Shown in pieces: positions 1 through 64,000 of a DNA stretch of 64,000 bases (position 1 is the first letter of the stretch; every line of letters begins with the position of its first letter). Made by a program: the position numbers and the translations under genes. Source of the stretch: Chrysemys picta bellii (taxonomy: Eukaryota); contig NC_088794.1 in assembly GCF_011386835.1 (NCBI RefSeq), positions 142,662,001 through 142,726,000 of the forward strand, given 5' to 3'. The notes beneath the pieces were generated by a model. The model was not told where the DNA came from and ran no database searches. It was given only the letters and a program-made list of their open reading frames with translations.

Positions 1-1128
1 AAGCTAGAAAGGACTAGGATAGGCAGGGTGAGAATCTGAGGTGGCCATGTTTGTTAGAGCACATAAAAAATTAAGTCAGCATCAAGTCAAAGTGCAGAAA
101 TTTACTTACTGACTACGTACTATGCAAATTCCTATACTCTGACTACCAATGACACTTAGATTTGAGTACTGTACATTTGCAGAAGAGTTATACAATGAAT
201 GACTGCATATCATCCCTATGCAGGGATAATTCCATTTTACTTATAGATATGGGTCAATTTCTTAGAAATGGGAGGAGACAAGAATAGAAGAGGCTCATTG
301 TAAACTGTAGCAAATAAAGCTTAAGACCAACTGTGCAGCTTCTGTTACGCCAAAGCATTTGCAAACTGCATTTCACTTATATAATTTTTTGTTAATTAAA
401 AAAATCATATTAATGGTATTAGATGCTAGAGACATTAAAAAGTAACTGCTTTCTTTCTGAGACACAGTACTCCCGAGAATTTAAAGATGTTTCCACAAAG
501 TGGTTCAGTTTTAAATGGAGTTATTGTTCCCATTTTATAATTGTTTTTATTGAATTTTCACTGTGAAAAATATATTAGGGAAGTTACAGCATAATATAAT
601 CCAATGATCAGAAAATTATGTTAACTGAACTAGAATTGTAAATATGCTAATCATAGCAACTTTTAAACTACTAAGCATCCAGCAGAAAGTTACAATAAGA
701 ACACTTTTGCCTGTAATTCAGGGAATTAAAATTTCACACAATGATATCTTAATGAAAAATATTTTAACACAGATTTCCCACTATCTCTGTGGTATCAGGG
801 ATGAACCAAATAAAATTAGATATCTCAAAACAAGACAATATCTGCTTCTAGTGGTGGGATCTGGCACCAGATGTGGGGAAATGAGAAGACAGAATACAAT
901 CAGACTTTCAAGTCTTGAACTGATAGAGGATAAGAACAAATAAGAGTTCTGAAGGTTCAGATGAGGGAAAGGGGGGAGGGGAGGAAGAGAACTCACAGGG
1001 CACAGTCTACAGAATGCATTTTTGGAAAAAATCCCTCCCCTGTCAAAGAGCTGTAGTAGGGTCTGCACAAAAGGGTTGAAAGATTTCAAAGGGTAGGACG
1101 GAAATGATGGGAGAATGAAAGTACTTAC

Positions 1129-1186
1129 AGCATCATCATTTCTATAGGGGTTCAGTCTGTTATAAACAGCTTCAATCACACTCCGT
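1129..1186 (-). CDS. PPM1A: PPM1A coding exon 4 (gene exon 5), 58 nt, (K)RSVIEAVYNRLNPYRNDDA
   Basis: Acceptor ttttggtttag at 1187+, donor GTAAGT at 1128-1123; phase matches the previous exon; peptide matches the PPM1A C-terminal region. The final exon was not found in 1-1128. Confidence 0.95.
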
Positions 1187-3625
1187 CTAAACCAAAACAG
1201 AAAACAAAATATTAAGGATTTTCTAAAATTAAGTCAGACATTTCCTAAATGCAATCATGACGTACTAAAATGCAAAACCTTAAAAATGGTAAAAACATTC
1301 AAAATGTATAGAACTTCAGTTTTTTGCAAATAAAGCTGCCATGTATAATTTATGCAGTGCTCTCTTTTGGATTCAGGAAGAGATAGTTTAAAAAGGTTAA
1401 CACTCCTAAGGATTTTGCCAACAAAATGGAAAATTACATAGTCTAATTGAAAAGTCTCATATGCAAATGTCTGCTCCTGATATACTGACAGGGGCATGCC
1501 CACCTTTTGTCTCTGAAGTAATAAAACAAGGAGGTTACAGAGTGATGAGCAGTGTAAACCATATGCATTTGTGTGCTTGCAGGATATGGTGGCAGTAAAC
1601 ACCACACCATTGATGTACAAAGATAATATTTTTCACAAGAGCACGGTATGTGTGTTTTCTGAATACAATTTTTAGTGTGCCCCTTAATGAAAGCTCTGCA
1701 TTCTTGGTTTGGTTTAAGTTAGTTTCCATTATAAATCTTGTTAGGTTATTTATTTATTTATTTTTAATAGAGCAGTAGCAGCTTCCTATTACATGCCCGA
1801 TTTTCAACTCCCTTTTACAATTATCCTCCAAAAGAAACCAATCTCAATTTAAAACAGAAATTTTGTATAGTATATCTCACCCTGCAACAGAGATATATTC
1901 CTGGGGAATTTGGTAGAAATCAGCACGAGTTTATATTGTGTTGAAAATTTACCTTTTATTAATGTCTGAACTTTTAATTTTTATAATCTCTCACAAAACA
2001 GCTTGGCTTTGGTACTCCTCCCCTCCCCTTTTTTGTGCCTTGCTGATTGCACTTTGGGGGTGGATGAGGAGTAGAGGATTAATTACAAAGATATATAATA
2101 AAACATAAAAATAGCTTGTGATCCCTGCTTACCCAACTGTAAGGGAAGAGATTAACAAGGGGTTCGTTAGAGCAATAAGACTAAAAAACAGTGGAATGCC
2201 AAGGGAAAGAGGAAGTATTTGCCTTCCTCAGCAAGCATGATATAACTGAGAAAATGAAGGTCTAGTACAATTAAGAGATTTTAAAGACTTTTGATAGGGT
2301 TTTTTTTGGGGAGGGGGGTGAATGGGGGATGTGGGGACAAAGCTGAAGAATGCCTCGGTTCTTACTCTATACAATAGGGTCAGGTGGAGAAGTGCTCTGC
2401 ACATATGTTCATGCCTTAAAGTGGCAGAATGTCATCCTCTCCCTTGTCTTTCTGTTAGTCATGATTGCAGACTGGGCTACACTCATAATGAGCTGTTTTA
2501 ATTTTTTTTCCCCAATACTTATAAATATAAACTGACCTATTACTGACTCCAGGCATATGTTCAGGGATAGTGTAGGAAATACAGGAAAATGTAAAGGGGT
2601 CAGTATCCTGGAGGGGCCATGTTGGTAGCATGCTAGCAAGGGTGCGGGCTGGGCTGGTGTATCTAGTTTTGGAATGAGGGACTTTGGGTGAGGAATAAGC
2701 AGGGAGATTCCATGATAGGTAGAGAACAGCAAAAGAGACAAGGGAATGAGGAAGATCCTAATCAGCACAACCACTTCCAAAGAATCACCTAGTAACTTCT
2801 GGGCAGCATAAACAAGGTAGGGATTGATTATTTGGCCATGAGTAACAATCTGGATCTATCACCTGCCCATTTCCAGACATCCTAATGTCTAGAGTTCCAA
2901 AAGGTGTACAATTTTTGAAGAGAAAGTAATACTGTTTGAGGGTATTGCTGGACTGCACTGAAAAAATTTCAGCCTTAGTTTTTTAAACCAAACTTTTTGC
3001 TTCCAATTTTAATAATTAATTTCAGCATGATAAAAACATCCCAATAATAATGCTGTCTCTGTAAAAGATTCTCAGAGAGAAAGCAGCTAGCTATGCAATC
3101 ATGTCAGAAACCTGAAATTTAATCAGTAAAATATTCTAAATTACTCACATTCTAAAAAAGCGTTTTATAATTAAAATAATTAAGAAAATTATTTCCTTTA
3201 ACACAACATGACAGTACAACAAACCAAACACCACGAAGGACTTTTTCAGAACCCCCATCATTTTGACATCTAGTAAATTTTTATAAAAAAAGAGTTTTAG
3301 AAGTAGTTTCAGGTACTACCACTGTCTTTGATTTCCCTTGAAAAATGTGTGGGTTTACCATAACATTTTTTTTTTAAAGTCTTTTCCTTCCCCTATCCCC
3401 TTACTGTTCCAGATAAACAAGGAAAACAGCAAAGCTGACTATCAAAAAGTGATATTCCATGCACAAACTGAAAAACAGACTCCTCTCTAATCTTTCAGAC
3501 ATAATTATCTCAGGTGTTACAAGTAGACAATTGTCAGATAAATGATTTTCAAATTGACAGCATCTCTTTGAGTTATATTAAGGCCCAGTTCAGTAACTTA
3601 ATTAAGCACACATTTAAAAGTTAAA

Positions 3626-4529
3626 GGTTTCAGAGGGGTAGCTGTGTTAGTCTGTATCAGCAAAAACAACGAGAAGTCCTCCTGGCACCTTAGAGACTAA
3701 CAAATTTATTTGGGCACAAGCTTTTGTGGACATAACCCACTTCATCAGATGCATGGAGTGAAAAATACAGTAGGCAGGTAAAAATATACAGCACATGAAA
3801 AGATGGGAGTTGCTTTACCAAGTGGGGGATCAGTGCTAACGAGGCCAATTAAATCAGGGTGGATGTGGCCCATTCCCAACAGTTGACAAGAAAGAGTGAG
3901 TATCAACAGAGGGAAAATTACTTTTATAGTGACCCAGCCATGCCCAGTCTTTATTCAGGCTTAATTTGGTGTTAAGTCTGCAAATTAATTCCAGCTCTGC
4001 AGTTTCTCATTGAAGTCTGGCCACTTTTTTGTTGAAGAATGGTCACTTTTAAGTTTGTTATTGACTGTCCAGGGAGACTGAAGTGTTCTCCTACTGGTTT
4101 TTGAATGTTACAATTCTTGATGTCTGATTTGTGTCCATTTATTCTTTTGCGTAGAGACTGTCCGGTTTGGCCAACGTACATGGCAGAGGGGCACTGTTGG
4201 CACATGATGGCATATATCACATTGGTAGATATGCAGGTGAATGAGCCCCTGATGGTATGGCTGATGTGGTTAGGTCCTATGATGGGTGTTCCTTGAACAG
4301 ATACGCGGATAGAGTTAGCAACAAGGTTTGTTGTAGGGATTGGTTCCTGGGTCAGACATCAAGAATTGCTGGTAAGGCAACTCCCATCTTTTCATGTGCT
4401 GTATATTTATACCTGCCTACTGTATTTTTCACTCCATGCGTCTGCTGAAGTGGGTTATAGCCCACAAAAGTTTATGCCTAAATACATTTCTTAGTCTCTA
4501 AGGTGCCACAAGGACTCCTCATTGTTTTT
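3626..4529 (-). mobile_element. Penelope-like retroelement fragment with GIY-YIG endonuclease and inverted terminal repeats
   Basis: 3972-4220 encodes IYAIMCQQCPSAMYVGQTGQSLRKRINGHKSDI (GIY-YIG). ~3660-3820 recurs inverted at ~4370-4528. Confidence 0.85.
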
Positions 4530-6214
4530 ATTCTTTAAGTGCTGTCCCTGAACAGGGAATGGTTTCTTGAATCTGGGCCTAAGCTGCTATTGCATTTGTT
4601 CACTAACTAGCTAAAAGCCTGCATCTCAGAGTAAACAAATCAGCATATTCTCAGTTACACAGGTATTGCAGATATTTCTTTAAAACAAAACCAATGAGCC
4701 ATAACAATTGATTTGCAAAATTATCACACACAAACACGCACAAGAGAATCCTGAAGTTAGAAACACCAACATAGGATGGGAGTAAAATAAGTCAATTTTT
4801 AGTCTTAACACTTAAAATTAGTTGCAGTCTAGGTTATTTAAATCAACCAGGTAGTGCAATTGGGTAACATAATCTGTTTATAGGACACAGTACAATAACA
4901 AACAGAACAGATCTAACATCTCAGAATGATGTAGCTCTGCTGCAACACAGGTAATAGTCTCCCATGAAAAGGTGTCTGTTTTCACCACTTTCACTAGCAC
5001 CATAAAAATACTCTTAAGTCAGGTGCAGCAGGAGAGATTTGCTCACAAGCCCAATAGAAGAAAAAAAAAACAGAGCTAGAAAGAGGAGTCAAAAGAATGA
5101 TACACATTCCAATTTAATGTTGCAATATTTAGATTTGCCAAATGTGTTAACAATAACTCAGACTCAATGATGCTTCAAAGAAAATTAAATATATTCTAAA
5201 AATAGATACCGTTCTGACATCTCATACTGGCGGCTCAGTTTTCTTTTTTTTTTAAACACTGAAACATTAGCATGAAAACAAGGTTTTTGTTTCTTTAGAA
5301 GTTCATTTGCTCTGGAGTCTAGCTGTTTATTGCTCACTGGAAGTCATAACTCTGACATCACAAACAGATAATTTATCACAAAGACAGCTAAAAGAAAGCT
5401 ATCATGCTTAAGCAAACACCACACTATGAAAATGATAAAATTTGAAATAGATAGTTTATAATGTATTCATATAAATACATTTTAAAATAGAAAAATATTG
5501 GTTCGTGAGCAATCTATACTAAAATTGCTTGATTTACTGGACAGAGGAGCTTGAGATTTGAATTCTTTGATGGTTTAATGCTAATGCATAAAACTAGTAA
5601 CTTTGTTTCAGACTATTTCTTTAAGACAACAATCAAAATGAATCTGTATAAAGTTTTAAATTCAATCCCCTGCTTAGCCAGGGTGAGGCAGTAATTTCCT
5701 TTAAAGGGATAATTAGCTAAACAGCTTATTTATAATTCTAAAAAAAGAGGGATACATTTAACAAAAAAGCAAAAGCAAAGAAAGCTGCCAAGCGAAGCAT
5801 TAAATGCACAGAGTAATCGCTATTTGTTAACTATGTACATAAACTACTTTTCAAAATGAGCCATTATATGCATTACATTTCCCTTACATCTTAAAAAGTA
5901 AAAGCAGTAAACATTTTAAAGCTACAATTAACAGAGGAGGCCACCCTTAAAAGCAGTCCATTCTTTCTACAACTATAGTTTGACATTCACATATTTTTAA
6001 TTTTAGAAACTATCATCCACAGTCAACCACGGTCTTGTGCATGGATTTTTTTCCAAACTTAAAACAGATCAAAATGTGAAAGATTAGTTGAGAATGGACG
6101 ATGCCCTTTTGGTCCCCATAAACCTTATTTCAATTTATTTATTTTTAAGAGTGGCCTTACAAAAAGTCTCTGTTAATTTAGACCAAAAGCACATTTACAC
6201 TAACGTAGACTCAC

Positions 6215-6323
6215 TTGCTTGCCAATTCACCCCCTGGCGGGAGGTTTGGGATGCTCTCAGTTGCTAACGTACGCATCACGTGGACTAAGTCTGGCACTCC
6301 TTCACCCTGCTTCTTTATGATCT
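6215..6323 (-). CDS. PPM1A: PPM1A coding exon 3 (gene exon 4), 109 nt, [37 protein letters not shown]
   Basis: Acceptor ctgattcccag, donor GTGAGT at 6214-6209; translation matches the PPM1A C-terminal domain; phases fit both neighbouring exons. Confidence 0.96.
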
Positions 6324-9300
6324 CTGGGAATCAGAAGTACTTTTTTGGTAAGTGCAGTCCAAATTTAACTTGAAAAGATTGAAACACTCAGTTTTATCAA
6401 AAAGCAGTTTAACATTTTAAAAGACAGCATTTACCATGTTGGACACGGTCTGTAATCTTTGGTGCCATAACAAAAAAGCTAGTGTACCTGTAAAAAGCTA
6501 TTGGATATTTGACAAAAAAAGACCAACTACGATCTGTTCTTCACATAGTTCTATACTTCCAAAACTGTAATCTTTTTGATTAGTATATTACATAACAAAG
6601 GGTAACTTAACAGCTAAACAAACTAGGTAGTTCTAAATAGGCTTCACTACAACATAATTATTGTATTTTGCCAATGAAACATCTGCGAAAAAGCCATCTT
6701 TTAATGTCAATTTTTTTATATGAATGAATGTTAAAAGGTTATTGCCATGGTAGAAAATACAATATTTTGAAGAAACAAGAAGTTAGGTGTTTTGTTTATA
6801 ATATGCTTTATATAGTTATACCAGATTGCAAATTAACATAAAAATATAAAAAGTCATTATGCATAAACTGACAAGAGCCAAGAATGTCAGAGTTAAGATA
6901 CAACTCTGTCCTTAACTCACCAAAGGGATATTTCAACAGCAGGTGATTTTACATACAACAAACCCAATCCACCTCTTCGTCATGTAAGCAAAAGAATCTC
7001 TACAGTAGCCACAGCAAAGTGTGCTAAGAATAAAGCTGCAGCTAGCTAAATTTCTTAAGCCTCATCTTCTGAGGTGTTGAACACTCACATATGCAGCTGA
7101 ATTTACGTTAGTTATCACATTTCAGGAGGTGGGGGGAGGGAAGGAAATCAGACTTCTTCCACTTTGGGGAAATCCGTTAAAATTTTTTTTACAAGGTAAA
7201 TGAGAATTGTCTACTATCCCATGACATTTAAATGTATATAAATTTCTCAATACACTAGAAATTCCTTCAAGGACATTATTTAAGAAGGATATTTTATTAA
7301 ATAATCAGCTTGGAGTTGTTGATCTCCAAGTGGATGTCATGGCATGTGTACAATAATGCGCATGCACAGTTAAATAGTCTTTATGTAGTAAAATCTTTCC
7401 AAAATTTATTTGAAAAAAGTAATTTGAACACATGGAGAACCCACTTCCAATTTAAATATTTTGACAATTTATCTTTTTATCCCAAATACTGAAAAAAATA
7501 ATCAAGATGTACGAAATACCATTTTAAACTCATATTGGTGAGTTAATGGCAGACTAAAGTGTCTAAAACCAGTATACTTTCCTTTTAAATAAAAAAAAAT
7601 AGTACAAATTCATGAACTGATTTGTGTGCACAGAACGGGTTTTCTGGGCTGCAACCTTCTATGCAAAAAGTTTTAGCCCAATTTGCAGCCAGATTCTATG
7701 CAAGTAATCGACACTGGAAACACTGGCATGCCCTTACTTGCAGTAGAATAACCAAATGTCAAAATTTGCAGTACAAAGTATTAGCTGTTTAGTTCTACAT
7801 TTTAAGTAGGAAAGAAATCCAACATGTGACATTACACATTAGGCAAACATCTCAAAACTCAAATGTGCCACTTTCTCAAGAACTATGGCCAAACTTCATA
7901 TTTTACCATCTAGCATTTAGGAAAAAGAATTCTAACACTTTTAAATCTGAATAAAAAGCAAAGATCTCAGATTTGGTTCGCCAAGTTCCTTTATTGTGTA
8001 ATCTTCAACATCTAGTATATTCTACATCATTCTAAAGCTAAAGTTCTGCTGTACAAAAATAAAGGGATTTATAGTTTGCCTAAACTACACAGTTTCACAA
8101 CCTAAAGCTGCAGTACATTTAACATACAGTCACCACTAAATGAATACATTTATAATTGGAGAGAACTATAGATACAGTCTGAAATAACACTGATGACAAC
8201 AAATGGAACCAATCCATTGCTTTTTTTTTTTAAATAATTATTAAATTATCTTTTGTTTCAATGCATCTTGCATCCCTTTCTCTTTAACCTACTTTAAACC
8301 TTCTAAATGTTTTCACCATTTAAGACAGTGGAAAAAAAATGTACTTACACTAAAAATAAAGAATTCGAAATGTGTCTACTTATTTCCTGTTTTGAATGGA
8401 AAGTTCATATAAAATTCTTAAAAATCGAACATTTCAGGTTTTGCTGAAAAATGGCCAGTTAATTTAAAATTATCCATTTCAATTAATTCCGTGGATTACA
8501 TGTATCTAATAACCAGATTTGTTACTGTGTTAAGTATGTATATGCTACAAAATTTGTTTTAAAGAATGGGGCAAAGAGCTTAAGGAATATTAATTTAAAA
8601 AAAAAAAAAAGTCAAACCAGCTCAGTAACTGGAGTAATAGTGCAACTAGAGGAATACATCTGGGAATGATTGATTAATCTTTTCCAGCCAGCAAGTCTTC
8701 AAAACCTTTTAGAAGCAACACTGATTTATTAGAAAGGGATGGCACGAAGATGTTTTGCCACTTATACTTCACCTCCTGTTAGACATTTTCAGCTCTAAAT
8801 GTGAGCCACAGAAGTGTCCAACATTAATGCAAGAACGTAGGTTAAAGGAGTGAAGGATAGTCTGGTGTAAGAGGGAAGAGTAGAAACCTGTATCAGCCAG
8901 GTTTTTTTATTCCCTTTTGTTGTTCAAGATGGCCATCAATACATGACCTTCTTTACAGCATTAAGTACAACAAACTTTAATACGAAGATATTAAAATAAG
9001 ATTTTACCACACATTATGGGATGAAAAATGCTTTTATGTAACTGATCAACAAGAAAATGTATATTAAAATATAATCTAACCTCATTACTTGGACTATGTT
9101 TGCTGGTCAAACTGCCTATTTTGTTATATAACTGCTATGTATTGCAGTGCTCATTCACAAAATTTCCATTTTATTGGATTTTAAATTTCTAAATTAGACA
9201 TTACAGACTGGTAAAAACCACTTTCAGAATTTCTTTACATTTACCAATTTCTTCAATTGAAATTGTAGCTTTTAAAATTTTAAACACTGCATTATTACTA

Positions 9301-9868
9301 AGGCATTTCAAGATAACAGTAGTAAGATTATTCAGCACAGTGTTGAAAGTTTCAGCAATGGCCATATTAGTCCCACCTCAGTAGACAATACTGTATATTA
9401 AGTTTCCAGCATGAAACAATCTTATTTTAATTGCATAAATATGGTTAAGTTTAATGTAATAAAGTGACACTGTGGCTTGAGTTTCCCTTTCTCACATATA
9501 GTCCCAAAAATTTCACTCATGGTAGTGAGAGGGCTGTAAGTTCAGAAACTATGCAATGTTATAAACTGCTATAAGGTTGCATTTTTTGCTTATAATAAAA
9601 AGTGTAAATACTATTTCTGTGTGCATTATCAAAGGGAAAAGATGTTTAAGTCCAAGAAAAATAACTTTAAAACAAAGTGTGGACTCTAAAGGGGTAGCAG
9701 CAATATATTTTTCTAAATGTGTCCACTGAATTAGGATTAAAGTGCTTTATATCATGTAAATTTCCCCCACTCACACAGACAAATATGAAGTTTCACTTGT
9801 CCCTGAAATGTGTTATTTCTAAAAATGCAAGAAACTCAGCAACCAAACAAATGCATTGTTCCCTACAC

Positions 9869-10195
9869 CAGTGGTTCTCAAAGCTGGTCTGCCGCCTGTT
9901 CGGGAAAGCCCCTGGTGGGCCGGGCTGTTTACCTGCTGCATCCGCAGGTTTGGCCAATCGCGGCTCCCACTGGCTGCGGTTCACCACTCCAGGCCAATGG
10001 GGGCTGTGGGAAGCGGCAGCCAGCACATCCCTCGGCCTGCGCCGCTTCCCGCAGCCCCCCTTGGCCTGGAGCAGCGAATCACGGCCAGTGGGAGCCACGA
10101 TCGGACAATCCTGCGGACGCAGCAGGTAAACAAATTGGCCCAGCCCGCCAGGGGCTTTCCCTGAACAAGTGGCGGACCGGCTTTGAGAACCACTG
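9869..10195. mobile_element. Non-autonomous hAT (Buster/Charlie-type) foldback MITE, 327 bp
   Basis: TIR CAGTGGTTCTCAAAGC...GCTTTGAGAACCACTG; perfect 8-bp TSD CCCTACAC (9861-9868 / 10196-10203). Confidence 0.9.
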
Positions 10196-11350
10196 CCCTA
10201 CACCATAACCTTATGCAGTTCTAATACTTAGGATCTTCATTCAGCAATATCTGGACGTGATGTTCCCATTCCATCTACTGTAATACACATATGCCAATGG
10301 GGTCAGTTAACGGAGATGCAACTTTAACTCTACGACCACGGTATATTCAAGTTAAGTCAAATCTCCAATCTCCAAGATTTTTAACAACAGTTAAAAGGGA
10401 AAAAGTTCATGAGGCATTTATATAATTCATCAGTCACTGATATGAAAACCCTAAGAGCTGTGCATATCATGCCAATGCATGTTATTAGGGACTCTTACCC
10501 TGGATATTAGTAACATGATATATCATAATAACTGAATAATTAAAATCTAGATCCTCAATATGTTTCCATTTGAAAAATATTAATTTCATCTATGTACTAA
10601 ACTGCATGTGTACAGTAAGTGTTTTAGATATTTAGGAAATCTGAGGACATCGGGGTAGCTGCTTCTTAAACCCCAATCTCTGCTTCAGTTTTTAATACCC
10701 AAAGGCACTACAGTCCAGATTACAAAAATATTAAAATTATGTTTTAAGTCAACACATTTTTAGCTACATGGCACAAAGTGCCTGAAACAGTTCCACTTCT
10801 CTTTCCCTTTTAAAATTAAAAAAAAAAAAAAAAAAAAACCACAAATGTAAATATAATTTGCTTTTTAAAAAGTTACTGGCAGGATGGTACATTATATGCC
10901 CAGCTTCAGTTCAGTATGAAGGTTTAAGGTTTAGCTATAACAGAAATGTTGATAGGCTTTTACTCTTAAATATAATCACATTAGCAAGTGCTATTATGTT
11001 AACAGTAATATTGCTGTGACCCTTAAATCATCATACAATATACTTATTAGGGCCATGTAACTGAACATAGCTTTACAGAAAAATGGCCCTCAAATTACCA
11101 TCTTCAAAAATATGCTGCCAGATTTCATTCAAATGCACATGCCAGGAATCAGAATTTACAGGTCTGAAGTTAGTGATGCCAATGGACTCATCAAGAACTT
11201 TGAATACAAGTAGATTACTTTCCTCTGCCATCCTAAATAGAATCTCCTGGGCCATAAGCTTCTGCAGTTTCTGTTTTAGTAGCATTTTGTCATGACATAC
11301 AGCATACATCCAACAGAATACGGGAGTGCCTTTTTCAGAGATTATATGTA

Positions 11351-11664
11351 GGCTACATCTACACCTGGAGCTAGAGGTGTGATTCCCAACTCATGTAGAC
11401 ACACTCGTGTTCGCTCAAAAAATAGTAATGTTGCCACAGTGGCAAGGGCAGCGGTGAGCAGCAGCAAAGGCTATCCATCCTGCCTATGTCTCTCAGGGTC
11501 CAGGAGCGTTTGTACTCTGCATACCTAGCCTGTGCCACTGTCCAATGCAGCCCATGCTACCACAGCTATACTACTATTTTTAGAGCACTAACTCAATGAG
11601 AGCTAGTACGAGTACGTCTATGCAAGCTAAGAATCACACCTCCTAGCTCCAAGTGCAGAGAGCC
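11351..11664. mobile_element. PIF/Harbinger-type MITE
   Basis: Termini GGCTACATCTACAC...AGTGCAGAGAGCC flanked by TA; subterminal inverted arms (tagaggtgtgattc / gaatcacacctcctag). Confidence 0.6.
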
Positions 11665-11779
11665 TAAATGTCCAATGGCACTTCAAGGTTTAATAAAAAA
11701 AACCTACATGTGTTAAGAGTTTAGTTGTTTGGGGGATTGCTTAGAAACAAAGCTACTTATTTTTTTTTAAATGATCCAC

Positions 11780-11897
11780 CTTCTACTCTGCTTTCCAGGT
11801 ACTTGTCCAACTCTGCCTCTCTCTTCACCGCCTCTGGCAATACCTTTGGTGCATTTGGAAAACAGATCAAAATCACACTCATGTTGTCTCGACTTCC
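11780..11897 (-). CDS. PPM1A: PPM1A coding exon 2 (gene exon 3), 118 nt, [39 protein letters not shown]
   Basis: Acceptor ttttctctaacag, donor GTGGAT at 11779-11774; contains the PP2C GSRDN motif. Confidence 0.96.
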
Positions 11898-12731
11898 CTG
11901 TTAGAGAAAAAAACAAAACAGTTGAGACAATATCCTGTATCCAATGAATAATACACACTCTGATTTTATTCCATGTCCATATCAAAGCAGTTGATAATTA
12001 TTTAAAATAATTAAAATAAAAATTAAATTAAATTTAAAATAAATTTAAAATATTTAAAATAGTTTGCTAATCATGTGAAATTAGAACACTTTCTTCCATC
12101 ATACCATTAAATAAAAAATTGTAGCATTTGCAAACAACACTGTTCAAGAAGTCTGCATGTTGAGTACCATTCAGTACAAACAAGTTTTTAAATATACTTT
12201 GTTAACTTTTTCCTTCATGATTGATGTTTACAATGAGCCTATAGTTGATGACTCCCGTCTTGCTGAAATTATTTGCAAAACTAACAACATGGGAGATTTA
12301 TTATTGAGATTTATAAAACCTGTTTCCATCCTGCTTAAATGTTAATATTGTTTGGAGGGAAAGGTTACATTAGTTGTAGGTATATTAAATGCTTAAATAG
12401 GAACATTTAAGATATCTGAAGCCAGTTATAAAGAAAAATCAAAAAAACCCAACTTAGACAACTAAAAATATTGCTAGTGTCAAATGTGCATTTCCATAAA
12501 TGACAGTTCCCTACAGTAGGCCTAAGGGCCAATCATTAAGAGGAAGTAGTGTAAGTGACATTTCTCATGTGCGAATGAAAAATGTGTTTATTTCTCACTA
12601 TGTAATCTTTTAGAATACAAGTGAGCAAAATAAGCACAACTTTAATAAAATACTTGAAGGCAGTACTGTACAACCACGCCTTGCAGAAAAAACGTACTAA
12701 ATATTGATTCAAATGATTTTCCAACTGTTAA

Positions 12732-12856
12732 GGGCCCTATTCTGCAAACACTTACATAGATGCTGAACTTTAATCACAAGTAGTCCTACTGAAGCCAATG
12801 AGGCTACTCATGTGAATAATGGTATGCACGGATGCAAGTATTTGCAAGATTGGTGC
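12732..12856. mobile_element. Short palindromic MITE (Chompy-like, probably Harbinger-derived)
   Basis: Imperfect hairpin (ctgcaaacacttac / gcaagtatttgcaag) around a central actgaagccaatg; similar copies at 38132 and 62419. Confidence 0.5.
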
Positions 12857-13029
12857 TTAAACCATGAAGCTATTGAAAAGCAGTATTGCCCTGTGGTATT
12901 TACATTTTGCAGACTAGCGCAGCCAAAATTATAAATGAAAAATTGGCAGTGAATGAAGTTCAACTTTTTAAAATGATAGAAATCTATTTATGCAATGTTG
13001 TTGTAGCTACGTTTGTCCCAGGATATTGG

Positions 13030-13173
13030 AGAGACAAGGTGGGTGAGGTAATATCTTTTATTGGACCAACTTCTGTTGGTGAGAGATACCGCAGTTCTGT
13101 GGAGCTCTTCTTTCGGTATCTCTCACCAACAAAAATTGGTCCAATAAAAGATATACCTCACCCACTTGTCTCT
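13030..13173. repeat. 144-bp near-perfect palindrome, probably Penelope-terminus derived
   Basis: agagacaaggtgggtgaggtaatatcttttattggaccaacttctgttggtgagagata followed, after a short loop, by its reverse complement. Confidence 0.75.
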
Positions 13174-14322
13174 AAAAAACTATTACATAGTTAACGGGGT
13201 CATTGTTTCACACCTCTTTAGAGAAATGGTGCCAATACTAATGATGCTATCTTGCCTTTATTTACAGCTTACATATCAAAGCTCAGTTTTATAAATAGAA
13301 TTAAATGCTTGTCTAGGGAAAGTTAAAACAAACACTGAAATTTTAACAATGTTCAGTCTGTCCTATTGAACAACAGAACAACCTTTCATTTTGTTTATAG
13401 AAACATACAAATTCGGACTCATTGCATATAAAAACAATCACAAAATCTGTGTTCGTTAAGTAAAAATTGTGCCTGTCTTCCTGAGCAGATATAATTAGTT
13501 GGACTTTTGGACATCAAAAAGCTATACAAAAATTTTTGTAAGTAATTGTATAATAAAAGATTTTTTTATGCAGAAGTAAAATTATATAAGGAACAATTTA
13601 AAAAAATCAGATCAAAGATTTCAGTAGTTAATTGAAGTTCTTAATTTTAGAAATCAAAATTCAGTCATTTTGCAAGGATTTTGGTATGATTCAGCCAGAA
13701 ATGCTACATTTCCCAATGACAGAAGAGGAAAAAAGAAAATTGTTTGTGCCCTTTATTTACTTTTTTGTAAGGTATAAAAACTACTTATACATCTTTTCCA
13801 TTTCCTTTCTTTAATCTTAGAAATAGATCATTTCTCCTCAGCTACTAAATTTTCCACTCATACCAATACCACCAGTTCTCAAGTAATTCAGTCTCTATGC
13901 GAAACGTGATCAGACCTGATATTTCTATCAAATGTTTTAAAATCCATTTTTACTACATTGTGAAACAGCAAAAAGGGCACTGTTTTATTTCCCTTGGTCA
14001 TTGTTTAAAAGTGCTGATTTGCAATAGAGCACAATGTATTTTTACATGATTTAAACTCCTAACCAAATAAGGAGACCCATTATTGAAGCCCAGGTGCCCT
14101 TACTATTTGCTGTTCCTAGTTATATCCCCAATGGCATTCTAGTAAGTGGCTCAACGGTAGAATGATTGCATCATAGTGTTATTTTTACAAAATTGTACAG
14201 AAACTAAACTTCAGCTACTCTATAGATCTGAACTAAAATTTATTTTCACTTGTTGATAACGGAAAAACTGCTACTACTGTACTGAAAACATAATAGGTTT
14301 CTCCTCTTAAAATTCTGGCTAC

Positions 14323-15156
14323 CTTGTACAAGCAGGTGTCGACTATCTCATTGCAAACTTTCTCAAGGTCATCAGTGACTTCAAGTCTGGATCTTACAAA
14401 GTCACAGAGCTCTTCATTTCCCATAACATCCCAGATACCATCACAAGCCAGTATGATAAACTGATCATCTTCTTCTGATCTCTCAATTTCATAAACTTCA
14501 GGCTCAGGTGAGACAAGTTGCTCTGTAGGGCCTTTCCCATGGACACATTTGTAATCGAAGTCCCCAAGAGCTCTAGACACAGCAAGAGAGCCATTCACAC
14601 GTTGAATCATTACAGAACCACCTGCATTCTGTATACGCTCTTTCTCCAGTGGATTACTTGGTTTGTGATCTTGTGTGAAGAAGTGAACCTTCCTGTTTCT
14701 ACAAAGTAAACCTCTTGAGTCTCCACAGTTGATGAAGTAAGTGTGTTGAGGAGAAATCATGACACCCACCGCTGTTGACCCGCTTCTATCTGCACCATGT
14801 TTCTTCTCAGAGATTACTCTCATATGTTCATCAATTTGCAGAAAACCTGTTCTGATTCCACTCTTTACACTTTCCACAGAGGGTGGTCCATCGGACCCTT
14901 TAAAATCCTGGTTGCTTGTGATGTGATCTAATAAATGCTCACAGCAGTATTTGGCAACCTGGGATCCAGCATGCCCATCATATACCGCAAAAAATGACCA
15001 TCCATCAAGTCCATTTGGCAAACCAATAACAGCTGTATGTGCATCCTCCATCTCAACTCGCCAACCTTGCATACTACTTAGCCCATAACGTAGCCCATTA
15101 CCCTGCCCTTGGGCATTATGCTTCTCCATCTTTGGCTTGTCTAAAAATGCTCCCAT
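14323..15156 (-). CDS. PPM1A: PPM1A first coding exon (gene exon 2), 278 codons, PP2C catalytic domain
   Basis: [20 protein letters not shown]...DTCLYK with PP2C motifs ([24 protein letters not shown]) and N-myristoylation Gly2. Acceptor ccttag at 15177+ leaves 20 nt of 5' UTR (15157-15176). Donor GTAGCC at 14322; the ORF-track tail after YK is intron read-through. Confidence 0.98.
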
Positions 15157-16190
15157 GATGACTTGTTCCTTCAGTTCTAAGGAAAAAAGAATATTATTGT
15201 TAAGCTATTTCTACAAAACAAGTAACCATTTAAACATGTTACTAGAAACTATTAAATATAGAAAATGTTACTTAAATAATATTAAGGTAAGACACAAATG
15301 AAGATGGGAAATTAAAATTGATGGCTGACTTTTGGTCCTTAACTCAATATTTTACATAATAATGAGTTAACTAAAACGTCAGCCTTAACTCTGAACTGCC
15401 TTGTTTTGCTTTTGTTGATTTAAGTAAGGACCTCACTACTAATTGAGTGTACTCTGTATGTTTTTGTAAATATTTAAGCTGTAACCATCCATGAAGAAGG
15501 GTTTACACTAGTTTCGTGTCTGTGGTTTTCATCAAAACACTTGTAGTGAAAATAAGTACAACAAAAACCACCATTCAAACTATTTTAACTAGAATAGACA
15601 TCTTAGAGTTTTGGTTAGTTTTTACAGCAACTAACTTCTCAGATGTCTATTTTATGGCCCAGATGTGTTTAAAACTTCAAACTTTCTGTGTGCTTATACC
15701 TCAAGGAGGAAAACTACCTTTAACATGTTTGTAGAAATCTAGACCAGTTTAACTACGTAGTCATTAAATCACCCAAATCATCTCAAATTTTACATTCTCA
15801 GAAGTTTTGCACCATTTGGAGTGTGCAACCTGTCGTGATGCAACACAAGATAAAGAAAAGCTGGAAAAGTCCTATTCCACCTGATGATTGATAGGCCAAG
15901 CATAAAATGGACTAGGAAAGAGTCCCCAACTTCAGTGTGCCCTGCAAACAAGGCCGCTATGCTGACAGAACATTTCACTTATATGTGGTGTTTTTCAAGG
16001 GGGTAAACATGCATATAAAGGAACTGATCCACACTGTCTTAAGGATGACAGCAACACTTTATTCCAGCAGAACATTAAATATCTCTAAGGAACAAATTAA
16101 TCCTGGTAGCTTTCCAGATAATTTCTATCCCCACCCCCACTTTACTCTTTTGGAAGTGAAATGTGCACACTCTAGTGCACACAGCCCAAG

Positions 16191-17166
16191 AGGAAAAAGG
16201 GATAAACAGTGAAGTGGCAAATTTTGCAGATGATACAAAATTGCTCAAGATCAGTCCAAAACAAACTGTGAAGAGTTACAAAGGGATCTCACCAAACTGG
16301 GTGTCTGGGCAACAAAACAGAGATTCCACGTTGATAAATGCAAGGTAATGCACATAATCCAAACTATACATACAAAATAGAAGTGGGATCTAAATTAGCT
16401 GTTATCACTCAAGAAAGATCTTGAAGTCATTGTGGGTAGTTCTCTGAAAATGTCCACTCAATGTGCAATAGCAGTCAAAAAAGCTAAATGCTAGGAACCA
16501 CTAGGAAAGGAATAGATAACGTGACAGAAAATATCATAATGCTACTTTATAAATCCATGGCACACTCGGAATACTACGTGCAGTTCTGGTCACCCATCTC
16601 AAAAAAAGATATTAAAATGGGAAAAGGTACAGAAGGGCAGCAAAAATAATTAAGGGTATGGAACAGCTTCAATATCAGGAGAGATTAAAAAGACTGGGAC
16701 TTTTCAGCTGGGAAAGGGACACCTAAGGGGGAAATATGATAAGAGGTCTATAAAATCATGAATGGTATGGAGAAAATGAATAAGGAAGTGTTATTTACTC
16801 CTTCACATGAACACAAGAACCAGGGGTCACCCAATGAAATTAATAGGCAGCAGGTTCAAAACAAACAGAAGAATGTACTTCTTCACATAATGCAATGTCG
16901 ACCTGTGAAACTCATTTCCAGGGGATGACGTGAGAGTCAAAAACATAACGAGGTTCAAAAAGAATTAGATAAGTTCATGGAGGGTAGGTCCATCAATGCC
17001 CTGGGTGTCCTTAGCCTCCGACTTTTCAGAAGCTGGGACGGGATGACAGTTACCTGTTCAAGTTCATTCCCTCTGAAGCACTTGGCATTGGCCATTGTTG
17101 GAAGACAGGATGCTTGGCTAGATGGACCACTGGTCTGACCCAGTATGGCCACTCTTACGTTCTTAG
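16191..17166 (+). mobile_element. CR1 LINE, 5'-truncated 3' end (decayed RT plus 3' UTR)
   Basis: Translates as INSEVANFADDTKL (RT FADD motif); CR1 3' UTR ending ggccactcttacgttctta. Confidence 0.92.
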
Positions 17167-17243
17167 AGTATTTACATTTGATCTGAAAGTGACAGTATAT
17201 TCAAATATATGTATATGCTGCCTATGAACAAAATCCTGTATAT

Positions 17244-18329
17244 AGCCATATCTACATTACTGACTTAAGTTGACTTAAGTTACAATGACAATCAAACCAC
17301 TGTAATTACATTGCTCGCGCATATTCATACAACGATCCTTGTGTCAGTGCAGTGCATCCACGGTTGGTACTTTAGCACCAACAGATGGAGCAGTGCACTG
17401 TGGGTAGCAACCCCACTGTGAAAATCACCACCTTCTCCTGCTAGGAGTTTTGGGAAGGGACCGCAGTGCACCATGAGGGCAGGATCATTGCCCCATGATG
17501 CAATTTTTTCTGTCCCATAATTCCCAGGGCTTCTGACTAGGTTTCATGTTGTTTTTCAACTGCTCCCATAAACTTTGCACCTGCCATCTCTGCCTGAAAG
17601 CATGGATCCTGCACTGCTCACCAGTCTTGTGATGAACATTATGAATGCAACGTGGCTGATCCTGCAGTATTTCATGAAGTGGCATGTTTTTGGCACCATA
17701 CCAAAGCGATGGTTTGCCTCTCTTGCCTTCTGGTACACCTGCCTCAGCTCCTTGATCTTCACACGGCACTGACACCTATCCCTTTCATGCCCCTTCTCAT
17801 CCATACCACAAGCAATCTGCTCATAGGTGTCAAAGCTCCTACAGCTGGATCAGAGCTGTGACTGCACAGCCTCCTCTCCCCACAGCCCCAACAGATCCAG
17901 CAACTCCAGTGCACTTCATGCGGGACTGCGTTTGATGCAGAAAGCAAGCATGGTCAGTTAGGAAGATGCAAGGTGAGCTGTCCACATCGAGCAAACAGGA
18001 AGTGGAAATTTCAAAAATTCCTGGGGCTTTAAGGGGTGTATGCCTGTGTACCTGCAGCAAAGTAGAAACTGCTTACCAGTAATCACGATGGGCATCGTGG
18101 GACACATCCTGGAGGCTACTTAGGGCAACATAAGCAAGCGCACAGTCTCTACTGACATTGTGTTGCTCTAACAGTTGCAAAAAGCTCTATGCCGCTTGTG
18201 AGGTGGTTTTATTATGTCGGCATAGCAGGCGAATTAAATCAGCAGCAGGAGCATTATTGAGTGTACACCTCCCCAGTTTTGTTGTAAAAAACTGACTTAT
18301 CAACAAAACTGTGTAGTGTAGACAAGGCC
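17244..18329 (-). mobile_element. PIF/Harbinger element with a decayed Myb/SANT-like (trihelix) ORF
   Basis: Termini GCCATATCTACATT...AGTGTAGACAAGGCC; minus strand gives KRSPA*SALELLDLLGLWGEEAVQSQL and EKGHERDRCQCRVKIKELRQVYQKAREAN. Confidence 0.75.
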
Positions 18330-19465
18330 TCTGGATATGCATTTGTAAAGATATACCGTACGTTTATTTGGAGCAAAGTACACATTTGTTCTACATTATT
18401 TAATATAAGAAATATAGCTAAAATTATATTACCACAATATTCTGGATTTGAACAAATTAATTAAAAAAATATTCCCGCAACTGTAGCTAAGTCATGCACA
18501 CTGTATATACTGTTATCTAAGTCTTAAAAGCATATACAAAATATTACACATATGAAAAGGATCATGCCACAATTGCTAGAGTATACCATCTTGACAATGC
18601 ATTTCTCTCTCCAGCTATATCATCCCACTGAAATCATATACTGACCTAAACCCCACTCATTTATACAGTCTTACAATAATTCAAAAATGGAATTATTTCC
18701 TAGAAAACTACAGCTCATTTATTCCACTATAACATTTCTTGAATGTTTTGGAATGAACTTCAATAGTATAAAAAGTATTAACAATGGAATTTAATTCAAT
18801 AATTTCAAGTTTCAATTCAGGACTTGAAAATGTGAGTATAAAATAACAATTTGGCAGAGCAATTTCATGTTTTGTAAAGTATTTCTTACCCCTTGCTACT
18901 GTCTAAACCATTTGCACAAAAACAGAAAGTGAATATACAGAGAATACAGTAAAACTGGCTATACACAAAGTGCTTGTCAATGCAAACTACACACACTAGA
19001 TTTTTTTCCTCTAATCTTTAAATTACAAGGGTTTTAGGAGTTAACTTTTAACAGAAAAAGAAACAAAATATTCAGACAGAGGTGTGCTTTTTAAGTTAGT
19101 GTTTCCCTTTTCATTAATTTTTTTGTATATATTTTTGAAAGGACAATGTCTTTGACTACGAGACCTTTTATTAAAACAGACTGACCATATACAACTTTAG
19201 CAATCCTCAATGGAAAATTGTTCAGTTAGATTACTCCAAAAATTATCTACCCCCACTCCAGTCAAGTTAGTTTCATCACCAATATGAGGGTAGGTCAAAG
19301 CTCTTGCTATCTTGTCTAGACTAGAATTTAAAGGTGAGATGTTTGCATGTGTTAATTAATATATTTTTAAAATCTAATGTAGCAGTGAATATAATCAGAC
19401 CGGAGGATTAGCACAATGTGGTTGTTGAACTCATCCTAGGAAATTTAGTTATTCAGAGCCTACAG

Positions 19466-20154
19466 CAGGGGTGTGCAAACTACGGCCTGCGGGACCGTCC
19501 TGCCCGGCCCCTGAGCTCCTGGCCCAGGAGGCTCGCCTCCCCCCACCACCTGCAGCCTCAGCTCGACCGCTCTACCACCAGCGCAATGCTCTGGGCGGCG
19601 GGGCTGTGAGCTCCTGGTACAGCACAGCTGCAGAGCCTGACCTGACCCAGTCTCTGAGCTGTGTGGTGGCGGCAGCGGTGTGGCATGGCTCCAGCCGGGC
19701 GGCACGGCTGAGGCGCCACCAGTGCTCCAGGCAGCACGGTAAAGGGGCACAGAGCAGGGGGGCTGGATAGAGGGCAGGGGAGTTTGGGGTGGTGGTCAGG
19801 GGTGTGGATAGGGGTCGGGGGAGAATAGGGGGTTGAATGGGGGTAGGAGTCCCAGGGAGGCAGTCAGGAAGGAGGGGGTGTTGGATGAGGTAGCAGGCGG
19901 CAGTCAGGTGACAGGGAGAAGGGGTGGTTGGATGGGGCAGGGGTCCGAACAGGGCTGTCACAAATGAGAGGAGAGGTTGGATGGGGCGGCGGGGGTCCGG
20001 GGACGGTCAGGTGACAGGGAACAGGGAGGGTTGGATAGGGCAGGAGGGCAGATAGAAAGTGGGAGCCGGGCCATGACCCCCTCCCCTACCCAACCCTCCA
20101 TACAATTTCCAAAACCCAATGCGGCCCTCAGGCCAAAAAGTTTGCCTGCCCCTG
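19466..20154. mobile_element. Non-autonomous hAT (Charlie-like) element, 689 bp
   Basis: TIR CAGGGGTGTGCAAACT / AAGTTTGCCTGCCCCTG; perfect TSD GCCTACAG (19458-19465 / 20155-20162). Confidence 0.9.
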
Positions 20155-20937
20155 GCCTACAGCATAAAGCTCTCTGAAGAGAGCATTAGATGAAGGCATA
20201 TGTGGTTTATCATGTTTTTGTGGAAGTATGATTAATAACAATGTCACTCTACATAAAATTTTAGTCAACAGGGAAGTTCTTCACTTCTGCTCCAAGCTGG
20301 GCTTTAAAAATATAGATTTGCATCTAGGACACTTTCACCTAGGAGCAAGGTGCTAAGCCTTCAGTTTCTGCAGAATTTCAGCTTTCATTTAAAAAAATTA
20401 ATTTCTGCAAATAAATTTCTTGCAAAAATAGCTTTAGATTCAGCCAAAGCACTGTCTTTCTGAGCCTGCAAAAAAAGCTACAGTGCCTCTGCCGTCATTC
20501 CTAGTTTCCCCACACAGTGCAGTAGGCTGAAATATAAAGGACTCTGGTCAGTATGACTACTGCTACTCAGAACCTTTTAGGAAAAAAGTAAAACAACAAA
20601 TCATGTTAGTTTCATTTGATTGATTTAGGATGTCTTATGAATAGCAACAAAGGCAGACTAGCTACTTATGGAGAGCTAGCAGAGAAGATGACAACAATCC
20701 AAAAAGCAGAGATCATAAAAAAGATCATAAGGCTTTCTTTGGGGAAGGTGTTGGGGTCCTAAGAAAGAAAACTGCAATTTTCTCACAAGAATATTGTCCA
20801 CACTTTGCTGTTTCCACCACCCCATATCATTTCCCAGCATATCCCACTAATCATTCAAATATCAGTCTGTAGCCAGTAAGTCCCTGGTACATCTTTCACT
20901 CATTCATAGAGTTCTAAGGGCTTACCTTAACATAGAA

Positions 20938-22224
20938 CAGGGGTAGGCAACCTTTCAGAAATGGTGTGCTGAGTCTTCATTTATTCACTTTAATTTAAGG
21001 TTTTGCGTGCCGGTAATATATTTTAACGTTTTTTTAGAAGGGGTCTCTCTCTACGTGTATATTATATAACTAAACTACTGTTGTATGTAAAGTAAACAAG
21101 GTTTTCAAAATGTTTAAGAAGCTTCATTTAAAGTTAAATTAAAATGCTGATCTTACGCCGCCAGCCTGCTCAGCCCACTGGTTGGGGCGTGGGGGGTTCA
21201 GGGCAGAGGGCTGGGTGTTGGGTGGGACTCGAGGTCAGGGCAGAAGGCTAGGTGTGGGGGGGTTCAGGGCAGAGGGCTGGGTGTGTGGGGGGGGGACTCG
21301 AGGTCAGGGCAAAGGGCTGGGGTGTGTGTGGAGGTGCAGGGCACAAGGCTGGGTGGGGGGGTTCAGGGCAGAGGCCTGGGTGGGGGGACGGGGGACCTCG
21401 AGGTCAGGGCAGAGGGCTGGAGTGTGGGGAGGTTCAGGGCAGAGGGCAGGGTGTTGGGGGGGACTCGAGGTCAGGGCAGAGGGCTGGGGTGTGTGGGCAT
21501 GCAGGGCACAAGACTGGGTGTGGGGGGGGTTCAGGGCAGAGGGCTGGGGTGTGTGTGGAGATGCAGGGCAGAAGGCTGGGTGTTGGGGGCAACTCGAGGT
21601 TAGGGCAGAGGGCTGAGGGGGGTGGAGGTGCAGGGCAGAAGGCTGGGTGTTGGGGCAACTCGAGGTCAGGGCAGAGGGCTGGGAGGTGTGTGGGGGGTGC
21701 AGGGCAGAGGGCTGGGGTGCTTGGCTCGTGGGGGTGCTCCCAGCCCTCTGCCCTGAGCGGCTCATGGCAGGGGGCTGGGAGGGATATGACCTGTTCCACC
21801 CCCTTCCCCCAGTCCCGTCCCTACCTCTCTCTGCCTGCTCTACGGAGCAGCCAGCACGCTGCGCTCGGCTCTGCTCCTCTGGGAGGAGGAGGAGGAGGAG
21901 GGACCAGAATGCACCACGTTATGCGAAGAAGCGGGGGAAGAGGGAAGTTTGGCTGCCGCAGGACCAAGCTTCTGCCTCCTGCCCCCATAGGGGAGAGCAG
22001 CGAGCGGGGGGCTGAGTGGGGCGGAGGGCTGGGAACCGCCCCCTCCCCCGCTCTCCCCTGCGGGAGCAGGAAGCAGAAGCTTGGTCCTGCGGCAGCCAAA
22101 CTTCCCTCTCCCCCTTCTTCCCACAGCGTGGTGCATTCCGGCCCCTCCGCCCCTCCTCCTCCTTTCAGTGGGCAGCAGCGTGCCACTCAGAATCGGCACG
22201 CGTGCCGTAGGTTGCCAACCCCTG
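20938..22224. mobile_element. Non-autonomous hAT (Charlie-like) element, 1287 bp, with internal minisatellite
   Basis: TIR CAGGGGTAGGCAACCT / AGGTTGCCAACCCCTG; perfect TSD ACATAGAA (20930-20937 / 22225-22232). Confidence 0.9.
21190..21750 (+). repeat. G-rich minisatellite (variants of CAGGGCAGAGGGCTGGGGTGTG, some with ACTCGAGGT)
   Basis: Many degenerate tandem units; explains the spurious Gly-rich ORFs at 21182-21799. Confidence 0.85.
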
Positions 22225-22315
22225 ACATAGAAGTTGCACTGGTTTAACTAAATTGGTATAAAATTACACCTTTAATTAGACTGGTACAACTTCTATGTAG
22301 ATCAAATAGCCTAAG
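22225..22315. mobile_element. Palindromic Harbinger-type MITE interrupted by the 20938-22224 hAT element
   Basis: acatagaagttgcactggtttaactaa is inverted at ttaattagactggtacaacttctatgt; its left terminus seems to remain at ~20919-20937. Confidence 0.55.
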
Positions 22316-22749
22316 TGAGATCACAAGTCCTTTATGCCACAACATAGCTGTGACACAAGTCTGTGCCAGAAGAGACGGTTACTCACCTTGTGCAGTAACG
22401 GAGGTTCTTTGAGATGTGTCTCCCTGTGGATGCTACACTTCAGGTGTCTGTGCCTCCTGGCACCGATCAGAGATTTATGGCAGCAGTGTCCACACAAGTC
22501 AGGCATGCACAGTAGGCATCTTGCAGTGCCGTTGGTGCCACATCTAGTGCGCACATGACCCGAGCCCTCCAGTTCCTTCTCTACCGCGGACTCCTAGTGG
22601 TGAACTCCGAAATAGAGGGGAGGAGGGCGGGTAGTGGAGCACATACAGGGACACACATCTAGAAGAACCTCAGTTATTGCACAAGGTGAGTAATCTTCTC
22701 TTCTTCGAGAGCTGTCTCTGTGGGTACTCCACATCAGGTTCATTTGCAT

Positions 22750-23700
22750 TGTAGAGGTAAGTACGGTTAGGCCAACTATGGTGTCAGCCGAGGCTTCTTG
22801 AGTGATTGCATAGTGCTCAGTGAATGTGTGGACAGAGGCCCAAGTGGCCGCCCTACAAATCTCTAATATTGGAAAATTGTTGAGGAATGCTATCTAGATA
22901 GAAACAGATCATGTGGAATGCGCTCTGATATGCGTAGGAGGGTCAGTATTCCGAATACAATAGCACTGTTGAATGCATGTGGAGATCCATTTAGACAATC
23001 TCTGAGTGGATATTGCGCAGCCTTTCGAATGCTTGGTAATAGAAACAAAAAGTCTAGGAGATTTCCTGAAAGGTTTGGTCCTTTCCAAGTAAAACGCTAA
23101 CATCCACCTAACGTCCAAAGTATGCAAAACAGCTTCCGTTGGAGTGCCGTAAGGCCTGGGATAGAACATGGGAAGATGGACTGATTGGTTCATATCATAG
23201 GCTGATATCTTCGGTAGGAATTTTGGGTGTGGACATAGCACGACCTTGTCTTTGAAGAATATTGTGTAGGGAGCATCGGCCATGAGCGCCCCAAACTCAC
23301 TCATCTGTGTGGCAGAAGTTACGGAAACCAGAAATACCACTTTCATGGATAAATACAGCAGGGAACAGGTGGCTAAGGGTTCAAATAGTGGTGTGGTGAG
23401 GCATTTCAACACCAGATTGAGGTCCCAGGCTGGGGTGGGTTGGCGAACTTCTGGGTAAATGTTCTGGAGACCCGGGAGGAAGCATTTAGTATTTGGGTGC
23501 GCAAAGATTGAGTTCCCATCAATCTCGTGATGGAATGCAGTAATGGCTGCAAGACAGACTTTGATCGAGCTCATTGCTAAACCAAAGCGTTTCAGCTCCA
23601 GTAGGTATTCCAACACTACTAGTAGTGTTGCTGTGGAAGCAGTCAAGTGTTTTTCTTGACAATGGGAGGAGAATCTCTTTCATTTTTGAAGGTAAGTATT
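22750..23700 (-). pseudogene. DIRS tyrosine recombinase (disrupted)
   Basis: HTLDVRWMLAFYLERTKPFRKSPRLFVS...SKWISTCI...RAHST; a TGA at 22909 replaces the Arg of HSTR; continues ICRAATWASVHTFTEHY. Confidence 0.85.
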
Positions 23701-23869
23701 ATGCGTGGTCACTTTCTTGCTGTTTAGTTACACATGTTTAACTTGCTCTGAGCAGGCTAGTTTGCCATTATGGAACCATGCAGGAGCCACGCTTGTAGGT
23801 GGAGTTTCTCCAGATTCGGGTGAAGAGTGCTAACGTTGTTCTGAGACAGTATGTCCGGACAACAAGGGA

Positions 23870-25470
23870 GAGCTCAAGGGGCGCATATCACCATGCGCAT
23901 CAGGTAAGGGTACCATGCTTGTATGGACCATGTCGGAACTATGAGGATAACTTTGGCCTTGTCTGTTTGTATCTTGTATATCACACATGACATCATTGGA
24001 ATCGGTGGAAAAGTGTACATGAATTGTGCATCCCATATGATGAGCTCGGCGTCCCCCAGTGACCGGGGTCCCATCCCCACTCTCAAGCAGAACATTTGCG
24101 GTTTGTTATGGATGCGAACAAGTCGATGAGGGGAGTGCCCCATGGCAGAAAATGGAGAGCAAGACTCTCCCATTCCTTTCCCTTTCATGGTCTTGAGAGA
24201 AGTACCTACTTAGTGTGTTCACCGTCACATTCTGACAGCTGGGAAGGAAGGAGGCCAAAATGTTTATGCTGTGACGTATGCACCAGTGCCAGAATTTCAT
24301 GGCTTCGGAACACTGAGTTAGATCGAGCCCCCCCCCCCCCCCCCCATGTCCATTGATTTAAAGCACGTAGGTAATGTTACCGGTCATCATGTGAATTAAT
24401 TTGTTCTTTATGTGAGGTCGGAAGTGTCTGCAGGCATTGCGGACTCACGCGTAGCTCTAATAGATTGATATGTAGCTGAGTCTCCACAAGAGACCATTTG
24501 CCTTGAACCGTGTTCTGATGTATGTGGGCGCCCCAGCCTATCAGCAAGGCGTCTGTCATTACTACTGATGGGGGTTCATGTTGGGACGGGATGCCCATGC
24601 ATACATTTTCTGGTCTTGTCCGCCAATGTAGAGAGTCCAGGACACGGGGTGGTACTGTAAGTCGTTTGTGAAGGCTGTGCTTGTTGGATATGTAAACCGA
24701 GCTCAACCAGCCCGGTAGGCAGCACATATGTAGTCTTGTGTGTCGTACTACAAACGTTGTGGCTGTCATGTGTCCTAGCAGTTGAAGGACAGTTCGAGCC
24801 AGTATTTGGGAGCTGACGCTTACCTCTGAGATAAGGTTTGTCAGAGTTGTCAATCTGTTCAGGGGTATTGATGCCTTGGCTTCTATAGCATTGAGATGTG
24901 CCCCGATGAAGTCCAGTTGTTAGACAGGAATTAGAGCGGATTTTCATTCATTTATTTGTAGTCCTAGATCCCTGAATAGTGTGATCGTTTGTACTAAGTC
25001 CAGTGCTTCTTGTTGAGTTGGGCCTTTGAGAAGGCAATCATCCAGGTAAGGGAAAATCATTATTCCCTGTTTGCATAGATGTGCCACTATCACCGCTAGG
25101 GTTTTGGAGAAAACGCTTGGTGCAGTGGATAGGCCGAATGGTAGTACTCCGTACTGGAAGTATTCGTGTCCTACTGTGAAATGCAGGAATTTCCTGTGAG
25201 CAGGGTGTATAGTAATATGAAAATAAGAATCTTGTAGGTCAAGGACTGCAAACCAGTCCCCCTTTTCTAGTGCTGGAAGTATCGTGCCCAGTGTCACCAT
25301 TTTGAACTTTTGAATGCATATGAACTAGTTGAGTTTCATGAGATCCAAGACAGGTCTCCATCCCTCATTCTTCTTCTGGGTCAAGTAGTGAGAGCAGAAT
25401 CCCTTACCCCTGTATTGCAAAAGTACTCATTCCACGGCATCAAGTTGTAGAAGATGATCGACTTCTTGTC
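23870..25470 (-). pseudogene. DIRS pol: RT, RNase H and Dam-like adenine methyltransferase (disrupted)
   Basis: LDLQDSYFHI, QYGVLPFGLSTAP, YLDD (RT); MTDALLIGWGAH, HINLLELR (RNase H); DLFAS, YTFPPIP, VILIVPTW (methylase). Confidence 0.85.
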
Positions 25471-25849
25471 ATAACAGGTGCTCATGAGAAGTGTCCCTGA
25501 AGAGGGACATTGGGGGGGGGGGGGGTTGGTAGGTGGTCGGGAGGGGTAAAGGGGATGGTATATCCCGATTGTATGATCTCTAACATCCATTGGTCCACTG
25601 TTATTGAAGCTCAGATGTGGTGGAATGGGTGAAGGCGATGTCCAAAGAATGGGGACAGATTGGGTGAAGCATTGCCTGGTGAGGGAAGTCATCCAGACCC
25701 TCAACCAAAATTTCAGAATTGTGGCTTGGGCAGAGCCAGTTGAGCGTGAGATGGTCTCTGTCGCTGTTACCGCTGGTGATGTTTTTGGTTCTCATATTCC
25801 ACTGTTGCTGTCGGTTGGAAGAGGAATCCATGTTCTTCTGATAAGGCTG

Positions 25850-38560: not shown

Positions 38561-40387
38561 ATAAGGAACATAAGGATGGCCACCCTGGGTCAGATCAAAG
38601 GTCCATCTAGCCCAGTATCCTGTCTTCTGACAGTGGCCAATGCCAGGTGCCCCAGAGGGAATGAACAGAGCAGAGAATCATCAAGCAATCCATCCCGTCG
38701 CCCATACCCAGCTTCTGGCAAACATAGGCTAGGGACACCATCCCTGCCCATACTGGCTAAAAGCCATTGATGGACCTATCCTCCATGAATTTATCTTGTT
38801 CTTTCTTGAACCCTGTTATAGTCTTGGCCTTGACAACTTCTTCTGGCAAGGAGTTCCACAGGTTGACCGTGTGTTGTGTGAAAAAAATACTTCCTTTTGT
38901 TTGTTTTAAACCTGCTGCCTATTAATTTAATTTGGTGACCTCTAGTTCTTGTGTTACTAGGAGTAAATAACACTTCCTTCTTTACTTTCTCCATACCAGT
39001 TGTCTTTTTTCCAAGCTGAGAAGTCCCAGTCTTATTAATCTCTCCTCATATGGCAGCCATTCCATACCCATAATCACTTTTGTTGCCCTTTTCTGAACCT
39101 TTTCCAATTCCAATATATCTTTTTTGAGACAGGGCAACCACATCTGCACACAGTAGTCAAGATGTGGGTGTACCATGGATTTATATAGAGCCATTATGAT
39201 ATTTTCTGTCTTATTATCTACCCCTTTCTTAATGATTCCCAACATTCTGTTTGCTTTTTTGACTGCTGCTGCACACTGAGTGGATGTTTTCAGAGAACTA
39301 TCCACGATGACGCCAAGATCTCTTTCTTGAGTGGTAACAGCTAATTTAGACCCCATCATTTTATTTATATAGTTGGGATGTTTTCCCAATGTGCATTACC
39401 TTGCATTTATCAACATTGAATTTCATCTGCCATTTTGTTGCCCCGTCACCCAGTTCTGAGAGATCCTTTTGTAGCTCTTTGCAGTCTGCCTGGGACTTAA
39501 CTATCTTGAGTAGTTTTGTAGCATCTGCAAATTTTGCCACCTCACTGTTTACCCCTTTTTCCAGATCACTTATGAATATGTTGAAAAGGACTGGGCCCAG
39601 TACAGACTCCTAGGGGACACCACTATTCACCTCTCTCCATTCTGAAAATGGACTATTTATTCCTACCCTGTGTTTCCTATCTATGAGAGCACCATCCCTC
39701 TCATGGCATGACTGCTTACTTTGCTTAAGAGCCTTTGCTGAGGGAACTTGTCAAAGGCTTTCTGAAAATCTAAATACACTATATCCACTGGATCCCCCTT
39801 GTCCACATGCTTGTTGACCCCTTCGAAGAATTCTAGTAGATTAGTGAGGCATAATTTCCCTTTACAAAAACCATGTTGACTATTCCCCAACAAATTATGT
39901 CCATCTACGTGTCTGACAATTTTGTTCTTTACTATAGTTTCAACCAGTTAGCCTGATATTGAAGTCAGGTTTACCAGCCTGTAATTGCCAGGGTCACCTC
40001 TGGAGCCCTTTTTAAAAATTGGCATCACATTAGCTATCCTCCAGTCATTTGATACAAAAGCTAATTTAAATGATAGGTTACAGACTACAGTTAGTAGTCC
40101 TGCAATTTCATATTTGAATTCCTTCAGAACTCTTGGATGTATACCATCTAGTGCTGGTGTCTTATTACTGTTTAGTTTATCAATCTGTTCGAAAACCTCC
40201 TGTAATGACACCTTAATCTGGGACAGTTCCTCAAATTTGTCACCTAAAAAGAATGGCTCAGGTTTGGGAATCTCCCTCGCATCCTCAATCGTGAAGACCA
40301 ATGCAAAGAATTCATTTAGTTTCTCCGCAATGGCCCTATCATCCTTGATTGCTCCTTTATCATCTTGATCGTCCAGTGGCCCCACTG
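38561..40387 (-). mobile_element. CR1 LINE, 5'-truncated, decayed ORF2 RT
   Basis: KGSRGDPGNYRLVNLTS, SQHGFCKGKLCLTNLLEFFE, VYLDFQKAFD, ERDLGVIVDSSL; 3' end at 38561. Confidence 0.95.
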
Positions 40388-42634
40388 AAATGTTTATTGT
40401 AAGCACACAGGAGTATTTATGATTAAAAACTTTCATTAGATTTATTATTCTCTCATTTTTCAAGAAAATACTTCTATCGTTTTTGGTCAAATTTGACTCC
40501 AAGTTTAGTTTTGGTAAAACTATTTTTACAAAACCTGAGTTTTCCTTGAATACTACTAGAGAGAACTTATATAGTCATTTTCCACTGAAGATTTCAACAA
40601 TCAATTTAAATACCCGTTAAAAAGTATTGTTGATATATCAACCAAAAAACAAGGCAGAAAACATCCTTTTTAATGAAGACCTCATAAAACACTAATACAT
40701 GTTGGAATAACTAGTTTCTATACACCAACAACTGTAAAAGAACAATAAGGGACCTGATAAAATACATGTTAAATAAGTTACAAATATCTGCCAAAACAGC
40801 GATCTACATTGCCAGTTTACTGGATGAGAAATTTTAGAATTATTTTTGGACTGTATGCTATTTAGGGCAGAGATTCTTCCAACTGGGCAGTACAGTTGTC
40901 CAATAGCACTTCTCACCCTTCCCTGCATTTTGGTTCCCCCTCCTTTTAAATGTTCTTGCTAGTCTTATGATTTCAAGAATTTACCCCCTTATCTTGAATG
41001 CTTATGAAATCCCCTCCTACCTATACCACAACGTTACTCAGAGAAGCCATGGAAAGACAATCTCCCTATGCAGCCGAGACACGCATTGTCTAGGTATCAT
41101 GAAATACAGCAACACTTGTTGGACTGCATTTCATGGACCTACAGCCCAACAAACATTCTCAGCCACCAACATCCTTTCAGGCACTATACTACATTTACAG
41201 AGGCTTTACACTTTGTACACTGGACTTACTACAGTGATGGGCACTTTACTGAAGGGACAGACAACTTAAACTTGACAGAAGTGAGATTTTTGACACCTAA
41301 TATTATTATATCTGAAAGATGTTGGAGAAAAAACATTTTTAAAAATGTGAAGATGTGATCATAAAACCACAAAAATCTGCAAGAGAACAGAGGGACTTTT
41401 GCATATGAAAAATAAACCAGCTTTCAAGTTGACCGCCTCCATTTAAAGCACTGATATGACGATTTCAGTGAACCCTGGACTAAATTGCCAGGGCCACACA
41501 TAACATGGCAGGAGCTGCACAAGCTTCCCTACACAGCTCTGCCAAAGCACTACCATCTTGACCTAAGGCATCTTTGTTATTCAAGTGATTGGTCTCTATA
41601 AAACAGCAACTCATGCCAAAGTGAACATTTTTATGGTGTGGATCAACAGAGCCTAGGATCAAGGATGGAACTAAACTTATTCTCATTTGTGACCCAAATA
41701 GCATTTGAACCCAAATTTCCACAAATAAAAACCTAGGGCAGTAAACCACTGAATTAAACAATAGTCGGATTCATTTTATAAAAAGAATGAACATTTGTTA
41801 CAAATACTGTATGTTCAGTTGTAATAAGACTGTACTTCCCAAGATGTTAGAAGGCACTTAAAATGTCACAAAATAATTAAATAAAAGTTATGGACACACC
41901 TTTGTTTTACCCAAATCTTACACAATTTTTGCTGAGTTGATAAACTCAAAAAATCTTATGACATTAGAATAGGCCTGATTTTGACATTCACAATACTGCA
42001 AAATAATTAATCATGGTTATTATAGTTACATAAAGTTTATATTTAATTCATCTTTGGGAAGCAGATGCTTAATCTGAATTCCACTAAAATGGCAAAGTGT
42101 AATAAGATCTCTCTTTTATTGACAGCTGCAGTCTAAAACATATAAGTTGCATAAGTTTACAAATTAAACCACACCCAACTGAAATCTTTAAGAAGTATTT
42201 TGGGGCCATTAAAGTATTTTGGGGTATTAAAAGGCTGGTCTCAGCAAGAACGTGACTCAGTTTAACTGTGTTTAAACTATACTCTAGGTAAGAAACAACC
42301 AGCTTGATTTCACCGGGGGGGGGGGGGGGGGGGGGGGAACGAATCTTTGTATAATATACTGCTTGTAATGGAATTTGCATCAAACTATCAAGTGAATGCC
42401 TGTTCAGACATGTTAACTTCAACCAACTCTCACCAATCCCGTGATATCTCCAGCCTCCTCTGAGTTTTTCCACTGAAACATCTCTACAAACCTTGCCATA
42501 GAAAGTTCAGTAAATACTTTATGTTTTCCATATATTCACTTTTTAAAAAAGAATAAAAGCACTGAATACCGACCATGAAAAACTAAAATTTACCAGATAA
42601 GCTTAGTCCTCTGGAAAGTAATTAGCAAGAGTTA

Positions 42635-42868
42635 GGCCTTGTCTACATTAGAAAGGGTTTGCCAGTATAGCTATATAGATCAGAAGCATCTTATACCAGC
42701 AAAAGTGTTCTCACTCCCCCCCCCCCAAAGTTATATTAAGAAAAGGACTTTTTTTTTCTAGTCTAACTGCATCTACCCTGGGGCTTTTGCCAACACAACT
42801 GTGTTGGCTAGGGGTCTGATTTTTTCCCGTCCACTAGCTATGCCAGCAAAACTGAGTGTAGACTAGGA
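42635..42868. mobile_element. PIF/Harbinger-type MITE
   Basis: Termini GGCCTTGTCTACATT / AGTGTAGACTAGG. Confidence 0.55.
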
Positions 42869-44099
42869 CTTGGATACAAGGGGGCAGGTGAGAGGAGACC
42901 CCATAAAGCGAGAGAGATTCAGGAGCAAAACACTTGAGATGCCCAAACCCTACTGCAGGGAAGGATGCTGAAATTTCTACCAAAATGTTTTTCCTTCTTC
43001 AAGAGTTCCATCTTTATGGATGCTGACAGAAAGAATCTAATACTAAATATGAAGCTCCTATCCCCCCGCCTCATTCCAACTGTTGGAAGGGAACAGGAGC
43101 TTAAAGAAGGGTGTCTGGTACTTCACATCTTCCCCAACCCCAATTTTCTCACTCCTCTTTCCTCTGAATAACTCTCCAGTTCTTGCCTCTGCTGCTGTTC
43201 ATAACTTTCCCAAGCAGGAGAAGGAATGTGAAACTGACACAGAAAGAACTGTGTGAAACTGACAATTCTTGATAGTTGCTTCCCCCAGGTTTCAACAGCA
43301 GTGAAACTTGTTAGTTTCACATTACAAAGGCTTGGCAAAGTCTGGAGCAGCAGCAGCACAGGAACAATTTTTCTGAAGACCCAAAAAAATACTGCACTGG
43401 TCCACATTTGGAAGGCCCTCTCTCACAGTCATAAGATATAAAACATTATTTTATAAATGGAAGCTTAAATTCTGAAAACACTGATGACTTAGGCCCCACA
43501 CATGCCAGGGAAATCTGCCCCCTCATCACTGGTGAATGGCATGTAGAACTTGAAGCCTTACTGCCCTCAATGTCTTTCCTTTTAAGATAGGTATCTACTT
43601 CAAAGAATAACTCCTTTGTATGAAATAATGAGCCCTAAATCGTAATGTTATCACAATAGTGATTCTCAACAAGCAACAGGCTTTCTAACTTGTCAAAGGA
43701 CACACCAACCCTAAAACTAGTCCCTGGTAAGCAAGACAGCAAAATTGAGGGGCCCTTATTGTTCACCAGTATGTATGTCAAAAAAATGCTTATCAAATCA
43801 GTTCTTTCAAAACTATTAATTTGCAGCACATCCTAAACACATCTCTGGCTAGTACAGTTCATGTTAGCTGCAGAAAAAAAAAAATTCTCAGCCCACATCT
43901 CTGACATTTAAAAAACCCAAACCAGCCAAGATTACCAAGTACGTCAATGGGCAATAGTTTTACAAGGGGCCTAATCTCTCCCACCCACTCTTAACATGGG
44001 AAATGTTGACAGCACATGCTTCATCTTTGTAACCTTTGCTTTGGTTCTCAAAATTGTTTTTAAAGACCTTAATATGTAATTCAAACTTGAAATGTGTTT

Positions 44100-45340
44100 C
44101 GATGGTTCGCCTAGGGAGGCGAGCCTGGAGGCGGCGGCTGCTATAAAAATAAGAAATCACTATCTGGGAGTGTTTGTGCAGCGACCCTTGGTGGGGTGGG
44201 GTGCTTTATAAATAGATGTGTTTCTTAATGGTGCCCTGCCCCAAGTGCTTTGGCGGCGGCGTGTGTGGGGGGTGTTTATAAGCATTATTAATGGAGCTCG
44301 GCGGGCTAGGGGCGCTGCTGGATGGTTACTTGCAGCAGACCCGGAGCCGCTCTCACCCAGGGGAGCGGAAGGGGGGCTGTCACCCCGCTATTCCCTACTC
44401 CGCAATGCGGGGCTGGACCCCTGGGGACAAGCCCCTGGTCACCTTCGGCCCCTTGAGTGCAGCATCCCAGGCTGGGACAGACTCGCTCGCAGAGACCGCC
44501 GCGGTGCTGGCTGCTGCCCGGGATGGCAGGTCCGGGGGGAGGGGGAGTCACACTCCCCTCCCGCCTCTCTCCGTAACCCCGCGCGGGCCGCCCCCGCTTG
44601 TTTACAGGCCCCGGGGCCCAGGCGGCGGCGCGGCCCTCAGCGCCCTAGCGTACTCCGCCCCGCCGCCTCCCGCTCGGCCCGCCTGGCCCGCCTCCCCACT
44701 CGAGCCCCGCACTGCGCAGCAGCACTTACTTACCCCGCGGCGGCGGCGGCCAAAGGCACCGGCTCTCCGGGGAGCGGAGGGAGGGCAGGGCCGCGCTCTG
44801 CGCTCCGAGGGGGCCGGCGTAGGGAGGGATCCGCGGCGGGGCTGGGCCGGCGGGCCGGCGGCCTCGCTTCAGTTCATTCACAGGCAGCTGCGGAGAGCGG
44901 CTCTCTGGCCAGGGGGAACCAAGAGCTCATCCCCCCTCCTCCCGCCCCCACCCCGCTCGCTCTCGCCCTCGCCCTGCTTCGAGCCCAGCACCGCCCGCCG
45001 CCGACTCGCGCAGCGCCACAGACCCCGCTCCCCTCCCTGAGCGGCACACGCGCGCTCCCGAGCCGCCGCTCTCTCTCTCTCCTTCCACCCCGCTGTGTGC
45101 GGCGCGCGCGCTCCCTGCCGTCCCTTCGCCAGCGCGCGCGCTCCCTCCCTCCTCTCTCAAGCCTGGGCCCAGGACAGCTGCGAGTACTGCTGGTACAGCC
45201 GCCGCCTCCGGCGCAGCGTAAAGAGCCCGGATGTTGGTTGAGCTCGGAGAACTGCAAGGGGGGAGGGGGAGAAGACTGTTGAGCTATTACATCACCTCCC
45301 GGCTCCCTACTGCGCATGAGCTGCCCGGGGTTCTGGCGGG
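44100..45340. promoter_or_regulatory. CpG island / PPM1A promoter
   Basis: Sharp rise in GC and CpG against an AT-rich background; many GC boxes; NRF1-like TGCGCATG near 45311-45318. Confidence 0.85.
44734..45290 (-). other. PPM1A: Predicted PPM1A non-coding exon 1 (5' UTR); 5' boundary approximate
   Basis: GC-rich stretch ending GCCGCCGCGGG|GTAAGTAAGT, a consensus donor on the PPM1A strand inside the only CpG island upstream of exon 2. The TSS is inferred. Confidence 0.7.
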
Positions 45341-45347
45341 GAGGGTA

Positions 45348-45373
45348 GTGTGTGTGTGTGTGTGAGAGAGAGA
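45348..45373. repeat. (GT)n(GA)n microsatellite in the promoter
   Basis: Seen directly. Confidence 0.9.
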
Positions 45374-45522
45374 GACGCTGAGGAGGGGGGGATGGGCGGT
45401 ATACCCGCCCAGCTCACTGGGGGGAGAGACAGCAGCACTATCCTGTGTGGGGCACCAGCCAGGACACAGAACCCCCCACATGCTCTCAGGCGGGAAATGG
45501 GGGAGAGATACTGTACAGAGAC

Positions 45523-45526
<4 letters not shown>

Positions 45527-45564
<38 letters not shown>

Positions 45565-45568
45565 ACAC
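45527..45568. repeat. (CA)n microsatellite upstream of the promoter
   Basis: About 20 CA units with one interruption. Confidence 0.95.
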
Positions 45569-46004
45569 AACCCCAAGGGGATCGGTGACCTATGCTGCTG
45601 TGTGGTGTACAGGGGATCTAACCAGCTCAGACTGATATGATCAAGATACTCGCCTGCTCCGAGGCCGTGGCTGGGGACTGAGCGTAACATGCATGGGGAA
45701 ACCGTTTCTCAGTCCCCAGAGAGGAAAAGACACTGTACCACACAGCAAAATATACTCCTTGCTCACTACATACGCCATCCCCACAGGGGAGGTACTCTGC
45801 AACGTACACAACAATTATACATGCACCCACACACGCACACCATTCCCAGTAACAACCCCTGCACACAAGCATGCCTTCCCCCTCCCCCACACCGCTCACA
45901 GTAACATCTCCCTGAGATAAAATATACAATCCCCCCCCCCCAACAGGGCTAACAAACGAATGTGGTCTCAGGTGGCCCTACCCGCCCGAGGCTCATGTGA
46001 GAGA

Positions 46005-47033
46005 TGTCAGAATTGCAGGGAGGAGCTTAAAAGGGAGAAATCCAGCTCCAACTAGCTTGGAGAGTAGGTCCTGAGTTCATCCAGTTGTACTTCGTCTCTG
46101 ACTATGAGCCCACAACTGAGGACTTCTGCATGAAGATTTGCAGCATTGATGGGACCCCGACCCAGCTAGACTTCCTGGACATGGCAGAGCATGGGGAGTT
46201 TGGGGGTCTGCAGGAGCATTACATATGCCTATGCTCATTTATGCCATCAGTGACCACAGCAGCTTCAATGAGATCAGCAAGTTCCACACCCAAACCTTGC
46301 AGATCAAAGACCAGGATTAGTTTCCCATGATCCTTGTGGGCAACGAGGCCAACCTGGACCTACAGCAGCAGGTGCCCAAAGAGGAGGCATTGGACTTCGA
46401 CCAGGAGAATTGCATCCCCCTACACGGAGGGTACTGCCTCAACATGGATGAGTCCTTCCACAAGGTCTTCAGAGCCCTCCAGAGGTTCCAGGAGCTCTAG
46501 AACCCCCCGTCCTCACAGTGCACCCCTCCAAATAGAGTCTGAGAGCTGCCCCTGCTGCATCCTGTATGGAGGGGGGTCCTCCTCCCCCACGACCTCTTCA
46601 CCCCAACACTGTGGAGGAAGAGGGAAGCCCATCCTGGATTCTCCTGGTGGCTGGGGGGCCAATGGGAGAGGGATGAAATATTCTATAGCAGATGATGGGA
46701 GCCCAGGTAATATTTTGGGATGAATCAAGGCAAGGATTCCTCAGGCAATTGATGCACAGCAACCCTGGAGGGAGGATGAATCAACTGAACCAACTTGTAT
46801 TGGAAAAGCACCTTTACCTTAGCTAGGGAACCTAGTTAGGCCCACAGCTTTACAGAAGTATTCTGAGGGAAGAGAGGGAGGCATTCTGGAAGGGGTGGAC
46901 TATCTGGGATCAGCCAGAGGGATTGGACTGGTGTGTTGAAACCCTTGGTCACTGCAGAGCAGAGGCCTAAAGGAGTGCTGGGACCCAGTTTAGGACCTAC
47001 GGGGTGCCCTAGTATGTAGAAACATCAGTGACA
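46005..47033 (+). mobile_element. Putative 5' LTR of the Gypsy element (left boundary uncertain)
   Basis: Ends GTGACA followed by a TGGTGCAGAC primer-binding-site-like motif at 47037. Candidate start TGTCA at 46005 and TATA-like CTTAAAAGGG at ~46026. No 3' LTR to confirm. Confidence 0.45.
46073..46569 (+). pseudogene. RRAS: Processed RRAS pseudogene (5'-truncated, stop and frameshifts)
   Basis: [91 protein letters not shown]; ends CPCCIL. KICS-DG and CPC favour RRAS over RRAS2. No introns. Confidence 0.85.
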
Positions 47034-48342
47034 AAATGGTGCAGACTGCAGGCATGACCTTCCCACCCCTGGAGAAGTGGGAAGACTGATTGACCCGGAC
47101 TGTTGAACAACCTAGGCCTAAGGGTATGGTTTGGTAAGACGATGGCTACATGGACCTAGAGCATTTTCTGTAGTGGATGACTGAGGACCCAGCCCCATGT
47201 GATGACAATGGTTAAAGCCCGAGACTCAGACTGGACTCAAGGTGTCCAAACTCATCTTGGTGAAGCATTTTGCCCACATACTCCTGGCTGGGGATAGAGA
47301 CTGGGTACTCAGACACTGTCCCGAGACACTAGCCAATGTAGTCTGGCTTATAAAAAACTATCTAGCTGCTGAAATGGCTTTGGATGTGTCATGCCAGAGA
47401 CCACCTGAAGCCAACGGGGTCCCTCTATTCAAAGGAGAACCTAGTTGGGGCAATTTGAAGACTGATGGTCCAGTGTTGGGCACAGAAGTGCCAATCCCTA
47501 GGGGACCCAGTAGGGCGCAGGGCCCTGGATTGGTTCCCTGTGGAAAACCCCAGCCCAGACAAAGGCTTCTAGGACTACGCCATCTCTCAACCAGGGGGCG
47601 GGAGCAGACAAGTCACAAAGGAAGGGGTCACCTTGAATATTAGGCACAAGGCTGGAGCCCAGCTGGGGGAGTTTGCTTCTTGTGTGGGTGCACAGGACAC
47701 TTGTCTCGCTCTTGGCCACATGTGGAGTGTGATTATGGACAGATGTGGATGGTGGAAAGTCAAACCCATAAGCAGACCCTGGCTAAACTAACTATCCCTA
47801 TTTGGATAAATGGGACAGAGATGACAGGCCTGGTGGATTCGGGGCATGATCAACCCCTGATTTGGGACTTAGTTTCCCTCAGGGCTATGAGGTTTGGGAC
47901 CATCTTTCTACAATGTATTCTTGGGAACTTGAAACCTTATCCCAGTGCCCACATGCAATTGACAGCAAACATGAAGTCCCTTGTAGTGGAGCTGCCCCCA
48001 AATGCTAGTCTATGCCATTATCTTGGGATGGAATTTGGAGCATTTCTCAGAGGTACTGGGAGAATTTAAGCCCCCGGAGGGGTAAACTGAGGAGACTCTG
48101 GGAAGGGAACCTGGATATTGGTAGGTATAGGTGAGGAGCTGGACCCTGAAGAGGTGGGGTCCAGCCCAGCAGAATCTCCCACAGAGGTTCTCCCTAATAA
48201 TGAAACAATATTGGTTCCCCCTATTGGACCCTGAAAGGGGAGGGCATCATAACTAGAGGGACTGACTTCATGAGGGATCAGAGGGAGGACAAAACCCTGA
48301 GCTGAGCCTATGACCAGCTCTCAGTAGTCAATGGTGAGGTAA

Positions 48343-50889
48343 CACTGGTCTACATTTTTGAGAAGTCGTCTGCTTCAGAGATAAAATGTGCTATTTATTA
48401 TGTATTTTGATGTGCTGAATTCAAATATGACAATTAAAACAACTGATTGGCTACTGTTTCTAAGATATTTAAGTTTTTACATTTTATGTCTATGTATATT
48501 GTGTAGATAGTAAGAGTTTTAATCATAAATTGTAAACCTAGGTCTTTTCATGTGTTTATGGTTGCCTTACATGATAATATTTCACCTGTCCTGTTTATGT
48601 AACACTTTAAAAATCAGCAAAAGGGTTATATAAATAAAATTTATTATGAAACAAAAGGCAAAAAACTATAATGTACATAGTTTAGTCCTATTCAGTGTCT
48701 ACTCGGCGCTTCTTGGCTTGTCTCTTGTATTCATTAAATGGAGCATCTCTTGTCACTGTCCAGCAATAGTCTGCAAGCATTGATGGGCTCCATTTGCCCT
48801 GATAGCGTTTCTCCATTGTTGCAATGTCCTGGTGAAATCGCTCGCCGTGCTCGTTGCTCACTGCTCCGCAGTTCGGTGGAAAAAAATCTAGATGAGAGTG
48901 CAAAAAATGTATCTTTAGTGACATTGCAACCAAGGCTTTTGTATGCCTTGAGGAGGTTTTCCACCAACAACCTGTAGTTGTCTGCCTTGTTGTTTCCGAG
49001 AAAGTGTATTGCCACTAACTGGAAGGCTTTCCATGCCGTCTTTTCCTTGCCACGCAGTGCATGGTCAAATGCATCATCTCGAAAAAGTTCATGAATCTGA
49101 GGACCAACAAAGACACCTTCCTTTATCTTAGCTTCACTTAACCTTGGAAATTTTCCACGGAGGTACTTGAAAGCTGCTTGTGTTTTGTCAATGGCCTTGA
49201 CAAAGTTCTTCATCAGACCCAGCTTGATGTGTAAGGGTGGTAACAAAATCTTCCTTGATTCAACAAGTGGTGGATGCTGAACACTTTTCCTCCCAGGCTC
49301 CAATGGCTGTCGGAGTGGCCAATCTTTCTTGATGTAGTGGGAATCTCTTGCACGACTATCCCATTCGCAGAGAAAACAGCAGTACTTTGTGTATCCAGTC
49401 TGCAGACCAAGCAAGAGAGCAACAACCTTCAAATCGCCACAAAGCTGCCACTGATGTTGGTCATAGTTTATGCACCTCAAAAGTTGTTTCATGTTGTCAT
49501 AGGTTTCCTTCGTATGGACTGCATGACCAACTGGAATTGATGGCAAAACATTGCCATTATGCAGTAAAACAGATTTAAGACTCGTCTTCGATGAATCAAT
49601 GAACAGTCTCCACTCATCTGGATCGTGAACGATGTTGAGGGCTGCCATCACACCATCGATGTTGTTGCAGGCTACAAGATAACCTTCCATGAAGAAAAAT
49701 GGGACAAGATCCTTTTGACGGTCACGGAACATGGAAACCCTAACATCACCTGCCAGGAGATTCCACTGCTGTAGTCTGGAGCCCAACAACTCTGCCTTAC
49801 TCTTGGGTAGTTCCAAATCCCTGACAAGGTCATTCAGTTCACCTTGTGTTATGAGGTGTGGTTCAGAGGAGGAGGATGGGAGAAAATGTGGGTCCTGTGA
49901 CATTGATGGTTCAGGACCAGAAGTTTCATCCTCTTCCTCGTCTGACTCAAGTGAGAATGATTCTGGTGCATCAGGAACCGGCAGTCCTTCTCCGTGGGGT
50001 ACTGGGCGTATAGCTGATGGAATGTTTGGATAATGCACAGTCCACTTTTTCTTCTTTGACACACCTTTCCCAACTGGAGAAGTAACACCATGCAGAAGTA
50101 ACAATTGCTGGTATGATCTGTTGGCTCTCTCCAAATCATTGGCACTGCAAAAGGCATAGATTTCCTTTTCCTGTTCAACCACTGGCGAAGATTTGTTGCT
50201 CAAGTGTTGCAGCATATGTGTGGGGCCCACCTCTTGTCCTGATCTCCAATTTTGCAGCCAAAATAAAGGTGATAGGCTTTCTTAACCATAGTGGTTATAC
50301 TGCGCTTTTGTGATGCAAAAGTCACTTCACCACAAACATAGCAGAAGTTATCTGCACTGTTCACACAAGCACGAGGCATCTCTGCTCACTTTGGCTAAAC
50401 AGAAATGTGTCCCTTTGCAAAATCAAACACTGACAAATAAGAGAGCACGACACTGTATGATTTCTAGAGCTGATATAGGGCAATTTGTTCAGCAGAGTGA
50501 TGTAAGCTTCATTATGATTGCATCATCCATGACTTCTAGGAATAACATGATGCAATTCATATCATGTATGACGCAATACCAGCTTCAGATTGCATCATTC
50601 ATTGTTTTGCCTAAAAAGCAAGTACTGTCCAAACCCAGTCATAGATTTATTCATAGATCCAGTCAAAGATGTATTTTAGTCATTTCTGATTTAAATTGAG
50701 ATCCCTTTCCTTTATAACTCACTTATCCTCCGCCATTCCCAAGTCAAGGGTCATATATACAGACCCAATAGCATATCTTGAAAACTAGAGCCAATCAACA
50801 ATTTTAAGCATCATTTTCGTTCTCAGTGACCCAGAATTAGTAAAGTTTGACTACATTTATTTCAGAAGCATTTTGGCTGTAGAGCAGTG
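48343..50889 (-). mobile_element. Full-length Chapaev3 (CMC superfamily) DNA transposon, 2547 bp
   Basis: TIR CACTGGTCTACA / TGTAGAGCAGTG; TSD TAA at 48340-48342 and 50890-50892; the Gypsy sequence rejoins across the site (GGTGAGG-TAA-TAGGCCC). Family assignment is from recalled transposase motifs and termini. Confidence 0.8.
48688..50379 (-). pseudogene. Chapaev3 transposase with one nonsense codon and two frameshifts
   Basis: ATG at 50379 (MPRACVNSADNFCYVCGE); TGA at 50200-50202; frameshift ~50085; WRLFIDSSK, CGDLKV, CCFLCEWDSR, LPPLHIKLGLMKNFVKA; frameshift ~48935; SLKIHFLHSHLDFFP, EHGERFHQDI; stop at 48688. Confidence 0.82.
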
Positions 50890-53250
50890 TAATAGGCCCA
50901 CATCAAGCAGAGCAGTACGCTCAGTTTGAGCTCCAGGCAGAGTAACTGTACCATCTGGAGAAAGACTGGCGGATGGTTGAAACTTGATTGCAACTCTTTG
51001 TTCCCTGGCTTCATCAGCGTGAGGTTATCTAACTGGCTCATGCTTTCCCTTCTGTGGCCATGAGAATACCCTGGCCAGGATTCTGGACCACTTCTATTGG
51101 ATCAGGATTTACCAAGAGGGCAAAGACTTCTGCAGCCCCTGTCCTGATTGCCAACTCATAGGACCTTAAGGGGTGGGCAAAGCCCATCTAGCTCCACTCC
51201 CTGTAGTAAGTGTCCCATTTGAAAGAATAGGGATGGATCTAGTTGGACCCTTAGAAAAGAGTACATATTAGTGATAGTGATTATGCCTCCAACTATCTGG
51301 AGGCAATCCTGCTACTCCCCACATGCAAAGATTATTGCAACAGAACTGCTAAAGATCTTTTCCAAAGTTGGGGTACCTAAGATGATCACCACCATTCAAG
51401 GCACCAACTTCATATCTCATCTGTTGAAGGAGGTGTGTGATCTGTTAAAAATAAAAATCCTGTGTATGTATGTCTGTCATCTGCAAACTGAAGATCTGGT
51501 TGAATGGTTTTATCAGACCCTAAAAAGGATGTTGATAAAGTTTATTGCTGTGGACCCCTGCCATTGGGATCAGCTGATCCCTCCCCTTTTATTGTCTATT
51601 GGAGAGGTTTCCCAGTCATCTACTGGATTTTCCCTATTCAGACAACCCCAGGGTCTTCTTCATCTGATCCGTGAGATGTGTGAGGAACAAACTCCTAGAA
51701 CAGAGAATGTTGTTTAGTATACATTAACGCTCCAGGAGAGGCTCAAAGACCCTAGGGACCTTCACCAAAAAAAACCCTCCTTCGTGCCCAGCAATCTCAG
51801 GAGTGAGCTTATAACATAGCTACTCTCTAAATGACAAGGACCATATGAAGTAATCCATCACATATGGCTAGTTAATTATGAGATCTGACAACAGGATCTA
51901 CCATATTAACCTCCTGAAACCCTGGAAGGAGCAGGAAAGCTCATTTATCACTCCTTATTCCTCTGAGCCAGAGCTGTGGCCCCAAGCATCCACCTCCCTG
52001 GATCCTGACCCCATGCAGTTGGGAAGAGAACCTAGACCTGGAGCCAAGGGCCTAAGTGAGACACCTATTGAATGCCTTCCCAATGGTGTGCTCATCACAG
52101 CCGAGACAAATTCATCATGTTCAACACCATGTCCAGGTGGATCCAGGGCAAAATATCAGGGAGAACCCTTAGCCGCTCTCAAAAAAAAATGCAGGATGTG
52201 GTGAAACAGGAGCTCTGTGCCATTGGAACTAGGGTCATTGAAGAATCCCAAAACAACTGGTGAAACCCAGTGGTACTGATCCCTAAACTGGATAGCGCTA
52301 TATAGTTCTGCATAGATTTGAAAAAAAATCATTGCTATCTCCAAATTTGATTCCTAGCCCATGCCCCAAGTGGATAAATTACTAGCCTGGCTGGGTGAGG
52401 TCCAGTATATTATAATGTTAGAGCTTCCAAAGGATACTAGCAGATTCCACTCACACTGGAATCATGTGAGAACTGATTTTGCCATTCTGTTTGGCTTGTA
52501 TCACTTTAGGACTATGCCTTTTGGCTTCCAGGGCATCCTAGTGATGTTCCAATAGCTCATAGACTAAGTCCTCGAACCACATAGCTCACATGCTGGAGCT
52601 TATTTAGATGATGTGGTCATCTATAGTCGAGACAGGGAGGCCCACCTAGAGCAGGCTGCCACCGTCCTTTGATCCCTGCGGGAGGCTGGCCTAATTGCAA
52701 ACCTAGCAAAGTGTAAAATCGTGAAGGAAAAACCCCCTTACCTGGGTCTGGGGGAAGGGCCAGATCCAGTCCCTACTGGACTAAGAACAGGCCATGAAAG
52801 CATGCCCAGCCCCAACAACAAAGAAACAGGTCCAAAGGGTTTGGGTGGCTCACAGGTTATGATCACTGATTCATGGCAGGGTTTTCTATGATAGCGACCC
52901 CTCTCATGGACCAGAAAGTGCAAAGCTGGCAATCCAGCTGTGAATCACCAGCAAGAAGTATGGGTTGCACAATCCTGTGGTTTTTGAATCCTTTGAAAAA
53001 TGGATCATTGTCAAAGGGGAACTGAACAGGTGCAACACAGCACAGTGAGCACTTTCCTCCAACTCTAGCTGACATCCTTATGGAGCCAGTGGGAACCCGC
53101 CAATACTTCCTCTACAATTACTCATTCCCAGTCTCCACCAATACTCCCATCATCCCTTCACACTAGTCTAAAATGACAATCCCACTGTGGATCACCAGCT
53201 GCAAGCAGCAGTTTGTCAATCCTCCTGTAGATCATCAAACTGGTACCGGT

Positions 53251-53553
53251 CAGGGCCACCCGGGGGGGGAGGTGGGAGTGGGACAATTTGCCCCAGACCC
53301 CACAGGGGACCCCACGAGAGTTTTTCGGGGCCCCTGGAGATGGGTCCTTCACTCGCTCTGGTGGCCCCAGAAAACTCTCGCGGGGCCCAGGCCCCCGGAG
53401 CTTCTTCCACTCCGGGTCTTCGGTGGCAGTTCGGCAGCGGGGGGTCCTTCCGCTCCGGGACCCGCCGCCAAAGTGCCGAAGTGCCGGGTCTTCGTTGGCA
53501 CGGGCCCCCTGCTGCCAAAGACCCAGGCTCCCTGAATCCTCTGAGTGGCCCTG
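53251..53553. mobile_element. GC-rich non-autonomous hAT element, 303 bp
   Basis: TIR CAGGGCCAC / GTGGCCCTG; perfect TSD GTACCGGT (53243-53250 / 53554-53561). Confidence 0.88.
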
Positions 53554-53594
53554 GTACCGGTAGCTAGGAAACTACAGCTGGACTGGCATTGCAT

Positions 53595-53963
53595 TGTCAG
53601 GGCTGAAGCCAGCGGGTATTAACTTAGCAGGGGTGGGCAGGGGAATTTTCAAGGAGGCTGTCATGGGAATGGGGCATGGCCAGAGGGTTACTGGGGAGTG
53701 GTATGGGGGCAGCATGTGTAGTTTTCTCTGAGTCCCCAACTAGCGCACAGGCTGGGGACTTTCAGGGCTGGAGTGGGTCTAGAGGGGGAGCATTTCTCAG
53801 GGGAGAATAAGAGGGATAATGGGGCTGGGTCTGTGGCTGGAGGGACAGAGATACTGTGGAGGGCTGAGAAGCATAGGGTGGGGACTCAGCTGGAGGACTA
53901 AGGAGGTTCACTGGTTGAGGCAGCTGTCATCTTTGAGAGCAGTCAGAGATGGTGCTCATGACA
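53595..53963. mobile_element. Possible solo LTR
   Basis: Begins TGTCA and ends TGACA with purine-rich LTR-like composition; no exact TSD. Confidence 0.3.
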
Positions 53964-54266
53964 GCCACACACATCTTAAATCAGATTAAGGCTGCCCTAA
54001 TGTGAAAGCTGGAAAAGCCTTAAATTGAATGCAGATGACTAATGTGGACACACTCAATTCGTGAGGCTTCGGACTGTGAATACCATCACCTGAAACCCCA
54101 CTGAGTGACTGCTCTAATGTAAATAAGGCCTATCATAAAACATAGAGCAAAATCATTCTGCCCTTTTCAATTCCCAGAGATGGGTAGAGCTATTGTAACA
54201 CATACAGCAAAATCTCATCCCCATAGAGCTTTTTTGCACTAGAAAAGTTTATTGTGTTTAAATGCA

Positions 54267-54460
54267 ATTGCAAAGAATTGAGTTAGCTGGCATTGCTGAC
54301 CATGACTGACCAGTGCGTGTAGACCAGATCAAATTGTGTTCAGCATTGCATCAGCTAATCGTTACTACTAACATGATACTGAACACAATTTGCCCTCATT
54401 TACATAGACCAGTAAGTCATGTCAATGAGCAATGTGTCAGCTAACTCAGCTCTTCACAAT
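54267..54460. repeat. Imperfect palindrome with ~90-bp arms
   Basis: aagaattgagttagctg...caaattgtgttcag pairs with ctgaacacaatttg...cagctaactcagctctt. Confidence 0.7.
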
Positions 54461-57400
54461 CATGTTCATATATCATACAATTTTCTTGTGAAGCCAAACC
54501 AATAGAGGAGTTATAGCACACATTCCTCTGAAAATCTATCCTCAGGCAAAGTCTCCACTGTACCCCACAACGAATGAGACTTTGACAGGTCAGCACCTAA
54601 CTCACCATGTCCCCATCTATGAGACATGAGGTCCCCTGCAGTACCCAGACAATTTATTAACATTTTTGAATCAGCTCAAGCCTTAGAAAGTGTATTTAAT
54701 TTTCTAAAGCTTGTTGAATAAAAGGAATGATCCTCTATGCCCACGTTTTCAAAAGGGAGAGCTTATGCAGACCTTTAGAAACGTTGGCCCTAAAACTACA
54801 CACACATTTCTCCAAACGAAGGTTCCAAATCAACACACAGATAATTCTTCAGCCTCCATTCCTCTCATGAACACACACAATACTTTGCTGAATCTGTTTT
54901 AATTCCTTGAATTATGTATCATCATAATGAATGTTTAGATTTGAATTAGTATTAACTGCTTTTGGTTGTATTTTTTTTAAATGCGACGGCAAATGTTAAG
55001 AAGCTAAATAAAAGTATGGTTTAGCTTTTTCAGTGCTGCCCTAGATTTAAGCTGCAGGAATGCATGGGTACAGAGTTTTGCTGTTGTCATTTTCTATTTA
55101 TATGTTTTTATCAGCAAATGGGATTGAGTCAAATAACCAAAATACATTCTTAAAGGGTAACTTTGAGTTTGTCAGACCTAATTTATTGGCATTGGCAACA
55201 GTTAACCAGAAACTCAAGGACCACATCTAATTTGAATAAAATGGAGCTATGTAGGTACACTCTTCTTTACTACATATTTGTAGCCTGAAGAAACTACAAC
55301 TCCCAGCGCACAATTCTCTATGTAGGCCCAGAGCAAGATAAGGTATTGACCGTGGGGACCTATAGTCTTTGGAGGCAGAACCTCCACATTAATGAGGACA
55401 GCCCAAGCTTCATTGTAAAACTTCTGCTGTACTGTGTGTCATATGACAAAAGTGAATTCAGAAAGAGTCCTGTTCCTTGGCACTGAACAAGGAAAAAGGA
55501 AAATATCCCTAACGCTACTATATCTGTCTGTCTCTGCTTCATTGTAGAATTTCTGCTTAGAGCCTTTTCTAATCCTGCTCCTTCCCAGCTTCCTGCTAAA
55601 GTTTTAAAGCAAGTGTCATCTATAAATGATATTTAACAAGAATATTTAATAAATTAAAGATCAAGACAATTTGTCAGCTTTACCATCATTCCACAATGAA
55701 TTATCTATTAGCAATGAGGTGGGTTTTGTCCAGTTGATTCACTTGGACTGTAAGATTGCAAAGGTGGAAAAACATGTTCATTAGTTTTACGATTTTTCTC
55801 AGCAAGACTATCTCCCTTCACTAAGAGTGTGTTTGAATACCATTGATACTAGGATCATGTAGCAATTCAGCTGGGTTTTGGAACCAGCAGAAGATTCCAC
55901 TTCTTTCCTTTGTAATGACTACTTTGATCAGTGTTAATCTGTGTGTGTTGGTGGTTTCCAGTATTTTTTCTCATCCAGTCTTAGCTAGACTTGGTGTCCT
56001 GGTGAAAGTATGGGTAAATTTTGGGCTGCATTCCAATTGTTAAAGAAGAAAGCCTGAGATCTCCCCAATTTGGCTTCATGTTATTTAAGGAGGGCCAAAT
56101 TTACCTATAACGTTGGCATCATTCTGATATGTTGATCCAAAAGTAGCTAAGTTGGATTTACTCCAGTGACTACAGTACAGCAAATCAAATAAACAGTCTT
56201 TTTGTTGTAGATTTCTCTTAGTAATCTGTACTGGTATCTCCTCCAATCTGCCAGTAGCGGATGATGGGAACCAGAAGTAATATGCTTGAAATTACACCAT
56301 ATCCCAAAAGCTTAAAATTAAAAGATGACAAACTCTGGCCTATAGTCAGTGACTATTCGTTCTGGATGCCAGAATGAGACAAGATGTATTTTAACTTCCC
56401 TGTGAGCTGTTGGTTTTAGTGAGAAACAGAATATATATTTTTATAAGAAAAATAGTTAATGGCTAGTAATTAAGTATGTTACTTTCTTTGGACAGACTTA
56501 GTGCTCTCCTTTTCCAAGGCCTACTGGGTAATGCTTTGGGCATGAGAGGTTTTTAGAATCTGTCTTTCTGGTCATTGTGCCACACTGCAATTTGGACTCT
56601 TGACACTTGGTGAGGCCACAATGTCCCTTATGTATCCTTTACAACGTCATCTTTGTGGGACTACAGTATAATTTATCTATGGCAATCAGTCCTCCAGTTT
56701 TGGAGAGTTCCCCTGTCATTGCATGGAAGTCACAGACTGGATGTGAGATTTACTGCTAAGTAATTGTGTTATGTTATAAATTGAGATGCATTTTGCAGTT
56801 GTGTACTATCACTGGTAATCATTCCAGTTCTGATTTTCAGGATGAGGCTGGAATGGAAGGCCACTAAAAATGGCACCCATGCATGCTTCTAGATCATCTC
56901 AAGCTTCTAGAAAACATGAATGATTAACAGGGTTCTTGGTAAGATGTCAACCATCACTAGAAATTGCCCAGGTGCATACTCTGCTGTATGTATAAATCTC
57001 ATCAAACACATGAGCAATCACTTGGCACTTCAGGGACATCATGTCTAAAACTTTTTACTAATGATACCCAGGGCTTGTGGTCTCATGATCTTGACATTGC
57101 TAAGACCCTGCAAATATCTTGAGAAGCACTCATGCCCATAAGATTGCGAAATATTCTCTATAGGGGAATACCTAGTCTTGGAATCTAAAAGCCATCTGGA
57201 ACAAAATGCTACATGCTTCCAATCATCTCAGTGTAAATTCAGTAACACCCGGGCAAGCTTATATCTGCAGACATCTGCTGAAACAGCTGTACGCTTGGAA
57301 ACTTCATAAAATGCCAGGAGTGAAGAAGTAGTCAATGGATGGTTTAGATTGCATGCCTGTGCTTTATCCACACCCAAACTGATTCGCCTTTAAGCATTTC

Positions 57401-59778
57401 ATAAAGAGCTTGGCCTTTTGTGGAAAGGTTGGGTATGCATTTTCTTCATTCTTGAAATGTACCAGCTCCATTACAATTTGTCTTCCAGATACAGTTTTTT
57501 AAGAAACATTACACACATCCTCACACTCTGGCCACACTGAGTCAAGCTCTGTGTTTTACTAGTATTATTTAAAAACAAATACGTTGTTGTGCAGAGTGGT
57601 AGGGACTTTTTTTTTTATGAATAGCAATCACTAACCTAAGACTCTTTAAGTCTGACTAATTATGCACAAATTCAGTAGGAGTTTCACAAAGCAATTTTCC
57701 TATTTAATCTTTAGTTGTGAATGAAAGAAAGTAATTATCAATATGTTTGAATTTCTCTAGTGAAAATTTTCTGATGGAAGTAAGCAACAGTTCAGAAAAA
57801 TCACAAAAATAAAAATGTAGTAAGCACCTACATTTCAAAAGGATGAAAAACCTTTACTTTGAAGACTTGTACCAGCAGACGATTTATGCTAGAATGGTGG
57901 TGATGGTGAGGGGGGTTGTTTGGTTTGGTTTTATTCCTTACAATATTTGTATTTTATATGTAGGTTTTTCAGTTATTAATAACCATTACTTACCATGTTT
58001 ATCACTCACATTCATATATCTAAATGAGAAACAGTACAAGTATAGTAAGAAAATCTTGGATGTTGTCCATGCATCCAATACTGCCTTTGATAGGGGATCT
58101 TTGTTTAAAGCTAAAGGGAATCCGAATTCAGGTTTGGTATGTGCTAACTCTAGACTCCATTTTCCAAAACTCACAATTGTTATTAGCCAGTATTTGGCAA
58201 CTGCTCAGGAGCATCAGATTCAAAAGTTAGGTAGTGATAGCAAAACTAGAACATCATTTTCCTTTTTTGAAAATTAAGCTAATACTTGGTAAAGATACTG
58301 GATTGATAGCTCTGGAAATGGAAGTCCAAAAAAAGGCACAGAGGGGCAAAGTTCCCCACACTGCTCTGCCAATGAACTTTTACTATATTCTGGAGGGGCC
58401 ACTTTTAGAGTATGTCTTCATTGCAGTGTTAGCTTGGGCTAGCCTAGCATGAGTGGAGCATCCCCACTGTAAAGCCCTACCTGTGCCAGATCCATGTGGT
58501 TGTGTCCACAATGGTACTGAACTTGCTGGGCGGATTCTAGCAGAATGACTCATGATTCCTAGTAGTACATTGAATTGGGCCATTCTATGAATTCATTCTC
58601 AGTGTGTTGTGGGAGAACTTGTCTGTCCTTCCTGGGAAGTGCTCTTGTAGGTCTTACTGATGTCATGCCACAGCTTTACCACACGGTTAGTGTCAGTTTC
58701 TGGCCAACTGGCAGCACGGGAGAGGGATTTATTGAATGGCATTTCTGTAAATGCTGAGGAAGTACAACAGAAATGGAGCAGGCAAATGTAGGTTTAAAAC
58801 ATAGTGCAGAATAAAGGAGGAGTTAGACAAGAAATACAGCCCAAGTGGAATTGTGGGATAGGATAGGAGGACTAACAGCACCCCAGCTGGATTAGCCTGC
58901 GTTCACACAGCAAAGTTGTTGGGTTGCCATCTCAGGCTGAAGTGAAACCCAAGTTCAAGCCTATACCCTCAGCCATGCCTGCTAGCCCAGGCTTAAAGCA
59001 CTCTCAAGCTCAGGGTAGAGGTTCTTTTGTATGGCTGGGAAGGAGTTAAAGTGAAACACATGGGCTAGAGCCTGGGCAAAACCAGCACTGAAGCCTCCCC
59101 CTCTGTGGGGTGAGGGGGCAGCTAGTTCAGTCTGTGGAGCATTTGAATTCTTTTCTAACAATAAAGGAGCCCTTGCTGTGGGATTTTTTTTTTTTTTTTT
59201 TTTTTTTGGTGCGATGGGGTCTTGTCTAGGAAAAGGACGGAGAATTACAATTTATTTCAGAGAGGCCACACTAAATAGCTGTCAAATGTTGATGACTTTT
59301 GGTCACTATTAGCCTGCATCAGGTGATCTAGAAGGGAAAAAGCACTCTCTCTTCTTACCCATTCAGATTTCCAAGTAACAATTCCAAAGCTGAACCCAAG
59401 AGACACAGATAATATGGCACAAATTCAGACAGTGCAGCGTGAATACAGTTTGACAACAGCGTTTTGACAGCTCACCAACATCTGCAAAACACCATCTATT
59501 CGGAGGGTTCCTTTTGATAGTAATAAAAGGTTACTGAAGAGCTGAATGTCCAGAAATATTTGTTTCTTTCCCCTAAATATAAAGGAATATCAAAAATAGT
59601 GCCAATAATATTTTCAAAAAATCAAACATTTCTCGAATAGTTTTTTTCTGTGAGATATGTGGCATATACAAAATACACAGTAGCATGGGTTTTTACTGTT
59701 TCTAATTGGCTCTCGTGGGAATTCTGCATGACATGTTCCACCAATGGGGTGGAACATGGCAACTGTGTAACATCTTAA

Positions 59779-59819
59779 AGCAACACTATTCAACAGTTTA
59801 GCAACACTATTCAACAGTT
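59779..59819 (+). repeat. 21-bp tandem duplication
   Basis: agcaacactattcaacagtt(t) twice. Confidence 0.85.
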
Positions 59820-60559
59820 GGATTTAGAAGTACTGTACCATAGAGGCTGGGATAAACTCAGTGCACAATACTACTTTTTTGACCAGCTGTCTTTCTGATT
59901 CTCTTTCAGATACAAAGAGATGTATACTATTTTCCAGAATTGTCAGAATGCCGAACTCTCATTGATAAGCATTTGTAATGCCTGGATGTACAATTGCTAG
60001 AAGTTTTATTCTGGTCAGAAGATTTTTCCACTTTCCAGGAAGAATTGTCCAACACGGAACAACTCACATGTTTTACCAGTTAGAGCTTTAGTCTTTACTT
60101 AATTTATCTGATAGTGTCTCTGTCATCCAAATGAGAGTTTATATAAGCCACTGATTTTGCTCGCTGTCTTCTATCAGCCGTCGGTGCCCATTGCTTTCAA
60201 TGGTGCAGTATCAAGCCCATAGTTACTGAGATATTTGAGGGTGTAAAATGTCTGTAGTCCCAACCAGTTTTTAAAACTCCTCATAGGATTGTTTCAAGGA
60301 ATTTTATTTTGCCTAAAATAACTCAGATTCTAGTTCAGTCATAACTAAGGATATCTGTATAAACCTGCTGGCCCATGAGGATACTTCAGATTGAGACATT
60401 GAGAGCCTTGCAGCCTTCTCAAGTTTTTTGGATATAAGTTAATATTAAAGCAAAAAACTTCAAAATTTTATAAAGATAAGAATTCCCAAAAGTACAGCAG
60501 ATTAGTTCAGACAAGAGAGTGAGATTTCTGCTCACTAAAGTTAAGCCTCTTGTATTTTT

Positions 60560-60613
60560 CTAGTTTTCTCCTTTAAGTACCTGAATCTAGTTTTCTCCTT
60601 TAAGTACCTGAAT
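60560..60613 (+). repeat. 27-bp perfect tandem duplication
   Basis: ctagttttctcctttaagtacctgaat twice. Confidence 0.9.
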
Positions 60614-62418
60614 TTGGTTGGCATCTTTGTACATTCAAACACTTATTTTTTTGCCACATTCATTAATGTAAATCTAATCAGTCACTGCTCTCGTTTAGCA
60701 AGCTTCTTAGCTACAACACAGCTAATGAGACATTTTTTGTATAAATTAAATAGTTATAACTAGAGATGGGCTGGAACCAAAATGTTGGATTCAAACACTC
60801 AATATTTGAGATATTTGAAATCTGAACCTTGATCAACATTTTGCAAACAACCCCTGTGTTTACAAGGGACTGTACCGAAACTCCTTAATAGTCCTGAATT
60901 GAGGGGTGTTCATAATATTCCACTGGATTTTTGCCACCTAAGCCCTTCTCTAGTGACAACACTGCTGAGGTTAAATTTAGTCTAATTATTTTTGTTCTGG
61001 TGTGGTGTGACTGCTGCCAAAAATAAAAACATTGTTAATGCCTGCTGGGCAGAAGAGGATGGTGGACAGAAAATGGCTTTGGGCTCAAATCGACTCCTTA
61101 GAGAAGAACTGCAGTTGCTAGGAATTTGGGTTCTTAGCAGTTTTATGCCTCTGTCTGTTTTTCTAAGTAATGAATACGCTGTGTAACCCACATCAGTATG
61201 TGTTTCTTTGGGGATGGAGTGAAACAAAACATTAGCCAAGCAGAAAGGGCTGTTATTAAGAGAAAGTGCTTAAGGCAGCTGTATAAACTCAGTATACCAG
61301 GAGCAGGTGACCTATCAGAAGAGGAAACCCTCATATCCCAGGACATGCTATTATAGTACCTGAGTCAAAACATTTCACGTTTCACAAAAACAGACAAGTT
61401 ATAATGTAGTGCAGCTCCGTATCACTGCAAAAAAAAAAAAAAAAAAAAAAAAAACCACAGACCCTGTTTGTTTGTAGCCAAGAGAGCTATCCTTACCCTT
61501 AGAAATAATCTGATTCTCCATACAGAACAGATAGTGGCTGGTGCTCCTCAGGAAAATGAAAACGTCAGCTAGTCCATACACATGGAGACCAACAAAGCCA
61601 GAGAGGCTTGGGACTATGACTTCTCTAAGGATTTAAACATGTATTTTCTTGTCTCCTTTCATTAAAGTTTATTATTTACCACTCATATGTTTATTAAATA
61701 AGGTTTATCAATCCTTACTTCCATTATATACATACCATGTTTATTTCTCTTTTGCATACCTCTACCTTTTTACCTTTTACCATTGGTACCTCAATGTAAC
61801 TTTATTTGCTGATACCCAACACTTGTCATGGTGTTTCTAACTTGCCCCTTTGTATTGTTTTATTCTGTGTTCAAAACCAAGAACACAATCCTTTTTAAAA
61901 AGAAACAAATTAGAAAAAAAAACAGTTCTGCACTATAATATGTGGGGAAAACAAACAATTACGTTAGAAAAGTGAGGTGTTGGTAAAGTGGACATCCATC
62001 CATGATAACTGGACTTAAACCATTATTAATTCATTTCACGGAGATTGGATGGTACAGTTTTTGCTTACTACAGACAATGTTTGGACTTGAAGTTGATCTG
62101 GATTGGACCCAGTCGAGAGATGAAAGGCTCTTTACTGATAATGGATAGAAAATAATGGACATTTTAATAGATGTGCAACCATAACAGCAACGTAATTCAT
62201 ATCCTTGAAACATGAAGCACACTCTTACACCATTATGTCAGTTACTGTTTAGTTAAAGTTTGTGAAAATTTAGAGGTATTGTTAATGGAGAGCTTCCATT
62301 TTGTCTTCTGACTGCAAAAGTAACCTGAGAATTACACGAGGAAAAAAACCTAGTACATTTTAATAATGCAGGCTAGAAAAAGAAGATTTCATTATCTCTT
62401 TTGAAAGCCATTCTTAAA

Positions 62419-62482
62419 GGCCATGATCCACATCTACTGGAATCAAAGACTCTTGTTGACTTCACTGGAGTTGGATCAAGCC
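62419..62482. mobile_element. Short palindromic MITE (Chompy-like)
   Basis: ggccatgatcca...ttgacttcactggagttggatcaagcc. Confidence 0.4.
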
Positions 62483-64000
62483 TATATTTCATACTAACTT
62501 AGAGAAAACAGCAGCTGTGACAAGGTGACTTTCATCACTATAGCCTGGGTCACTTGTAGGACGATCATGCAGATAATTAGCGAGTGATAACAGGATGCTG
62601 ACTAAATTAAGTTTTTATTTAAACACTTGGGGCTAGTATGATTAACCTCTTATTTTTTTGTGAAATGAATAAAATGCTTTTTCACATCATTAGAAAACTC
62701 TAATTGATCTGCTACTCAATTCATACAAAGCAAAACCTTATTGTTTTGTGCAACTTTACTGAAACCATAGAGGTTGTGACACAGGCAGTTGTAGACACAA
62801 AGTTGATAGTAACAAAGTAGATCACTGGGCTGCTTGTAATGATTCCCAATAACAACATTAATCCATCCCAACACTAAGTACTTCATAAAGTCAACTGGAG
62901 TTCTACAGATGGAATACTTGCGGGATTGGGCTCACAATTTGGGACTCTGTCACTGCAGGTGATGGGTCAGAACCTCAGATCCACCTAATCTGTGCTTAGC
63001 ACACCTGAGAAGAAGGGCATAGCTGACTCTGCCATCTTTCTGTCCCCTTGATCCTCAGGAAAACAGGAGCCAGTGTGGCCTCTGGTGCAAGTTACAGCAG
63101 CCTCAGGGTTGCTTTAACTTGTGTCAGTTGGAATGGCTCCCTACAGGGCATGCTACCCGCAAGAATGCTGGTATGCTAGGTACTCCAGCCACACCCTCCC
63201 ATCCTCACACATTCCATACTTCAGAGGGGCCAAGAGCACATGTTGTACAACTGTCTATGCCTGTTCTATGCCACTCAGAGATTTCCCCAGCTGGCTGTAT
63301 AAGCCAACTTTCTGCCTTTTTGTGCAGCTGGAATGGTTGCAAATATCTGTCCTTCATATCAGAGTTTCCTTTCTTTTCTACCACCTTCAAAGTACTTACT
63401 GGGATTTATATTGGTCTACCCATCCTATACATACTACTGTTTTTAGTTGAGATATACAGAGAAAAACAGCAATCTTTGATAACCTGAAAAAGAATCCCTA
63501 CAATATATGCTTCTGGCGTTTCATTCATGACCTCTTCATTAAAATGACAGTTCTAGAACTCTGTTAAGAGCCTATTCAGAATGTTCTCAGCTTTTCAGAC
63601 TATATCCATTCTTTGATGTCTTGTCCCAGAAGTCAACAAGCTCACATGAAAGACCAAACAATTATTTTCTGAGTTCATTACACCATTAAGTATTATTTTT
63701 TAAAAGGCCAGTTTAGACCTCAAATTTGATCTTCCTTATAATTCATAATCTGGTGGTGAAACCCTTGTAGATTCAAAATATGGATTTTTGGATTAAAATC
63801 CAATCACATTATTGTCACTATATATGAAGGATCTATGATGCTTTGTGCTCTGTTATGGAAGAGCCAGCAGAGGGTGCACAAGTTAACTAACAAACCATAT
63901 ACCCAGATTTATGCTGGCATTCTTGACGATACTGGTTCACAAAAAAGGAAGTACACAGGAAAGCCACTTTAATTTAGTGTTCCAGTAGAAAGAAAAGGGA

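What the first reader, a model, noticed from the sequence alone, without database searches (positions are those of the whole stretch)
46005..47050. RRAS retrocopy apparently embedded in a Gypsy LTR (possible host-gene capture)
Seen: an intronless RRAS fragment lies between a TGTCA/TATA-like segment (46005-46065) and the LTR end GTGACA plus primer-binding site (47033-47046). I see no poly-A tail or TSD around it. Inference: the LTR family may have captured Ras-family mRNA by template switching and spread it. The alternative is an independent retrocopy that merely abuts a shorter LTR starting near 46685.
Basis: partly seen in the sequence, partly recalled or inferred. Interest (0 to 1): 0.75.

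Follow-up and report, generated by a model that had tools for sequence, protein, structure and literature searches.

The report
Dead RRAS retrocopy inside one Gypsy LTR
A broken, intron-free copy of the host RRAS gene sits inside the left long terminal repeat of one old turtle Gypsy (Gmr1-like) retrotransposon, but only at this locus, so it is a one-off fossil and not a gene the family picked up and spread.

Summary
46073-46564 is a 5'-truncated, frameshifted, intronless R-Ras copy (Pfam Ras; best solved-structure hit R-Ras for all three pieces). It is flanked on both sides by sequence of one LTR family. 45961/45967-46048 is a highly repeated LTR start. Similarity to other family copies resumes at 46811 and runs to ...TGACA at 47033, followed by a PBS-like site (47037-47052) and a SCAN-like gag, protease, integrase and RT in Gmr1 order.

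Contigs of four turtle read sets show three things:
- The RRAS-Gypsy junctions are orthologous in all four.
- 46049-46810 is single-copy. The only other matches are two short exon-like pieces of the intron-bearing parent gene.
- Other LTR copies continue after 46035-46048 with different letters, and at least six join the LTR start to 46811 or later without RRAS.

So "captured and spread" is refuted, and so is "a shorter LTR starting near 46685". The origin of this single chimera is not settled. I favour an RT template switch onto RRAS mRNA when this copy was made (about 0.5) over a later insertion into the LTR (about 0.3). There is no TSD and no A-tail, and the 3' LTR that could decide the matter is missing. 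This is a new member of a known kind and of low-to-moderate interest. The scan also holds this same stretch under s1-325587.

The parts
45961..46048 (+). 5' segment of the LTR (U3 start, with a TTAAAAGG TATA-like motif at 46027-46034). Highly repeated in the genome.
   Evidence: summed depth is 20-30x in bins 45944-46125, and dozens of contigs match only 45996-46048. Two records begin matching at 45967; the letters before 45996 in other copies match 45963-45983 at 19 of 21.
46049..46072 (+). 24 nt of unassigned origin at the left junction (filler, very decayed RRAS codons, or decayed LTR).
   Evidence: No protein homology. Not significantly like the continuation seen in other LTR copies (p 0.06-0.27). 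Single-copy.
46073..46564 (+). RRAS-derived intronless coding fragment, running from about R-Ras residue 53 to the CAAX box. It lacks the P-loop. In-frame stops lie at 46318-46320 and 46498-46500; frameshifts lie near 46231 and between about 46500 and 46540.
   Evidence: parent exons appear as separate pieces. Three other species keep 12 nt behind 46231 and 1 nt behind 46502 that the window lacks.
46565..46810 (+). Private 246 nt, most likely the RRAS 3' UTR. AATCAA at 46779; only GGAAAAG at 46801-46807 in place of a tail.
   Evidence: Single-copy depth and orthologous in 4 read sets, three of which carry 38 extra nt at 46689. No Pfam or gag signal. Signal and A-count scan. The UTR identity is inferred, not shown.
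46811..47033 (+). 3' segment of the LTR, ending ...CAGTGACA.
   Evidence: family matches resume at 46811 (also 46821, 46946, 46950 in other contigs). Depth is 2-3x over 46763-47035. Joints link it to 45996-46049 in other copies.
47037..47052 (+). Primer-binding-site-like run, 3 nt after the LTR end.
   Evidence: Sequence read. About 12 of 16 positions match the complement of a vertebrate tRNA-Ser 3' end as I recall it (own knowledge, not tool-checked). Scan note s1-312519 reports a tRNA-Ser primer in a Gmr1 element of this genome (unchecked).
47113..47640 (+). Gag with a SCAN-like capsid C-terminal domain. The firm hit is 47206-47370; the stretch upstream of the stop at 47203 is only weakly similar.
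   Evidence: Pfam SCAN E 1.2e-6, profile positions 32-85. Gag HMM 56 bits, positions 150-210. An 82%-identical ORF exists elsewhere (P0001).
47644..48066 (+). Nucleocapsid zinc-knuckle remnant and aspartic protease (DSG).
   Evidence: tblastn of gag-protease proteins P0050 and P0052 reaches 48060 and 47961 (E 8e-26, 2e-23).
48340..50892 (-). It has an open 498-codon frame at 48734-50230.
   Evidence: ORF; no Pfam hit. The boundaries are taken from scan note s1-325695 and were not re-derived.
51023..51714 (+). Integrase: H2C2 zinc-binding domain plus catalytic core, lying upstream of RT.
   Evidence: Pfam Integrase_H2C2 E 1.2e-7. PFV integrase core E 4.6e-5.
52358..53022 (+). Reverse transcriptase remnant. 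No RNase H and no 3' LTR are detectable after it.
   Evidence: Ty3 RT 4ol8 E 0.048. RVT_1 C-terminal end E 0.29. Nothing in 53026-53986. No LTR or RRAS repeat in the window.

Best explanation
One old, now 3'-truncated Gmr1-like Ty3/Gypsy copy carries a 762-nt private block (46049-46810) inside its 5' LTR. The block holds a 5'-truncated, sense-oriented cDNA of host RRAS (coding part 46073-46564), probably with its 3' UTR.

Shown: the block is single-copy, it is shared by orthologous loci in four turtle read sets, and it is absent from every other detectable copy of the LTR family.

Inferred (favoured, about 0.5): the chimera was made in the virus-like particle when this copy was reverse-transcribed. 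Minus-strand synthesis started at the PBS and copied the right part of the LTR. It then left the Gypsy RNA for a co-packaged RRAS mRNA near that mRNA's 3' end and copied it back to about codon 53. It then returned to Gypsy RNA about 15 nt downstream of the TATA-like motif, close to where the U3/R border should lie. The product integrated once and never multiplied. The RRAS piece lacked the P-loop from birth and has decayed since.
For: - RRAS identity and lack of introns.
- Family sequence on both sides, in the same orientation: one search shows joints 46046/46048/46049 to 46811/46821/46946, 46031 to 46950/47251, and 48148 back to 45996.
- Private and single-copy: depth bins 46126-46762 at baseline in 4 runs. 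The loose ends of other copies after 46035-46048 are not RRAS and are not found anywhere in 45600-48300.
- No TSD and no A-rich remnant. A tail of 15-20 A should still be visible at the roughly 12-17% divergence seen against the parent exons.
- A 24-nt unassigned filler at the left junction. Tan et al. 2016 (PMC5131818) report 2-26 bp of de novo sequence at some junctions. They also report partial mRNAs flanked by a discontinuous LTR element without poly-A or TSD, in chicken and zebrafish among others.
- Prior (inference): LTR-mediated retrocopies are always embedded in element sequence, whereas a LINE-made retrocopy would land inside a roughly 300-nt LTR only rarely.
Against: - The RRAS copy is 5'-truncated but appears complete at its 3' end (full C-terminus plus 246 nt). 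This is the usual signature of poly-A-primed LINE retroposition.
- Published LTR-mediated cases mostly replace internal ORF sequence, not LTR sequence.
- A switch within the LTR should put RRAS in both LTRs, and the 3' LTR is missing here, so this prediction cannot be checked.
- Microsimilarity at the junctions could not be examined, because I had neither the parent mRNA nor full sequences of other LTR copies.
- Whether LTR sequence was replaced or merely interrupted is unresolved (one search reports 'between: not known').
Confidence: 0.5

Rival explanations
1. Post-integration nesting. An ordinary LINE-made (or break-repair-made) RRAS processed pseudogene happened to insert into the 5' LTR of an already resident Gypsy copy. 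The TSD and A-tail were later lost, or never formed in an endonuclease-independent insertion that also deleted some target sequence.
For: - 5' truncation with an apparently complete 3' end.
- A TTAAAA site lies 15-20 nt left of the junction.
- The scan notes a retrocopy with full TPRT hallmarks elsewhere in this genome (s1-340571, unchecked), so the machinery exists.
- Divergence of RRAS from the parent exons (12-17%) is in the same range as divergence of this element from its relatives (9-21%), so the relative ages do not exclude this.
Against: - No TSD and no A-rich remnant. The joints show no letters that fit on both sides ('both' = 0).
- Low prior probability of hitting a roughly 300-nt LTR in the same orientation.
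- The continuation seen in most other LTR copies after 46048 is missing from the window. This speaks for loss or replacement of LTR sequence, not a clean insertion.
Confidence: 0.3
2. Family-level capture. The LTR family acquired RRAS and propagated it, so RRAS is a regular part of a subfamily's LTR.
For: Only the embedding itself. Copies more than 20% diverged from this one would not have been laid at the 80% threshold.
Against: - In four genomes' contigs, no RRAS-like match exists other than this locus and two exon-like pieces of the parent.
- Internal parts of the family are detected at 79-91% identity, so sister copies carrying RRAS should have been seen.
- All joints between the LTR start and 46811 or later skip RRAS.
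- No second copy in the window.
Confidence: 0.04
3. Coincidental juxtaposition. An older RRAS retrocopy is flanked by two unrelated fragments of the same family: a solo-LTR stub on the left and a 5'-truncated element on the right.
For: No 3' LTR and no TSD of the element are available to prove that the two flanks belong to one insertion.
Against: The two flanks have the same order, orientation and roughly the expected LTR positions as in at least six other copies. Two independent insertions bracketing a 760-nt block in this way are very unlikely.
Confidence: 0.06

Closest known systems
LTR-mediated chimeric retrocopies (Tan et al. 2016, Genome Res 26:1663, PMC5131818)
   Same: A partial host mRNA copy in sense orientation, flanked on both sides by discontinuous sequence of one LTR retrotransposon. 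No poly-A tail, no TSD around the retrocopy, and a short unassigned filler at one junction. Reported in vertebrates (chicken, zebrafish, mammals).
   Different: Here the host piece sits inside the LTR, near the predicted U3/R border, and does not replace internal ORF sequence. The 3' end of the mRNA seems complete. Microsimilarity was not testable. The second LTR is lost. The case is old and decayed, whereas the published ones are young.
LINE-made processed pseudogenes nested in transposable elements
   Same: Intronless, 5'-truncated, dead on arrival, single-copy, with a complete 3' coding end.
   Different: No TSD and no A-tail remnant. Part of the target LTR appears to be missing.
Retroviral transduction of ras genes (Harvey and Kirsten sarcoma viruses; own knowledge)
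   Same: A Ras-family cDNA joined to retroelement sequence downstream of an LTR promoter.
   Different: The fragment lacks the P-loop and a start codon, was never propagated, and lies in a non-infectious Gypsy element. There is no sign of function or selection.
Gmr1-like Ty3/Gypsy elements with SCAN-like gag (Gmr30 group; PMC3424704, citing Emerson and Thomas 2011)
   Same: Integrase lies upstream of RT. The gag carries a SCAN-like capsid C-terminal domain. The family is abundant in this turtle genome according to the scan notes.
   Different: This copy is broken by a nested DNA transposon, lacks RNase H and the 3' LTR, and shows no detectable capsid N-terminal domain between the PBS and the SCAN-like part.

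Membership tests
RRAS processed pseudogene (retrocopy) | Closest homology is to R-Ras, not to other Ras paralogues | tested here: met
   R-Ras is the top hit for all three pieces, ahead of R-Ras2, M-Ras and K-Ras.
RRAS processed pseudogene (retrocopy) | Continuous across the parental intron positions | tested here: met
   the parent matches only as separate pieces (46259-46374, 46482-46565), with unlike flanks inside the contigs. The window is continuous across these borders.
RRAS processed pseudogene (retrocopy) | Poly-A tail and target-site duplication (LINE hallmarks) | tested here: not met
   no A-rich 12-mer (maximum 6 A) and no junction repeat beyond chance 6-mers.
LTR-mediated chimeric retrocopy | Retrocopy flanked on both sides by sequence of one LTR element, in the same orientation | tested here: met
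   joints and the depth profile. Gypsy gag and pol lie downstream on the same strand.
LTR-mediated chimeric retrocopy | Element sequence replaced by the retrocopy, not merely interrupted | tested here: inconclusive
   The continuation of most LTR copies after 46048 is absent from the window. For the closest subfamily, the letters between the two flanks are 'not known'.
LTR-mediated chimeric retrocopy | Microsimilarity between the mRNA and the element at the switch points | not testable with these tools
LTR-mediated chimeric retrocopy | Both LTRs present (and, for a switch inside the LTR, both carrying the insert) | tested here: not met
   No 3' LTR and no second RRAS copy in the window. The element looks 3'-truncated, so this is loss of evidence and not evidence against.
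Gene transduced and spread by a retroelement family | Several family copies carry the host fragment between the same flanks | tested here: not met
   single-copy depth over 46126-46762 in 4 read sets, and the other copies lack it.
Gmr1-like Ty3/Gypsy | pol order protease - integrase - RT | tested here: met
   Protease up to about 48060, integrase 51023-51714, RT 52358-53022 (the RT hits are weak).
Gmr1-like Ty3/Gypsy | SCAN-like capsid C-terminal domain in gag | tested here: met
Gmr1-like Ty3/Gypsy | tRNA-complementary PBS next to the 5' LTR end | tested here: inconclusive
   47037-47052 starts TGG, 3 nt after ...ACA. About 12 of 16 positions match a tRNA-Ser 3' end recalled from memory. There is no tRNA gene in the window to compare with.

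The most novel reading that the evidence does not exclude
The RRAS block marks a failed first strand transfer. Strong-stop cDNA reached the 5' end of the Gypsy RNA (the R start, at about 46811-46821) and jumped to the 3' end of a packaged RRAS mRNA when it should have jumped to the 3' R. It then rejoined Gypsy RNA at the end of U3. This would place host cDNA exactly at the U3/R border, about 15-30 nt after the TATA-like motif. It would be a fossil, in a reptile Gypsy element, of the step by which retroviruses are thought to pick up cellular genes, here a Ras-family gene.
Probability: 0.2. Interest if true: 0.5.

Novelty: new member of a known kind. Interest (0 to 1): 0.27.

Why it matters
If the template-switch origin is right, this is an old reptile example of LTR-mediated retroposition. 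That mechanism has been documented mainly from young copies in flies, fish, chicken and mammals. The switch here would lie inside the LTR and not in the coding region. The practical result is negative but useful: the Ras-family piece is a dead, single-locus passenger. It is not a cargo gene of an active turtle Gypsy family and has no sign of function.

Tried and rejected
1. Hypothesis that 46570-47033 is decayed gag and not LTR, raised because the SCAN-like part lies only about 170 nt after the PBS. Rejected. Pfam finds nothing in ten stop-free pieces of 46536-47258. A gag HMM built from seven relatives matches only from 47203 onward, at positions 150-210, in any frame. Family DNA similarity and the PBS-like site fit an LTR.

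2. Search for a 3' LTR or second RRAS copy: the repeat finder, blastn with words 9 and 7, and tblastn of the RRAS pieces. Nothing found.

3. The only flank similarity, 45702-45758 against 54161-54220, lies outside the LTR and is left unexplained.

4. TSD, poly-A and poly-A-signal scan at the junctions: only chance 6-mers and AATCAA.

5. Test of whether 46049-46072 is decayed LTR: not significant. Extension of R-Ras homology left of 46073: none.

No other copy could therefore be read in full.

7. The search for homologous proteins was not used. Its length window cannot reach full-length R-Ras or gag-pol from stop-free pieces of 99 residues or fewer.

8. Pfam finds no RNase H in 53026-53986, and nothing for the 498-codon transposon ORF. 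There is no tRNA gene in the window.

Full report
**What is there**

Translating 46073-46570 in three frames gives a Ras-like reading that hops between frames. Three collinear stop-free pieces hit Pfam Ras at profile positions 19-68, 74-102 and 106-137. All three have R-Ras as their best solved-structure match, ahead of R-Ras2, M-Ras and K-Ras. Homology starts abruptly at 46073, at the FIQ motif after the P-loop; fourteen more codons to the left add nothing. It ends with a CAAX-like CPCCIL at 46564.

The copy carries in-frame stops at 46318 and 46498 and frameshifts near 46231 and between about 46500 and 46540. Many arginine codons now read as glutamine, as expected from CpG decay. It was born without a P-loop and is dead.

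**The neighbouring element**

Downstream on the same strand lie these features:
- a SCAN-like gag domain (Pfam SCAN E 1.2e-6 at 47206-47370; gag HMM 56 bits);
- a zinc-knuckle and protease region matched by gag-protease proteins up to 48060;
- a nested DNA transposon at about 48340-50892;
- integrase (H2C2 domain E 1.2e-7; core against PFV integrase E 4.6e-5);
- after the integrase, a weak RT.

Integrase before RT, together with a SCAN-like gag, is the Gmr1-like branch of Ty3/Gypsy (own knowledge; PMC3424704). No RNase H and no 3' LTR are detectable, so the element is truncated at its 3' end.

I first suspected that 46570-47033 was decayed gag and not LTR. A gag HMM and Pfam find nothing there, so I dropped this idea.

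**The decisive data**

I then found read sets holding 45580-48300 (six coded organisms, all kept as Logan contigs). I laid four of them on that stretch at 80% likeness or better. The results were as follows.

1. Orthology. All four organisms have one contig running through the RRAS block into gag (for example 46019-48300, or 45810-48300). The junctions are therefore orthologous and older than the split of these species. The three more distant ones keep 12 nt behind 46231, 1 nt behind 46502 and 38 nt at 46689 that the window has lost.

2. Single copy. Bins 46126-46762 sit at single-copy depth. The only other matches are short pieces at 46259/46285-46374 and 46482-46565 (83-88% identity). These sit inside small contigs with unlike sequence on either side, so they are exons of the intron-bearing parent gene. 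This shows that the window copy is processed and that no sister retrocopies exist at 80% identity or better.

3. The LTR start is highly repeated. 45996-46048 is laid by dozens of contigs per genome. Their letters before 45996 resemble window 45963-45983 (19 of 21), and two records start matching at 45967. The repeat therefore begins at about 45961-45967, not at the TGTCA at 46005.

4. Other copies diverge after the LTR start. After 46035-46048 those copies continue with a different, mutually similar sequence. It is not RRAS and is not present anywhere in 45600-48300.

5. Joints skip RRAS. At least six distinct contigs join 46031-46049 to 46811, 46821, 46946, 46950 or 47251. One contig goes from 48148 back to 45996, as expected where a short non-autonomous copy runs from its internal part into its 3' LTR. 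The scan notes report many such short copies in this genome.

Together these results show that 45961-46048 and 46811-47033 are the two ends of one LTR, and that 46049-46810 is private to this locus.

**The LTR end**

The LTR ends ...TGACA at 47033. Three bases later comes TGG followed by a run that matches about 12 of 16 positions of the complement of a tRNA-Ser 3' end as I recall it. This is from memory and was not tool-checked. A scan note (s1-312519) reports a tRNA-Ser primer for a Gmr1 element of this genome.

**How it arose**

The fragment is single-copy and the other LTRs lack it. Family similarity resumes only at 46811, and there is LTR sequence to the left of RRAS. What remains is a one-off chimera, with two possible routes.

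(a) Template switching by the Gypsy RT onto a packaged RRAS mRNA and back, when this copy was made. This is the mechanism documented by Tan et al. 2016 (PMC5131818).
- For: the embedding itself, in sense orientation; the absence of a TSD and of any A-rich remnant, although a tail of 15-20 A should survive the roughly 12-17% divergence seen against the parent exons; a 24-nt unassigned filler at the left junction; the apparent loss of LTR sequence; and the low prior chance that a LINE-made retrocopy lands inside a roughly 300-nt LTR.
- Against: the 3' end of the RRAS copy looks complete (CDS end plus 246 nt, or 284 nt in the other species) while the 5' end is truncated. This is the LINE pattern. 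The prediction that both LTRs carry the insert cannot be checked.

(b) A later LINE-mediated or break-repair insertion into a resident LTR.

I put (a) at about 0.5, (b) at about 0.3, coincidental juxtaposition of two family fragments at about 0.06, and family-level capture at about 0.04.

A more specific version of (a) is possible but unproven. The left junction lies 15-20 nt after a TTAAAAGG motif, near where the U3/R border should be. This would fit a failed first strand transfer.

**Comparison and novelty**

The locus works like, and probably is, an LTR-mediated chimeric retrocopy. Of that class's defining features:
- flanking by one element and lack of poly-A and TSD are met;
- replacement of element sequence is inconclusive;
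- microsimilarity is untestable here;
- the second LTR is lost.

It resembles retroviral ras transduction only superficially, since it has no P-loop, no propagation and no function. It is a new member of a known kind. It is of modest interest as an old reptile example with an unusual position inside the LTR.

**Limits**

All the read data are assembled contigs, so depth is not a copy number. Rare or more than 20% diverged copies would be missed, and some human-like contigs are filtered out silently. The letters between the two LTR segments in other copies were not reported. The species name (painted turtle) comes only from scan notes and from the name attached to a 43%-identical protein.

Noticed in passing
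window 48340-50892 (ORF 48734-50230, minus strand): A nested DNA transposon with an open 498-codon frame interrupts the Gypsy pol between protease and integrase. The ORF has no Pfam hit at E<=1.
   Followed up: partly
window 44200-45300: A CpG-island-like block with GC up to 0.77 lies about 700 nt upstream of the LTR, followed by a (CA)n microsatellite at about 45527-45570. It may be a promoter; no gene was assigned.
   Followed up: no
window 53170-53950: A second GC-rich block (GC 0.55-0.64) starts where the RT remnant ends. It has long open frames but no Pfam hits. It may mark the breakpoint that removed RNase H and the 3' LTR.
   Followed up: partly
window 45702-45758 and 54161-54220: A 57-nt direct similarity (about 72%; local score 23.5 against shuffles at 13.7 +/- 1.3) lies on either side of the element but outside the LTR. 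The bin 45671-45761 also has slightly raised depth. It is probably a fragment of another low-copy repeat.
   Followed up: partly
window 46231, 46502, 46689: The window's species lacks 12 nt, 1 nt and 38 nt that three related species keep at these places. The 12 nt fall in the RRAS codons for the AGHGF region, so the retrocopy was more complete in the common ancestor.
   Followed up: yes
protein P0003 (UniRef100_A0A8C3I3H5, Chrysemys picta bellii, 399 aa): An annotated 'SCAN box domain-containing protein' is 43% identical to this element's gag over 116 residues. Its C-terminal half looks like a Myb/SANT-type domain by eye. It may be a host gene or a mis-annotated element fusion.
   Followed up: no
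window 47035-47203: Only about 55 codons separate the PBS-like site from the firm SCAN-like match. Related gags (P0021, P0052) have about 170 residues there, including a capsid N-terminal domain. This subfamily seems to have a short gag that starts almost directly with the SCAN-like domain.
   Followed up: partly
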